DNA of 64,000 bases from Microcoleus sp. bin38.metabat.b11b12b14.051 (GTDB lineage Bacteria; Cyanobacteriota; Cyanobacteriia; Cyanobacteriales; Microcoleaceae), in NCBI RefSeq assembly GCF_013299165.1, contig NZ_JAAFKD010000023.1:14949-78948 (forward strand), read 5' to 3'. Shown here in pieces: positions 1-64,000 of this stretch. The position numbers and the translations under genes were made by a program. Positions within the stretch are counted from its first letter, which is position 1. Each line of letters begins with the position of its first letter. The notes beneath the pieces were generated by a model. It was not told the origin of the DNA. It saw only the letters and a program-made list of their open reading frames with translations, and did no database searches.

Positions 1-2
1 AT

Positions 3-848
3 ATGGAAAATACCGCCGACAATCCACAGGAGGAAATACAACCCGATATGTACTTAAAACCTAAATTTAAGATTTCTTGGCAGGCAATATTTACTGTTTC
101 GATGTTTTTTTATATGTACCTGCCCATTTTTGTACTCACCTTTTACAGCTTTAACAAATCGCGTTTTAGCGCTGGCTGGGAAGGATTTACTTTAGATTGG
201 TACGTTAAATTATTTAGCGATACACGGATTTTAATAGCCCTGAGAAACAGTTTAACAGTTGCTGTTTGTGCAGTTGCAATCTCGGCGGTACTCGGCACTT
301 TGATGGCCGTTGGTTTAGCTCGCTACCGCTTTCCCGGCAAAAGTTTATATCAGGGAGTTTCTTACTTACCGATTATTATTCCAGATATTGCCAGCGCGGT
401 GGCGACTCTGGTATTTTTAGCAGCACTGGCTATTCCTCTGAGTTTGTGGACAATTGTGGCCGCCCACGTTGTGTTTTGTCTGGCTTACATCGCCTTGGCT
501 GTTTCTACTAGATTGGCAGATTTAAACCCGTATTTAGAAGAAGCTGCCTTGGATTTGGGTGCAACGCCTGTTGAAGCTTTTATTCAGGTTTTGCTACCTC
601 AATTAATACCTGGAATTGTTTCGGGTTGTTTGCTATCTTTTGTCCTCAGCATGGATGATTTTTTGATTGCGAGTTTTACCGCAGGTAGCGGGACGACAAC
701 TCTGCCGATGGAAATTTTTAGCCGGATTCGGACTGGTGTAAAACCGGATATTAATGCTCTCAGCGTGTTGTTGATAGTCGGTTCGGGTGGATTGGCGTTT
801 TTAGCAGAATATTTGCGCGGCAAGGGCGACCAAAAACGATCGCATTAG
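3..848 (+). CDS. potC: Polyamine (spermidine/putrescine) ABC transporter permease, PotC-like
   Basis: Multi-TM protein with YSFN...FTLDWY N-terminal motif and EAA loop (LEEAALDLGA), ending TLPMEIFSRIRTGVKPDINAL. Confidence 0.85.
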   Translation: MENTADNPQEEIQPDMYLKPKFKISWQAIFTVSMFFYMYLPIFVLTFYSFNKSRFSAGWEGFTLDWYVKLFSDTRILIALRNSLTVAVCAVAISAVLGTLMAVGLARYRFPGKSLYQGVSYLPIIIPDIASAVATLVFLAALAIPLSLWTIVAAHVVFCLAYIALAVSTRLADLNPYLEEAALDLGATPVEAFIQVLLPQLIPGIVSGCLLSFVLSMDDFLIASFTAGSGTTTLPMEIFSRIRTGVKPDINALSVLLIVGSGGLAFLAEYLRGKGDQKRSH

Positions 849-964
849 TCATTAGTCAAGGGCAATTATTTAGAAAAATGCCTTTGAAAGTGCCAAATAA
901 ATTAACAGCAAAGACTATTTTTATCCTCATCTGCGCCTTCTACACCCTCTGCGGTTAAAAAATC

Positions 965-2608
965 TTAACTCCTTTTCCAAATCTTAATTTCCCCCAACCA
1001 ACCAGCACTCACAATCGTCTTAGTATCAGGGCTGATTCCCACAGCAGTAACATAGCCAGAGTGTCCGCTCAAATTACCTCTCAATTCGCCCGATCGCACA
1101 TCCCACAGTTTCACGCTCTTATCCCAACTCCCAGTAACCAGTATACTGCCATCCCGGCTGATTGCCAGCGACCAAACCCCATCAGTATGTCCGCTCAAAC
1201 GGCGAATTAACTGCCCGTTTCCGACATTCCACAAGCCGATAGTGGCTTTGCCATTGCCCGAAACTAAAGTTTTGCCATCGGGAGTAAAGGCTAGGGATAA
1301 AACAGACAAGTTATTGTCGCTAATCGTGCGAATTGCTGCACCTGTCGCTAGATTCCACAATCTGATTGAAGCATCTTTGCTGCCGCTAGCTAAGGTTTTA
1401 CTGTTGGGACTGATTGTCAGAGCGCTGACTAATCCAGAGTGCCCGGTTAAAGTCCGCAGCAATTCCCCGGTTTTTGCGTTCCAAATCTTAATTGTTTTGT
1501 CCCAACTGCCGCTCGCGACAAATTGACCGTCGGGACTGACGGCAACACTCGAAACAGCACCGGAATGCCCGCTCAAAGTGCGGACAACCGCGCCTGTTTC
1601 TAAATTCCAAATTTTTACCGTTTTGTCGTCGCTGCCACTAGCTAACACTTTACCGTCCGCACTCGCAGCCAGGGCATTAACAGCTTCGGCGTGTCCTTGC
1701 AGTGTAGTTTTTAATTGCCCGCCGGGAAAATTCCAAACTGAGATTGTGCCGTTGCTGTTTCCTGTAGTAAAATAAGCGGAAGATAGGGTAAGAGAACTGA
1801 TAAATTCTGAAGGCCCTTTCAGGGTATTTGTGGCTGCAAAGGCGATCGCACTTCCGGGCTTCCGAGGCACATTGTTCGCGGGAGTTTTCGGGTTTCCGGC
1901 TGTGGGAGATTGGGGGACTACTGGCAACGAAATAGTCGATCGCCATTTCATGAAAGTATTAATTTCTATTCCCGCCGCCACAATTTTATCAGAATTCTCC
2001 TCTAACCTAACAATACCGTTAATTGCGACAACTCGCCCCGCATCGTCGAGTACAGGCCCGCCACTCATCCCCGCTCTCACTAAGTTATTGTAGACCAATG
2101 TATAACCGTTCCAAGGAGTTTGGCGGCCGGTAAGTTGACCTTCGGTAGCGATGAAAATCGGTTGTTGCAGCGAACCGCCGGATATCGGCCAGCCAGCCAC
2201 ATAAGCCTTATTTCCGCGAGTGGCGGCGGAATTTGCCAATTCAGCGAGGCGGTAGCTTTCAGGGCTGCTGAAGGGGACGACAGCTAAGTCCACTCCGGGG
2301 ACTCGGCGCACGAGGCTATATGATACAGAGTGAGCTTTGCCGTCGGGAGTTATAACCTCGTAATCGCCGGCTTTATCGACTACGTGCCAGTTGGTGAGTA
2401 TATAGTAGGTGCTACCTTGTTTCTCTAAAATTACTCCCGAACCGCCTTTTGGCCCCTGGATGCGGACGGTGATTTGTTTGGCGACGGTTTTAACTGCGTC
2501 GGCGGTTAAGGCGAGGGCGATTTGAGGTGATGTGAGTGGGATGAGTGCGATCGAGCTTAGGGCGATCGTAGCACTCAAAATAGCCGGAATTGTTCTGTTG
2601 TAGTTCAT
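965..2608 (-). CDS. Trypsin-like serine protease domain fused to C-terminal WD40 repeats
   Basis: Signal-like N-terminus; catalytic-triad motifs TNWHVV, GVDLAV and GMSGGPV; then about 6-7 GH...WD/WN repeats. Confidence 0.85.
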   Translation of the reverse strand: MNYNRTIPAILSATIALSSIALIPLTSPQIALALTADAVKTVAKQITVRIQGPKGGSGVILEKQGSTYYILTNWHVVDKAGDYEVITPDGKAHSVSYSLVRRVPGVDLAVVPFSSPESYRLAELANSAATRGNKAYVAGWPISGGSLQQPIFIATEGQLTGRQTPWNGYTLVYNNLVRAGMSGGPVLDDAGRVVAINGIVRLEENSDKIVAAGIEINTFMKWRSTISLPVVPQSPTAGNPKTPANNVPRKPGSAIAFAATNTLKGPSEFISSLTLSSAYFTTGNSNGTISVWNFPGGQLKTTLQGHAEAVNALAASADGKVLASGSDDKTVKIWNLETGAVVRTLSGHSGAVSSVAVSPDGQFVASGSWDKTIKIWNAKTGELLRTLTGHSGLVSALTISPNSKTLASGSKDASIRLWNLATGAAIRTISDNNLSVLSLAFTPDGKTLVSGNGKATIGLWNVGNGQLIRRLSGHTDGVWSLAISRDGSILVTGSWDKSVKLWDVRSGELRGNLSGHSGYVTAVGISPDTKTIVSAGWLGEIKIWKRS

Positions 2609-2690
2609 TATTGTGTCAATTTAACATACCCACCTATCAACGGACGGACAAGTTTTCCGGTTTGTGGCATATTTCCACACCAAATGAATT

Positions 2691-2905
2691 AGTAGGGTGC
2701 GTCAGCTAGAGTTTTTTGTGAATAATTGAGAGTTGAATAACTGACGCACCTTGCAGCCTTGTGGTGCGTCAGTTAGTAGGGTGCGTCAGCTAGAGTTTTT
2801 AGTGGATAATTAAGAGTTGAATAACTGACGCACCTTGCAGCTATGTGGTGCGTCAGTTTCTGCGATTTCAAACAAATCTCTCAACTTCGGCTGACGCACC
2901 CTACA
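2691..2905. repeat. REP-like palindromic array (GTAGGGTGCGTCAG / CTGACGCACC)
   Basis: 4 forward GGTGCGTCAG and 3 reverse CTGACGCACC copies; the intervening segments are themselves repeated. Confidence 0.9.
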
Positions 2906-2917
2906 ACTTGACTTATA

Positions 2918-3370
2918 ATGTTATCTAAAAACTGGGACAAAGAGTTAACTGAGGAAAATCTCCGAGATCAAATAGCCCAAGCCAAGCAAGCATGGAAAAC
3001 CGCTGAGGCTACAGAGCCGCGTGCCGAATCCGTGCAGTACAATCAGTCGGAAGATTTAATTGTTATTAAACTCAAAAACGGTGCTATTTTCTGTTTTCCT
3101 CCGCGGCTTGCACAAGGCTTAGAAAGCGCTTCACCAGAACAACTTGCTGATGTTTGGCTACCGCCTTCAGGTAACAGCGTACACTGGGAAAGTCTAGATG
3201 TTGATTTTGGCATTCCTGAACTTGTCGCAGGTATTTTTGGGACAAAATATTGGATGGCTGAATTAGGCAGAAAGGGAGGAGAAGCAACTTCCAGCGCTAA
3301 ATCGGCAGCAGCACGGAAAAATGGCAAGAAAGGGGGACGCCCTAAAAAGAATATTTCCCTTAATTCTTGA
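2918..3370 (+). CDS. DUF2442 domain protein (antitoxin-like)
   Basis: LIVIKLKNGAIFCFP...GLESASPEQL...SVHWESLDVDFGIPELVAGIFG, with the typical basic tail AARKNGKKGGRPKK. Confidence 0.8.
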   Translation: MLSKNWDKELTEENLRDQIAQAKQAWKTAEATEPRAESVQYNQSEDLIVIKLKNGAIFCFPPRLAQGLESASPEQLADVWLPPSGNSVHWESLDVDFGIPELVAGIFGTKYWMAELGRKGGEATSSAKSAAARKNGKKGGRPKKNISLNS

Positions 3371-3404
3371 TGCCAAATAGACATAAATTACTTACAATCA
3401 ATTA

Positions 3405-3852
3405 GGTAGGGTGCGTCAGCTAGGTTTTTTTTGCATAATTTAGAGTATAATAACTGACGCACCTTACAGCTAGGTGGTGCGTCAGTTTCTGCGATTTCAA
3501 ACAAGTCTCTCAACTTCGGACTGACGCACCCTACAACTGTTTAGTTAGTAGGGTGCGTCAGCTAGAGTTTTTAGTGGATAATTGAGAGTTTACAAACTGA
3601 CGCACCTTACAGCTAGGTGGTGCGTCAGTTTCTGCGATTTCAAACAAGTCTCTCAACTTCGGACTGACGCACCCTACAACTGTTTAGTTAGTAGGGTGCG
3701 TCAGCTGATAGAGCAGGTTTCAGTTAGTAGGGTGCGTCAGCTAGAGTTTTTGTGCATAATTGAGAGTTTACAAACTGACGCACCTTGCCGCCTGGTGGTG
3801 CGTCAGTTTCTGCAATTTCAAACAAGTCTCTCAACTTCGGACTGACGCACCA
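3405..3852. repeat. REP-like palindromic array with about 143-bp higher-order period
   Basis: 7 forward and 6 reverse copies of the same 10-mer; unit starts near 3409, 3552 and 3695. Confidence 0.9.
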
Positions 3853-3865
3853 CCAGGCGATAATC

Positions 3866-4564
3866 TCATGCTAAATCAAACAGCAAAAATTCCGCATCTT
3901 CCGCCGCTTCAATCGCCAATTCAGCCTCATCGCTAACCGCTGCACCGTCACCTTTTTCTAAAGTCAAACCGTTGAGCAAAATAGAGCCGCGAGCAACTTG
4001 CACCCAAGCATGACGATTTGGCTGCAAAGCATGAGAAACCCGCGAGCTTTTATCCAAAACCGCCGCATATAAATCGACATCTTGATGCACTTTCACCGCA
4101 CCATCTCTCGCATCATGCGCCGCCACCAACCGCAGTTGTCCGCGCCTTTCTGCTAGAGGAAACTCCCGCTGTTCGTAACTCGGTGGCAATCCATTTGTAT
4201 CTGGTAACAGCCAGATTTGTAGCAAATGAACAGGCTCAGTTTGCGAGTGATTGAACTCGCTGTGTTGGATGCCCGTACCTGCACTCATCCGCTGCACTTC
4301 GCCTGGTTTGATCGCTGCGCCGGTACCCAAACTGTCTTTATGTTCTAATGCTCCTTCCAGCACGTAGGTAATAATTTCCATATCGATGTGCCCGTGAGTG
4401 CCGAAACCTTTGCCGGGGCTAATGACATCCTCGTTGATTACCCGCAAAGAGCGAAAATTCATATAGTTTGAATCGTAGTAATCGGCAAATGAAAATGTGT
4501 GGTAACTGTCCAGCCAACTAATCTTTGCGTGTCCTCTTGCTGCACTTTTTCTGACGGTAATCAT
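3866..4564 (-). CDS. Pirin family protein
   Basis: [50 protein letters not shown]. Confidence 0.93.
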
Positions 4565-4680
4565 TTTCTCAATCCTCAGTGAAATTTATCGGGTGTTTCT
4601 GAGATACTTCTACTTTAAACCGAGTCAAGCTATTATGGGAAGTACGCACTAAAAAGTGCGGTAGTTACCAAAAGGATACT

Positions 4681-5013
4681 ATGCAAGTTAAAGACGTAAA
4701 GGTCGATCGGGCAAATTGCCCAGTAGAGAGAACTTTAGAGGTGATTGGCGGGCGCTGGAAAGTCTTGATTCTCCGGGAGTTGTTTCAAGGAGTGAAGCGT
4801 TTTAACGAGCTCCAACGAGCTGTCAACGGCATTACTCAGAAGATGCTGACGCAGCAGTTGCGGGAGATGGAGTCAGACGGGATTGTGCATCGGGAAATTT
4901 ACCTGCAAGTTCCGCCGAAAGTTGAATATTCGCTAACGCCTTTGGGCGAAAGTCTCAAACCGATTATTGATGCGATGCACGAATGGGGAATTAAGGATAT
5001 TAACTATAGTTGA
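4681..5013 (+). CDS. HxlR-family winged-helix transcriptional regulator
   Basis: [19 protein letters not shown]...RFNEL...[14 protein letters not shown]...PPKVEYSLT; divergent from pirin. Confidence 0.93.
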
Positions 5014-5334
5014 GTTTAGTAGACATCTTGCATTCATTCACAAATTATCTGGAAACTATCTGCGTTTATCTGTGTTCATCTGCTTTTCATCTGCGGTTCC
5101 TGTATTCATCAAAGATTTATGCAATCTTGTCTAGTGCTGTCTGCTTGCTTGCCAATTCCCAATTACGGATTATATCATGTTTGATAAAAACACGATCGAG
5201 TTTGTAGCTAGGACTAAAGTCCTCTGTCATTTAGAAAGGACTAAAGTCATGACTACGAACCTGTTTGTCAGAGGGATGCTTTTTTCTGTCTTCGGACTGA
5301 TGTCGCTTTTTGTAGTTAGCCTAAGAATAATAAT

Positions 5335-5733
5335 ATGAACAAAATAGAGCGTCTTGCCACTCTCAACCGCATCCGCAAACTCAGCCGCCTGATGGATACC
5401 GCCATTGGCATCCCCGGTACTAAACTTCGCATTGGTTTAGATCCGATTATCGGTTTAGTTCCAGGTGCTGGTGATATAGTAGATACTGCGTTTTCTGCCT
5501 ACCTAATTTATTTGGCAACTCAATTCAATATTCCCCGCAAAACTCTAGGCAAAATGATTTATAATATCAGTCTGGAAGCTGTTATCGGTTCAGTGCCTTT
5601 AGTTGGAGATATCTTTGATGCTTTTTATAAGTCAAACATGAGAAATCTGGCGCTTTTGGAATCGCATCTAGAAGCAGAGGAACCGGAATTAGCCGCTGTT
5701 GCAGAACCTATTCCTGAATCGATTAAACTGTAG
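5335..5733 (+). CDS. DUF4112 domain membrane protein
   Basis: LMDTAIGIPGTKLRIGLDPIIGLVPGAGD...VPLVGDIFDAFYKSNMRNLALLE. Confidence 0.88.
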   Translation: MNKIERLATLNRIRKLSRLMDTAIGIPGTKLRIGLDPIIGLVPGAGDIVDTAFSAYLIYLATQFNIPRKTLGKMIYNISLEAVIGSVPLVGDIFDAFYKSNMRNLALLESHLEAEEPELAAVAEPIPESIKL

Positions 5734-6104
5734 GTTCGTAGTGAGGACTTTAGTCCTTAGATTTTTAGAAGGACTGAAGTCCTCACTACGAACCGTTTTA
5801 AATATTTGGAATCGCATCTTGAAGCAGAGGAACCGGAATTAGTCGCTGTTGCAGAACCTATTCCTGAATCGATTAAAATGTAGGTTCGTAGTGAGGACTT
5901 TAGTCCTTAGATTTTTAGAAGGACTGAAGTCCTCACTACGAACCGTTTTAAATATTTGGAATCGCATCTTGAAGCAGAGGAACCGGAATTAGCCGCTGTT
6001 GCAGAACCTATTCCTGAATCGATTAAACTGTAGGTTCGTAGTGAGGACTTTAGTCCTTAGATTTTAGAAGGACTGAAGTCCTCACTACGAACCGTTTTAA
6101 ATAT
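5656..6104. repeat. Three tandem copies of a 150-bp unit spanning the DUF4112 3' end, a hairpin and the ltaE stop
   Basis: TTGGAATCGCATCT recurs at 5656, 5806 and 5956; each unit holds the hairpin GTTCGTAGTGAGGACTTTAGTCC...GGACTGAAGTCCTCACTACGAAC. Confidence 0.95.
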
Positions 6105-7131
6105 TATGGGAAAGCTCGCTCTTGCAAAAATCCACGAAAGCGTCAATATCTGCTTCTTTAGTATTAAAGGCTGTTACCAATCTGACAGTAGATTTATCCC
6201 ACCGATAAAACTGAAAACCCTGATTCAAAGCTGCTGCAATCAATGATTCAGGAATCTGCACAAAAATCTCGTTAGCTTCAACGGGATGGCAAAACTTGAC
6301 TTTCTCAACTCCGGCCAAACCTTCGGCTAATTTAGCCGCCATATTATTTGCATGAGCCGCATTTGTCAACCACAAATCATTCGTTATATATGCTTCCAAC
6401 TGCGCCGACAAAAACCGCATCTTTGAGAACAGATGCCCGCTGCGCTTGCGATAAAATGGGAAAGTCTTTGCTAATTCTTGATTGAAAAATACCACAGCTT
6501 CCGCAGCCATCGCGCCGTTTTTGGTTGCTCCAAATGAGAGGATATCGACACCTGCGCGCCAAGTGATATCCGCAGGCGCACAGCCCAAGCTAGCAACAGC
6601 ATTAGCAAAGCGAGCTCCGTCCATGTGCAGGTGCAAATTGTGGCGACGCACAACTTCGGAAATCTCGGCAATTTCGGCTGGATTGTAGACAGTGCCTGCT
6701 TCGGTGGCTTGTGTGATGCTGACGGCGGCGGGCTGTACGTGGTGGACGACTCCTGCACCAGCCCGATCGACTATTTCACCTAAATTCTCTGCGTTTATCT
6801 TAGCATCATTTCCTGTTACAGTGACTAACTTAGCACCGCCGGTAAAAAACTCGGGTGCGCCGCATTCATCTAGATTAATATGAGATTGGGCGTGACAGTA
6901 AACAGCCCCGTAAGGAGGAGTCATCACTGCTAGGGCTAAAGCGTTAGCAGCAGAACCGGTTGCTACAGGAAAAACTGTCACCGATGTCTCGAACAAATCC
7001 GAAAATTTAACTTGCAAACGCTGTGTATATTCATCATCTCCATAGGACATAACTGCACCGCAATTAGCCGCTGCAATCGCTGCCATAATTTCCGGCGAAA
7101 CCCCGGTTGCATTGTCGCTACAAAAATTCAT
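6097..7131 (-). CDS. ltaE: Low-specificity L-threonine aldolase
   Basis: MNFCSDN, LHMDGARFANA, SFGATKNG (PLP lysine), VRLVTAF. The ATG at 7131 is preferred over the longer ORF start. Confidence 0.88.
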   Translation of the reverse strand: MNFCSDNATGVSPEIMAAIAAANCGAVMSYGDDEYTQRLQVKFSDLFETSVTVFPVATGSAANALALAVMTPPYGAVYCHAQSHINLDECGAPEFFTGGAKLVTVTGNDAKINAENLGEIVDRAGAGVVHHVQPAAVSITQATEAGTVYNPAEIAEISEVVRRHNLHLHMDGARFANAVASLGCAPADITWRAGVDILSFGATKNGAMAAEAVVFFNQELAKTFPFYRKRSGHLFSKMRFLSAQLEAYITNDLWLTNAAHANNMAAKLAEGLAGVEKVKFCHPVEANEIFVQIPESLIAAALNQGFQFYRWDKSTVRLVTAFNTKEADIDAFVDFCKSELSHNI

Positions 7132-7210
7132 TTGAATAATTGGTAAACAGAATCTATAATATAACTCAACAGTCAAAAGTCAACCGTCAAAAATTAAACC
7201 AAGAGGAACT

Positions 7211-7423
7211 ATGGCAGAGTACCGCCAAATAGAATACCGCATCGGCAAAGACGGCAAAATTACCGAAACCGTCCTCAACGCCACCGGTTCGAGTTGTACC
7301 GAAACCACGGCCGGAATTGAAACAGCCCTCGGCAAAGTAGAATCTCAAGATTTGTTGCCAGAATACTATCAAGGTGAAGAAATTTTGGCCTCCGAACAAA
7401 CTCAGACTTTAAAACAAGTTTAG
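7211..7423 (+). CDS. DUF2997 domain protein
   Basis: IEYRIGKDGKITETVLNATGSSCTETTAGIETALGKV...LLPEYY. Confidence 0.8.
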   Translation: MAEYRQIEYRIGKDGKITETVLNATGSSCTETTAGIETALGKVESQDLLPEYYQGEEILASEQTQTLKQV

Positions 7424-7434
7424 AAAAATTAACA

Positions 7435-8217
7435 ATGTTCTATTTCCTCGGTGCAACAGTTGATGTAACAACAGGGCCTGCCTTCGGTATCACGCTAGCT
7501 GTCGGAGGCATTTTTCTAATTTTAGTGTATGCTTATGCTGCATCAGAGGCCGGAGATGCGATCGACTTTAAGTACGATACAATTCTCCGAGAACGCATGA
7601 AGCAGCTAGATATCGTCGATTGGCAAGACTTAGGCGAGAAAGCAGGCTTAACTCGCTTCGGGGTGCGCCTAGTGCGGCAGGGAGACGTGGGAAAACTCAC
7701 CATAGACCAACTGCGGCGGCTGGCAACTGTGCTAAATTTGAATTTCCAGGAATTCGATCGCACTTTAAGCGCACTGCCCCTATCGGCTACAATTACCACC
7801 AATCCCAGCGAAATCGAAGAATTGAAACAGCAGTGTTTCCGGCTGCGCGAAGAATTGCAGCAGCAAAAAACTCAACTAACTGCCGATTTTCGCCGCGCTA
7901 CCTTTGAACAATTGCAAACTTTGTTAACCAACTATCCAGCCGCCCGCAAAATGGCAGAAGCCAAGCCGGATATGCCCGCAAAAAATCTCTCGGCTTTGTT
8001 TACGCCCTTAGAAAATCTCTTGTCAAGTTGGAATTTTGAAACAATCGGTTCGGCTTGGGAACAAACAACTTATAATCCGCAGTTGCACCAGCCGGATGTT
8101 GAGGATATCACAGAAGGAGAGTTAGTTTATGTTAGATTTGTCGGCTATCGGAATGGAGAGCAAATTCTTACTCCTGCTAAAGTTAGTCGCACTCTTCCAG
8201 CAGGCATGAAAAAGTAA
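7435..8217 (+). CDS. Protein with possible N-terminal TM, XRE-like HTH, coiled coil and GrpE-like C-terminal domain
   Basis: HTH-like WQDLGEKAGLTRFGVRLVRQG...LRRLATVL; C-terminal YNPQLHQP...GELVYVRFVGYRNGEQILTPAKV resembles the GrpE beta-head. Confidence 0.65.
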   Translation: MFYFLGATVDVTTGPAFGITLAVGGIFLILVYAYAASEAGDAIDFKYDTILRERMKQLDIVDWQDLGEKAGLTRFGVRLVRQGDVGKLTIDQLRRLATVLNLNFQEFDRTLSALPLSATITTNPSEIEELKQQCFRLREELQQQKTQLTADFRRATFEQLQTLLTNYPAARKMAEAKPDMPAKNLSALFTPLENLLSSWNFETIGSAWEQTTYNPQLHQPDVEDITEGELVYVRFVGYRNGEQILTPAKVSRTLPAGMKK

Positions 8218-8227
8218 ATATAAAATC

Positions 8228-8349
8228 CAATATAGTTCACTTAACGTTTTTTGTCATTGCGCTTCGGGAGAGCAATCGCAGAGACTATGACACTTATCGG
8301 TTAAGTCAGGTGCGCGCCGAGCAATTATCTTCTTAAGTGAACCGTATTG
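8228..8349. mobile_element. 122-bp MITE with CAATA(T/C)(A/G)GTTCACTTAA terminal inverted repeats and 10-bp TSD
   Basis: Ends CAATATAGTTCACTTAA...TTAAGTGAACCGTATTG; ATATAAAATC directly repeated at 8218-8227 and 8350-8359. Confidence 0.85.
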
Positions 8350-8397
8350 ATATAAAATCTTCAATTTTCGCCAATAAATCTAAACTCTAAAATTGAC

Positions 8398-9996
8398 ATG
8401 GTTACAGTTGCAATCGACTTCGGCACCAGCAACACAGTTGTCTGCATTCTCAACCCGGACACTCAAACAGCAGAAACTTTGAGATTGGGCGAGATATCCC
8501 GAATTTTCAAAACAAATAAGTCTGGGGAAGATATTCGAGAAATACCTGTAGTTCCGACTTTGGTATTCGTAAAAAATGCAGGTGAGTTGGTATTGGGAGA
8601 AAAAGTCCGATCTCAGCGTTTGGGACAATCCCAACCAGACCGTTTTTTCAAAGCTTTTAAACGCGACTTAGCCGCCGACTTTCAGCCTCCCGCCCGCAAT
8701 CTCGACGGCGAAACCTACACGCCGGAATTAGTGGCAGAACAGTTTATCACAACTATTTGGGAACAATTATATCACCAAAATATCCAACCAAACAAACTAA
8801 TTTTTACAGTACCAGTCGGAGCATTTGAGCGATATTTGGATTGGTTTCGCGACTTAGCAGAATCTCTGGGAGTTGAGGAAGTTCAGCTAATCGATGAATC
8901 TACAGCAGCCGCCCTGGGATATGCTGTAAAACGCCCCGGTTCCTTAGTTTTAGTAGTCGATTTTGGCGGCGGAACTTTAGATTTAAGTTTGGTACGCACT
9001 GCGCCTCCTTCCTCTGTCAAACATAGCCAATCTCACAGTCCGAATTTAATGCGCGCCGAAGTGTTGGCAAAATCCGATGCTTATGTCGGTGGCGAAGATA
9101 TTGATATCTGGATTGTTGAAGATTATTTGCGGCAAATTGGTTCGTCGCGGGCAGAAGTTGGTGGCGTTGGCTGGCAAAATTTATTGGAAATAGCCGAAAA
9201 GTTAAAGATTCAAATTTCTCAAGTTAATGAGGCGAAGGAAAGTTGGTTTGATGATGAAAATTTTATGTCTTACGACTTGCAGCTAAACCGAGATAAACTT
9301 GAGGAAATTCTGGAATCTCGGCAGTTGTTGGAACAGTTGCGAGAATCTTTAGATGAAGTGTTGAACATTGCGCTGGGTAAAGGTATCGGTAAAGCAGATA
9401 TCGAACAGGTTTTGCTGGTAGGAGGAACTTCGCTAATCCCGGCTGTTTCTAATTTAGTTGTTTCCTATTTTGGGCGGCAAAAAGTTAAAACTGATAAGCC
9501 TTTTGAAGCAGTCGCCCACGGCGCTTTAGCTTTGACAGAATTGGTGACTGTTGACGATTATTTGCGGCACAGCTATGCAATCCGCCTCTGGGAACCTTAT
9601 GCTAAAGCTTATAGTTATTCGCCGATTTTTAGCAAGGAAATGAAGTATCCTTGTGAAAGTTCCGATGAGTTGACGCTGCAAGTAGCGATTGAAGGACAAA
9701 GGGAGATTCGGTTAGATATTGGGGAAGTTGCGGAGGTGTCGCAGGCGGAGGTTAGTTTTAACGAAAAAGGGCAAATGACGAGCAGTTTGCTCAACAAACA
9801 CAGTGATTTTCGCTCTTTGGAAAGCCACCATCAGCAGGTTTGTGTGGCGCATTTGAATCCGCCTGGGGTGCTGGGAATCGATCGGGTTTCGGTGAGTTTT
9901 GAGGTGGATGAGAGGCGGGTGTTGTTGGCTACGGTGCGGGATTTGGTGACTGGTGAGGTGTTGGTGGCCAAAGGGGCGATCGCCAAACTGCAATAA
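8398..9996 (+). CDS. Atypical Hsp70-family protein
   Basis: VAIDFGTSNT, VVDFGGGTLD and LLVGGTSLIP actin-fold motifs; short, divergent substrate-binding region; no canonical DnaK lid. Confidence 0.88.
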   Translation: MVTVAIDFGTSNTVVCILNPDTQTAETLRLGEISRIFKTNKSGEDIREIPVVPTLVFVKNAGELVLGEKVRSQRLGQSQPDRFFKAFKRDLAADFQPPARNLDGETYTPELVAEQFITTIWEQLYHQNIQPNKLIFTVPVGAFERYLDWFRDLAESLGVEEVQLIDESTAAALGYAVKRPGSLVLVVDFGGGTLDLSLVRTAPPSSVKHSQSHSPNLMRAEVLAKSDAYVGGEDIDIWIVEDYLRQIGSSRAEVGGVGWQNLLEIAEKLKIQISQVNEAKESWFDDENFMSYDLQLNRDKLEEILESRQLLEQLRESLDEVLNIALGKGIGKADIEQVLLVGGTSLIPAVSNLVVSYFGRQKVKTDKPFEAVAHGALALTELVTVDDYLRHSYAIRLWEPYAKAYSYSPIFSKEMKYPCESSDELTLQVAIEGQREIRLDIGEVAEVSQAEVSFNEKGQMTSSLLNKHSDFRSLESHHQQVCVAHLNPPGVLGIDRVSVSFEVDERRVLLATVRDLVTGEVLVAKGAIAKLQ

Positions 9997-10010
9997 TGAT
10001 ACAATTTTTA

Positions 10011-10137
10011 GATAAGACTCGGCGATTGAAATCGCTGCTACACAAACGAAGTCCGCCTCCGCAGACTGAAGAGTGAAGATAAGATTCGGCGATTGAAATC
10101 GCTTCTTGTCAAACAAAGTCCGCCTCCGCGGACTAAA
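10011..10137. repeat. Two tandem copies (67-bp period) of a dispersed hairpin repeat
   Basis: GATAAGA(C/T)TCGGCGATTGAAATCGC...AAGTCCGCCTCCGC(A/G)GACT at 10011 and 10078; a related copy lies near 56966-57020. Confidence 0.8.
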
Positions 10138-10168
10138 TAATATCGATTTAAATCAAGTTTATGCCGCC

Positions 10169-11032
10169 ATGAAGAAGCAACAAAATAAATTCAGCCACCT
10201 GACGGCAATCGAAAGAATTTATCTGTCATTTCCGGCTAAGATTTTATTAGAACAAAACCTGCTACAAGGAAAAATATTAGACTTTGGGTGCGGCTTCGGG
10301 AATGATGTTAAACTGTTACAGCAAAAAGGTTTTGACATTGCGGGCTACGACTCTTATTATTTTCCAGAATTCCCCGAACAGCAATTCGATACTATTATTT
10401 GCTTTTATGTTTTAAATGTCTTGTTTCCAGAAGAGCAAGCGAATGTCCTGATGGAAGTTTCGCATTTGTTGAAACCCGGAGGTAAAGCGTATTTTGCAGT
10501 GAGAAGAGATATCAAGAAAGAAGGCTTCCGAGAACATTACGTCCACAAAAAACCTACCTATCAGTGCATTGTCAAACTTCCATTTAAGTCATTTCTGTTA
10601 AATGAGTCGTGCGAGATTTATGAGTATGTGCATTACAACTATCAAAGAAATTCTACAAATAATTGCATATTCTGCAATCCGCACCGCAAGCTAACTTTGC
10701 TCACCGAGTCAGCCACAGCCTATGCAATGTTTGACGGTTATCCCGCCAGCAAAGGTCATGTTTTAATTATCCCGAAGCGTCACACGGCAAATTATTTTGA
10801 ATTGCCATTTCGAGAACAATCGGCTTGCTGGTTTATGGCTAACAAAGTACAACAAATGTTAATTAAAGAGTTTCAGCCTGATGGTTTTAATGTCGGAATT
10901 AATATTGATAAACAGGCTGGTCAAAGTCGCAGTCACGCTGCTATTCATATTATCCCACGTTACAAGGGTGATGCGACTGGAAATAAAGGCGGTATTAGAT
11001 ATGTGATTCCTCAAGTTCAAAATAAAAGTTAG
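10169..11032 (+). CDS. Class I SAM methyltransferase-HIT fusion protein
   Basis: ILDFGCGFG motif I; then CIFC...YPASKGHVLIIPKRH...GFNVGIN...HAAIHIIPR. The ATG at 10169 is preferred because the upstream TTG lies inside a repeat. Confidence 0.85.
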   Translation: MKKQQNKFSHLTAIERIYLSFPAKILLEQNLLQGKILDFGCGFGNDVKLLQQKGFDIAGYDSYYFPEFPEQQFDTIICFYVLNVLFPEEQANVLMEVSHLLKPGGKAYFAVRRDIKKEGFREHYVHKKPTYQCIVKLPFKSFLLNESCEIYEYVHYNYQRNSTNNCIFCNPHRKLTLLTESATAYAMFDGYPASKGHVLIIPKRHTANYFELPFREQSACWFMANKVQQMLIKEFQPDGFNVGINIDKQAGQSRSHAAIHIIPRYKGDATGNKGGIRYVIPQVQNKS

Positions 11033-11044
11033 CAATTTATAAAA

Positions 11045-11170
11045 CAATACGGTTCACTTAAGAAGATAATTGCTCGGCGCGCACCTGACTTAACTGATAA
11101 GTGTCATAGTCTCTGCGATTGCTTCGCTAAGAGCTCGCAATGACAAAAAAACGTTAAGTGAACCGTATTG
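11045..11170. mobile_element. 126-bp MITE, inverted copy of the 8228 element, with 10-bp TSD
   Basis: CAATACGGTTCACTTAA...TTAAGTGAACCGTATTG; ATTTATAAAA repeated at 11035-11044 and 11171-11180; interior is the reverse complement of 8228-8349. Confidence 0.88.
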
Positions 11171-11471
11171 ATTTATAAAATACTTTTTTTTACCGCAGAG
11201 GCGCAGAGTACGCGGAGGAATAGAGAAGAGAGAGATTGATAATTTTTTTTAACTATTATTATACAGGAATTAGGCGCTGCGAATAAAGAAACCGGGTTTT
11301 TATTAATGCTGGGCTGGGACGAATGATTCTCGCAAAAAAACCCGGTTTCTCGATACCCGTGGTAATTTTTGTAAGGATTGTTATATTTGAGTCAAACGGT
11401 GAGCAAAATAGAGTTAAAATATATTTGCCAAGTCTCAAACTACACATTAGCAGTAATTTGGTGTTCTGTTT

Positions 11472-12041
11472 ATGTCCAAGCGCAAAAAGCAAGAATGGCT
11501 CAAGGAAACTCTAGAGCTTAAAGAAGACCATAATTGGAAGTCCAAGCCCGGAACTCGCATCTTTGTCGCAGGAAGAGGTGCAGTTCGCTTTGATGTCCCC
11601 CAAGATTGGCATTTTGAACCTGATACTAAGTCGTTCCGGTTTACGGATAAGAAACCGCCGGATGATGATTGTTGTTTGGAGGTTTCGTTTAATTTGTTAC
11701 CTCCGGGAAATTGGGGAGAATTTCCGCTAGTGCCACTTTTACAGAAGATAGTAGAAGATGATACCAGAAATCCGATCGACCCTGGAGAAATCATTCAATT
11801 GAAGCGGCAAACTGCTCGGATTGTTTGGACTGAATTTAAGTTTATTGACCCTCCAGAACAGCGGGAAGCTTATTCGCGGATTTGTATCGGGCTGGGTTCT
11901 AATGTTCAGTGTTTGATTACTTTTGACTACTGGGTTGATGATGCGAAACATTTGACTCCTGTCTGGGATACGGTGATGGAATCGTTGGTTTTAGGTTTGT
12001 TTATTAGTGACCCTCGGACGGGTTTCGCACGTCCAGATTAG
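11472..12041 (+). CDS. Hypothetical protein (possible PsbP/Mog1/DcrB-like fold)
   Basis: 189-aa ORF; RFDVPQDW start and alternating beta pattern; 11 bp upstream of the DUF262 gene. Confidence 0.6.
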   Translation: MSKRKKQEWLKETLELKEDHNWKSKPGTRIFVAGRGAVRFDVPQDWHFEPDTKSFRFTDKKPPDDDCCLEVSFNLLPPGNWGEFPLVPLLQKIVEDDTRNPIDPGEIIQLKRQTARIVWTEFKFIDPPEQREAYSRICIGLGSNVQCLITFDYWVDDAKHLTPVWDTVMESLVLGLFISDPRTGFARPD

Positions 12042-12052
12042 GTTTTGGGGAA

Positions 12053-13372
12053 ATGCCAAGTATCAGGACTAGATATCGAGAGATCGATCGCTCTTTTTGG
12101 CGTTTGAGGGCGATCGCTGGCTTGCTAGATTGGAGTTGCATGGCTAGTCCTGAAAATGCTATCATAATTAACAAGTTGTGCTTAGGGATAATCGAAAAAA
12201 TGCAGCTAGCACCAGTTGAAGAAAAAATGTGGGAAAGTTTGCCAGAAAACACACCTGATCGAATGTTCGATCGTGATATCCACCTGCGTTATGACTTCAA
12301 AGAAACACCAATAGTTACCGAAATTAACCGCGAAAAGCTTCCCCGGTTGCTTGAATATTTAAGAGTGTCTGATTATGTAGAAAGGCGATCGAGCTACCAA
12401 AGAAGGGGTTGTTGGACTGAGACGATGAAATCTAGATTGATTGAGTCATTTATCCTCAATATCCCCGTTCCTTCAATAGTTTTATACAAACAAGATTCCC
12501 AACATTATGAAGTCTTGGATGGACAGCAACGCATCTGGGCCATTCAAGAGTTTTATAGAAACAAGCTCGAACTGACAGGGCTAGAAATTTTGCCTGAATT
12601 TAACGGACATACCTACAAAAAACTCCCTCAAAAAATTAGGGCTACTATCGATCGACGCTCCATATCATCAGTAGCAATTCTTGCCGAACTAACTTCCAAT
12701 TCTGAAGAAGCTAACTTCCTCAAACAGAAAGTCTTTGAACGTCTGAATACAGGAAGAGTAGAGTTCAGCCAGCAAGAAGTAAGAAACTGTTTGTATGGCG
12801 GACTGTTTAATGAACTGTTGCTAAAATTGGCGCGTCATCCTATATTTGCTCAAGCTTGGGGAATTCCGACAGATGATAATAGTGCCGGATTAGAGGAAAA
12901 TAACCTTTATCAAAAACTGGAAGATGCTGAGTTAGTGCTGCGTTTTTTTGCTCTGAGAAATATCGAGTATTTTCGTCTCAATCTGGAAGATTTTTTAGAT
13001 TTGTACATGATAAAAAGCTTGAATTTTAATGAGGCAGATATCAATTACTTGGAACAGCTTTTTATCAAAACTATCGAAATAGCTCACCAAATTTACGGAC
13101 AGCATTTATTCAAACCATTTGACCATCAATTTCAAAATTGGTCTAAAAAGTCCGAGCGAGTATATTATGATGCAATTATGGTTGTTTTGAGTCGGCACTT
13201 GCCAGATACAACAAAAATAATTGCTAAAAAAGATCGGATTTTTGAAGAAACAAAAAAGCTATTTAATAAGCCGGAATCTCGTCTTTTGACAGGAGGTGGA
13301 ACAACCAAGGCAGAAATTCAGAATCGGATCAGCATATTTAACGAAATGCTTTCGCAAGTTATCGGAGAGTAA
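12053..13372 (+). CDS. DUF262 (ParB-like/GmrSD N-terminal) domain protein
   Basis: YQRRGCW...KSRLIESFILNIPVPSI...YEVLDGQQR...VFERLNTG. Confidence 0.88.
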   Translation: MPSIRTRYREIDRSFWRLRAIAGLLDWSCMASPENAIIINKLCLGIIEKMQLAPVEEKMWESLPENTPDRMFDRDIHLRYDFKETPIVTEINREKLPRLLEYLRVSDYVERRSSYQRRGCWTETMKSRLIESFILNIPVPSIVLYKQDSQHYEVLDGQQRIWAIQEFYRNKLELTGLEILPEFNGHTYKKLPQKIRATIDRRSISSVAILAELTSNSEEANFLKQKVFERLNTGRVEFSQQEVRNCLYGGLFNELLLKLARHPIFAQAWGIPTDDNSAGLEENNLYQKLEDAELVLRFFALRNIEYFRLNLEDFLDLYMIKSLNFNEADINYLEQLFIKTIEIAHQIYGQHLFKPFDHQFQNWSKKSERVYYDAIMVVLSRHLPDTTKIIAKKDRIFEETKKLFNKPESRLLTGGGTTKAEIQNRISIFNEMLSQVIGE

Positions 13373-13378
13373 CTTGCT

Positions 13379-14440
13379 ATGTTTGAGGAGATTCTTGAGA
13401 AAGCCAGTGTCAAAATTTCAACTGTTCGTGCGATCGTCAAAACGAACGATCGACTTAGAAAAATTGTATTTCAAGATAGTTCCAATATAAAACAGTTGAC
13501 AGAAAATCCTGAAACTGCGCCATTAATAGAAGAAATACCTAGCAAATGGGAATGGGAAATTTACGATCGTTCTGCTGTGGTAACTAGACTGTATGCTATC
13601 TACGAGCGCTTCGTTAAGGATTTAATTTCGGATTGGCTGCGACGTATGCCGGATTTGGTTCCGCGCTATTCAGACTTGGAAGAAAAAATCCAAAATACCC
13701 ACCGAGAGGGTATAGGACGTTTGTTGATTGACATCAAAAAAAATAGGTTTCAACACCTTTCGGTTGAGAAAGTAGTGCAAGGATTATCCTGTGGGATTAC
13801 TGATACTGGGAAATACGAATTACTTCCTGATGCTTTCCTATTACATGAGCAAAATTTACGCAAGGAAGTGTTAGAAACAGTCTTGAAAAATGCTGGTATT
13901 GATGAGGCATGGAGATGGATAATCAATCACAAAGAAATTAAATATTTTTTAGAGGAGGTTCGTGGTAGTCAAAACACGGCAGAAGGAGAACTCAAACAAC
14001 TGGTTGACTATCGGAATGAAGCAGCCCACGGATCGACAGACCAGATTTTGGGAACTCAAGAACTATTGGACTTAGGTGATTTTGTGGAGGCTTTATGTAA
14101 ATCCCTTGCTGATTTAGTCACTTACAATATAATTGTACATCAGAAAAATATAGGCAGGGTAAGTGAGATTGGAAAAATTACTGAGTGGTTCAAAAATCCA
14201 CAAGCAGGCGTAGCAAAAGTCAAGGAAGTTACATTAACTGTAGGAGAAGATGTTTATCTAGTTTTAGTTAATGATAAATTGTCTTACTGTTACTCTGTCA
14301 AAATTGAGAGCATTCAGCTTAATAATATTTCCCATAATTGTGTAGCAATAACCTCGGAAGCAGAAGTAGGGTTAAAGTTCGATCGCGATGCCAGAGTTGA
14401 TTTGACTATTTATGTAACTACATCCGATCGAGTTGACTGA
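13379..14440 (+). CDS. HEPN RNase (MAE_28990/RiboL-PSP-like) with extra C-terminal beta-barrel
   Basis: AVVTRLYAIYERFV helix; Rx4H motif in YRNEAAHG; about 100-aa C-terminal all-beta extension. Confidence 0.8.
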   Translation: MFEEILEKASVKISTVRAIVKTNDRLRKIVFQDSSNIKQLTENPETAPLIEEIPSKWEWEIYDRSAVVTRLYAIYERFVKDLISDWLRRMPDLVPRYSDLEEKIQNTHREGIGRLLIDIKKNRFQHLSVEKVVQGLSCGITDTGKYELLPDAFLLHEQNLRKEVLETVLKNAGIDEAWRWIINHKEIKYFLEEVRGSQNTAEGELKQLVDYRNEAAHGSTDQILGTQELLDLGDFVEALCKSLADLVTYNIIVHQKNIGRVSEIGKITEWFKNPQAGVAKVKEVTLTVGEDVYLVLVNDKLSYCYSVKIESIQLNNISHNCVAITSEAEVGLKFDRDARVDLTIYVTTSDRVD

Positions 14441-14542
14441 ATCTTTCGTAGCTATGAAGGACGCTCGCCATTCCCCGCAAAATACTAACACAAGTGCCCT
14501 ACAATAATCCCACCATCCGGCATCAACCCACCTGCTAACGCC

Positions 14543-16054
14543 ATGCTTTGCGATTACCTAGTACAAATCCTCACCGCCCGCGTCTACGATGTTGCTCAAG
14601 AATCCCCCCTAGAAGTCGCACCAAATCTATCAGAGCGGCTCAACAATAAACTGCTGCTGAAACGAGAGGATATGCAGTCTGTGTTTTCCTTCAAACTGCG
14701 GGGCGCGTACAACAAAATGGCGCAACTGTCGCCGGATTTGCTAGCACAAGGTGCGATCGCAGCTTCCGCCGGTAATCACGCCCAAGGAGTCGCCCTCGCT
14801 GCTCGCCAACTGGGAACTCGCGCGATTATCGTCATGCCCGTAACGACGCCGCAGGTGAAGGTAAATGCGGTAATAGCCCGTGGTGGAGAGGTAGTTTTGC
14901 ATGGGGATACTTACGACGATGCTTACGCTTTTGCGCGCCAATTAGAGGCGGAAAAAGGGATGACTTTTATTCATCCTTTTGACGATCCCCACGTGATTGC
15001 GGGACAGGGTACGATCGGCATGGAAATCCTGCGGCAACATCAAAAACCGATTCACGCGATTTTTGTGGCAATTGGTGGCGGTGGATTGATTTCGGGAATT
15101 GCAGCCTATGTCAAGCGCTTGCGCCCGGAAATTAAGATTATCGGCGTCGAACCTGTGGATTCCGATGCGATGAATCAATCGCTGAAAGCTGGTAAACGAG
15201 TGCGTTTGTCGCAGGTGGGTTTGTTTGCTGATGGCGTGGCGGTGCGGGAAGTTGGCGAGGAAACTTTTCGGCTGTGTCAGGAGTATGTGGACGAGATTAT
15301 TTTGGTGGATACGGATGATATCTGTGCCGCGATTAAGGATGTTTTTGAGGATACGCGATCGATCTTAGAACCGGCTGGCGCTTTGGCGATCGCAGGTGCG
15401 AAGGCTTATGTGGAAAGGGAACAAATCGCAGGAGAAACATTAATTGCGGTGGCTTGCGGCGCGAACATGAATTTCGATCGCCTGCGTTTTGTAGCAGAAA
15501 GGGCCGAGTTTGGTGAACGTCGCGAAGCGATTTTTGCAGTGACAATTCCCGAACAGCCGGGAAGTCTCCGCAGGTTTTGCGAATGTTTGGGTAAGCGCAA
15601 TTTAACTGAATTTAGCTATCGAATTGCGGATGAAACAGCAGCACATATTTTTATCGGCGTGCAAATTCAAAACCGCGCTGATGCAGTGAAGATTGCGGCA
15701 AGTTTTGAAGATTGTGGCTTTAAAACCTTGGATTTAACTGATGATGAATTAACGAAATTGCACTTGCGGCACATGGTTGGTGGCCGTTCTATGCTAGCAA
15801 ATCACGAACTGTTTTATCGCTTTGAATTTCCCGAACGTCCGGGTGCGTTGATGAAGTTTGTGGGTTCGATGAGTCCTAATTGGAATATCAGCGTTTTTCA
15901 CTATCGGAATAATGGGGCTGATTACGGGCGAATTGTGGTGGGAATTCAAGTACCGCCGGATGAGATGCAGGAATGGCAGGCTTTTCTTGATACGTTGGGC
16001 TATCAGTATGGGGATGAGAGTCAGAATCCGGCGTATAAGCTGTTTTTGGCGTAG
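14543..16054 (+). CDS. ilvA: Threonine ammonia-lyase, biosynthetic
   Basis: KREDMQSVFSFKLRGAYN, ASAGNHAQGVA, two C-terminal regulatory (ACT-like) repeats. Confidence 0.97.
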   Translation: MLCDYLVQILTARVYDVAQESPLEVAPNLSERLNNKLLLKREDMQSVFSFKLRGAYNKMAQLSPDLLAQGAIAASAGNHAQGVALAARQLGTRAIIVMPVTTPQVKVNAVIARGGEVVLHGDTYDDAYAFARQLEAEKGMTFIHPFDDPHVIAGQGTIGMEILRQHQKPIHAIFVAIGGGGLISGIAAYVKRLRPEIKIIGVEPVDSDAMNQSLKAGKRVRLSQVGLFADGVAVREVGEETFRLCQEYVDEIILVDTDDICAAIKDVFEDTRSILEPAGALAIAGAKAYVEREQIAGETLIAVACGANMNFDRLRFVAERAEFGERREAIFAVTIPEQPGSLRRFCECLGKRNLTEFSYRIADETAAHIFIGVQIQNRADAVKIAASFEDCGFKTLDLTDDELTKLHLRHMVGGRSMLANHELFYRFEFPERPGALMKFVGSMSPNWNISVFHYRNNGADYGRIVVGIQVPPDEMQEWQAFLDTLGYQYGDESQNPAYKLFLA

Positions 16055-16112
16055 GTTTTGGGGTGGTTTTTTGGGGAAAGGGCGATCGCAAGTTTGTCAA
16101 TTTTTCCTGGTT

Positions 16113-16964
16113 CTAAATTCTAGGCGATCGCAAATTCCTGATTTCTTCGATGCTGAGTCCGGTTGTTTGACTGATGGTTTCGTCATCCAGGCGATCGAGT
16201 AACTGCTGTGCGATCGCCAGTTTTTCTTCTTTTCGAGCTTCTTTTCTAGCTTGTTTCTCAGCATAGATTATAACTCCTTGTTGGTCATAAATAAACATTT
16301 CTTGCCGTTCGATAGCGTCCAGTTCTTCAGGATTTAAATTAACTTGATTTGCTATATCAAAGGCTTGATGAATCTCTGGAATAATATCCATTGTTGGTGG
16401 AACTTGTGTCAGCGTGTTAGCATATTTCATGAAATAAATCCATTTATCCACCAGGGTTTCTAGCTGTGATAATTCCTTGGTAAATTTCGGAAGTTCGATA
16501 AACACTAACTCCATGTTATTGTCGGTATATCTCAGATTAGTCGTTTCTTCTTTATAAACAAACCTAGAAATTACCCGATCGCTATTTGTAAACATCTCGA
16601 AATCTGTCAGTGTCAGTGCAATCACAGGTTGCAGCATTCCGTAGCCTTGTCCTTTCTGTAATTGAGAAACATAAGTTTTTGCAGCATTGTACAAAACTCT
16701 CTTACCAAAAGACTCTACATTTAATACCTGCATTTCAATAATGACTAGAGTACCATCGGCGAGTCGGGCTTTGACATCTAAGTAAGTATCTTTTAAGCCT
16801 GAAATCTTGGGCGGTAAATTAGGATTAATAATTTCTAAGTCTTCTATGGTAGGATTGCCATCGTAAATCATGGCGTTGAGAAAGCTGATGAGTATGCCTT
16901 TGTTATCTAGGGAACCAAAGATTTTTTTGAAGGCGTAGTCGGTTTTGGGGTTGATGAATGTCAT
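16113..16964 (-). CDS. Rpn family PD-(D/E)xK nuclease (PDDEXK_2)
   Basis: FINPKTDYAFKKIFGS, LDVKA...IIEMQV, FIELPKF, DKWIYF; C-terminal ISQTTGLSIEEI. Confidence 0.9.
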   Translation of the reverse strand: MTFINPKTDYAFKKIFGSLDNKGILISFLNAMIYDGNPTIEDLEIINPNLPPKISGLKDTYLDVKARLADGTLVIIEMQVLNVESFGKRVLYNAAKTYVSQLQKGQGYGMLQPVIALTLTDFEMFTNSDRVISRFVYKEETTNLRYTDNNMELVFIELPKFTKELSQLETLVDKWIYFMKYANTLTQVPPTMDIIPEIHQAFDIANQVNLNPEELDAIERQEMFIYDQQGVIIYAEKQARKEARKEEKLAIAQQLLDRLDDETISQTTGLSIEEIRNLRSPRI

Positions 16965-17148
16965 GGTTGGAATCGGGAATAACGATCGCTATTTCGATTG
17001 TATCATTAGGGTGTGGAACTTGACGTGCGATCGCCCGTCGGTGCCGAGATTTTTAAGATGAGACCTGTTTTTAGGCTAAGGTTTTTGGGGAGAGGAGGAT
17101 AAAGTGCGATCGATAGTATAATAAAGTTGACAGTTATAAAAGAGAAAA

Positions 17149-17565
17149 ATGGCAGCACGCGATCGCTTTCATGAAGCAGTTAAGCTTGCCCTTCTGAAGG
17201 AAAATTGGGTGATTACCGACGATCCGCTGAGGCTAGAAGCGGGTGGAGCAAAATTTGAGATTGATTTGGGTGCAGAGCGTTTACTGGCGGCAGAACGAGC
17301 CGGAGAGAAAATCGCTGTCGAAATCAAAACATTTTTGGGTGATTCGCCGATTACAGATTATCATGCAGCCTTGGGACAGTTTCTGAATTATCGTCTTGCA
17401 TTAGAACTCAATGAACCAGATCGGAGGCTCTATTTAGCTGTTCCGGTCATAGTCCATGAAGCTTTTTTTCAGCGGGAGTTTTTGCAAATTTCGGTAGAGC
17501 GGCATCAAGTTAGTCGTATTGTTTACGATCCAGTAAATGAGGTGATTGTGCAATGGATAAACTAG
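17149..17565 (+). CDS. xisH: XisH family protein
   Basis: MAARDRFHEAVKLALLKENWVITDDPL...IDLGAERLLAAE...IAVEIKTF...ALGQFLNYR. Confidence 0.93.
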   Translation: MAARDRFHEAVKLALLKENWVITDDPLRLEAGGAKFEIDLGAERLLAAERAGEKIAVEIKTFLGDSPITDYHAALGQFLNYRLALELNEPDRRLYLAVPVIVHEAFFQREFLQISVERHQVSRIVYDPVNEVIVQWIN

Positions 17566-17888
17566 AGTTGTATCGTCAGTCAATTCAAGCACTATTGACA
17601 GAATATGTGACCACTCCTATCTCTAATGGTGCGATCAAATCGCAAACAATTTTTGATACGCAGCAAGATCGTTATCAGGTGATGAATGTTGGGTGGAATG
17701 GGCATCGGCGGGTGCATGGGTGCGTGCTGCATTTAGATATTCAGGATGGCAAAATTTGGGTGGAGCAAAATACAACGGAGATGCACGTCGCCCATGAGTT
17801 GGTGGCAATGGGTGTGGCGAAGGAGGATATTATCTTGGGCTTTCAAGCGCCTTATATGCGCGAGTACACGGGGTTTGGGGTTGCTTAG
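17553..17888 (+). CDS. xisI: XisI family protein
   Basis: MDKLELYRQSIQ...WNGHRRVHGCVLHLDIQDGKIWVEQN; overlaps the xisH stop. Confidence 0.93.
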   Translation: MDKLELYRQSIQALLTEYVTTPISNGAIKSQTIFDTQQDRYQVMNVGWNGHRRVHGCVLHLDIQDGKIWVEQNTTEMHVAHELVAMGVAKEDIILGFQAPYMREYTGFGVA

Positions 17889-17892
17889 TCTA

Positions 17893-17931
17893 CGGGCGAT
17901 CGCACTTAGTTTTTGTTCGTAAGGGCGATCG
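17893..17931. repeat. 39-bp direct repeat, left copy (contains HIP1)
   Basis: CGGGCGATCGCACTTAGTTTTTGTTCGTAAGGGCGATCG, identical to 19074-19112. Confidence 0.9.
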
Positions 17932-17982
17932 GGCTTCGCAGTGATAAACTATTTGCTTTTAGCTTCTGATTAGATCAATACG

Positions 17983-18837
17983 CTAATTTTCCAGGGTATA
18001 AACATAGTCACCATTGTTAGATTTATCAGGCATACTAAATTCGAGTTTGTATCCTGAAGCACCTTTGACATCAATTTTTTCCTTCAATGCTTGACCGCGA
18101 CTCACATTAATACTCTTTCGTAAATTTCCGTCAACGTAGACTTTAACTAATATACGATTCAATACCGAATCGTCAGGCAAGCCATATGCTATTAAAAGGT
18201 TGCCAGAGTTTTGTTGAATTTTACACACAAGCGACTTAGTAACATCTTTGTTAACAAAGAATCTCGACAAAGGTTGTTCGGCTTTATTTGCAACAGAAAT
18301 TATATCTTTGTATTCGCCATCGGGATAAAAAATAAATGGTTTACACTCAACTTCTAGCTTCACTGAAGGAGGAGAGAATGGAGTGAGTGAAACTTCCGTA
18401 GCAGCAGGGGTTGGAACAGAAGTTGGTTGACTAGGAGATGTTTGTGATGTTAATGATGATGTCTTTTTTAACATATATGTCCTTGTCAAAATGGGATCTT
18501 TTTTTAGATCAATTACATAACTATTTGTTGTAAATCCCTCTTTTCTTAGCGTGACTTGTACATCTGTCGTGGTAGGTATTTTGATTTTAGCGTAACCATT
18601 AGAATCTGTGAATATTGTCCCTGGTGGCCCCTGTGATTTGAATTCAACATTAACATCTAAAAGAGGTTCTTTAGAGTCAGTCTGAACTGTGAGTTCAACT
18701 TCTTTCATCTCAGAATCGTTAGAAGACTGATTAGTTTCAAGTCCGAAAACCTTACGAACTTCGGGAGTCGTCACAGATGCTCCAAGAGCTATAATTGAGA
18801 TTAAAATACCGATGTAAATAGTCCACTTTGAGTTCAT
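17983..18837 (-). CDS. Membrane-anchored/secreted protein: carboxypeptidase-regulatory-like domain, S/T/P linker, NPCBM-like C-terminal domain
   Basis: N-terminal TM; TDSNGYAKI...VTLRKEGF; C-terminal VKVYVDGNLRKSINVSRGQALKEKIDVKGASGYKLEF; AT-rich. Confidence 0.6.
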   Translation of the reverse strand: MNSKWTIYIGILISIIALGASVTTPEVRKVFGLETNQSSNDSEMKEVELTVQTDSKEPLLDVNVEFKSQGPPGTIFTDSNGYAKIKIPTTTDVQVTLRKEGFTTNSYVIDLKKDPILTRTYMLKKTSSLTSQTSPSQPTSVPTPAATEVSLTPFSPPSVKLEVECKPFIFYPDGEYKDIISVANKAEQPLSRFFVNKDVTKSLVCKIQQNSGNLLIAYGLPDDSVLNRILVKVYVDGNLRKSINVSRGQALKEKIDVKGASGYKLEFSMPDKSNNGDYVYTLEN

Positions 18838-19073
18838 AGATTTACTTCCTTATAACTAATTTTTTATCCTGCGTTAAATATACATACATTGGCGCAAACT
18901 GCGTTTCCGAATTTTTTGAGAATTAATTTCTGATACAGGAAAGTCATTCTGGGTGATGCAGTGACAACAACATGAAAGCCTAGCTAGCAAAGGGTTTAAG
19001 CTGATCGTTTTAAAAAATATAGAGGTTGGCGATCGCTACTTTTTCGGGTTTAGACGATGGAAAGTGAGGCTGG

Positions 19074-19112
19074 CGGGCGATCGCACTTAGTTTTTGTTCG
19101 TAAGGGCGATCG
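19074..19112. repeat. 39-bp direct repeat, right copy (contains HIP1)
   Basis: Identical to 17893-17931. Confidence 0.9.
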
Positions 19113-19130
19113 CTCTTTGCATACCAGGAA

Positions 19131-19487
19131 CTATTCTGGTTTTATCCAACCTTTGACGATCGCCTTGCCAACATTGACATACGGATTGGCTAAGAACTCT
19201 TCGATCGCAGCTTCACCTCCAGCCTGCAACGCACCAACCGCACGACGCTTGAAACTGGGGGTAGTTTCATCATTAACGTAAATAATTTTGTCATCCTCAG
19301 TAGCAGTTGGATTAGTTTCCTCTAACTGTTTGAGAAGTTTTTGAATCTCAGCAGCCGCTTCTGCAAGAGTTTTCTTTTCTTCAGGTACACATTTACCTCT
19401 TACTTCATTACCATCTCCTTGAATGAAGGTGCCATCAAAATTACTTTCCTTGAAATTTGCAGAATAATTTACCACTGTTAATACCAT
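19131..19487 (-). CDS. Small helical protein matching a common cyanobacterial C-terminal module
   Basis: KTLAEAAAEIQKLLKQLEETNP...GGEAAIEEFLANPYVNVGKAIVKGW. Confidence 0.65.
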   Translation of the reverse strand: MVLTVVNYSANFKESNFDGTFIQGDGNEVRGKCVPEEKKTLAEAAAEIQKLLKQLEETNPTATEDDKIIYVNDETTPSFKRRAVGALQAGGEAAIEEFLANPYVNVGKAIVKGWIKPE

Positions 19488-19604
19488 CCTTGCTTACTGA
19501 TGTTTACTTTTATTATGATGTTCTATTCACATCAAAATGAAACCTAGCATTTTTCTAAAATTGTCCTTTGTCAATTTTCACTTTTTTGACTAAATTATTC
19601 AATT

Positions 19605-20093
19605 CTAACGTAGCATTTTATTGTCATTTCCCATGATAAATTGACCTGTAACAGTGCTGTTGGAGATAGATAATTCGTAAATTTTATTCTCTGCTTTTTC
19701 AATAAGCTCATATATATTGTTAATTTTTTCTTTAAGATGGGTCTTATCATTTGTCACAAAAAGGGTCTGATGACCAGAATTGAATGTGAGTAACAATCCG
19801 TAGTGTTTTGGCTTGGCAAAGTTCCAAATTACGCCTCCAATCGCAGCCAACATTAATACCGAACCTATTCCATTGTTAGCAATACCGACAATTGGCCCGA
19901 TAATAAAAAGGACAACTATAATAATCCCCCAAGGAATCGCCCCTATCTCTACCTCTCCTTCACTAAAACCTGTAATATTATGAGTTTGGTAGACATCATT
20001 TGAAAAACGAACAGTTCTTTTAGTTATTGTAATAACTTTATCCCTCTCTAAAGTGATGTTCTGATTACTTCCCAGGGGATTTGATGTTGCCAT
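19605..20093 (-). CDS. Membrane hypothetical protein (DUF6232-like)
   Basis: ITITKRTVRFSNDVYQTHNITGF, two TM helices, LLLTFNSG...FV. Confidence 0.6.
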   Translation of the reverse strand: MATSNPLGSNQNITLERDKVITITKRTVRFSNDVYQTHNITGFSEGEVEIGAIPWGIIIVVLFIIGPIVGIANNGIGSVLMLAAIGGVIWNFAKPKHYGLLLTFNSGHQTLFVTNDKTHLKEKINNIYELIEKAENKIYELSISNSTVTGQFIMGNDNKMLR

Positions 20094-20358
20094 TGGGTAT
20101 ACCTGTAAAATGGATGCTTGAAATTTTGTGATGACACCCTTTTAAGCGCTCAAGCGCAAACCTAACCTAAAAGTTAATGTCCCTGATTATCTCTGCTAAA
20201 ACCTTATTTTTTATACAATATACCAATCTAGGAAAAATAAAAGGCAGAAAAAGTTGGAAAAAGTTGGATCTTTCTAAAATTGGGACGCGAAGCAAAAAAG
20301 TTGCAAAAAGGTGGTAAAAGTTGGTTATAGTAACTACAGCCATCTCACCAGCCCACCT

Positions 20359-20871
20359 ATGGACATTCCTCAAACAGTCCAATTTGTCGATGAAGCTGTC
20401 CGCACCAAGACAAGCAAACGTCTAAATGACTTGCAGCGCAGAATTATCGCGGGAATACTGAACCGTCAAAAATATGCTGATGTTGCAGAAACCTATGGTT
20501 ATAGCGACAAGCACGTTAAAAAAGTCAGTCACGAGCTTTTGCAAATGTTATCCGATATCTTTGATGAACAAGTTAAAAAAAGTAATCTTGAATCCGTCTT
20601 AGAAAGGCATATACATCAGAATATAACAACTTTGGGTAATAATAATACTTTTAAAGATAGTAACAAAATTAGCTATATTAACAATTGTTCTAATCCCTCC
20701 ATTCCTACCCCAGATGAAAGTCAGCCCGAAACTCCTGACTTTCATGGCAATAATCAAGCTAATATTGAAAGAATTGGTAAACTACGGCAGTTTGGCTTGA
20801 GCGACGAGCAAATTGCAGAGGTGCTAGAACTACCCTTAGATGTGGTTAAGCAGGTGGATTTTGAGGAGTAA
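20359..20871 (+). CDS. Stand-alone HTH protein (type usually N-terminal to cyanobacterial NB-ARC/AAA proteins)
   Basis: KRLNDLQRRIIAGILNRQKYADVAETYGYSDKHVKKVSHELLQMLSD...VKKSNLES; C-terminal GLSDEQIAEVLELPLDVV. Confidence 0.65.
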   Translation: MDIPQTVQFVDEAVRTKTSKRLNDLQRRIIAGILNRQKYADVAETYGYSDKHVKKVSHELLQMLSDIFDEQVKKSNLESVLERHIHQNITTLGNNNTFKDSNKISYINNCSNPSIPTPDESQPETPDFHGNNQANIERIGKLRQFGLSDEQIAEVLELPLDVVKQVDFEE

Positions 20872-20979
20872 GTTTGCGCTATTTGCGAATTTTAGTCGAT
20901 CGCACTTAATTTTCTTTGTTATAATCATCGAAGGTTGCCCGATCGCAGTAAAATAAAATATCGCCACATATTTTAAGCT

Positions 20980-21189
20980 ATGAACACACAACTCATTGAA
21001 TCCTTAGTACAAATCATTCAGACACTCTCAAAAGAAGAGCAATTGCTAATAAAAGCAAAATTGTTTAGCAACATCCCCTATCCTTCAATTGTGGAAATAA
21101 CGCAGTTAGCCCAAAGCGGAGGAGCATTTCAATTCCTGCAAGATGAGCCTGATATTTACACCCTTGAAGATGGAGAACCAATTCAGTGA
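20980..21189 (+). CDS. Small hypothetical protein (antitoxin-like)
   Basis: MNTQLIESLVQIIQTLS...GGAFQFLQDEPDIYTLEDGEPI. Confidence 0.6.
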   Translation: MNTQLIESLVQIIQTLSKEEQLLIKAKLFSNIPYPSIVEITQLAQSGGAFQFLQDEPDIYTLEDGEPIQ

Positions 21190-21337
21190 AGCTAAAAAAA
21201 GGAGATATTTCAAGCGTTGTGCGTAATTCCCAGAAACCGGGTTTCTTCCGAGATATTTCGCCACCCAACCCAAATTTCGTGAGAAACCCGGTTTCTGACG
21301 CTTTGCCTACTTCTCAGAAACCGAATTGGAGAATCAA

Positions 21338-21529
21338 TTGAAAATCAAAATTATCATCCACGAAGCAGAAGAAGGCGGATATTGGGCAGAAGTTCCTGCT
21401 ATTCCTGGCTGTGCAACACAGGGAGATACCTTGGAGGAATTGCTGCAAAATCTCTATGAAGCAATTCAAGGTTGTCAAGCGTGTAGATATTGAATCCATC
21501 GAGACAGAATTATAGAGATTGCGATATGA
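21338..21529 (+). pseudogene. hicB: Frameshifted HicB-family antitoxin
   Basis: TTG start gives KIKIIIHEAEEGGYWAEVPAIPGCATQGDTLEELLQNLYEAIQGC, then an early stop at 21493; the tail DRIIEIAI* is in another frame. Not in the ORF track. Confidence 0.8.
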
Positions 21530-21536
21530 ACTCCAC

Positions 21537-22064
21537 CTATCCGACAACCAGCAGTTCATTAAACTTATTTTTCAAATCAGACGAGACCGTCAGCGGCTTG
21601 TAAACCTCACCCTCATACAGTTTCCAGACATATCCCGAACTGAACGATCGAAAAGCTGGAGGCGAACCAACCGCCTGCCAAATACTATCAGCTAAAACTA
21701 ATCCAGGAAAAGATAGAGTAGAAGACTCTTCAATCAACTCGCTGTAAGTTCTAAACTCGTCCACTTCTAAACCAACCAAAGCATACCGAAAAGTTGGAGC
21801 CGATCGCAAAAACTGATATAGCAAAATACCCAATTCAGTCATCAGATAAGCAGTTTCCGGCGTATTTATGCCAACTTCACTGATACTACTGGGAGAAACT
21901 CGGCACCACCAATTATCCTCCATGTCCTGAAAAATTCCGGTGCGACATTGGGATTTGCTGTCGTTTGAGAGAACCCAAGAAACCTTATCGAAATATTGGG
22001 AAAACTTTTCGGCGACAGTTTGTTCTGCACCGCATTCAGCAGATAAACTAAACATCCATGCCAT
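21537..22064 (-). CDS. Hypothetical protein (immunity-protein-like, speculative)
   Basis: 175-aa ORF MAWMFSLSAECG...ELGILLYQFLRSAPTFRYALVGLEVDEFR. Confidence 0.6.
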   Translation of the reverse strand: MAWMFSLSAECGAEQTVAEKFSQYFDKVSWVLSNDSKSQCRTGIFQDMEDNWWCRVSPSSISEVGINTPETAYLMTELGILLYQFLRSAPTFRYALVGLEVDEFRTYSELIEESSTLSFPGLVLADSIWQAVGSPPAFRSFSSGYVWKLYEGEVYKPLTVSSDLKNKFNELLVVG

Positions 22065-22317
22065 TGCTATTTCCTCTTTGACTGTTTCGGATTATTGCAC
22101 CATTTCCCAATCTTTCTGAGTATTTGCCAGCGCTGCTTCATACTTCTCTAACAACATTGTAGTTCTTGGCAAGATGCTGACATGAGTCGGGCTGTCTTGG
22201 ACTGCTTCGATTATGTCGATGGTGCGTCGCTCGTTAGATTTTTCGGATATTTTTGGATACTATCGATGGCGACACACCCTACCAATATTGTTGCATTAAT
22301 TTCTTGAATTGGTATAG

Positions 22318-22995
22318 TTACTGACAAATCAAGATTAAGGAAAGAGGGATTTTCGTCTGCGGGTGAATCGGTTCCTCTAATTCAACTACTGTCCAGCCAG
22401 ATTTTGATACTTGTTGAAACCAGGAACTAATTGTGCGAAAATACCACGGCATCGGCGCTTTAAAATCTCCGCCTAAATTGTCGAAATTCTCGGTTTTCCA
22501 TCCATCAACATAGGGCTGTTGTTGACACGCTGTGCATGGATGAACTGTCTGGATTAACAGATGTCCGTCTGAGATTATTGTTTGGCGTAACGATCGCAAT
22601 AAATCTCCAATTTCCTCACCGAGTAGCGAAAAATTGCAGACAATCCCATCGTAGGATTGACCAACTATCAACGGATTGGCAATCATCTCATCGTAGCCGA
22701 TCGCCCGAAAACAACCGCTGCTTTTCTCGATCGCGCGATCGACTAAAGTACCGCAAGCATCTACTCCAACCACCTCTACACCTTGCTTTCCTAACGCCCG
22801 CGCCAGCCAACCTTCACCGCATCCGACATCCAACACTCGCCGAAGCTGATAGCGCACAACTGCTTGCACAATAGCCTCATCGGTTGCTGCGCGGCGGCTG
22901 GCGACCTCGTTTTGGTCGATCGCCCGCGTCCATGCGTCAGCATTTACTTCCCAACTTTGTCGAATTTGTTGCTCTCGATCGGATTGGATCGTCAT
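22318..22995 (-). CDS. Class I SAM-dependent methyltransferase
   Basis: RVLDVGCGEGWLARAL, YDGIVCNFSL, GHLLIQTVHP. Confidence 0.88.
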   Translation of the reverse strand: MTIQSDREQQIRQSWEVNADAWTRAIDQNEVASRRAATDEAIVQAVVRYQLRRVLDVGCGEGWLARALGKQGVEVVGVDACGTLVDRAIEKSSGCFRAIGYDEMIANPLIVGQSYDGIVCNFSLLGEEIGDLLRSLRQTIISDGHLLIQTVHPCTACQQQPYVDGWKTENFDNLGGDFKAPMPWYFRTISSWFQQVSKSGWTVVELEEPIHPQTKIPLSLILICQ

Positions 22996-23038
22996 TATTT
23001 TAGTTTATTGATATCATGTCCGCACGTGCGAAGTGCGA

Positions 23039-23238
23039 TCGATTTGGTTCGTAGTACGTCCTGGCGTCCGCATCATGAAAGCGGACTAAAGTCCGCACTA
23101 CGAACCTTTTTTGTTATAGTAATCGAGCGGATATGTCATCGATTTGGTTGGTAGTAAGTCCTGGCGTCCGCATCATGAAAGCGGACTAAAGTCCGCACTA
23201 CGAACCTTTTTTGTTATGCTAATCGAGCGGATATGTCA
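23039..23238. repeat. Two tandem 100-bp copies containing a REP-like hairpin
   Basis: GATTTGGTT(C/G)GTAGTA(C/A)GTCCTGGCGTCCGCATCATGAAAGCGGACTAAAGTCCGCACTACGAACC at 23041 and 23141. Confidence 0.88.
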
Positions 23239-23421
23239 AAGAAGCTGCGGGTGCATTTCAATGAAGGCAAATATGTTTGTAGGGGCGAAGCATGACCGCA
23301 GTCAATATGGGATTATAACTAATAACTTATATGCGGTCATGCTTCGCCCTCTTCAAAAGTTATATGCACCCGAATTTGCCGCCAGTTTAATTTGTCAGCT
23401 ACTGTTTGCTTTAACCGATCG

Positions 23422-23796
23422 CTAAACCCATCTACCCACTACAACTCTCACCGTTCCATCCGCCAAAGTTTCCTCTTGTTCAACATTAAAACCCTCTGAA
23501 TGCACGGCAGCCATCAAACTTTTATGGGCGTATTTTTGACTAATTGAATTAACAAATTCTTGCTGGTTAATTCGAGCGCCCCAAAAATCCGCCACCAATT
23601 CATAATCCTCTCCGCTGCGCCGAAAACCCAAATCGTAACCGTTGGATTGCCTAATTACATACTCAGCATTAATTTTGTCGCCGCGATAACCCCGTACCTG
23701 CACATTGGACTCTACTTGATAACCCAACTCTTCCAACACTTGATGCAGCAGTTCGCCGTTTTTGATCTGAACCTTGATCGTTGTGAAGTGTGACAT
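23422..23796 (-). CDS. DUF1257 (Ycf35-like) protein
   Basis: MSHFTTIKVQI...VRGYRG...DLGF...YELVADFW...QKYA. Confidence 0.88.
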   Translation of the reverse strand: MSHFTTIKVQIKNGELLHQVLEELGYQVESNVQVRGYRGDKINAEYVIRQSNGYDLGFRRSGEDYELVADFWGARINQQEFVNSISQKYAHKSLMAAVHSEGFNVEQEETLADGTVRVVVGRWV

Positions 23797-24129
23797 ATCA
23801 CTTTCTGATTTTTGTGTGAAACGCTAATTTGATTATAATTGGATAAACACCAACAGTCAATAAGTTATATCGATTCCGGTGGCACTCCTCATAATTGTTG
23901 ACTGTTGAGCCTCCGTCGAAGGGTTCAGGACACCGCTGTTGACTGTTGAGACTTTGCACATTTGAACAATACTGATGCAACCGGAAACGATATTTTAACT
24001 TGTACTTTCCAACGCACTGTTTACGATAACTATGGGGTTTTGCAGGCTAGCATCTGCACGTAAACTCTTAGGCAATCATTCTTTCCCAATTCCCAATTCC
24101 CAATTCCCAATTCCCCAATCTAACATCCT

Positions 24130-25320
24130 ATGATTGCTGACAATTCTAACGAACCAAGAGAGTATGATGCCGTCCTCGGCGGTCAAAGTCAAATCCCGAT
24201 CGCCGCCGCTGTTTTAGGAGGCATCGCCGGAGTCAAGCAGCGCTTGCACAATCCTAGTATCGAGTCGCGGATTGCCGCCGTTAAAGATGCTCCTAAATAC
24301 GGAGATGCAGGTTTGAAGTTAGCAATTGAGGCGCTGCTCGATCCGGCTCCCGAAGTCCAGCGAGTTGCTTATGCTGTTTTGCGGCAAAGGACAGAATCTT
24401 TTGTGCGTCAAGCTTTAACAAAATTCTTACCTTACTCGCTTTTTGAGTGCATCCGTACAGTCAAAACAGGCACAAATGTGGCGATTAGTCCAGCGGGCGA
24501 TCGCACGGCGAGCTTGCACGGCAAAATAATTAGAATTTGCGATTTAGAAACAGGAGAAATCCTGTATAATGTACAGAAGTATCCCCGCGCTAAAGAATCT
24601 TTTGTCCTTTGCCAAGAAAGTGAAGTTTTTGTCAGAAGCAGAAATACTCCAAAACACCGCGCGATCGACATTTGGCAGGGAGGAGAATTGCTGCATACTT
24701 CCCTCGGACACGAAGGGGAAATTACTGCAATTGTTATCAGTCCCGACAGTCAAGTTATCGCCACCGGTTCGGCAGATACTACTATCAAAATTTGGAATTC
24801 AGAAACGGGAAAGTTGATCTGTACTTTTGGCAATCTTTTAACTTGGAAAGCTCACAAAGCAGGAATTTCCTGTCTTGCTTTTAGCCCGATCGCACAAACT
24901 CTCGCTAGCAGCAGTTCTGACGGTACAATTAAACTCTGGAACCTCCGCAGCCGAGAATGCTCCCAAACAATTAAAGGTTATGCCAATTGTCTGGCTTTGA
25001 GTCCAGACGGGCAGACTCTGGCTGCTGGCGGCTGGGACAGAAATATTCAACTGCGCCAGCTATCGCATCCAGATAATTCGATTGCGTTAGCAGGGCATTT
25101 TAACTCGATAAATGCGATCGCCTTTAGTCCCGATGGGCGCACAGTTGTCAGTGCTAGCGCCGACGGTAATCTCAAATTTTGGCATCCCAGCACCGGCGAA
25201 CACATTCACACTCTCACTGGGCATCAAAACTCTGTTACTTGTCTTACTTTTAGCAGCGATGGCGAAACTTTAATCAGCGGCAGTTTAGATAAAACTGTCA
25301 AAACTTGGGGGATTAATTGA
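24130..25320 (+). CDS. WD40 repeat protein with N-terminal HEAT-like (DAVLGG) module
   Basis: REYDAVLGG...AVLGGIAGVKQRL...KYGDAG; several GH...TIKIW/LW repeats. Confidence 0.85.
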   Translation: MIADNSNEPREYDAVLGGQSQIPIAAAVLGGIAGVKQRLHNPSIESRIAAVKDAPKYGDAGLKLAIEALLDPAPEVQRVAYAVLRQRTESFVRQALTKFLPYSLFECIRTVKTGTNVAISPAGDRTASLHGKIIRICDLETGEILYNVQKYPRAKESFVLCQESEVFVRSRNTPKHRAIDIWQGGELLHTSLGHEGEITAIVISPDSQVIATGSADTTIKIWNSETGKLICTFGNLLTWKAHKAGISCLAFSPIAQTLASSSSDGTIKLWNLRSRECSQTIKGYANCLALSPDGQTLAAGGWDRNIQLRQLSHPDNSIALAGHFNSINAIAFSPDGRTVVSASADGNLKFWHPSTGEHIHTLTGHQNSVTCLTFSSDGETLISGSLDKTVKTWGIN

Positions 25321-25893
25321 AGGAATCAAAAACAGGAAAGAGGCCGGAAGCAGCAAGAGCCAACAAGGAAAAGTAGGCGTTGCTGAATGCAGGCCAGAAG
25401 CGCTCGCACGCCGGAGGTTTGGTGGAATTTTTGATGAATCGTACCATGTTCTTAACGCCGAACCTCCTTCCTAACTGCAAACAGTTTTGATGACCGATAG
25501 TTTACCTGATATGAGGCAAGAGTGCGTCCGGGACTGTTTAATAAATTCAAAAGTCCGGATTACCGAGCCGGATCTGCGTGAATCTACAGAAACAATTATA
25601 ATAAATTTACGGTTCCGCCTTTCGTGCAACCCGAGGATTGCGGACTTTCTTTTTCCATCACTACACATAATTACCGTAAAAGTACGGATTCGCAGACATT
25701 GATCGGCTTTTTGTGAATTTTTCAATAGTCCAGAAAATCCGATCGCTCTTCAATTCCTGAATGCTTTAAACTAAATTTAAACTATCCGATCTAACTCTGA
25801 TCAGTATCCGGGCGAACTGTAATACTTCAATTAAAAAGTTTATGCTTACAAGGATCGGCAGGGCTTAAATATAAATTGCTTCTGAGAGGAACC

Positions 25894-28269
25894 ATGTCAC
25901 AGTGCAGCCAATCCATCTATTTTTCCTGCAACGCAGCAGAAATGTGCGAAACTGCTGCTGCGTTGCAGCAAACAGCCGATCGACTGACGGTTGAATTAAA
26001 CAACACCCGCGATCGGCTGTCGGCAGAAATCGATCGCCTAAAACTTGCCAACGAAACCCTGCACGCCGCCCTCAGTTGTTCCCCTATTTTTATATGGGCA
26101 ATTGATAAAGACGGCAAGTTAACTATGTCAGCAGGTAAAGGATTGGAAAATTTGGGGCTCGCAGCAGGTGCAACTGTCGGGGAGTCGATTTTTGCAGTTT
26201 ACAGTCAGTCAGATATTTTAGAGAATATTGCCCAGGTACTGGCAGGAAACGATCGCACTTGGAATGCTCCAGAGGGGGATTTTACGCACGAAATTCGATC
26301 GACAGCCCTGCGAAACGCAAACGGCGAAGTTGTCGGGGCTGTCGGTGTTTGTACTGATATTACCGAACGCCAAAAGTCGATCGCCACTCTGGAAACAGCA
26401 AATCAACAATTACAAGGCAGACTTCAGCAGGAAACCGCAGTTTTGAATGCAGCGCTTATCGACAGCGAAAAAAAGTACCGCAACCTGGTAGAAACGTCCC
26501 AAGAGTTAATTTGGTCGATCGACATTCAAGGCATCTTGACTTTTGTCAATTCCGCCGCCAAACGCATCTACGGCTACGAGCCCCTAGAAATGATCGGCCG
26601 CCGCTTCACCGAGTTTTTGATTCCAGAACACAAAAATAGACAAATAGAAATATTAGCCCAACTTTTAGAGAAAACTAGCATTCACCCACAAATCTCTAAC
26701 TCTCCTTACGAAATAGTACACATCCGCAAAGACGGTACAACCGTACACCTGCGCGTCAACAGCATCGTCAACCAAGCGGAAAACGGCGCTATTTTAGGTT
26801 TGTGCGGCACCGCAACAGATATTAGCGATCGCAAGCGATCGGAAGAAGCACTGCAAGAAGCTACAGATCAACTTCGAGCCGTCTTGGATGCCGTACCCGG
26901 ACTAATATCTTGGGTAAGTTCAGATTTGCGGTATATCGGAGTCAACCAACACCTAGCAACCTCGTTCAAACGTTCTCCCGAAAGCTTTGTCGGTCAAGAA
27001 ATCAACTTTCTCGACAAAGGCTCGACTTTTGGACAACTAATCCGAAACTTTTTTGACAGTTCATCTCAGCAAACATCGCAAGAAATAGACGTAGAAATTA
27101 ACGGATTTACCCGTAATTATTTAATAGTAGCTCAGAAATACCATCAGGGAACCGCAGCAGTTTCAGTAGGGATAGACATTACCGCTCGCAAAGGCGCCGA
27201 AGCTCAAAAAACACAATTAATTGCTTCTTTGCAAGAGTCTGAACTAAAATTTCGCAGCCTTTACGAAGCCACCAGCGACGCAGTAATGCTGCTCGACGAA
27301 CAACAATTTTTCGACTGCAACCCCGCCACCTTAGCAATATTTGGATGCACCAATCAAGCACAGTTTTACGGCAAAAAACCGAGCGAATTTTCGCCACAAA
27401 TTCAGCCGAGCGGACAAGACTCGTGCAGTTTAGCAGCACAGAAAATATCCACAGCCATGCGAACCGGTAGCTGTCGCTTTGACTGGGTGCACAAACGTTT
27501 AGACGGTTCAGAATTTCCCGCAGAAGTGCTGCTAAATGCCATGGAAATTAACGGACGAAAAGTAATTCAAGCAGTAGTGCGGGACATTACAGATCGCAAG
27601 CGCGACGAGGATCGTATCAAAGCATCCCTCGCCGAAAAAGAAGTTTTCCTCAAAGAAATTCACCACCGCGTCAAAAACAACCTTCAAGTTATTTCCAGTT
27701 TGCTCAAACTTCAGTCCCGCTACATCCAAGACAGCCGGGTTACTGAAATGTTAAGAGAAAGCCAAAATAGAGTCAGGTCAATGGCTCTAGTTCACGAACA
27801 ATTGTATCAATCCAAAGACTTGTCAAATATTGACTTTGCTGAATACATCCAAAATCTTGCTCACAATCTATTCCAAGCATATGAGATTTATGCAGAAGGC
27901 GTCGAGTTGCAAACAACAATTGCTCCGTACTCTGTAAATATTGATACAGCCGTTCCTTGCGGATTGATCGTCAACGAGCTAGTAACGAATTGCCTAAAAT
28001 ATGCTTTTCCTGAACACAAAAAAGGTAAAATAAAGATAGATTTCACATTGGATAATAACAGGGTTTGCGTGCTGGTCGTAAGCGACAGCGGTATCGGTTT
28101 TCCTCAAGACTTAGATTATCGAAATGCCAGAACATTGGGTTTGCGCCTAGTGGGGTCTTTGGTGAAGCAAATTAGGGGAAAAATAGAACTATTAGAAACC
28201 GCAGGCACGACTTTTCAAATAACATTTTCGCAACCAACAATTCCTGGAAAAAAAATTAATGCTAGCTAG
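25894..28269 (+). CDS. Multi-PAS sensor histidine kinase (HisKA_2 type)
   Basis: Four PAS/PAC repeats (DITER, DISDRK, DITARK, DITDRK); EIHHRVKNNLQVISSLL; ELVTNCLKYAF; DSGIGFP. The ATG follows GAGAGGA. Confidence 0.92.
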   Translation: MSQCSQSIYFSCNAAEMCETAAALQQTADRLTVELNNTRDRLSAEIDRLKLANETLHAALSCSPIFIWAIDKDGKLTMSAGKGLENLGLAAGATVGESIFAVYSQSDILENIAQVLAGNDRTWNAPEGDFTHEIRSTALRNANGEVVGAVGVCTDITERQKSIATLETANQQLQGRLQQETAVLNAALIDSEKKYRNLVETSQELIWSIDIQGILTFVNSAAKRIYGYEPLEMIGRRFTEFLIPEHKNRQIEILAQLLEKTSIHPQISNSPYEIVHIRKDGTTVHLRVNSIVNQAENGAILGLCGTATDISDRKRSEEALQEATDQLRAVLDAVPGLISWVSSDLRYIGVNQHLATSFKRSPESFVGQEINFLDKGSTFGQLIRNFFDSSSQQTSQEIDVEINGFTRNYLIVAQKYHQGTAAVSVGIDITARKGAEAQKTQLIASLQESELKFRSLYEATSDAVMLLDEQQFFDCNPATLAIFGCTNQAQFYGKKPSEFSPQIQPSGQDSCSLAAQKISTAMRTGSCRFDWVHKRLDGSEFPAEVLLNAMEINGRKVIQAVVRDITDRKRDEDRIKASLAEKEVFLKEIHHRVKNNLQVISSLLKLQSRYIQDSRVTEMLRESQNRVRSMALVHEQLYQSKDLSNIDFAEYIQNLAHNLFQAYEIYAEGVELQTTIAPYSVNIDTAVPCGLIVNELVTNCLKYAFPEHKKGKIKIDFTLDNNRVCVLVVSDSGIGFPQDLDYRNARTLGLRLVGSLVKQIRGKIELLETAGTTFQITFSQPTIPGKKINAS

Positions 28270-29923
28270 AAAAATCCTGATAGTTGAAGACGAAAGTATC
28301 ATTGCCGAAGACATTTCAGATAGTTTAATAGCTTTGGGTTATAGTATAACAGGCATTGTCTATTCTGGAGAAGAAGCGATTCAATCTGCTACTGAATTAC
28401 GACCAGATTTAATTTTGATGGATGTTAACTTGCAAGGAGAAATAGACGGCATTACAGCAGCAGAAGAAATTCGGGGACTATTTCATATTCCGGTAGTTTA
28501 TTTGACAGCTTATGCTGATGAAAACACTTTGCGACGGGTCAATGCAACGCAACCATTCGGTTATATTGTCAAACCCTTTGAGGAAAAAAATTTACACACA
28601 ACTATTCAATTAGCTCTCCACCGACACGAGCACGATAGCTTGACAAATTTGCCCAATCGTTCGCTGTTACGAGAGCAGCTAAGTCTGGTATTAGACAATC
28701 AAAAAGAATTCCCAGCAATGATTCCAGTTTTGACTCTGAGCTTAGATAGAATAAACCGGATTAACAGTACCTTGGGCCACGATATCGGCGATTCCGTACT
28801 TTGCAAAGTTGCCGAGCGGCTGAGCAACTTCACGGATCAAATTAATATAGTGGCTCGTTTGGAATCTGCCGAATTTGGGATTGCGATCAAACCAGTTGCG
28901 GAAAGACAGGATGCTGCCAAGATTGCTCGCAATATTTTAGATATTGTCGCCCAACCTATGATTGTTAAAGGCTCGGAACTCTACGTGACGGCAAGTATCG
29001 GCATTTCTTTATCTCCGGAGGACGGCTGCGATGGAGAGGAGCTACTGAAAAATGCTTATAGCGCCATGTGCAATTCTCAGGAGCGAGGAGGCAATAAGTA
29101 TGAGTTTTATACTGCCAAAACAGCGATTAATTCTATCAACAAATTAACTCAAGAAACTTGCCTCCGCCATGCTTTAAAAAGGTCTGAATTTGAAGTTTAC
29201 TATGAGCCGCAAATAGAAATCAAAACTGGGAAAATCATTGGTGCTGAAGCTTTGGTGCGCTGGAACCATCCAAAAAGGGGCAGAGTTTCCCCGGCGGAAT
29301 TTATTCCAATGGCAGAAGAAATGGGTTTGATTGCACCGCTGGGCGAATGGGTGTTAGAGACTGCTTGCAGGCAAACTCAAGCTTGGCAAACAGAGGGTTT
29401 GCCTCCGCTGCGGGTAGCCGTCAACTTGTCGGCCCGCCAGTTTGAGAAAAAAAATTTGACGGAGAGAGTTAGCGAGATATTGAAAGAAACTAATCTCGAT
29501 CCTAAATGCCTGCAATTAGAATTGACGGAAGGTCTGATTTTGCAAGATGAAAAAGCTGCCGCTCGAACTTTTACGGTGTGGAGAGATATGGGGATTCAGA
29601 TCGCAATTGATGATTTCGGTACGGGATATTCTTCTTTGAGCTATCCGAAACGCTTGCCGTTTGATGCCATCAAAATTGACAAGAGTTTTATTCGCGATAT
29701 CGCCGACGATCGCCAAAATGCAGCGATTACGGTAGCGATTATTCAAATGGCACACTGCATGAACATGACTGTGATTGCTGAAGGGGTAGAAAATCAGCAG
29801 GAATTGGCTTTTTTGTGCGATCGCGACTGCGATGAAATTCAAGGGCATTTTTTCAGTCATGCTTTGCCAAAGCTTGAGTTTGAAGCGCTGCTCAAAAGCG
29901 GTAAGTGCTGGAAGTTCAGTTGA
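28259..29923 (+). CDS. Response regulator with degenerate GGDEF and EAL domains
   Basis: REC (ILIVEDE, LILMD); GGDEF position reads ARLESAEF; GAEALVRW and IDDFGTGYSSL are present. Confidence 0.9.
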   Translation: MLARKILIVEDESIIAEDISDSLIALGYSITGIVYSGEEAIQSATELRPDLILMDVNLQGEIDGITAAEEIRGLFHIPVVYLTAYADENTLRRVNATQPFGYIVKPFEEKNLHTTIQLALHRHEHDSLTNLPNRSLLREQLSLVLDNQKEFPAMIPVLTLSLDRINRINSTLGHDIGDSVLCKVAERLSNFTDQINIVARLESAEFGIAIKPVAERQDAAKIARNILDIVAQPMIVKGSELYVTASIGISLSPEDGCDGEELLKNAYSAMCNSQERGGNKYEFYTAKTAINSINKLTQETCLRHALKRSEFEVYYEPQIEIKTGKIIGAEALVRWNHPKRGRVSPAEFIPMAEEMGLIAPLGEWVLETACRQTQAWQTEGLPPLRVAVNLSARQFEKKNLTERVSEILKETNLDPKCLQLELTEGLILQDEKAAARTFTVWRDMGIQIAIDDFGTGYSSLSYPKRLPFDAIKIDKSFIRDIADDRQNAAITVAIIQMAHCMNMTVIAEGVENQQELAFLCDRDCDEIQGHFFSHALPKLEFEALLKSGKCWKFS

Positions 29924-30070
29924 CAGTTGACAGTTGACAGTTGACAGGTAATGGGTAATGGGTAATGGGTAATGGGTAATGGGTAATGACTAATGACTAA
30001 TGACTAATGACTAATGACCAATGACCACCCTTCGGCTACGCGAGCGGGTAAAATGACCAATGACTAATGA
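29918..30070. repeat. Composite heptamer STRR array
   Basis: (AGTTGAC)n, (GGTAATG)n and (ACTAATG/ACCAATG)n blocks with an embedded CCCTTCGGCTACGC element. Confidence 0.9.
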
Positions 30071-31374
30071 CTAACCAACCAATATCCCAACCACAGCCCG
30101 AAACCGGAACTAACGACTAACAAGATAAATGTGTACAGCCCGCGGCCTGTGGCGATCGACCTTTCAGCAGCTACCATCCGCGCCACAACTCCAGCAATAA
30201 CTCCCATCGCCGCCCAAGCCCCGTAAACAGTCTTAGAGCCGGCGATGGCCAAGGCCCCAGCCAAAGCGCCCGAACCCCCGCCAGCCAAAGCGCCCGCCCA
30301 CGCCCCCATCCCCAGCCCGATCGCACCTGAGAGCCCGACGGGGCCCCGGGAATTCACCCCTACTTCCGCCGCCAGCCCGCACGTCAAGCCGACAATCCCC
30401 CAGCACACCGCCATCACCAAGGCCCTCACCCAATCGCCAGAACCCGTTCCCGCCAGAAATCCTACCACTGTGGTAACTCCCGCCCCCGCCAACACTACAG
30501 CCACGGCCAGAGACTCGGCGGCAGAACTGGCGATCGCCCCCAAACCAGCACCAACTAGCGCCCAAGCAGCCCCTGTTACCATTCCTCCCGCTTGAAAACC
30601 GACGAGCGACCCCCCCACCGCACCCGCAGAAACCAACGCCGCCAGCCACACTCTAGGCGTCGCCGAACCCTCGGCAAGCAAAATCGCAGCCCACAGCAAA
30701 TCCGCACCGCAGATTAAAGTCCACATCCACGGCGGGGCTTCAAATTTCGTCAAAATGCAGCCCGTCACAGCGTAACTCGCCACGGCGATTGTCAGCGGCC
30801 CCCAAGGTTGGCTTGAATAGTTTTGAGATAGTCGCGGTTTTGAGTATTGAGTCGGAAATTCTTGTTTCCGGTTCAAAGTAAAGTGTGGATACTTGGGAGA
30901 TGGGCGCGCTTCCCTCGCCACCCTGCGCCCAGATGGCTTTTTCCGGGCCCACCACGGGCGATTTTGAACAGTCAATCGTTTCTTGTGTTTGGAGTTGTTT
31001 TGAGTTGAAACTTTTGGGGAGGCGGCTTTTGGGCGGGGTTGACTGCGCTGGGAACCAAGCTTAGCGGCTGATTTTCCCGATCGCCTCCTCAGGGGCTTTT
31101 CTAGTGGCTTTTCCGCAGGTGGTGGTGGGGGCGGTTGCTGAACCTCTGGAGCGATCGAACTCGGTTGAGGCTGACTCAGAAACAAAAGCAACTCGTCGTA
31201 AGCTTGATTGATTTCTGTTAATCTTTGTTGAGCTTTTTGTTGCAGGCGATCGTTGTGGGCAAACCGATCGGGATGCCACACAAACGCTAAATCCCTGTAA
31301 GCGTGCTTAATTTCTTCTAAGGAAGCTCCCAGCTCTATTTCGAGGATTTCGTAGCATCGATTAATGTCACCCAT
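30064..31374 (-). CDS. J-domain (DnaJ-like) protein with Pro-rich linker and Gly/Ala-rich TM C-terminus
   Basis: YEILEIELGASLEEIKHAYRDLAFVWHPDRF; ATG 31374 preferred, with 31455 as the alternative. Confidence 0.85.
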   Translation of the reverse strand: MGDINRCYEILEIELGASLEEIKHAYRDLAFVWHPDRFAHNDRLQQKAQQRLTEINQAYDELLLFLSQPQPSSIAPEVQQPPPPPPAEKPLEKPLRRRSGKSAAKLGSQRSQPRPKAASPKVSTQNNSKHKKRLTVQNRPWWARKKPSGRRVAREARPSPKYPHFTLNRKQEFPTQYSKPRLSQNYSSQPWGPLTIAVASYAVTGCILTKFEAPPWMWTLICGADLLWAAILLAEGSATPRVWLAALVSAGAVGGSLVGFQAGGMVTGAAWALVGAGLGAIASSAAESLAVAVVLAGAGVTTVVGFLAGTGSGDWVRALVMAVCWGIVGLTCGLAAEVGVNSRGPVGLSGAIGLGMGAWAGALAGGGSGALAGALAIAGSKTVYGAWAAMGVIAGVVARMVAAERSIATGRGLYTFILLVVSSGFGLWLGYWLVSH

Positions 31375-31632
31375 AAGCTGCGATCGGCAGGCGTTGGTAA
31401 ATGTGCGTGAAGCGAAGCTATCCCGTAGGGAATCGTACTTCTTATCTTCTACCATTCTCGGCCAAGCTGCACATTAAGCCGATCGAGCGATTTGGGATTT
31501 GAGATTTTGAGATTTGAGATTTGGGATTGAAGAATTGGGAATCATTTATTCTATAAGGGTTTAGAGCTTTTTTGCGGTTGCGTTCGGTTTTTCAACTGGG
31601 ATGACAACTGGGTAGAATGGAAAAATAGTTTC

Positions 31633-34600
31633 GTGCGATCGCAATCTGTGTCAGTGACGGCAAATCAACCTCCTACCTTCATCTTAGTTGACGGCCACTC
31701 CCTGGCCTTTCGCTCCTACTTCGCCTTTTCCAAAAGTCGAGACGGAGGCTTGCGAACTACCACGGGCATTCCCACCAGCGTCTGTTATGGGTTTCTCAAG
31801 TCGCTGCTGGAAGTTATGGCCGTCCACGATCCCCAGTACATGGCGATCGCCTTTGACCTCGCCACGCCCACTTTTCGCCACGAAGCAGACGAAACCTACA
31901 AAGCCGGTCGTCCCGAAACCCCCGAAGATTTCATCCCCGATCTCAAAAACCTGCAAGAACTTCTGGGCTATCTCAATTTACCAGCAGTCACCGCTGGGGG
32001 CTACGAAGCCGACGACGTTTTGGGAACTTTGGCTAACAAAGCCAGCGCTGCGGGTTATGCGGTTAAAATCTTGACGGGCGATCGAGATTTGTTTCAATTA
32101 GTAGCAACCGAGAAAAACATCAGCGTACTATACTTGAGCACGGATGAACTCAGGCGATCGGGCAAAGGCAAATCCCAAGCATACGGCCCGGAAGAAGTCA
32201 AAGCCAAACTCGGCATTTTGCCCCCACAAGTAATAGATTACAAAGCCCTCTGCGGCGACAAATCCGACAACATTCCCGGAGTCAAAGGCATCGGCGACAA
32301 AACCGCCCTGCAATTGTTGGAAGCTTACAATACTCTAGATGGGATCTATGCAGCGATCGATGAGATTAAAGGCGCAACTAAGAAAAAGCTAGAAGAAGGC
32401 AAAGAAGCCGCCTATCATTCTCAAAAAATGGCGACAATTGTCCAAGAAGTCCCCTTAGAAATCAATTTAGAAGATTGCCAGCTCAAAGGTTTTGATGAAG
32501 CAGCATTGATTCCGATGCTGGAAAAGTTGGAATTTAAAACATTTTTAACCAAAGTTAAACAAATTCAAAAGCGGTTCGGTGGCACTCTTATTGACGAATC
32601 ATCCTCGCTCCCAGGATCTACCTCGACTGAAAATACAGGAAAAGAACCCTTAGAAAAGAGCGGGGAAGATGCCAATTCCCCAATTAATGACTCAGAAAAA
32701 AGCGGGCAAGATGCCCACGCCACATCACATCAAACTTCTGAAAATTCAGAAGTAGACGAATTGTGGTTTTGGAGTTCTGCTGACACCAAAGCCGCCCAGC
32801 AGGAAAACAAACTGCCAATTAAACCGCGCATCATTCAAACAACCGAACAGTTAACCGAATTAGTTCAACTGCTGCAAACCCATACCGACAAATCCTCACC
32901 CGTGGCGTGGGATACCGAAACCACCGCCTTAGAAGCGCGAGACGCCGAATTAGTTGGAATTGGCTGCTGTTGGGGAACCGGAGAACAGGATTTAGCTTAC
33001 ATTCCCACCGGACACAAAACGGGCACAAACTTAGACAAAGCCACAGTTTTAAATGCTTTGCGTCCGATTTTGGAAGGCGAGAATTATCCGAAGGCGCTGC
33101 AAAATGCTAAATTCGATCGATCGATCCTGCGCTGTCAAGGCATCAAACTAATCGGAGTCGTGTTTGACACCATGCTAGCCAGTTACGTACTCAACCCAGA
33201 AACCAGCCACAGTCTCAGCGAATTGTCAAGGAAATACTTAGGCATTGTCGCCGAAAGTTACAAGGAATTAGTACCGAAAAACAAAACAATTGCTGACATC
33301 AGCATTGTCAAAGTAGCTGACTACTGCGGCATGGACGTTCATACTACATTTCAGTTAGTAGGTAAACTTAGAGCAGAATTGGATAAAGCTGATGAAGGTA
33401 GCTTTCCCGGAAAATCTTTGCACGAGTTACTACTGAAAGTAGAACAGCCCCTCGAACCAGTTTTAGCAGAAATGGAATACTGCGGTATTCGCATTAATTC
33501 AGCTTATCTCAATACCCTTTCCCAAGAGCTAGAAGTAAAATTAGCAAAATTAGAAGAAAATACCTATGAAGCAGCGGGAAGAAAGTTCAATTTAGGTTCG
33601 CCGAAACAACTCAGCGAAATCTTGTTAGAAAAAATCCCCGAAGAGTTTCAGAAAAAGTCTCGCAAAACCAAAACAGGATACTCGACAGACGCTGCTGTTT
33701 TGGATAAATTGCAAGGAGACCACCCGATTGTAGACGATTTATTGGAACACCGAACCTTATCCAAATTGAAATCAACTTATGTCGATGCTTTGCCGCAGTT
33801 GGTGCGTGCCGATACCGGGCGAGTGCATACAGATTTCAACCAAGCTGCAACGGGCACGGGCCGGCTTTCTTCTTCCAATCCCAATTTACAAAATATTCCC
33901 ATCCGCACCGAGTTTTCGCGGCAAATTCGCAAGGCTTTTTTACCAGAGTCTGGTTGGCTGATGGTGTCGGCTGACTATTCTCAGATTGAATTGCGAATTT
34001 TGGCTCATTTGAGTCAAGAACCTGTGTTAATTGAAGCTTACCAAAATAATCGAGACGTGCATACCGTGACGGCTCAACTGCTGTTTGAAAAGGAGGAAGT
34101 CACGCCGGATGAACGGCGGTTTGGTAAAACGATTAATTTTGGGGTAATCTATGGTATGGGAGCGATTAAGTTTGGGCGATCGATGGGCAAATCGTCCGCA
34201 GATGGTAAAAAGTTTATTGAACGATTTAACCAGCGTTACAGTAAAGTGTTTGAATATTTGGAAAAAGTAAAAAAAGATGCGATCGCCCTAGGCTACGTTT
34301 CCACAATCCTAGGCCGCCGCCGCTACCTAAACTTCGAGAGCAAAACATTCAGCGACTTAAAAGGCAGCAACCCCGAAGACATTCACTCCAGCCTACTTAA
34401 ATCCCTCACCAAAAATGACGCCCAATCTTTGCGGGCCGCCGCCAACGCTCCAATTCAAGGCTCCAGTGCTGATATCATTAAACTTGCCATGATTGAGGTA
34501 CACAAAATTTTGCCCGACTATCAGGCGCGGCTGCTGCTGCAAGTTCATGACGAATTAATCTTTGAAGTCCCTCCCGATGAATGGGAAGAATTGCAGCCGA

Positions 34601-34692
34601 AAATTAGAACGGCGATGGAAAATGCCCTGCCACTTAGTGTACCGCTGGTAGTTGACATCCATGCGGGGCAGAATTGGATGGAAACTAAATAG
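31633..34692 (+). CDS. polA: DNA polymerase I
   Basis: 5'-3' exonuclease (LVDGHSLAFR, GDKSDNIPGV), 3'-5' exonuclease-like WDTETT, polymerase motifs ADYSQIELR, KTINFGVIYG and QVHDEL. Confidence 0.98.
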   Translation: MRSQSVSVTANQPPTFILVDGHSLAFRSYFAFSKSRDGGLRTTTGIPTSVCYGFLKSLLEVMAVHDPQYMAIAFDLATPTFRHEADETYKAGRPETPEDFIPDLKNLQELLGYLNLPAVTAGGYEADDVLGTLANKASAAGYAVKILTGDRDLFQLVATEKNISVLYLSTDELRRSGKGKSQAYGPEEVKAKLGILPPQVIDYKALCGDKSDNIPGVKGIGDKTALQLLEAYNTLDGIYAAIDEIKGATKKKLEEGKEAAYHSQKMATIVQEVPLEINLEDCQLKGFDEAALIPMLEKLEFKTFLTKVKQIQKRFGGTLIDESSSLPGSTSTENTGKEPLEKSGEDANSPINDSEKSGQDAHATSHQTSENSEVDELWFWSSADTKAAQQENKLPIKPRIIQTTEQLTELVQLLQTHTDKSSPVAWDTETTALEARDAELVGIGCCWGTGEQDLAYIPTGHKTGTNLDKATVLNALRPILEGENYPKALQNAKFDRSILRCQGIKLIGVVFDTMLASYVLNPETSHSLSELSRKYLGIVAESYKELVPKNKTIADISIVKVADYCGMDVHTTFQLVGKLRAELDKADEGSFPGKSLHELLLKVEQPLEPVLAEMEYCGIRINSAYLNTLSQELEVKLAKLEENTYEAAGRKFNLGSPKQLSEILLEKIPEEFQKKSRKTKTGYSTDAAVLDKLQGDHPIVDDLLEHRTLSKLKSTYVDALPQLVRADTGRVHTDFNQAATGTGRLSSSNPNLQNIPIRTEFSRQIRKAFLPESGWLMVSADYSQIELRILAHLSQEPVLIEAYQNNRDVHTVTAQLLFEKEEVTPDERRFGKTINFGVIYGMGAIKFGRSMGKSSADGKKFIERFNQRYSKVFEYLEKVKKDAIALGYVSTILGRRRYLNFESKTFSDLKGSNPEDIHSSLLKSLTKNDAQSLRAAANAPIQGSSADIIKLAMIEVHKILPDYQARLLLQVHDELIFEVPPDEWEELQPKIRTAMENALPLSVPLVVDIHAGQNWMETK

Positions 34693-34903
34693 ATAGCAGT
34701 TACCTCACTTTTTGGAGAAAACAATTAAGATTATGGGCGCAGAAGAATTACCTTCCTGGCAGAATTTAAATCATTTAAAAAAGCGTGCCGCCGATTTACA
34801 ATTACACTTTTCTCAAGCAGCTCAAAAAATGCAATCCGGGGGAACTCCTTTATCTCAAAATTTGGTTGAATAATTAACTATCTACCGCCAATATTTTGAG
34901 GAA

Positions 34904-35653
34904 ATGCGGAGCAAATTCTACAAATTTTTCAGCCCAAAAACAGCCGCAATTCCGGAGAATATTTCTCTACAAGATATGGAAACATTGCTGCTAAAAGCCG
35001 AAGTAGCAAAGATTCCCACTTGGCATCACTGTATTGACCTCGGTTGCGGAGTCATCACTCCCGGCGGAGGCAAAACTTCTTCTCCCGAAACCGAACTAAA
35101 AATCGGACTTCCTGAAAGTTTAGCAGGAATGACTGTTTTAGATGTTGGTGCTTGGGATGGATTTTACTCTTTTGCCGCAGAAAGGCGCGGGGCTAAGCGC
35201 GTTTTGGCGACGGATTCTTTTGTTTGGCGATCCCCCGATATTGGCAAAGCAGGATTTGAACTGGCGCGCACAGTGCTTGAGTCTCAAGTTGAGGATATGG
35301 AAATAGATGTGCTGGAACTTTCGCCGGAGAAAGTAGGGGTTTTTGATGTGGTTTTGTTATTGGGAGTGCTTTACCACATGAGACATCCCCTCCTAGCTCT
35401 CGATCGCGTTTTCAGTGTCACCGGCAAGCTGTTAATATTAGAAACTCACGTTGATATGCTCGATTGTTCGAGACCAGCCGCAGCCTTTTACTGTGGCGCC
35501 GAACTGAACAACGATCCCACGAATTGGTTCGGGCCAAATCCTCTGGCGGTGAAAGGGATGCTCGAAAGTTCAGGATTCCGAGACATCAAACTTGTCAATA
35601 CTGCTCAGGTTAGCGGTACTTGCGCCCGGATGGTTTTTCACGCTTGGCGTTAG
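34904..35653 (+). CDS. Class I SAM methyltransferase (DUF1698/CmoB-like)
   Basis: WHHCIDLG...TVLDVGAWDGFYSF...FDVVLLLGVLYHMRHP. Confidence 0.8.
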   Translation: MRSKFYKFFSPKTAAIPENISLQDMETLLLKAEVAKIPTWHHCIDLGCGVITPGGGKTSSPETELKIGLPESLAGMTVLDVGAWDGFYSFAAERRGAKRVLATDSFVWRSPDIGKAGFELARTVLESQVEDMEIDVLELSPEKVGVFDVVLLLGVLYHMRHPLLALDRVFSVTGKLLILETHVDMLDCSRPAAAFYCGAELNNDPTNWFGPNPLAVKGMLESSGFRDIKLVNTAQVSGTCARMVFHAWR

Positions 35654-35719
35654 GGATTGACTGAAAGTGTGCCCCATTTATCTGAACACAAAAATGCCAA
35701 CTAATAAACAGACACAAAT

Positions 35720-36292
35720 ATGAACCAAACCAAAATCACCCTTTCTCCTAAAATCACCAGCTTGAGCGCAGTTGTTCTGCTATTCCTACTCTCCGGCTGT
35801 CCGCAAAAGCTACCGCCCAACAACTATGCTGTCAAACGAGTCAGCGACGGCGATACCCTTGTCGCCAGCGATGCCGCCGGGAAAGATATCAAAGTACGTT
35901 TTGCCTGCATAGATGCACCGGAAATTGCTCACACCAACGCTGAAAAAAATAGCAAAAAAGCAGCAGATAAAAATCAGTTTAAATGGGGAAATCTCGCCGA
36001 GGAAAGAATGCAGCAGCTCGTCAAAGAAGGGGGCGGTCGCGTCGTTTTGACAGTCACGGATACTGACCGCTACGGTCGCAAAGTTAGCGAAGTTCGCTTC
36101 CCAAACGGCACATTTGCTCAAGAAGTTTTGCTGCGCGAAGGATTAGCAATGGTTTACACTCCGTACTTGAAAAACTGTCCTAGTGCAACAGTTGTGAAAC
36201 AAGCGGAAGCCGAAGCGAAGAAAAATCGCCGCGGTATTTGGGGAGATTCTAAGTTTGTGCCAGCTTGGAATTTTCGGCACAGCGATAAATGA
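35720..36292 (+). CDS. Thermonuclease (SNase-like) lipoprotein
   Basis: Lipobox LLSGC; VSDGDT, VRFACIDAPE, DRYGR, EAEAKKNRRGIW. Confidence 0.92.
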   Translation: MNQTKITLSPKITSLSAVVLLFLLSGCPQKLPPNNYAVKRVSDGDTLVASDAAGKDIKVRFACIDAPEIAHTNAEKNSKKAADKNQFKWGNLAEERMQQLVKEGGGRVVLTVTDTDRYGRKVSEVRFPNGTFAQEVLLREGLAMVYTPYLKNCPSATVVKQAEAEAKKNRRGIWGDSKFVPAWNFRHSDK

Positions 36293-36298
36293 TGGGAA

Positions 36299-36508
36299 CA
36301 GTTGACAGTTGACAGTTGACAGAAGAGCCCCGAGCGGAGTCGAGGGGTTGACAGTTGACAGAAGAGCCCCGAGCGAAGTCGAGGGGTTGACAGCTTGCGC
36401 TGAGCGACTTGCCCCGAGCGAAGTCGAGGGGAGTCGAAGAGTTGACAGTTGACAGAAGAGCCCCGAGCGAAGTCGAGGGGTTGACAGTTGATAGTTGACA
36501 GTTGACAG
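36299..36508. repeat. (AGTTGAC)n STRR interrupted by four GAGCCCCGAGCG(A/G)AGTCGAGGGG-type units
   Basis: Direct reading of the repeated units downstream of the nuclease stop. Confidence 0.88.
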
Positions 36509-37180
36509 AAGGAAAAATCAATAAAAGATAACAAGTAAAAAACCACAAAAGAGTAATACCAAACATCAAAAATCAATGCAACAATATTGGTAGGCTGTGG
36601 ATTCATAGACAGTATCTAACAAGAGATAATAAATTAGCTAGAGCGACGCACCATCACGACAATAATTAAGGAACGTTTACTCAATTAAGAATGTTGTATT
36701 AAGGATTTTTAAAAGTTGTATAAGAAGGAAGGAAGAAGCAAGAAGCAAGAAGGCTATTAAGGATTAGCAAGCAGGTAAAAAACAAAAATTAAGTAGAAGT
36801 AATAACTAACTATTGCCTGCGGAGAGTTGTTTGTCTAGTATATAGTAGTTCATGGTAGAGATTAGAGGTAGAGGTGCCGCTCCTCATGTCCGCAATCTGT
36901 GCAGCTTGGGCGATAGCTGACAGCCTCAAAAAGGGATACAATATCCCGAATTTAGTCACGGACAGCCCCAAATTTTAGACAGCAGTTTCACCTCCAAGAT
37001 GAATCTGTGGAGTCAATCTAAAATCTAAAATCTAAAATCTAAAATCGACTGACGGCCAATTTTGATGCGAGCTTTTTTTTGAGAAAAGCCAACAAATGTG
37101 ATAGGCTCCAGATAAATCAATAGACTGCTGACAAAAGCGGTCTATTGCAATCACCCAGAAATTAGTTTGAGGGGACATCA

Positions 37181-37702
37181 ATGAATATCAAACATCTGAC
37201 TATCTCCGGCATTGCACTGCTGCTGGGTACTGCAATGGTAGGGACTGCTATTGCTCAAGAACTGACGGACGGGCAAAAAACTGTTACTTGTCGCTTAAAA
37301 AATGAATTTGAACAGCGTTCGAGCAACGGTCAAAAATTGGTTTTTTGGCCGTTGATAGGCACTGTGCGGAAGCAAGTTTCATCTCCTTTTAGAGCGACGC
37401 TGCACCCAGATACTGAGTATACTTTTGTAGCTACTTGCGACGGAAATTGCCAGGATTTAAGCCTAACTCTTAAGGATGCCAGCGGTCAGGAAATCGGTGC
37501 GAGTCAAAAGACGGGCGAACTGGTGTCAATCTCTTTTACTCCTCCATCCCAAGGTGAATATCAAATCACTGCCAAGCCAGGAGAATGCACGAAGGCAGAG
37601 GGTTGCAGTTTCGGTATGGGCATCTTCGTTCCTGTCTCTGCTAGCATACCTAATGCTTCAAAACTTCCTGCTAAAATAGCACAATTTCAACTTTGCCAGT
37701 AG
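37181..37702 (+). CDS. Secreted hypothetical protein (PPC-like beta-sandwich)
   Basis: Signal peptide ending TAIA; CDGNCQDLSLTLKDASG...FTPPSQGEYQI. Confidence 0.65.
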   Translation: MNIKHLTISGIALLLGTAMVGTAIAQELTDGQKTVTCRLKNEFEQRSSNGQKLVFWPLIGTVRKQVSSPFRATLHPDTEYTFVATCDGNCQDLSLTLKDASGQEIGASQKTGELVSISFTPPSQGEYQITAKPGECTKAEGCSFGMGIFVPVSASIPNASKLPAKIAQFQLCQ

Positions 37703-38086
37703 ACGAACAGCGATCGTAAGTTGTGAGTTGCTGGTAGAGTTGAGCCTTGAATCACAAATCTCACTCGCAACTTGCAACTTATAACTCGCTACTTATGATA
37801 TGTTCTTAATTCCTCAAACCCGGGTTTTGACGGTTTGGCTTCTTCGTTGCTTCTTTCCTGCTGCCTTTCGGCTGCGCTGAGCCTACAAGTCAAGGGAAGC
37901 GCTGACAGACAAGTCTTGCTTCTTCCTTCTTCCTTCAACATCTGCTACAGTTCGTTAACCATAACTCCTCCAAACTGTCAAGGAGGTTTCGCTGTGGAAC
38001 CGTGCAAAGACCCCATAACTGCCGAAATCAGGGCAGAAATCAGAACTTTATTTACCCTTAGCCAAGCATCAATTAGAATATAGAGA

Positions 38087-39832
38087 GTGCCTCTTTGGGT
38101 GACGAGTACATTCCCCATGTCTTTAACCTTAGCCTTGAAAAATCAACTGCATAAAACTCCTCAAATAGGGATGAAAAGTCTGTTGGGCCGCTTGGGTATC
38201 AGGCAGAAAATCGGCTGCGGATACGCCTTTGTCGTTGGTATTGCCATTTTGGGTGCAGTGGCCGGACGGGGAGCAGAATCCTATCAAAAACAGCAAGTTA
38301 GAGAAAAACTGGCGATCGACCGAGATAAAGCCGAAATCCTGACCAATCTCAATAATACTGCCCAGGAAGTCAGAATTCACCAGCTATTGCTGCTGAATCT
38401 GACGGCAAAACCGCAAATTTTCGATCGCCAACGATCGGAGTTTCTGACTCGGGTGGCTCAGATGAGCGGGCAGCTAGAACAACTGCAAAGCCAAGCGCCG
38501 ACTTCAAATTCCGATGCTGCAAAAGATTATCAAGAGATTCAAGAATTCGCCAAAGCCAACAGCAAAACAGTAGAAGCTTACTTCCAAGAAGTCCAGAAAC
38601 TGCTGGGAAACGCCAAGTTATCTGGTTTGAATCCCAAACAGCAGCAGGTATTCCAGCAGAAATTGAATAATTTCGCCACGGGGAGCAACGCTTTTAAACT
38701 CGAACAGTTTTCGCAGGATTCCGCGACGCTGGCGGGCAACTTTCGCGACAAAGCAGAGGAGGCATTTAGAGCCTACGAGAAAGCAGAACAACTCGGAACT
38801 ATAGTTCTCGGTTGCTCTTTGCTGGTATCTGCGGCGATCGCAGCCATACTTGCAGCATACACCAGCGGGGCGATCGCCCGACCGCTCGAAGCCACCACCG
38901 CGATCGCTCAGCGAGTCACAGAAGAATCGAACTTTGACCTGCAAGTACCCGTTACCACCTCCGACGAAGTAGGAATGCTGGCAGTTTCGATCAACGAACT
39001 GATCCAAAGAGTAGCCGAATACACGGAAGACTTGCAGGAAGCAAAAATAGCAGCCGAAGCTGCTAACCGCTCGAAAAGTGCATTTCTCGCCAACATGAGC
39101 CACGAACTCCGTACCCCCCTCAACGCCATCATCAACTACAGCGAAATGCTGCAAGAAGATGCTCAAGATTCGGGTTCCGAAGACTTTCTCCCCGACTTAG
39201 AAAAAATTCAAACCGCAGGCAAACATTTGCTCGACATGATTAGCGATATCCTCGATATTTCTAAAATAGAGGCAGGTCATGTCACGCTTTATTTGGAACA
39301 CTTCGATGTAGCGACGATGATTGAAGAAGTGATGATTACAGCTCAACCGCTAGTAGAGAAAAAAGGTAATGCTTTAGCACTGCAAGTAAAAGGCGAACTT
39401 GGTATGATGTACGCCGACCAACCGAAAGTTAGGCAAATTCTCCTAAATTTGCTCAGTAATGCTGCCAAATTTACCGAAAAAGGCGTGATTACTATCGATA
39501 TCGAAAAAGTGAAAAATAAACAACCAAAACCCAAGAAAAGAAATAAAAATAATGATTTTAACTCTGGTTCAAACTACATCTCTCAATTTTTAATTTTTCG
39601 AGTCAGCGACACTGGAATTGGCATGACAGACGAGCAATTAGAGCAGATATTTAAACCTTTTACTCAAGCTGATGCTTCGACTACTAAAAAGTACGGCGGC
39701 ACGGGTTTGGGATTGACAATTAGCCAGCGTTTGTGTCAAATTTTGGGCGGCGAAATTAGCGTTGAAAGTGAAAACGGGAAAGGTTCAACTTTTATTGTCA
39801 GTCTCCCGGAACGGGTGGTGATGCAGGCTTGA
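38087..39832 (+). CDS. Membrane HAMP histidine kinase
   Basis: Two TM segments, HAMP (DEVGMLAVSINEL), FLANMSHELRTPL, NLLSNAAKFT, DTGIG, GGTGLGL; start uncertain. Confidence 0.92.
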   Translation: MPLWVTSTFPMSLTLALKNQLHKTPQIGMKSLLGRLGIRQKIGCGYAFVVGIAILGAVAGRGAESYQKQQVREKLAIDRDKAEILTNLNNTAQEVRIHQLLLLNLTAKPQIFDRQRSEFLTRVAQMSGQLEQLQSQAPTSNSDAAKDYQEIQEFAKANSKTVEAYFQEVQKLLGNAKLSGLNPKQQQVFQQKLNNFATGSNAFKLEQFSQDSATLAGNFRDKAEEAFRAYEKAEQLGTIVLGCSLLVSAAIAAILAAYTSGAIARPLEATTAIAQRVTEESNFDLQVPVTTSDEVGMLAVSINELIQRVAEYTEDLQEAKIAAEAANRSKSAFLANMSHELRTPLNAIINYSEMLQEDAQDSGSEDFLPDLEKIQTAGKHLLDMISDILDISKIEAGHVTLYLEHFDVATMIEEVMITAQPLVEKKGNALALQVKGELGMMYADQPKVRQILLNLLSNAAKFTEKGVITIDIEKVKNKQPKPKKRNKNNDFNSGSNYISQFLIFRVSDTGIGMTDEQLEQIFKPFTQADASTTKKYGGTGLGLTISQRLCQILGGEISVESENGKGSTFIVSLPERVVMQA

Positions 39833-39979
39833 CAGTTGACAGTTGACAGTTGACAGTTGTCAGTTGACAGTTGTCATTAGCCGTAGGGTGCGTCGCCATC
39901 AACAATCCCTAAAAAAATCAACAATCCCCGAGCGACGCACCGGTGCAAAATTAATCAGCAGTCATTAGTTGTTATACAC

Positions 39980-40210
39980 CAATACGGTTGACAAATAAGT
40001 AGGTAGGTGCAAATAAACCAAAGTATGTAACAAAAGGTAAAGGAATCGCAACCGCTGCGATTGCTTCGCTTCACTTCGTTTCGCTCGCAATGACAACTTA
40101 TGTTTTTTTGCACTCATCTACTTAGGCTTTTTGACGAATTTCCGATCGCGATTTTATAGGCAATACAGGCATTTTTTGCAAGCCAGATTGTTCTTAAGTC
40201 AACCGTATTG
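39980..40210. mobile_element. Nested MITEs: CAATACGGTTGAC-ended element carrying an inner TA-flanked element (39996-40124)
   Basis: Outer CAATACGGTTGAC...GTCAACCGTATTG; inner TAAGTAGGTAGGTGCAAATAAA...TTTTTTTGCACTCATCTACTTA. Confidence 0.7.
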
Positions 40211-40417
40211 GTTTATGCCTCAAGGAGTCTATGCTTTATTCATGAGGTTATTTACGTCCTCACCGATGTGGTGGTTGCTGTGTTTTTTCCCAAGTTAGAG
40301 TTCTTACATAAATCTTTGATTGATAGATCGATCGCTGATTTAAGGCAGACAAACACAGATAGACGCAGCTCATTCTAAAATAAATATGTTTGCGAATGAC
40401 TAAAATAATTCTAAGGA

Positions 40418-40624
40418 TTAATTATTGAGCAATCCTAACATTTTTTTCACTTCTGCTAAAGGTATAGAAGGCTGATTTCCATCTTCCTCTTTGGCTGCCC
40501 TCAAATCAATCAAGTCTTCTATGTCAGCAATTAATTCTTTGAGTGCTTCAAATTCTTCATAAGGTATCACGGCAAATTCTTTTTTGCCGTTTTTGGTGAT
40601 AAACTCAGGATGTAATGGAATCAT
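40418..40624 (-). CDS. Putative antitoxin (Phd/YefM-like N-terminus)
   Basis: MIPLHPEFITKNGKKEFAVIPYEEFEAL...EDLIDLRAAKEE; follows the RelE gene. Confidence 0.7.
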   Translation of the reverse strand: MIPLHPEFITKNGKKEFAVIPYEEFEALKELIADIEDLIDLRAAKEEDGNQPSIPLAEVKKMLGLLNN

Positions 40625-40643
40625 TGATATTTTCTCCAGGCGT

Positions 40644-40895
40644 TTAAGTGTAAGCATCTTTGCGATGTTTGACGCGGTAGATCACCAAAATATCTTCCTC
40701 AATTTCAAATAAAACTCGGTAATCTCCTACCCGCAGGCGATATTCTGGCGTATAGTTTGTTAAACGTTTCACATCCCCCGTCAAATTATTTTGGATCAAC
40801 TCAATTTTAGTCAGAACTCGGCTTTGTACCTCCGCGGGCAAAGATTGTAAATCTTTGATCGCTTTCGGCTTAAACTCAACTTGGTAATTCATCAA
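40644..40895 (-). CDS. relE: RelE/ParE family toxin
   Basis: YQVEFKPKAIKDL...DVKRL...EYRLRVGDYRVLF...IYRVKHRKDAY. Confidence 0.9.
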   Translation of the reverse strand: MMNYQVEFKPKAIKDLQSLPAEVQSRVLTKIELIQNNLTGDVKRLTNYTPEYRLRVGDYRVLFEIEEDILVIYRVKHRKDAYT

Positions 40896-41088
40896 AGTGC
40901 CACTTTTAGGCGGGACAGTTTACCTTTTGCCTGCGAGGGACTGCGACAAAGGACGGAAATACCTATCTACAGATACGGGAACACCGATCCGATGGCCCGC
41001 CATGAACTCCCTACAATCATAATTATACGGGCAATCAAGGATTTGCCTCTACATTATCGATCGCCTTCAAGTCAGGGAATTAAAGTTT

Positions 41089-43704
41089 ATGCAACCGAAT
41101 AATCCGAACCAATTTACGGAAAAAGCCTGGGAAGCCCTCGCGCGCACTCCAGAAGTTGTCAAAGCAGCCCAGCAGCAGCAGCTAGAAAGCGAACATTTGA
41201 TGAAAGCTTTGCTGGAACAAGAATCGGGACTTGCTAGCAGCTTGTTTAACAAGGCGAAAGTGTCTGTCGCTAAATTGCGCGATCGCACTGATGAGTTTAT
41301 CAGCCGCCAGCCGAAAATCTCTGGCGCCGGTGGCAACGTTTATCTCGGCCGTTCCCTGGATACCTTGCTAGACAGGGCTGAAGCTTATCGTAAAGACTAC
41401 GGTGATGAATTTATATCGATCGAGCATTTGATTCTAGGTTACGTTAAGGACGATCGCTTCGGCAAAAATCTCTTCCAAGAATTTAAACTAGATGAAGCCA
41501 AGCTTAAAGACATCATCGCCCAAGTTCGGGGGAACAACAAAGTGACAGATCAAAATCCAGAAGGCAAATACGAAGCGCTGGAAAAATACGGCCGAGATTT
41601 GACAGAAGCCGCGCGTCAAGGCAAACTCGATCCGGTGATCGGACGCGATGACGAAATTCGCCGCACAATTCAAATATTGAGCCGCCGTACCAAGAACAAT
41701 CCTGTACTGATTGGGGAACCGGGAGTTGGCAAAACTGCGATCGCCGAAGGACTCGCCCAACGAATTATCACCGGAGATGTGCCGCAATCTCTCAAAGACA
41801 GACAATTAATTAGCTTGGATATGGGCGCCTTAATTGCCGGTGCCAAATTCCGCGGAGAATTTGAAGAACGCTTGAAAGCCGTCCTCAAAGAAGTTATGGA
41901 CAGCAACGGTAAAGTCATCCTATTTATAGATGAAATTCACACCGTTGTTGGTGCAGGCGCTAGCCAAGGATCGATGGATGCTGGTAACTTGCTAAAACCG
42001 ATGTTGGCGAGGGGCGAATTGCGCTGTATCGGGGCTACAACTCTCGACGAATATCGCAAATATCTCGAAAAAGATGCAGCTTTAGAACGTCGCTTCCAAC
42101 AGGTATTTGTCGATCAGCCGACTGTTGAAGATACTGTCTCGATTCTGCGGGGCTTGAAAGAACGTTACGAAGTTCACCACGGTGTAAAAATCTCCGATAG
42201 CGCCCTCGTGGCGGCGGCTACTTTGTCTACTCGATATATTAGCGATCGCTTCCTTCCCGACAAGGCGATCGACTTAGTGGACGAAGCAGCGGCTAAACTT
42301 AAAATGGAGATTACCTCGAAACCAGAAGAACTAGACGAAATCGATCGCCGGATTTTGCAGTTAGAAATGGAAAGGCTGTCGCTGCAAAAAGAAAGCAATT
42401 CAGCTTCGATCGAACGATTGGAAAGACTGGAAAAAGACTTAGGCAATCTTAAGGGACAGCAAAGCGGTTTAGATGCCCAGTGGCAATCGGAAAAAGGTGT
42501 CATCGGCAGTATTCAAAGAATCAAAGAACAGATTGACAAGGTGAATATTGAAATTCAACAAGCTGAATTAAAATATGACCTCAACCGCGCTGCCGAGTTG
42601 AAATACGGCACTTCAACTCAATTGAAAAAACAATTGGAAGAAGCAGAAGCTCAACTTTCAGCCAATCAAACCACAGGTAAAACTTTACTGCGGGAAGAAG
42701 TCACGGAATCTGACATTGCCGAGATTATTTCTAAGTGGACGGGAATCCCGATTAGCAAGTTAGTTGAATCGGAAATGCAGAAACTTCTGTACTTGGAAGA
42801 TGAACTGCACAAGCGGGTAATTGGACAGGATGAAGCGGTGACGGCGGTTGCAGATGCTATTCAGCGATCGCGCGCGGGATTGGCAGATCCGAACCGTCCC
42901 GTGGCGAGTTTCATCTTCCTGGGCCCCACGGGCGTAGGTAAAACCGAGTTGGCGAAAGCATTAGCATCATACCTGTTCGATACCGAAGAGGCGATCGTCC
43001 GCATTGATATGTCGGAATACATGGAGAAACACGCAGTTTCGCGCTTAATCGGTGCGCCTCCGGGATACGTCGGCTACGACGAAGGCGGACAATTAACTGA
43101 GGCTGTGCGCCGCCGCCCGTATTCGGTAATTCTATTCGATGAAATCGAGAAAGCGCACCCGGATGTCTTCAACATTATGCTGCAAATTCTGGATGACGGC
43201 CGCGTTACCGATGCTCAAGGTCACAGGGTAGATTTTAAGAATTCTGTGATTATTATGACATCGAATGTCGGCTCTCAATACATCTTGGATGTGGCGGGAG
43301 ATAACGAACAAATGCGTAGTCGGGTGATGGAGGCGATGCGGGGAACTTTCCGCCCGGAATTCTTGAACCGGATTGATGAGATGATTATCTTCCACGGTTT
43401 AAGCAAGCCGGAATTGCGCCAGATCGTGTTGTTGCAAGTCAAGCGCTTGGAAAAACGGTTAGCCGATCGCAAAATGTCTCTGAAATTGTCGGAATCTGCG
43501 ATCGACTTCTTAGTAGAAATCGGTTACGATCCCGTCTACGGCGCGCGGCCTTTGAAGCGGGGAATCCAACGCGAGTTGGAAACGCAAATGGCTAAGGGTA
43601 TCTTGCGGGGAGATTTTGCTAACGGTGATACCATTTTTGTGGATATCGAAAATGAAAGGTTGGCATTTAAGCGGCTACCAGCGCAGTTGGTGACTGCTAA
43701 ATAG
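41089..43704 (+). CDS. clpB: ATP-dependent chaperone ClpB
   Basis: Clp-N repeats, GEPGVGKT, coiled-coil M domain, [17 protein letters not shown]. Confidence 0.97.
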
Positions 43705-43981
43705 TTTCGTTGGGGTGGGCTGCGGCCCACCTTGTTTTTTTGATGGGCGATATTTCTTTTTTTTACCGCAGATGTAGGCTGATAGACGCGGATGGACGCG
43801 GATGGGATTGGGGGCGATGGCGATCGGGCGATCGCTCTTTTTGTGATCATCCATACCATGTTAGCCAAATCATAATTTACAATGGGTGGAGCCTAGACGG
43901 AAATTCTCCGAACAGGACTTGATCGAGCCTAGCCTGTGGTAAAATTATTAGATATATAACACTCACTCGTTACTTAAAAAT

Positions 43982-44622
43982 ATGCGATCGAAACTAGAAG
44001 AAATTACGCTTCAAGACAGAAATACTGCTGAAATGGAAATTCGCGACAAGCAGCAGGAAATTAATTACGATACGAGAGAGTATCCACTCGAAATACTCGT
44101 TCAAAAATATATGGAAGGAATTAACGATGATACTAATAAGTTGTTTATTCCAAAGTACCAACGTGAACTTATTTGGGATGAAGCAAGGCAATCCAAGTTT
44201 ATCGAATCGGTAATTTTGGGGCTACCAATACCTTATCTATTCGTTGTTGATATCGGTCATGATGAAAATGACGAAGCACGTTTAGAGATCGTAGACGGTG
44301 CACAACGTATTCTTACCCTAACTAGATTTGTCAACAACGAATTAACCTTAAGTGGACTCAAAAAATTAGAGCATTTGAATGGATTTAAGTTTAGTGATTT
44401 ACTCCTGCCTCGCCAGAGGAACTTCAACCGAAAGACTGTTCGGACGATCCAACTAACCCAAGCCGCAAAGGAGGAAGTCCGAAGAGATTTATTTGAACGG
44501 ATACAATCATTTTAATGGCAAAGTAAATACACTTTCAATAATGCACCAAATCTAATGCAACCAGTTTTAGGAATAAACTAATTATGCGTATTAAATATGT
44601 CCGCGATCGACTGCTAGAATAA
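43982..44622 (+). pseudogene. DUF262 gene with apparent internal deletion
   Basis: N-terminal DUF262 (PKYQRELIWD, IVDGAQR, DLFERI) stops at 44515; an out-of-frame tail TKSNATSFRNKLIMRIKYVRDRLLE* (44542-44622) ends 2 nt before the HEPN ATG. Confidence 0.7.
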
Positions 44623-44624
44623 TC

Positions 44625-45317
44625 ATGGAAACTGTACTCTTAGACTTTAATAAACGCGCCAAAGAGGTGCATGATTACTTCATTTTTATGGAGAGCTTAG
44701 AAAAACAGACAACGAAGTTAGCTTTCCTCGATACTCCAGGCCAGTATCAAATTCAAAGCCTCGATCCAGAGTTAGCAAAAACTCTCAAAGCTAATGGTTT
44801 TTTGTTACTGTATAACTTAGTTGAATCCACTATGCGAAATGCGATTGAAGCCATATTTGAGGAGTTCAAAAATAAAGCAGTCTCCTTTGACCAACTCAAG
44901 CCCAAACTCAAAATGATTGTCCTCCAAAATCTTAAAAACCGTTCTCCTAATAAAATTTATTTAACAATCAACCAAATCTCTACAGATATCATCACAGCTA
45001 CATTTGAACGCGAAGAACTGTTTTCAGGGAATGTGGATGCTAGGTTGATTAAAGAAATAGCAGAAAAATATGGTTTTTCATATAAAACAGACTTTGCGAA
45101 GACAAAAAACGGGCAAAACATATTAGTTGTTAAAAGCAACAGGAATGACTTAGCACACGGGATTAAGTCTTTTGAGGAAGTGGGGCAAGATAAGACGATT
45201 GAGGAACTATTAGAAATTAAGAAAGAAGTCATAGAGTATTTACGTCAAATACTGGAGAATATTAAAACTTATCTGGATAATCAAGAGTATTTGGACGTAA
45301 CTACAAATAATCCTTAA
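44625..45317 (+). CDS. HEPN RNase, MAE_28990/MAE_18760-like
   Basis: KANGFLLLYNLVESTMR, FSGNVDAR, Rx4H motif in NRNDLAHG. Confidence 0.88.
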   Translation: METVLLDFNKRAKEVHDYFIFMESLEKQTTKLAFLDTPGQYQIQSLDPELAKTLKANGFLLLYNLVESTMRNAIEAIFEEFKNKAVSFDQLKPKLKMIVLQNLKNRSPNKIYLTINQISTDIITATFEREELFSGNVDARLIKEIAEKYGFSYKTDFAKTKNGQNILVVKSNRNDLAHGIKSFEEVGQDKTIEELLEIKKEVIEYLRQILENIKTYLDNQEYLDVTTNNP

Positions 45318-45320
45318 TTT

Positions 45321-45647
45321 GAGGCTAAGAAACCTGGTTTCTCGGATAATTTAGGTTGGGTGGCGAAATATCTGGGAAGAAACCCGGTTTCTGGGAATCG
45401 CACTGGGGCTAAGAAACCTGGTTTCTCTGATAATTTAGGTTGGGTGGCGAGATATCTGGGAAGAAACCCGGTTTCTGGGAATCACGCTGGGGCTAAGAAA
45501 CCTGGTTTCTCGGATAATTTAGGTTGGGTGGCGAAATATCTCCGAAGAAACTCGGTTTCTGGGAATCGCACTGGGGCTAAGAAACCGGGTTTCTCGGGTA
45601 ATTTAGGTTTGGTGGCGAGATATCTCGCAAGAAACCCGGTTTCTGGG
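45321..45647. repeat. Four tandem 84-bp units with paired AGAAACC(T/C/G)GGTTTCT palindromes
   Basis: GCTAAGAAACC recurs every 84 nt (45324, 45408, ...); single related copies occur near 11286, 21232 and 52305. Confidence 0.92.
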
Positions 45648-45659
45648 ATGATGCGAAGG

Positions 45660-46322
45660 CTAATTCCGCACCATCACGGACTTAATTACAGCATTCGGCT
45701 GATACTTATTAGTCTCATAAAATCCACCTTTTCCAGTACCGTAAACCCCAGCAAATTGTTTTCCCTCAGCCTTGGGAACAAACATAATTTTTCGCGTCGG
45801 TTGTTTGGCAAAGACTACATTTTCTCTCGATTCATTGTCTGTGTTATAAGATAATGTAGGTTTGCCGTAAATTGCCTCGGCTTGTTTCAATGTCATTCCC
45901 GGCCCGACGCCTTGAAGTGTTTTATAATTAGGATTGTCAGTCATCAAAAGTTCAATAACATCGGTATCTTTGAGCTTGGTACCGGCTGCGTAGATAATCC
46001 GATACTGCACTTTTCCCGATCGACTAATCGCCACTGCATCGAAGTCTACCATAAAACGAGACTCTACCTTAAACTGGGCTGTGGAACCTAGAGCCTGCTT
46101 TAGTTGTCCGAAAGTCATCCCGATTTTTGCTTCGCCGATCGCGCGATCGCCAATTGCTACACTTGCAGGGGAAGGTTTTGTCGCAGTATTGGCGATGTCC
46201 CCCTGCTTATTTGCACCCACAGGCGCCACAGCAGCGCCGGGAGTCGAGATTAAAGTGACGTGACTGCCGATCGCCAGCAAAGCAGCTATCATTGATCCAG
46301 ACAAGATTTTTATATTCAACAT
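45660..46322 (-). CDS. Secreted hypothetical protein
   Basis: Signal-like N-terminus; IGEAKIGMTFGQL...GVGPGMTL...AIYGKP repeat-like halves; start could be 46292. Confidence 0.65.
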   Translation of the reverse strand: MLNIKILSGSMIAALLAIGSHVTLISTPGAAVAPVGANKQGDIANTATKPSPASVAIGDRAIGEAKIGMTFGQLKQALGSTAQFKVESRFMVDFDAVAISRSGKVQYRIIYAAGTKLKDTDVIELLMTDNPNYKTLQGVGPGMTLKQAEAIYGKPTLSYNTDNESRENVVFAKQPTRKIMFVPKAEGKQFAGVYGTGKGGFYETNKYQPNAVIKSVMVRN

Positions 46323-46509
46323 GACTAATTCTCCTCGATTTCAATTTAGACCATCAACCAGCATTTTCTTGACTGTCCTAGGGATAACTTTATTAGTTTG
46401 GATTCTCAGAGGCGTTGGCCTCTTAACTTTTATTCCCGGCGGTATTATTTGGATACTAATTTTGCTGTCTTTTGTTGCGGGTATACTCAGCACTTTACTG
46501 CGCCGATAA
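46321..46509 (+). CDS. Small two-TM membrane protein
   Basis: LGITLLVWILRGVGLLTFIPGGIIWILILL pattern, which I recall from conserved cyanobacterial small proteins. Confidence 0.6.
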   Translation: MTNSPRFQFRPSTSIFLTVLGITLLVWILRGVGLLTFIPGGIIWILILLSFVAGILSTLLRR

Positions 46510-46737
46510 TCGGACATCCGGGATCTTGACAAAATTTAACAGTTTAGTTTGCTATTTGTTTCAGATTACTGCTGATTTTTTTTTAAATAGTTTAATTAAG
46601 AATATCGCTTTGACAAAAAGTCACTACACAATAAATATTATGTTTGTTAAAATACGATTGCGCTCGGGTGCTGATATGTTAACTTGTCGGTAAGTAGCTA
46701 GATATTTTTCGTGGCGACACATCCTACAACTAATAAT

Positions 46738-46870
46738 AACAAATGACAAATGACCAATGACAAATGACCAATGACCACCCTTCGACTTCGCTCTTCGGGC
46801 GAGATGACAAATGACCAATGACAAATGACCAATGACCAATGACTAATGACCAATGACCAATGACTAATGA
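46738..46870. repeat. (ACAAATG/ACCAATG/ACTAATG)n STRR with embedded CCCTTCGACTTCGCTC element
   Basis: Direct reading. Confidence 0.88.
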
Positions 46871-46878
46871 CTTCTCAA

Positions 46879-47928
46879 TTACCATTTTGTTAATTGTTTC
46901 ATTGCCTTTCCCACAGTCACGTTTAACTGAGCTCCGAGCAACATCGCCAAACAAGAAAGATAGAGCCACAGCAGCAATACAATAAAAGTGCCGATCGTGC
47001 CGTAAGTCCAACTAAAATTGCTTAAATGCAAAACATAATACCGAAATAAAGCCGAAAGCAGCGCCCACAAAATAGCAGCAAACACAGCTCCCGAGAAAAT
47101 CGGAATTTCTCGTTGGTGACGGCTCGGCCCGTAGCGGTAGACAAAGGCAAAGGCAACTGATACAATTCCCAAAGAAATTGGCCACCGCCAAAGCCGCCAA
47201 ATAGCTAACAGTTCCGACTCTAAAGGGCAATTCTCAGCGGGTAGCAAGCAATTTTTGACATCTTTTAAATCGCAAGTGGCGACGGACTCGATCAGGCAAC
47301 TTTGGCGGGCAACAGCTTGCACAATTAAGTCGCTGACAAATACAGCTCCCGATGCTAGAATTAGTAGCACGATTGTACCGATACTCAGCCCCAATGAAAT
47401 AAGTTTTGCTTTCACAAAAGAGCGAGTTCGATCGCTCGGGATTTGATGGATGCGATCCATCGCAGCCATCGCCGCGCTCATGACTCCAGAAAATGCCCAC
47501 AGCGACGCCACAAAGCTCAGGGAAAACAGCCCTTTATTGCGAGTTAACAGAATTTCTTTGATTAAGCCGCGAATCAAATTGCGAACGTCATCGGGTATCA
47601 CTTCCCCCAAAAGACCGGCGATTTGATACAGTGTTGACTGCAAAGGTTCAAACAGGGCGATCGCCGACAAGACAGCTAACAGCCCCGGAAATAAGGCCAG
47701 CATAGAATTGTAGGCCATTTCCGCCGACAGCCCCGGCAAGCGCTGCTCTCCCGCTTTCACCCCGACTTCCTTGAGCGTGCTCCAAGTCAAGCACCGACAA
47801 AATAGCCCAAAATCACCAAATTTCCTTTTGATAGCTCTCAGCAGCCTCAAAAGTGCCTTGAACAAGGCTAAAATCAGGTATCGCAACCAGTAATAAATGT
47901 TCATAACGCACAAATAACTAATAACCAA
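46879..47928 (-). CDS. YihY/BrkB family membrane protein
   Basis: AEMAYNSMLALFPGLL, FAFVYRYGP, YGTIGTFIVLLLWLYLS...LLGAQLN. Confidence 0.9.
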   Translation of the reverse strand: MVISYLCVMNIYYWLRYLILALFKALLRLLRAIKRKFGDFGLFCRCLTWSTLKEVGVKAGEQRLPGLSAEMAYNSMLALFPGLLAVLSAIALFEPLQSTLYQIAGLLGEVIPDDVRNLIRGLIKEILLTRNKGLFSLSFVASLWAFSGVMSAAMAAMDRIHQIPSDRTRSFVKAKLISLGLSIGTIVLLILASGAVFVSDLIVQAVARQSCLIESVATCDLKDVKNCLLPAENCPLESELLAIWRLWRWPISLGIVSVAFAFVYRYGPSRHQREIPIFSGAVFAAILWALLSALFRYYVLHLSNFSWTYGTIGTFIVLLLWLYLSCLAMLLGAQLNVTVGKAMKQLTKW

Positions 47929-48075
47929 TGACTAATGACAAGGTTCGCCAGCGGGGACAGCACTAATGACTAATGACAAAGTTCGCGAGCGGGGACAGCA
48001 CTAATGACTAATGACAAATGACAAATGACCAATGACCAATGACCAATCTAAAATCTAAAATCTAAAATCTAAAAT
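47915..48075. repeat. Composite STRR array (ACTAATG, ACCAATG, AATCTAA) with two GTTCGC(C/G)AGCGGGGACAGC inserts
   Basis: Direct reading. Confidence 0.82.
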
Positions 48076-48082
48076 CAATAAT

Positions 48083-48730
48083 ATGTCTCAAGATATCAGA
48101 CAGTGGTTAGATGAAATTAAGCGATTGCAACAGCAGTTAACAGAGGTTTCACGCGATCGCGATGACGCTGGTGAAAGTGCAGCTCAATGGCGACAACTAT
48201 ATAATACCGAAGCCGAGCAGCGCCGGAATGATGCTAAGTTAAATCAGCAAACCATCGATGGTTTGTCAGCACAGATAGAGGATTTCCAGAATTTCTACCC
48301 GATTGAGTCTGAAGCCGATGATGCTGGAGTTGCTCGTCAGCGGGAAGTCGAACAACTGCATACAGTTGACGAACTTAAAACTAAGTTAGCAGAAGTTCTC
48401 GAAGAGCGCGATCGCGCGATCGAACAAATCAAACAACTGACTCAAGCCCTGAAACAAGAAGAAGCCCGTCACGCCGAGACTAGCACAAATTTAACCACCG
48501 CCCTCGCAGACGCCGTTGACTTGCTAACTAAAGCACAAACTGTTCCTACTACAAAAATGGAACCACTACCAGCACCAGCATATTCTGTGGAAATTGTACC
48601 TACTCGCACCGCAAATCCGGGCGAAACTGCGATCGAAATCCGCCAAAATCCCGCCCAAACAAGCCGAAATCCCGCCCAGCTTCCACCTTCTAAAAACCAG
48701 TTACTCGATTTACCACCGTTTGGGAATTAG
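48083..48730 (+). CDS. Coiled-coil hypothetical protein
   Basis: MSQDIRQWLDEIKRL...WRQLYNTEAEQRR...LKQEE..HAET..NLTTALADAVDLL; Pro-rich tail. Confidence 0.7.
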   Translation: MSQDIRQWLDEIKRLQQQLTEVSRDRDDAGESAAQWRQLYNTEAEQRRNDAKLNQQTIDGLSAQIEDFQNFYPIESEADDAGVARQREVEQLHTVDELKTKLAEVLEERDRAIEQIKQLTQALKQEEARHAETSTNLTTALADAVDLLTKAQTVPTTKMEPLPAPAYSVEIVPTRTANPGETAIEIRQNPAQTSRNPAQLPPSKNQLLDLPPFGN

Positions 48731-48750
48731 GATTTATATCATCTCCGGTG

Positions 48751-48910
48751 GATTAACATAACAAAAACGGTTCGTAGTGCGGACTTCAGTCCGTAGCTTT
48801 TTGCGGACTAAAGTCCTCACTACAAACGATCGATTAACATAATAAAAAAAGGTTCGTAGTACGGACTTCAGTCCGTAGCTTTTTGCGGACTGAAGTCCTC
48901 ACTACAAGCG
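48751..48910. repeat. Two tandem 81-bp copies with REP-like hairpin
   Basis: GATTAACATAA...GGTTCGTAGT(G/A)CGGACTTCAGTCCG...CGGACT(A/G)AAGTCCTCACTACAA at 48751 and 48832. Confidence 0.85.
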
Positions 48911-49275
48911 GTTATATTAGAAAAGCTACTTGCTGCGAAGATTTGTTCGGCGGTTAGCTGCAAATCTGGGAAAATAGACGAAATTAGTCGATCGCCCTTT
49001 TGAAACAACTGTTTTTGATACTCATCCTCTCGCAGTGTACAAATTGTAATTGTCGGCTGCTTGGGTTTGCCAATATATTCTCTCCCACCAATCCCCAAAT
49101 AATCAACAATCCAATACTCAGGAATTCCCAGCAGGGCGTAATCTTCAACTTTGCGCGCGTAGTCGTTTTGCCAATTCGTACTCACGACTTCAGCAATTAG
49201 TTTAATCGAGTTTCCCGATGTAATGACAGGTTCTTGTTGCCATAATGGCTCATTAATCAGTGATGTTTGTTCGTA
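48868..49275 (-). pseudogene. 5'-truncated Uma2-family endonuclease
   Basis: Frame reads EPLWQQEPVITSGNSIKLIAEVVSTNWQNDYARKVEDYALLGIPEYWIVDY; no N-terminal half; the 3' end runs into a repeat. Confidence 0.75.
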
Positions 49276-49453
49276 ACTCCTAAATAAGATTTTTTTGATT
49301 AACCGCAGAGGGCGCAGAGAACGCGGAGGAAGAGAAGAGAGATAAGATAACCAAGAGCTTTAATATCTTCTACAAGGAAACTTCTTCCCTCTTCCGAACC
49401 TCAATTATATCCGTTACATCCGCTACCAAATCCGTTGCCTAACTTCCTTCTTC

Positions 49454-50578
49454 TTAAAATCCCATCGCGCCAGCCACTGCATCCAAAGTCGGAGCAATTC
49501 CTTGTTTAAAGTTGTTCTTGCTGTGATTAATTGCTGTATCTGGGTCTTTTAAACCGTTACCGGTGAGCACGCAAACTACTGTTGCTCCCGTCGGAACTTG
49601 GTCTTTTACCTTTAGTAAACCGGCTACAGAAGCGGCACTTGCTGGTTCGCAGAAAATCCCTTCTTCGGATGCTAGCAAGCGGTAAGCGTCGAGAATTTCT
49701 TCGTCGGTGACTGCGGAAAAACTGCCGCGGCTGGCTTCGGAAGCTGCGATCGCCTGTTTCCAGCTAGCGGGGTTGCCGATCCGAATTGCCGTCGCCAAGG
49801 TTTCTGGGTTCGCCACCGGTTTGCCCGTTACCAACGGTGCTGCTCCGGCTGCTTGGAATCCCATCATTCGCGGCAGGCGCGAACATTTATTCACTTGGTG
49901 GTATTGACAAAAACCCATCCAGTATGCTGTGATGTTTCCCGCATTTCCCACGGGAATGCACAGCCAGTCGGGGGCGTCGCCGAGGGCGTCCACTACTTCA
50001 AACGCGCCGGTTTTTTGGCCTTCCAAGCGGTAAGGGTTGACTGAGTTGACCAAAGTTACGGGATAATTCTCGGCCATCTCGCGGACAATTTCTAAAGCGC
50101 GATCGAAATTTCCTTGAATTGAAATCACTTCCGCACCGTAAAGCAAGGCTTGCGCCAGCTTGCCCAAAGCCACGTATCCTTCAGGAATCAACACAAAAGC
50201 CCGCATTCCCCCGCGTCTGGCGTAGGCTGCTGCGGCTGCCGAAGTATTGCCGGTACTGGCGCAAATTACAGCTTTGGCGCCGGCTTCCTTCGCCTTGGAA
50301 ATCGCCATTGTCATCCCCCGGTCTTTGAAACTACCAGTGGGGTTGAGGCCGTCGTATTTCACCAACACGCGCACGTCTCTACCGATGAGAGAGGCGATCG
50401 CCGGTGCTGGAATCAGGGGAGTATTGCCTTCTTGGAGTGTCACTACCGGCGTGGTTTCCGTCACCGGCAGGTAGGGGCGATAAGCTTCGATCAAGCCCGG
50501 CCAGCCCTTGTGTTTCGGCGAGGCTGCGCGGGCAGCGGAGTTAGCAGCAGAGTCAGTAGCAGGTAGAATCAGGGTCAC
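49454..50578 (-). CDS. thrC: Threonine synthase
   Basis: [52 protein letters not shown]. Confidence 0.96.
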
Positions 50579-50699
50579 GATGTCAATGGTTTCTAGGCTT
50601 TGCCAAGGAATTTACACTAATTTTAGCTCGATTCGGTTAATTTAATGTTTGATACGATCCGTTCAGGTTAAAGTAACTTAATGGTGTGAATGTGTAGAT

Positions 50700-50987
50700 A
50701 TGTCTACTCAATTACTAATGTCAAATAATTCATCCACTCTTTCTCGGCCTCAAGTCACCGCTAGCAATCCCGAAATCGCTAGTTCTGCTACGCTATCAAC
50801 GGGTTTTGCCCGCAAACTAGATTCGGTGAAGTGTCCCTACCAAGCCGATCAGCAAGTCAAGTTCCTGCACCTGCAAGCAGAAATCGACTCCTTGCTGCTA
50901 CAAGTCCAAACCCTCAAACAGCAGCGCTCCGTTGCTTGCTCTCAAGTTGCGATCGGCAAAAATTCCGCTGTCAGCAACGGCAATTAG
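50700..50987 (+). CDS. Small hypothetical protein
   Basis: 95-aa ORF with helical YQADQQVKFLHLQAEIDSLLLQVQTLKQ. Confidence 0.55.
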   Translation: MSTQLLMSNNSSTLSRPQVTASNPEIASSATLSTGFARKLDSVKCPYQADQQVKFLHLQAEIDSLLLQVQTLKQQRSVACSQVAIGKNSAVSNGN

Positions 50988-51229
50988 CACTAACAACCCG
51001 TGCTAATTGTGCGGTCGCTGTGGTATAAAAAGTAAAGTTTTGTTAACCGCAGTGTTTTTTTAACCAAAAGCGCTAGCCATCTAATCTGCGGCTAGCGATC
51101 GCCAGCGTCTGCGAAAATGCCCTTATTTAGGGTTCAACTTGTCTGCTGATTGCCAGTAGCAAGCTGATATTTTACTGCGTTAATTTTGTTAAGCCATCCA
51201 CTTGGCACACGGAGAATCGAAATCTATTT

Positions 51230-52282
51230 ATGACAGCATCGATCGAAAAACCACTAAATTTGACACCCGCAAGTGACACCTCCAACCTGCGCCTCAAAGA
51301 TATTCTCAAAACCCTGCCGCGCGAAGTGTTTGTCAAAAACCCCCGCAAAGCTTGGACAAAAGTCATCATTAACGTTCTTCTAGTTGCTGTCGGTTATTTT
51401 GGCCTAGCAGTATCACCTTGGTATTTACTACCCCTGATGTGGATTTTCACAGGAACCGGATTAACCGGTTTTTTTGTGATCGGCCACGACTGCGGACACC
51501 GGTCATTTGCTAACCGCCGCTGGGTAAACGATTTAGTCGGACATCTCGTATTTCTGCCGTTAATTTTCCCGTTTCACGCATGGCGTCACGGACATAATTA
51601 TCACCACAAGCATACCAATAAAATTGGTGAGGATAATGCTTGGCAACCGATGACAGCAGCCGACTACGCTGCCGCGCCCAAAGCATTACAAATAGCTTAT
51701 AGTTTAATCTTCGGCCCGATGTGGTGGATTGGCTCGATCGCCCACTGGGCAAAAGTACACTTTATGTGGTGGCGCTTCAAAGAAGGTCAACAGCGCGAAC
51801 AAGTACGGTTTTCGGTTTTGGTAGTTTTGATCGGTGCTGCGATCGTATTTCCTACTTTAATTGCCACCACAGGCATTTGGGGATTCATCAAATTTTGGTT
51901 AATGCCTTGGATGGTTTACCATTTCTGGATGAGCACTTTTACAATTGTTCACCACACAGCACCAGACATTTCATTTAAAGCACCAGCAGAATGGAACGAA
52001 GCCCAAGCACAACTATCGGGAACAGTTCACTGCGACTATCCCCGCTGGGTTGAGTTTCTGTGTCACGACATTAACGTGCACGTTCCCCACCACCTTTCAA
52101 CTTCTATACCCTGGTACAACTTGCGCCTCGCCCACAGCAGCTTGAAAGAAAACTGGCAACCTCATCTCTATGAAACCAAGTTTTCTTGGTCTTTAATGAA
52201 GCGGATTGCTGACAACTGTCACCTCTACAATCCCGCTGGTGGCTATCAGACATTAGAGGAATTTCACGCTCAAACCAAATAA
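51230..52282 (+). CDS. desA: Acyl-lipid delta-12 desaturase
   Basis: His boxes HDCGH, HNYHHKH and HVPHH; cyanobacterial DesA-like N-terminus. Confidence 0.88.
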
Positions 52283-52570
52283 GTTGGAAACGCGATAAAT
52301 CTCCGAAAAACCCGGTTTTGTTTAACAAGCCGGGTTTTCTTAATTAGTTGTAGGGTGCGTCAGGGCTAAATGTTGTGATACCAGACTAACAATTTTATCC
52401 CTGACGCACCGTATAGTTATACCAATTTGCATAACTCTTGCAACATTATTCGTAGGGTGTGTCGCCACCGACAGTATCCAAAAATAGATGAAAAATCTAG
52501 CGAGCGACGCACCATCGACTATATATGAATAAACTTGCCTCAACCTTAATTATTGCAAGGATTTTTCACG

Positions 52571-52744
52571 CTTGGTATTACCACACAAAACTCTGGTGCG
52601 TCGCTGTAAGATTGTCAATAGTTGTTTGGAATTTTCTGTGGCGACGCACCCTACGACTTGGTATTACCACACAAAACTCTGGTGCGTCGCTGTAAGATTG
52701 TCAATAGTTGTTTGGTAATTTTCGAGGGCGACGCACCCTACGAC
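52571..52744. repeat. Two tandem 86-bp copies with GGTGCGTCGC...GCGACGCACC hairpin
   Basis: CTTGGTATTACCACACAAAACTCTGG at 52571 and 52657. Confidence 0.88.
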
Positions 52745-52781
52745 TAAAATCTAAAATCTAAAATCTAAAATCTAAAATCGA

Positions 52782-54260
52782 ATGGCTTTCAATCCCAATA
52801 ACTGTCGCAACGAAAGCGAAGTAGAAAGCAAACTTATTGTCAGCTATCTGTTGCCAAAACTCGGCTATACCCCCGACACTTGGCACCAAGAAATCGCCTT
52901 TGGGAATATTCGCCTAGACTTCCTTTCCTTTGCTACCCAAGTTATCCCGATCGTTCTCGATGCAGACTCGCCCATGAGTTTAGTCATGGAAGCCAAACAT
53001 CCCAAGGAAAATCTAGATCGCCATCTGCGAAAACTCAAGCGTTACTTAACAAGTTTAAGCATCGGCTACGGACTGCTAACTAACGGTAAAGAAATTAGAA
53101 TCTATGCAAGAGTCAATGATGATATTGAGTTAGCATTTCAGTGCGCGGGACAAGATATTGAAACTAAAATTGATGAAATTATCGCTTTGATAGGTAGAGA
53201 TAATTTAAAAGTTGTAAAAAATCCAGATAATTTAGAACTGGAAGATAGTAAAATTAATTTAGTTAGTCCTGAGTTAATTAGCGAAATACCAGTACAACCC
53301 AACAATCCCGCCACTGCAAAACCTGAGCCAATTCAAATCTCAGAACCGGAACAAATACCTGATTTAATCGTTCCAGAAACAAGAGAAAACACTATGAAAA
53401 TAATTGCAGTTTACCATAACAAAGGCGGCGTAGGCAAAACTACAACTGTAGTCAATTTAGCCGCAGCACTGAGCAAAGAAGGTAAAAGAGTTCTAGTCAT
53501 CGACTTAGATAGTCAGGCAAATACCACCTTTGCGACTGGTTTAGTAAAATTTGAAGATGAAGAACAAGACGATTTGAAAGATTGCAATATTCTGCAAGTT
53601 CTGCAATCAGAGGATTTTTACTCGATCGCCGAAGTAGCTCGCCCGTCGAATTTTTGCAATCCCCCAATTGATGTAGTTCCTTCCCACATCGATTTAATGT
53701 ACTATGAAACGGAACTAAATCAGCTAGATTACAGTCGCATGATTTTGATTCAAAAACTAGCAGAAGTACAAGACAAGTACGATATTGTACTGATTGATAC
53801 GCCTCCATCTTTGAATTTTTTCGCCAGAGTTGCCCTAATTGCTGCCGATTATTTAATTATTCCTTCTGACTTAAAACCGTTTGCTAATCAAGGATTGATT
53901 AATGTCAAAGATTTTATTAAAAAAATTAATGGATTCAAAAAACAAATCGGCAAGAAACCTTTAGAAGTTTTAGGCGTTCTCCCTTGCAAAATCTCACCTA
54001 ATCCTAAATTTGTACAGTACAGTTTGCCCAAGCGTAGGGAAGCAATTCCTAAACGCTACGGCCTGGAAATTATGGAGAATGCAATTTATGAGAGAGAGGA
54101 TTTAGCAAAGTGTGCAGAACTATTTAAAATTGTGGGGAATATTGAAATTGCAGATCCGATTTCGGTGCTCGATTTTAAACCAGATTGCCTCTCATCGCAA
54201 GAATTTGAAATGCTAGCCGAAGAAGTTTTGGCAAAAATAGTTCATTCAGTTGACAGTTGA
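52782..54260 (+). CDS. HsdR_N-like PD-(D/E)xK domain fused to ParA/MinD ATPase
   Basis: N-terminal NESEVESKL...LGY...RLD...VMEAK; C-terminal deviant Walker [16 protein letters not shown] and Walker B IDTPP. Confidence 0.88.
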
Positions 54261-54419
54261 CAGTTGACAGTTGACAGTTGACAGTTGACAGTTGACAGTT
54301 GACAGATGAGTGCGAGCTCTACCTGGAAGTCCGAGGATTGGACTCATAAATAGTCTGATTTTAATTTCTCGGTTACAAGAGAGAGGCTTTAAACCAATTC
54401 TTTATGGTAGTAAAAACTT

Positions 54420-55298
54420 ATGAAAAAATTATCTCCGTCACTGGTTGCAGTGAAAAGAATTACCTCCAAAGTTCCCGCTGCTAATTTTGCCGATCGCGAT
54501 TTGGATAAATTAGCCCGACTAATTTTAGATGCAGGAGGCTTGATCCATCCGATAATTGTCCGCCGCGTCGGTATTGATGCTTACGAAATAGTAGACGGAG
54601 ACTTTGAATACTATGCGGCGGCGAGAGCAAGGGAAATTAACGCTTTCAAAGGCGAGACAATCGGAGCATTTATCCTGGAACCAGAAAATGAAGAACTTCT
54701 GCTTGAACAAGTCGCCATTCTCAGAAAATCTGGAATTATTGAGAATTTAGCTGCAAATGAAACTCCCAAAGAGTCATTAATAACTGAGAATTCCAGTCAG
54801 GAAAGTGAAAGTCTGGAAGCACCATCTAGTTTTGAGCAGCGGCTGGCAAATATTGAAGCTCGGTTAGAAAATCAAATCAATGAATTGAAAGCTGAGTACA
54901 CCCGTGAAAAAGAGTTGTTAGCTGAGAGAATACAAGAAGTTGAAAATCTATTTTCACAACAACTACCTCTGTTAATTGAAGCCCAGTTAACTAACAAAAT
55001 TAATGAGTTGAAATCTGAGTCTGTCTCGGCACAACCGACTTTGGTAGATACGGTACAATCAGTTGAACAGGTAACTTCCCAACCAATGTCCCTGTTGGAC
55101 GCACTCAATACTCAAGATAAAATTCAACTGGCCGCACATTTGAAAGATGCTGGGCTGAAGCCTCCTGTTATACAACTCATACTCAAAGAGCGAGATGTGC
55201 GGCCGTTTGCATCCTTTGCAAATGTGGTGGAACGTATTAAAGGCTTAACCGACAAAACAATGATTAAAATTATTGATTGCTGGCAAAAATACTCATAG
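54420..55298 (+). CDS. ParB-like N domain + coiled coil + HhH-like C-terminus
   Basis: GGLIHPIIVRR...YEIVDGDFEYYAA; C-terminal ILKERDVRPFASFANVVERIKGL. Confidence 0.72.
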   Translation: MKKLSPSLVAVKRITSKVPAANFADRDLDKLARLILDAGGLIHPIIVRRVGIDAYEIVDGDFEYYAAARAREINAFKGETIGAFILEPENEELLLEQVAILRKSGIIENLAANETPKESLITENSSQESESLEAPSSFEQRLANIEARLENQINELKAEYTREKELLAERIQEVENLFSQQLPLLIEAQLTNKINELKSESVSAQPTLVDTVQSVEQVTSQPMSLLDALNTQDKIQLAAHLKDAGLKPPVIQLILKERDVRPFASFANVVERIKGLTDKTMIKIIDCWQKYS

Positions 55299-55844
55299 GT
55301 TGTGAGGCGTGTAAATTGCGTTTTTGGGGGCGGGCTAGAAGCCCACCCCACAAGAGTTGAAACCGAATTTCTCTAAGGTAATTGACTAGGGTAAAAATAC
55401 TTATCACTCGCAATTGCGATCGCCCGTTAGCGAAGTCCTCGAAGCCGATCGCCAAAAAAAGTAAAGATGAGTGAAGCAGTGTATAATTTGTGTCCCCCAG
55501 CCAGTTAAACTCATCACAGTTGATTTTTTGTAGGAATTGCAGTCAGTTTTGCCGTTAGCGAAGCCCGCCCCTACGGGGGCTACGCCAACGAAGAGGATCG
55601 CCCAGGCTGTCACCCCACAGCCAGCCGCACAGGTACAGCACGCCGCCGATATCTCTCCCAGACTTCGAGATTGAGGCCAACAAATCCTTTAACTAACCAC
55701 AGTCTGGGTAAGGTGTTTGTCTCGCACCCTATAATTAGACTTCTTGGGTTAGTCCTGTGGTACTTAAAACCCAGGCTGTAAAGTCCAAATATACATCATT
55801 ACCCAAACACCTGATTTTAATGACAAAAGGGGACTTGTAACAAG

Positions 55845-56945
55845 ATGGATCGATCGCAAGATCAAAACCGAATAGTTGAATATTTGCGGATTAAGCCAAT
55901 TAGTCACAGTCAGATTTATACTTCCCAAATTGCAGTACCAGAGACTCAGGGGGGGGAAATCCCTCGCGAACGTCGGGAAGCTCTTAGGAGAAGTCTCATC
56001 GAGCAAGGCAGCAACTTAATTCCTTTAATTGTACGTCATACTGAAGCTTACAGCAACGAAGAAGAATACGAAGTTGTCTGCGGAGCGGATTGGTGTATTG
56101 TTGCCAAAGAACTCGGCATTGAGCAAATGTGGGCTTGGGTTTTTGAAATGACCGACGATGAGGTAGTTGCTGCTCAAGCAGAAATGGAACATTTAGCTCC
56201 GCAGCCTACTCAGAAAACTGCACAAATCGAGACTATACTGCAACAATTTGAGCTATCATTTCAAAATAAAGTAGAGAGTCTAACAAAACAAATAGAACAA
56301 TCTGTTAAAAAGAATGAAGACCTGCTAAAAAAACAAGTTAAAGCTCTAACAGAGCAGAACTTTGATAGCGACCAAATAACACAGATCAAGCATCTGCTAG
56401 AACAAGTTGAAAAAACATTCCATGAAAAGGTAGATAAATTGGCTAAAAAAATTGAACAATCTGGCAGCAATAGTTCTCCGAAATCTGCGGTTATTTCGGA
56501 GATGAATCTTGAAGGTGCGTTAAGACAGTTGGATGAAGTAGAAAAACTGCTGTCAATAAAATTAGAGCGCACAGTCCAAATAATTAATCAGTTTGTCGCC
56601 GACTCGATCGCAGATGTAGAAAATGACCTAAAAAATCAAATTGCCACGCTCCGCAGCCAACTGGGAGCCGCTGCGATGCACTCAGAAGTACAGCCGGAGA
56701 CACCGCCGAAAAAGCAATCGAAGGCGCAGCCTAAAACCCCGGCGAAGAAGCAGTCGAAGGCGCAGTCGAAACCTCAGCTACCGCAGTTGCAGTTAGAGTT
56801 GCCGTTTCCGCCCCAAGAGGAAGACTATGATACTCTGTCGCTGAGGCGCTTAAAGGCGATCGGCAAAGACCGTAAAGTCCGCGGCTACGCGCGCATGAAA
56901 CGACCGGAAATTCTGGCGGCTCTTAGAGAAGCTGATAGTAAATAA
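55845..56945 (+). CDS. ParB-like N domain + coiled coil + Rho_N-like C-terminus
   Basis: GSNLIPLIVR...YEVVCGADWC; C-terminal YDTLSLRRLKAIGKDRKVRGYARMKRPEILAAL. Confidence 0.72.
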   Translation: MDRSQDQNRIVEYLRIKPISHSQIYTSQIAVPETQGGEIPRERREALRRSLIEQGSNLIPLIVRHTEAYSNEEEYEVVCGADWCIVAKELGIEQMWAWVFEMTDDEVVAAQAEMEHLAPQPTQKTAQIETILQQFELSFQNKVESLTKQIEQSVKKNEDLLKKQVKALTEQNFDSDQITQIKHLLEQVEKTFHEKVDKLAKKIEQSGSNSSPKSAVISEMNLEGALRQLDEVEKLLSIKLERTVQIINQFVADSIADVENDLKNQIATLRSQLGAAAMHSEVQPETPPKKQSKAQPKTPAKKQSKAQSKPQLPQLQLELPFPPQEEDYDTLSLRRLKAIGKDRKVRGYARMKRPEILAALREADSK

Positions 56946-57156
56946 TGCGGTGATTGGTAATATTTAAGACGGCGGTTTAAACCGCGTCTATACAAACGAA
57001 GTCCGCCTCCGCGGACTGAATAAAAAATAACGTAATTTTAATTGCCCGATCGCACTTTTTGACCAAAAGTGCGATCGCACTTTCAGATATAGTCCTGGGC
57101 ATCGAGATAAAAACCTTGCTAAAATAGACACACCACCTCTTACTCCTCAAGCAGCC

Positions 57157-57966
57157 ATGTCCGCAACCGCAGAATTAGTTACTCCCCAAGAAATACCAGA
57201 ACAAGAAATACTAGAACCAGAGCTACTAGAACCAGAGCTACCCGAAAATATTATTGTTCCTCCAGTCGATTTATATAGTGATGAACCTCCAGTGGAAACA
57301 GAACTGCATCTCCGACAAATAATGCTGCTGTTCAAGTGTTTAGAATGGTTGTGGCGAGATATAAATGACTTCTATGCTGCCGGCAACCTCACTATTTACT
57401 ACAGCCCCAAGCAACTTAAATCGAAAGACTTCCGAGGCCCAGACTTTTTTGTGGTACTTGGAACAGAACGCAAAACTCGGAAAAGCTGGGTGGTTTGGGA
57501 TGAAGATGGAAAGTACCCAAATATCATTCTGGAAATCCTGTCGCCGCAAACAGCGAACATAGATAAAAACTTTAAAAAAAAACTGTATCAAGATACCTTC
57601 CGTACTCATGATTACTTTTGGTTCGATCCTGAAACTTTAGAATTAGCTGGGTTTCATTTAGTTGATGGGGAATATCAACCAATTGCACCGAATGAATTCG
57701 GCTATCTGCGGAGTCAACAGCTTGATTTGAGTTTGGGGATTTGTAGCGGACAATTGCGTTTCTTTACAGCAGCAGGTGAATTGGTTCCTACTCCTGAAGA
57801 AGTTGCAGAAAGGGAGACAGGGCGAGCTGATGCAGAGGCTCAAAGAGCTGAAAATCAGACTCAACGAGCCGAAAATCAAGCTCAACGAGCCGAAAATCAA
57901 GCTCGACGAGCCGATCGCCTGGCCGCAAAATTACGAGAATTAAATATCGATCCCGATACAATTTAG
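57157..57966 (+). CDS. Uma2-family endonuclease with C-terminal heptad repeats
   Basis: GPDFFVV, PNIILEILSP, DYFWFDP; tail of AQRAENQ repeats. Confidence 0.9.
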   Translation: MSATAELVTPQEIPEQEILEPELLEPELPENIIVPPVDLYSDEPPVETELHLRQIMLLFKCLEWLWRDINDFYAAGNLTIYYSPKQLKSKDFRGPDFFVVLGTERKTRKSWVVWDEDGKYPNIILEILSPQTANIDKNFKKKLYQDTFRTHDYFWFDPETLELAGFHLVDGEYQPIAPNEFGYLRSQQLDLSLGICSGQLRFFTAAGELVPTPEEVAERETGRADAEAQRAENQTQRAENQAQRAENQARRADRLAAKLRELNIDPDTI

Positions 57967-58209
57967 TTCCCGCATCCTGTCAAATATCTGATCGATTGTC
58001 CCATAAATCTGAGTACGATCGCACAAATAGCACAATCCATAAACTTGTGTGCAGCCAAGAAACCGCTTGTTTAACAAAAACAGCAGGAGATGACCAAGCT
58101 GCCGATCGACTCATCAACACCGACACACTATGTCAAGATTAATTAGCGCGATCGCCCAAAACTCCCAATCTTACTCAAGCGCATACATCCGACGCAGCAA
58201 CAAGTTCCA

Positions 58210-60132
58210 ATGAACAATCCCATCTACCCCGGCATCACTCTCCACAACCACTACCGCATCGTCCGCGAATTGGGACACGGAGGCTTCGGGCGCACCTACC
58301 TCGCTGAAGATGCCCACCGATTTAACGAACCCTGCGTTTTAAAAGAATTTGCGCCCCAAGTACAAGGAAGTTACGCCTTACAAAAATCCGAGGAACTCTT
58401 CGAGCGCGAAGCCGGAGTGCTCTACAAGCTGCAACACAATCAAATCCCGCGCTTCCGCGAAATGTTTCGCGTCAGTATAGTCGATCGAGGCTACCTATTT
58501 CTCGTCCAAGACTACGTACCGGGTCAAAACTACCGTTTTTTGCTGGACGCCCGCAAGCGTCAGGGTTTGCGCTTCATCGAAGCAGAAGTCAATCAACTGC
58601 TGATCCAGATTTTGCCAGTCCTCGAATACATTCACTCGTTGGGAGTCATTCACCGCGACATCTCCCCCGACAACCTGATTTTGCGCTTGTCTGACGGGAT
58701 GCCCGTGCTCATTGACTTCGGCGGAGTCAAAGAAATCGCCGCCACCGTAGAATCTCTCTTCGCCGAAACAGAAGGTAACGCCACTCCCGCCCCCGCGACT
58801 CGCATCGGCAAGCTCGGCTATGCTCCCCTCGAACAGATGCAAATGGGTATCGTCTATCCCCACAGCGATTTGTACGCCCTCGCCGCTACAGTTTTGGTGT
58901 TGCTGACGGGGAAGGAACCTCATCAATTGCTCGACAGCCAGACGTTAAATTGGAACTGGCGGGCAGACTGTTCTCTGTCTCCAAATTTGTCCTTGGTGCT
59001 GGGTAAAATGCTCGCTCAGCAGCCGAGCCAGCGCTACTCCTCGGCTCGCGAGGTTTTGCAGGCTCTCTCTGGGAATCCCCCTTTACAGCAGCCGCCACCG
59101 CCGCAGCCTGCGCCGGATTTTGCCCTCACCCAGCAGCCGCCGGAACACTCGCAGCCCATCCCCGTTCCTCCCCCTGTCCCGAAACTGCCGGGAACTCCGG
59201 TGCGAGTGGCGATGATTGGCAACCAGCAAAAGATGCCTGCTTGGCAAATGTTTTTGTTCGTAATAGCCGTGCTTTCAAGTATGGGAGCAGTTGGCTGGTT
59301 TGCGGGCAATTACGTGTTAAACATCCAATCAAAAGTGCAGAAGATTCCCCAGACTCCGGGCCCGAAGCAGCAGCAAGAAGATGCTTTGCGCGATCGCTTT
59401 TCTGAACTCAAAATTGACGATCGATTTTATAGCGGTTACGTCAATCTTGTAGACGAAACTTTCTATGCTAAATACCCGGAATTGGGCGGGCGGCTGTTAA
59501 AAGAAGGCGACGAGGATCGCCAGTGGCGCGAAAGGTGGCAGAAAATCGGCGACGACTTGCTCGACAAGCTCTCAAACCTCAGCAGCGAGGCTAGAGCGCG
59601 GTTGGGAAGTTACGACAGTGCCGATCGCGATCGCTGGAAAGCTGAGGTTAACAAGCTTTCTTTGAGCAGTCGGGCGCTGTACGATTTGGCTGATGCGAAG
59701 TTCTTTTATTTGTTTCCGCAGCAGCCGCGCGATCGCAATATCATTGATTTGCCGATCGGGCAAATTTGGCAAGCAATTACCGCTGACGCCCTCACAGCTT
59801 TGGAAGCCGGAGCAAATGTCGAGAGCGTGGAATTCGATCGGCGATCGAACGCCAAAACCCTCACCGGCAATCTCAAACCCGGTGAAGGGAAAGCTTACAT
59901 AGCGCGGTTCGCTCAAAATCAAACTTTGAGCGTGAATTTGCAAGCTCCGCGCAAATCCACTCTGCTGTCGATTTATTCTCCAGGGCGGACAAACAAAGCC
60001 AAGCCTCTGCTGCAAGATGCAGAGGAGTTGAGTTGGTCTGGAGTGCTGGATGATACTGGTTTTTATGAATTCGTCGTAGTTTCTCAATCATCCGAGCCGA
60101 TCGCCTACGAGTTAAATCTGGAGACGAAATAA
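58210..60132 (+). CDS. Ser/Thr protein kinase with TM and extracellular domain
   Basis: LGHGGFGRTY, VLKEF, HRDISPDN, IDFGGVK; Pro-rich linker, TM segment, C-terminal PPC-like beta domain. Confidence 0.92.
   Translation: MNNPIYPGITLHNHYRIVRELGHGGFGRTYLAEDAHRFNEPCVLKEFAPQVQGSYALQKSEELFEREAGVLYKLQHNQIPRFREMFRVSIVDRGYLFLVQDYVPGQNYRFLLDARKRQGLRFIEAEVNQLLIQILPVLEYIHSLGVIHRDISPDNLILRLSDGMPVLIDFGGVKEIAATVESLFAETEGNATPAPATRIGKLGYAPLEQMQMGIVYPHSDLYALAATVLVLLTGKEPHQLLDSQTLNWNWRADCSLSPNLSLVLGKMLAQQPSQRYSSAREVLQALSGNPPLQQPPPPQPAPDFALTQQPPEHSQPIPVPPPVPKLPGTPVRVAMIGNQQKMPAWQMFLFVIAVLSSMGAVGWFAGNYVLNIQSKVQKIPQTPGPKQQQEDALRDRFSELKIDDRFYSGYVNLVDETFYAKYPELGGRLLKEGDEDRQWRERWQKIGDDLLDKLSNLSSEARARLGSYDSADRDRWKAEVNKLSLSSRALYDLADAKFFYLFPQQPRDRNIIDLPIGQIWQAITADALTALEAGANVESVEFDRRSNAKTLTGNLKPGEGKAYIARFAQNQTLSVNLQAPRKSTLLSIYSPGRTNKAKPLLQDAEELSWSGVLDDTGFYEFVVVSQSSEPIAYELNLETK

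Positions 60133-64000: not shown

Follow-up and report, generated by a model that had tools for sequence, protein, structure and literature searches.

A nuclease-ParA fusion with arginine-less ParB-like partners in Microcoleus: a candidate effector-ParAB locus with a putative second, borrowed adaptor

Three genes lie in a row on the + strand of the window, the 64,000-nucleotide stretch of Microcoleus DNA that was analysed: gene 1 at 52782..54260, gene 2 at 54420..55298 and gene 3 at 55845..56945. The original prediction had described them as a non-canonical ParA/ParB-like module, and both this claim and every checkable detail behind it (open reading frames, domains, motifs and the absence of parS) proved correct. 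The Pfam searches that it proposed returned AAA_31, HSDR_N_2, ParB_N, DUF655 and Rho_N matches, and none to HTH_ParB. Judged by sequence, gene 1 joins a nuclease domain of the restriction-enzyme kind to a ParA-type partition ATPase, and genes 2 and 3 encode stripped-down ParB-like proteins that are predicted to bind DNA. All gene features given below are on the + strand.

Gene 1 encodes a REase-ParA fusion protein of 492 aa (open reading frame, translation and Pfam), with homologues at at least 77% identity throughout Microcoleus/Tychonema. Residues 1-145 (52782..53216) form a PD-(D/E)xK nuclease domain of the HsdR-N type, in which D46, E70 and K72 are invariant across 19 homologues of both cassette types (A and B, see below). 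In Pfam, HSDR_N_2 matches residues 17-111 just under the cut-off of 25 (23.8 bits, E 5e-5). The AlphaFold (AF2) model of residues 1-150 (pLDDT 86, falling below 50 at residues 147-150) models as a REase fold and matches the N-terminal fragment of HsdR (3h1t; TM 0.55, Foldseek probability 1.0), with further REase-fold matches to 9y1l, BpuSI, EcoR124I HsdR and EndoMS (PDB entries including 3s1s and 4bec). The nuclease domain looks intact. It is followed by a Pro/Glu-rich linker of variable length, recognized in the translation (residues 146-203; 53217..53390), which appears to be the junction where the ParA half is exchanged. The remainder (residues 204-492; 53391..54257) is a ParA/Soj-type ATPase with the Walker A, A' and B motifs and IDTPP, identified by AAA_31 (residues 205-384, E 4e-56) and by PDB sequence matches to Soj/ParA. 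This half also shows the signatures that Li, Burroughs and Aravind name for PriB1/ConB1, ConB1 being the clade of their tree for the ParA of effector-ParAB systems: an N precedes Walker A, KGGVGKT has its V, and a Q stands two positions beyond DxD.

Gene 2 encodes a type A ParB-like adaptor of 292 aa, characterized by Pfam, alignment and AF2. Its ParB N-terminal (CTPase-fold) domain (residues 13-106; 54456..54737) is matched by ParB_N over the cut-off (E 2e-7), aligns by profile to Noc/Spo0J, and resembles the N-terminal domains of Noc, Spo0J, ParB and KorB with a Foldseek probability of 1.0; PadC (6ryk) is also among the fold matches. Box II, GERRxRAA in ParB, here reads GDFEYYAA and is kept as G[DHY][FL]EYYA[AS] in 13 of 15 homologues, its G, Y and A being invariant (n=15). 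A single long helix in the AF2 secondary structure (residues 137-200; 54828..55019), which differs in length and sequence among homologues, is a putative coiled-coil dimerization region and agrees with the long coiled coil originally predicted for this protein. At the C-terminus is an HhH-type, DUF655/AF1531-like domain (residues 225-291; 55092..55292), with DUF655 over the cut-off (E 1e-4), a PDB match to 2i5h (AF1531), five helices in the model, and Foldseek matches to 2i5h and the N-lobe of RAD51. No HTH was found by Pfam (no HTH_ParB match) or in the model of this protein.

Gene 3 encodes a type B ParB-like protein of 366 aa (open reading frame, Pfam and homologues), labelled "Rho termination factor (modular protein)" in other annotations. 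The ParB_N-like domain (residues 41-109; 55965..56171) scores just under the Pfam cut-off (E 1e-4), and profile-profile alignment (hhalign) relates it to the gene 2 family over the ParB_N region with 95.5% probability. A Rho_N (HeH/SAP-like) domain stands after a Lys/Pro/Gln-rich tract (residues 330-364; 56832..56936); it is likewise just under the Pfam cut-off (E 1e-4), and precomputed PF07498 matches exist in many homologues. In type B partners of other genera a ComEA-like HhH domain replaces Rho_N, and HTH_ParB has no Pfam match in gene 3. Terminal nucleic-acid-binding domains stand in both proteins in place of the HTH, as had been proposed. The proposed loss of the CTP-binding arginines also holds by alignment: GERRxRAA is GDFEYYAA in gene 2 and GADWCIVA in gene 3, and the arginines are replaced throughout both families. 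Neither N-terminus, MKKLSPSLVAVK in gene 2 and MDRSQDQNRIVEY in gene 3, contains LG-R/K-GL, the ParA-binding motif of the ParB N-terminus (bioRxiv 10.1101/2025.10.10.680097).

A lineage-specific insertion of ~150 bp with a (CAGTTGA)n heptamer array (54243..54400, + strand; repeat search and comparison with relatives) alters the C-terminal end of the gene 1 product, and because of it the gap between genes 1 and 2 is 160 bp here. In close relatives gene 1 stops only 8 nt ahead of the gene 2 start, and among relatives overall the two genes overlap or lie up to ~16 nt apart. Gene 3 has an upstream region of its own of ~550 bp. Alignment reveals within it a conserved non-coding block (55445..55556, no strand assigned) containing TGTATAAT, an extended -10-like box. 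Most positions of the block are at least 90% identical across 19 Microcoleus-type loci, its flanks diverge with indels, and it is unique in the genome. No supporting covariation for an RNA structure and no Rfam match was found for the block, in which the promoter/operator of gene 3 probably lies.

ParA and ParB are the textbook DNA-partition machine. Canonical parS, originally noted as missing nearby, is absent genome-wide: no site with 0 or 1 mismatch was found, and 2-mismatch matches occur at the rate of the control pattern. No canonical ParB above the family cut-off is present in the Microcoleus genome, which carries other ParA-like genes elsewhere, gene 1 being its best AAA_31 match. The pair of genes 1 and 2, already named ParA/ParB in databases, occurs in ~455 cyanobacterial species, with gene 2 directly after gene 1 at 16 of 16 distant and 67 of 68 close loci. 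It is patchy: roughly half of the order's genomes carry it, and within two genera 2/8 and 2/5. The suggested link to filamentous cyanobacteria does not hold, since unicellular strains have the pair too (Synechococcus PCC 7002, Synechocystis PCC 7338), and Thermosynechococcus BP-1 has the type B pair (tll1395/tll1394). The loci are single-copy and chromosomal, the pair is on no PLSDB plasmid, and genes for integrases, transposases or replicon functions do not recur consistently around it. A flank survey found mostly metabolic and housekeeping genes rather than defence genes, contrary to the enrichment near defence islands that the original prediction had proposed to look for. PADLOC contains no specific model for the system.

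Gene 3 behaves differently from this pair. It follows the pair at 62 of 67 informative Microcoleus-type loci; four of the other five carry the pair only, and one (L127) is without the ParA half and gene 2 as well as gene 3. Farther away, gene 3 is beside the pair at 0 of 5 informative loci and is absent at 15 of 16 distant type A loci. The usual partner of its family is a type B ParA of its own, adjacent in 15 of 16 sampled type B genomes; Microcoleus has no type B ParA to go with gene 3. The gene is solitary in two genomes (G240 and G054) and a pseudogene in a third (G300), and one genome keeps it without any fusion ParA. Gene 3 belongs with a paralogous type B cassette and adjoins the pair only in Microcoleus-type genomes. 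The expected co-occurrence across genomes was found for genes 1 and 2 in many cyanobacterial lineages and failed for gene 3 outside Microcoleus-type genomes.

The gene tree rejects family monophyly (AU p 1.4e-4 and 7e-35); the ParA and ParB_N halves form cross-family types, and the REase head tracks taxonomy. On these comparisons, the nuclease head stays constant and the ParA/adaptor half appears to pass from one lineage to another. The identities of ParA and the adaptor N-domain co-vary (rho 0.63), as two interacting proteins would be expected to do. At the N-terminus of the nearest ParA relatives (49-56% identity) stands RloB, an SF1 helicase, HSDR_N_2 or nothing that Pfam identifies, and insertion contexts differ among loci. 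To a genus of the same family, the REase and ParA domains are 65-67% identical and the neighbouring desaturase 65%; genes in an arms race typically evolve faster. Of 50,697 phage records, only that of Anabaena phage A-4L has the gene 2 subtype of ParB_N, in its ejection protein gp27.

The reading that we favour, and to which we give roughly an even chance, is that genes 1 and 2 are a cyanobacterial REase-type member of the effector-ParAB systems, that gene 3 provides an additional adaptor, taken over from the paralogous cassette, and that the likeliest target is incoming foreign DNA. In such a system the ParA half would form an ATP-dependent dimer and bind DNA non-specifically, and would thereby carry the PD-(D/E)xK head onto DNA. 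The adaptor would dimerize through its long helix and bind DNA with its tail, an HhH in gene 2 and an HeH in gene 3, and its arginine-less ParB_N domain and basic N-terminus may engage ParA and tune the ATPase, setting the site and the duration of the stay of nuclease-ParA on DNA. Being predicted not to bind CTP in the manner of ParB, it would not be expected to load a sliding clamp at parS. The target would be foreign phage or plasmid DNA, as the preprint on these systems proposes, rather than partition of the cell's own chromosome (bioRxiv 10.64898/2026.10.19.760177).

The evidence for immunity is mixed. Patchy presence, rejected monophyly, swapping of ParA/ParB_N and co-variation amount to conflict-like behaviour, and these, together with the alternative effectors and phage gp27, count for a defence role. 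The favoured reading also draws on the family's characteristic architecture, on the dispensability of A0432 in PCC 7002 (bioRxiv 10.1101/661256), and on a genome without parS or a canonical ParB over the cut-off. Against it stand the single-copy chromosomal loci, the absence from PLSDB plasmids, housekeeping flanks outside defence islands, desaturase-like conservation, the missing PADLOC model and, as bearing on the dependence of gene 3 on gene 1, the genome that keeps gene 3 without a fusion ParA.

Several of these observations would also suit a housekeeping nucleoid-associated system of polyploid cyanobacteria, with a divergent ParAB in place of ParABS, an alternative that we regard as unlikely. 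The HhH/HeH tails would coat or bridge DNA and the nuclease-tipped ParA would work on host DNA, in tasks such as the spacing of chromosome or plasmid copies, in copy turnover or in the processing of repair/recombination intermediates. A genome that lacks both parS and a canonical ParB above the cut-off and has gene 1 as its best ParA-type match, a single-copy chromosomal pair with ordinary metabolic neighbours and no plasmid occurrence, a REase head that tracks taxonomy and is conserved about as well as the desaturase, and the ParA/ParB database names all point this way. However, it is unlike a core function to be missing from about half of the order's genomes and to vary within genera; the ParA/adaptor half is exchanged between families, and effectors such as RloB or a helicase are hard to fit to a single housekeeping task. 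Furthermore, deleting "parA" (A0432) in PCC 7002 impaired neither growth nor chromosome segregation (bioRxiv 10.1101/661256, by Moore, Tay and Cameron), so that this gene is not needed there for chromosome inheritance.

Two further proposals concern the presence of two adaptors. According to the first, which we consider doubtful, the locus would be a two-sensor anti-DNA system with a vertically inherited nuclease head, an exchangeable ParA engine and two alternative arginine-less adaptors, the HhH and HeH proteins each tuned to a separate feature of the invader's DNA. In response, cyanophages would inject a mimic of the adaptor ParB domain (A-4L gp27) to jam the contact between ParA and adaptor, and the repeated swaps of ParA/adaptor type would be the trace of an arms race. 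The second, still less probable, corresponds to the single three-component unit of the original prediction, in which one nuclease-ParA and two adaptors (HhH and HeH) necessarily act together. The trio at 62 of 67 close loci, the N-domain of gene 3 as its best conserved part (88-97% identity), the conserved block ahead of gene 3 and the absence of a type B ParA from Microcoleus speak for an obligate trio. Its farther distribution speaks against it: genes 1 and 2 stay together as a pair, whereas gene 3 is missing beside nearly all distant pairs and from five close loci, ordinarily adjoins its own type B ParA, can be solitary or a pseudogene, and follows a separate upstream region.

A selfish or addiction-type cassette, or the remnant partition system of an integrated element, kept because its loss is costly rather than for host benefit, is highly improbable: the patchy distribution, the exchange of the ParA/adaptor half between lineages and a nuclease domain that could be a toxin would suit it, but mobility or replicon genes are not consistently nearby, the REase head tracks taxonomy in spite of differing insertion contexts, no PLSDB plasmid carries the pair, and parA of PCC 7002 can be deleted without a growth defect (bioRxiv 10.1101/661256).

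In this locus the two-protein logic of ParA and ParB is wired to a predicted nuclease, with the CTP switch apparently removed. If the predicted anti-invader role is true, it would show how a segregation engine can become a DNA-targeting weapon, and it would explain a pair that hundreds of cyanobacterial genomes carry under the wrong label of "chromosome partitioning". A natural phage challenge exists in Anabaena phage A-4L, possibly with a built-in countermeasure (gp27).

Several known systems resemble the locus in part. McdA/McdB, which positions carboxysomes, is likewise cyanobacterial and pairs an ATPase of the ParA family with a small, partly coiled-coil protein other than a canonical ParB. 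However, McdB, a disordered or coiled-coil protein, has neither a ParB_N fold nor HhH/HeH, McdA has no nuclease domain and is only a distant PDB match of gene 1 (6noo, E 5e-10), and identity with McdAB was rejected because both partner proteins here have the ParB_N fold. PadC of Myxococcus xanthus and other ParB/Srx-fold adaptors share the use of a ParB fold as a ParA adaptor rather than as a parS-loaded clamp; PadC, however, binds CTP and joins ParA to bactofilin, whereas the proteins of this locus lack the nucleotide-binding arginines and end in a predicted DNA-binding HhH/HeH domain. With chromosomal ParABS of type Ib (Soj/ParA, Spo0J/ParB, parS) the locus shares a Walker-type ParA with a deviant Walker A and intact motifs, and a partner gene directly downstream, whose product starts with the ParB N-terminal fold and has a putative dimerizing region. 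It differs in the nuclease head on ParA and in a partner without the GERRxRA arginines of box II, LG-R/K-GL or a parS-binding HTH, in a genome without parS.

The orthologous pair in PCC 7002 is SYNPCC7002_A0432/A0433: the gene 2 homologue at that locus (L046) is exactly A0433, with the gene 1 homologue directly upstream. Compared with the window proteins, gene 1 is only 58-62% identical and the gene 2 N-domain 39%, and gene 3 is absent. The two genes were treated as ordinary "chromosomal parA/parB", and the nuclease head and degenerate ParB were not noted (bioRxiv 10.1101/661256).

The closest likeness is to effector-ParAB, described computationally, with a predicted immune role, by Li, Burroughs and Aravind on 22 Oct 2026. 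These are operonic ParA-ParB systems, enriched in cyanobacteria, with an effector N-terminal to ParA that is most commonly a REase and varies across the family, and with a ParB predicted to be catalytically inactive, in which a C-terminal HhH or Rho-N-type HeH replaces the HTH (bioRxiv 10.64898/2026.10.19.760177). Operon coupling, the N-terminal REase, the arginine-less ParB, the HhH/Rho_N tail and the cyanobacterial host are all found here. The architecture for which the original prediction knew of no characterized system had thus already been described in silico, and the nuclease-ParA pair has a name and a reference (bioRxiv 10.64898/2026.10.19.760177). The second ParB-like gene, the two cassette types and the apparent swapping of ParA and adaptor while the REase head stays the same are not in the text of that preprint; the present analysis further adds the presence of the family in unicellular cyanobacteria and a flank survey that places it outside defence islands, among metabolic and housekeeping genes.

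The window corresponds to G000:C16:14949-78948 of a 7.07-Mb, 99.85%-complete genome, and its closest relatives all belong to Microcoleus and Tychonema. ORF calling recovered three genes on one strand at exactly the coordinates of the original prediction, and every motif listed there for gene 1 is found in the translation. Gene 1 (52782-54260, +; 492 aa) carries a PD-(D/E)xK restriction endonuclease (REase) head fused to ParA. Pfam assigns AAA_31 (E 4e-56), and the match to HSDR_N_2, an HsdR-type domain, falls slightly below the cut-off (E 5e-5). D46, E70, and K72 are invariant in an alignment of 19 homologues spanning both of the cassette types defined below. The model of residues 1-150 (pLDDT 86) resembles restriction-endonuclease-fold structures, with matches to 3h1t (HsdR N-terminal fragment, TM 0.55), 9y1l, BpuSI, EcoR124I HsdR, and EndoMS.

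Genes 2 (54420-55298, +; 292 aa) and 3 (55845-56945, +; 366 aa) encode ParB-like proteins, here called adaptors. Gene 2 matches ParB_N and DUF655 in Pfam, each above the cut-off, and its model consists of a ParB_N fold, a disordered stretch, a single 64-residue helix, and a five-helix C-terminal domain. The model resembles the N-domains of Noc, Spo0J, ParB, and KorB (probability 1.0) and also the HhH protein AF1531. At the position of GERRxRAA in ParB, 13 of 15 members of the gene 2 family have G[DHY][FL]EYYA[AS], in which G, Y, and A are invariant. The ParB_N and Rho_N scores of gene 3 are weaker than the Pfam scores of gene 2; profile alignment relates the two families across the ParB_N region with 95.5% probability.

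Among 301 sampled cyanobacterial genomes, 62 (38 of 133 genera) encode the REase head joined to ParA, in ORFs of 450-500 aa; a query of the GTDB set with the type A alignment alone gave about 455 species with it. In all 16 distant loci fetched, a gene 2 homologue follows directly, either overlapping the fusion gene or starting within a few bases of it, and the flanks beyond this pair are unrelated to one another. A second, divergent fusion class, with a head 23-37% identical, is followed by a gene 3 homologue instead; the two arrangements are termed type A and type B, respectively. Type B partners are adjacent in 15 of 16 sampled type B genomes, as in tll1395/tll1394 of Thermosynechococcus BP-1. 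One cassette type per genome is usual; Microcoleus-type genomes have the type A pair and the type B partner, and lack the type B ParA. The trio is complete at 62 of the 67 close loci that were informative, and at none of five farther loci. Gene 3 is solitary in one genome that has no fusion ParA (G240), is 1 Mb away from its ParA in another (G054), and is interrupted by stops in a third (G300). Thus, the observations behind the original prediction were borne out and a ParA/ParB-like module stands, but its obligate three-part unit does not: the pair is conserved, and gene 3 is a guest from a type B cassette. The local oddity of the window locus is this second, orphaned adaptor.

Several lines of evidence favor a role of the pair in genetic conflict. 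In the closest ParA relatives (49-56% identity), the N-terminal slot is occupied by RloB, an SF1 helicase, or HSDR_N_2, or has no recognized domain, and this variety of modules speaks for such a role. So does the presence of the family, which is patchy even inside single genera. The incongruence of the gene 1 tree points the same way: monophyly of two GTDB families was rejected (AU p 1.4e-4 and 7e-35), with the groups named post hoc from the tree. By domain-wise comparison, the REase head tracks taxonomy (75-97% identity inside family f7), while the types formed by the ParA domain and by the adaptor N-domain span families; identity in ParA varies together with identity in the adaptor (rho 0.63). 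In two f7 loci (L042 and L047), ParA is 72-74% identical to that of Microcoleus and just 50-58% identical to those of other f7 members. The tree is incongruent because the ParA/adaptor half alone crosses families, and whole-cassette horizontal transfer was therefore rejected as its cause.

A link to phage A-4L is a further point in favor. The top PDB match of the gene 2 ParB_N subtype, better than every ParB, is gp27 of Anabaena podophage A4 (phage A-4L/A4; E 1.5e-9), a DNA-contacting ejection protein whose structure paper is silent on any ParB-like domain. The ParB_N-like segment of this 1717-aa protein (9k3a_B residues 1343-1406; NC_024358.1 21052-21267) is of the arginine-less subtype, as in gene 2, and is 40% identical to the Nostoc gene 2 orthologue, for which A-4L was the sole match among 50,697 phage records. 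The N-domain of the window's own gene 2 has no phage match, A-4L being reached solely in searches with the Nostoc sequence and with the family profile.

Other findings count against a conflict role. Most flanking genes serve metabolism or housekeeping, and defence-like matches are few (Pfam and PADLOC, 64 flanking ORFs at 17 loci); the REase-ParA fusion is not on any PLSDB plasmid; conservation of the REase and ParA domains is roughly that of the adjoining desaturase; and PADLOC holds no specific model for the system. The main rival explanation is a non-essential, nucleoid-associated housekeeping role, which we consider unlikely. A defence-island context is rejected by the flanking genes, and a plasmid or phage origin by the PLSDB result and the phage search with the window's gene 2 N-domain.

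Canonical parS was absent from the whole genome, where matches were no commoner than the control rate, and no ParB exceeds the TIGR00180 cut-off. A third ParB_N ORF (G000:C48:21429-21629; 30.6 bits, over the cut-off), outside the window, is truncated where its 21.7-kb contig ends; the gene may be another ParB-like one or a canonical ParB with the remainder unassembled. Upstream of gene 1, 86-bp direct repeats with GACGCACCCTAC motifs (52340-52745) were considered as a centromere or iterons. This reading was rejected because the motif has 381 copies genome-wide and thus represents a dispersed repeat family, not parS; the copies, which also occur at 2692-3738, are intergenic, in both orientations, and often in tandem units of ~80-100 bp.

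An array of AAAATCT x5 (52746-52781) abuts the gene 1 start. Precisely where gene 1 meets gene 2, a ~150-bp insertion (54243-54400) with about nine CAGTTGA heptamers turns the C-terminus of gene 1 from …KIGK into …KIVHSVDS and parts two genes that are spaced by 8 nt in the closest relatives. Genes 2 and 3 are separated by 547 bp, and gene 3 has its own upstream region. In this gap, a ~110-bp block (55445-55556), found once in the genome, is at least 90% identical at most positions across 19 Microcoleus-type loci, and contains a TGTATAAT extended -10-like box as well as two direct repeats of CAGTCnnTTTT spaced by 33 nt. An RNA element was rejected, since an Rfam search of the gap gave nothing over threshold and the block has no covariation supporting RNA structure. 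The block may be a DNA-level promoter/operator of gene 3, or the ParB-like proteins may bind there. In two close relatives, Lyngbya sp. CCAP 1446/10 (L075) and a MAG (L076), ~2.5 kb of additional DNA lies between gene 2 and gene 3. Downstream, 57157-57966 encodes a Uma2-family putative restriction endonuclease with tandem QRAENQ(T/A) repeats at its C-terminus. A separate 294-aa ParA-family gene lies 0.3-2 kb from the REase-ParA gene at loci of one family, Nostocales-type (L042, L047, L049, L055, L056, and L059); its equivalent in the window's genome is on a different contig (C18:86131).

A literature search found no experimental study of the family. The gene 2 homologue of locus L046 is exactly SYNPCC7002_A0433, a 'ParB family chromosome partitioning protein', which makes the gene immediately upstream A0432. 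When A0432 was deleted as the chromosomal parA, neither growth nor segregation was impaired, and no signal could be seen from ParB-sfGFP (Moore, Tay and Cameron, bioRxiv 10.1101/661256). An 'effector-ParAB system', over-represented in cyanobacteria and with invading DNA as its predicted target, was described by Li, Burroughs and Aravind (bioRxiv 10.64898/2026.10.19.760177); in it, ParA and ParB are operonic, an effector, mostly an REase, is N-terminal to ParA, and ParB is inactive, with HhH or Rho-N HeH replacing the HTH. Genes 1 and 2 very probably belong to this family; membership and anti-invader function taken together are about evenly balanced between holding and failing. Since the family received a name and a description from computation a month ahead of this analysis, 'undescribed' is no longer apt. 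The window locus shows every defining feature of the effector-ParAB system that was checked.
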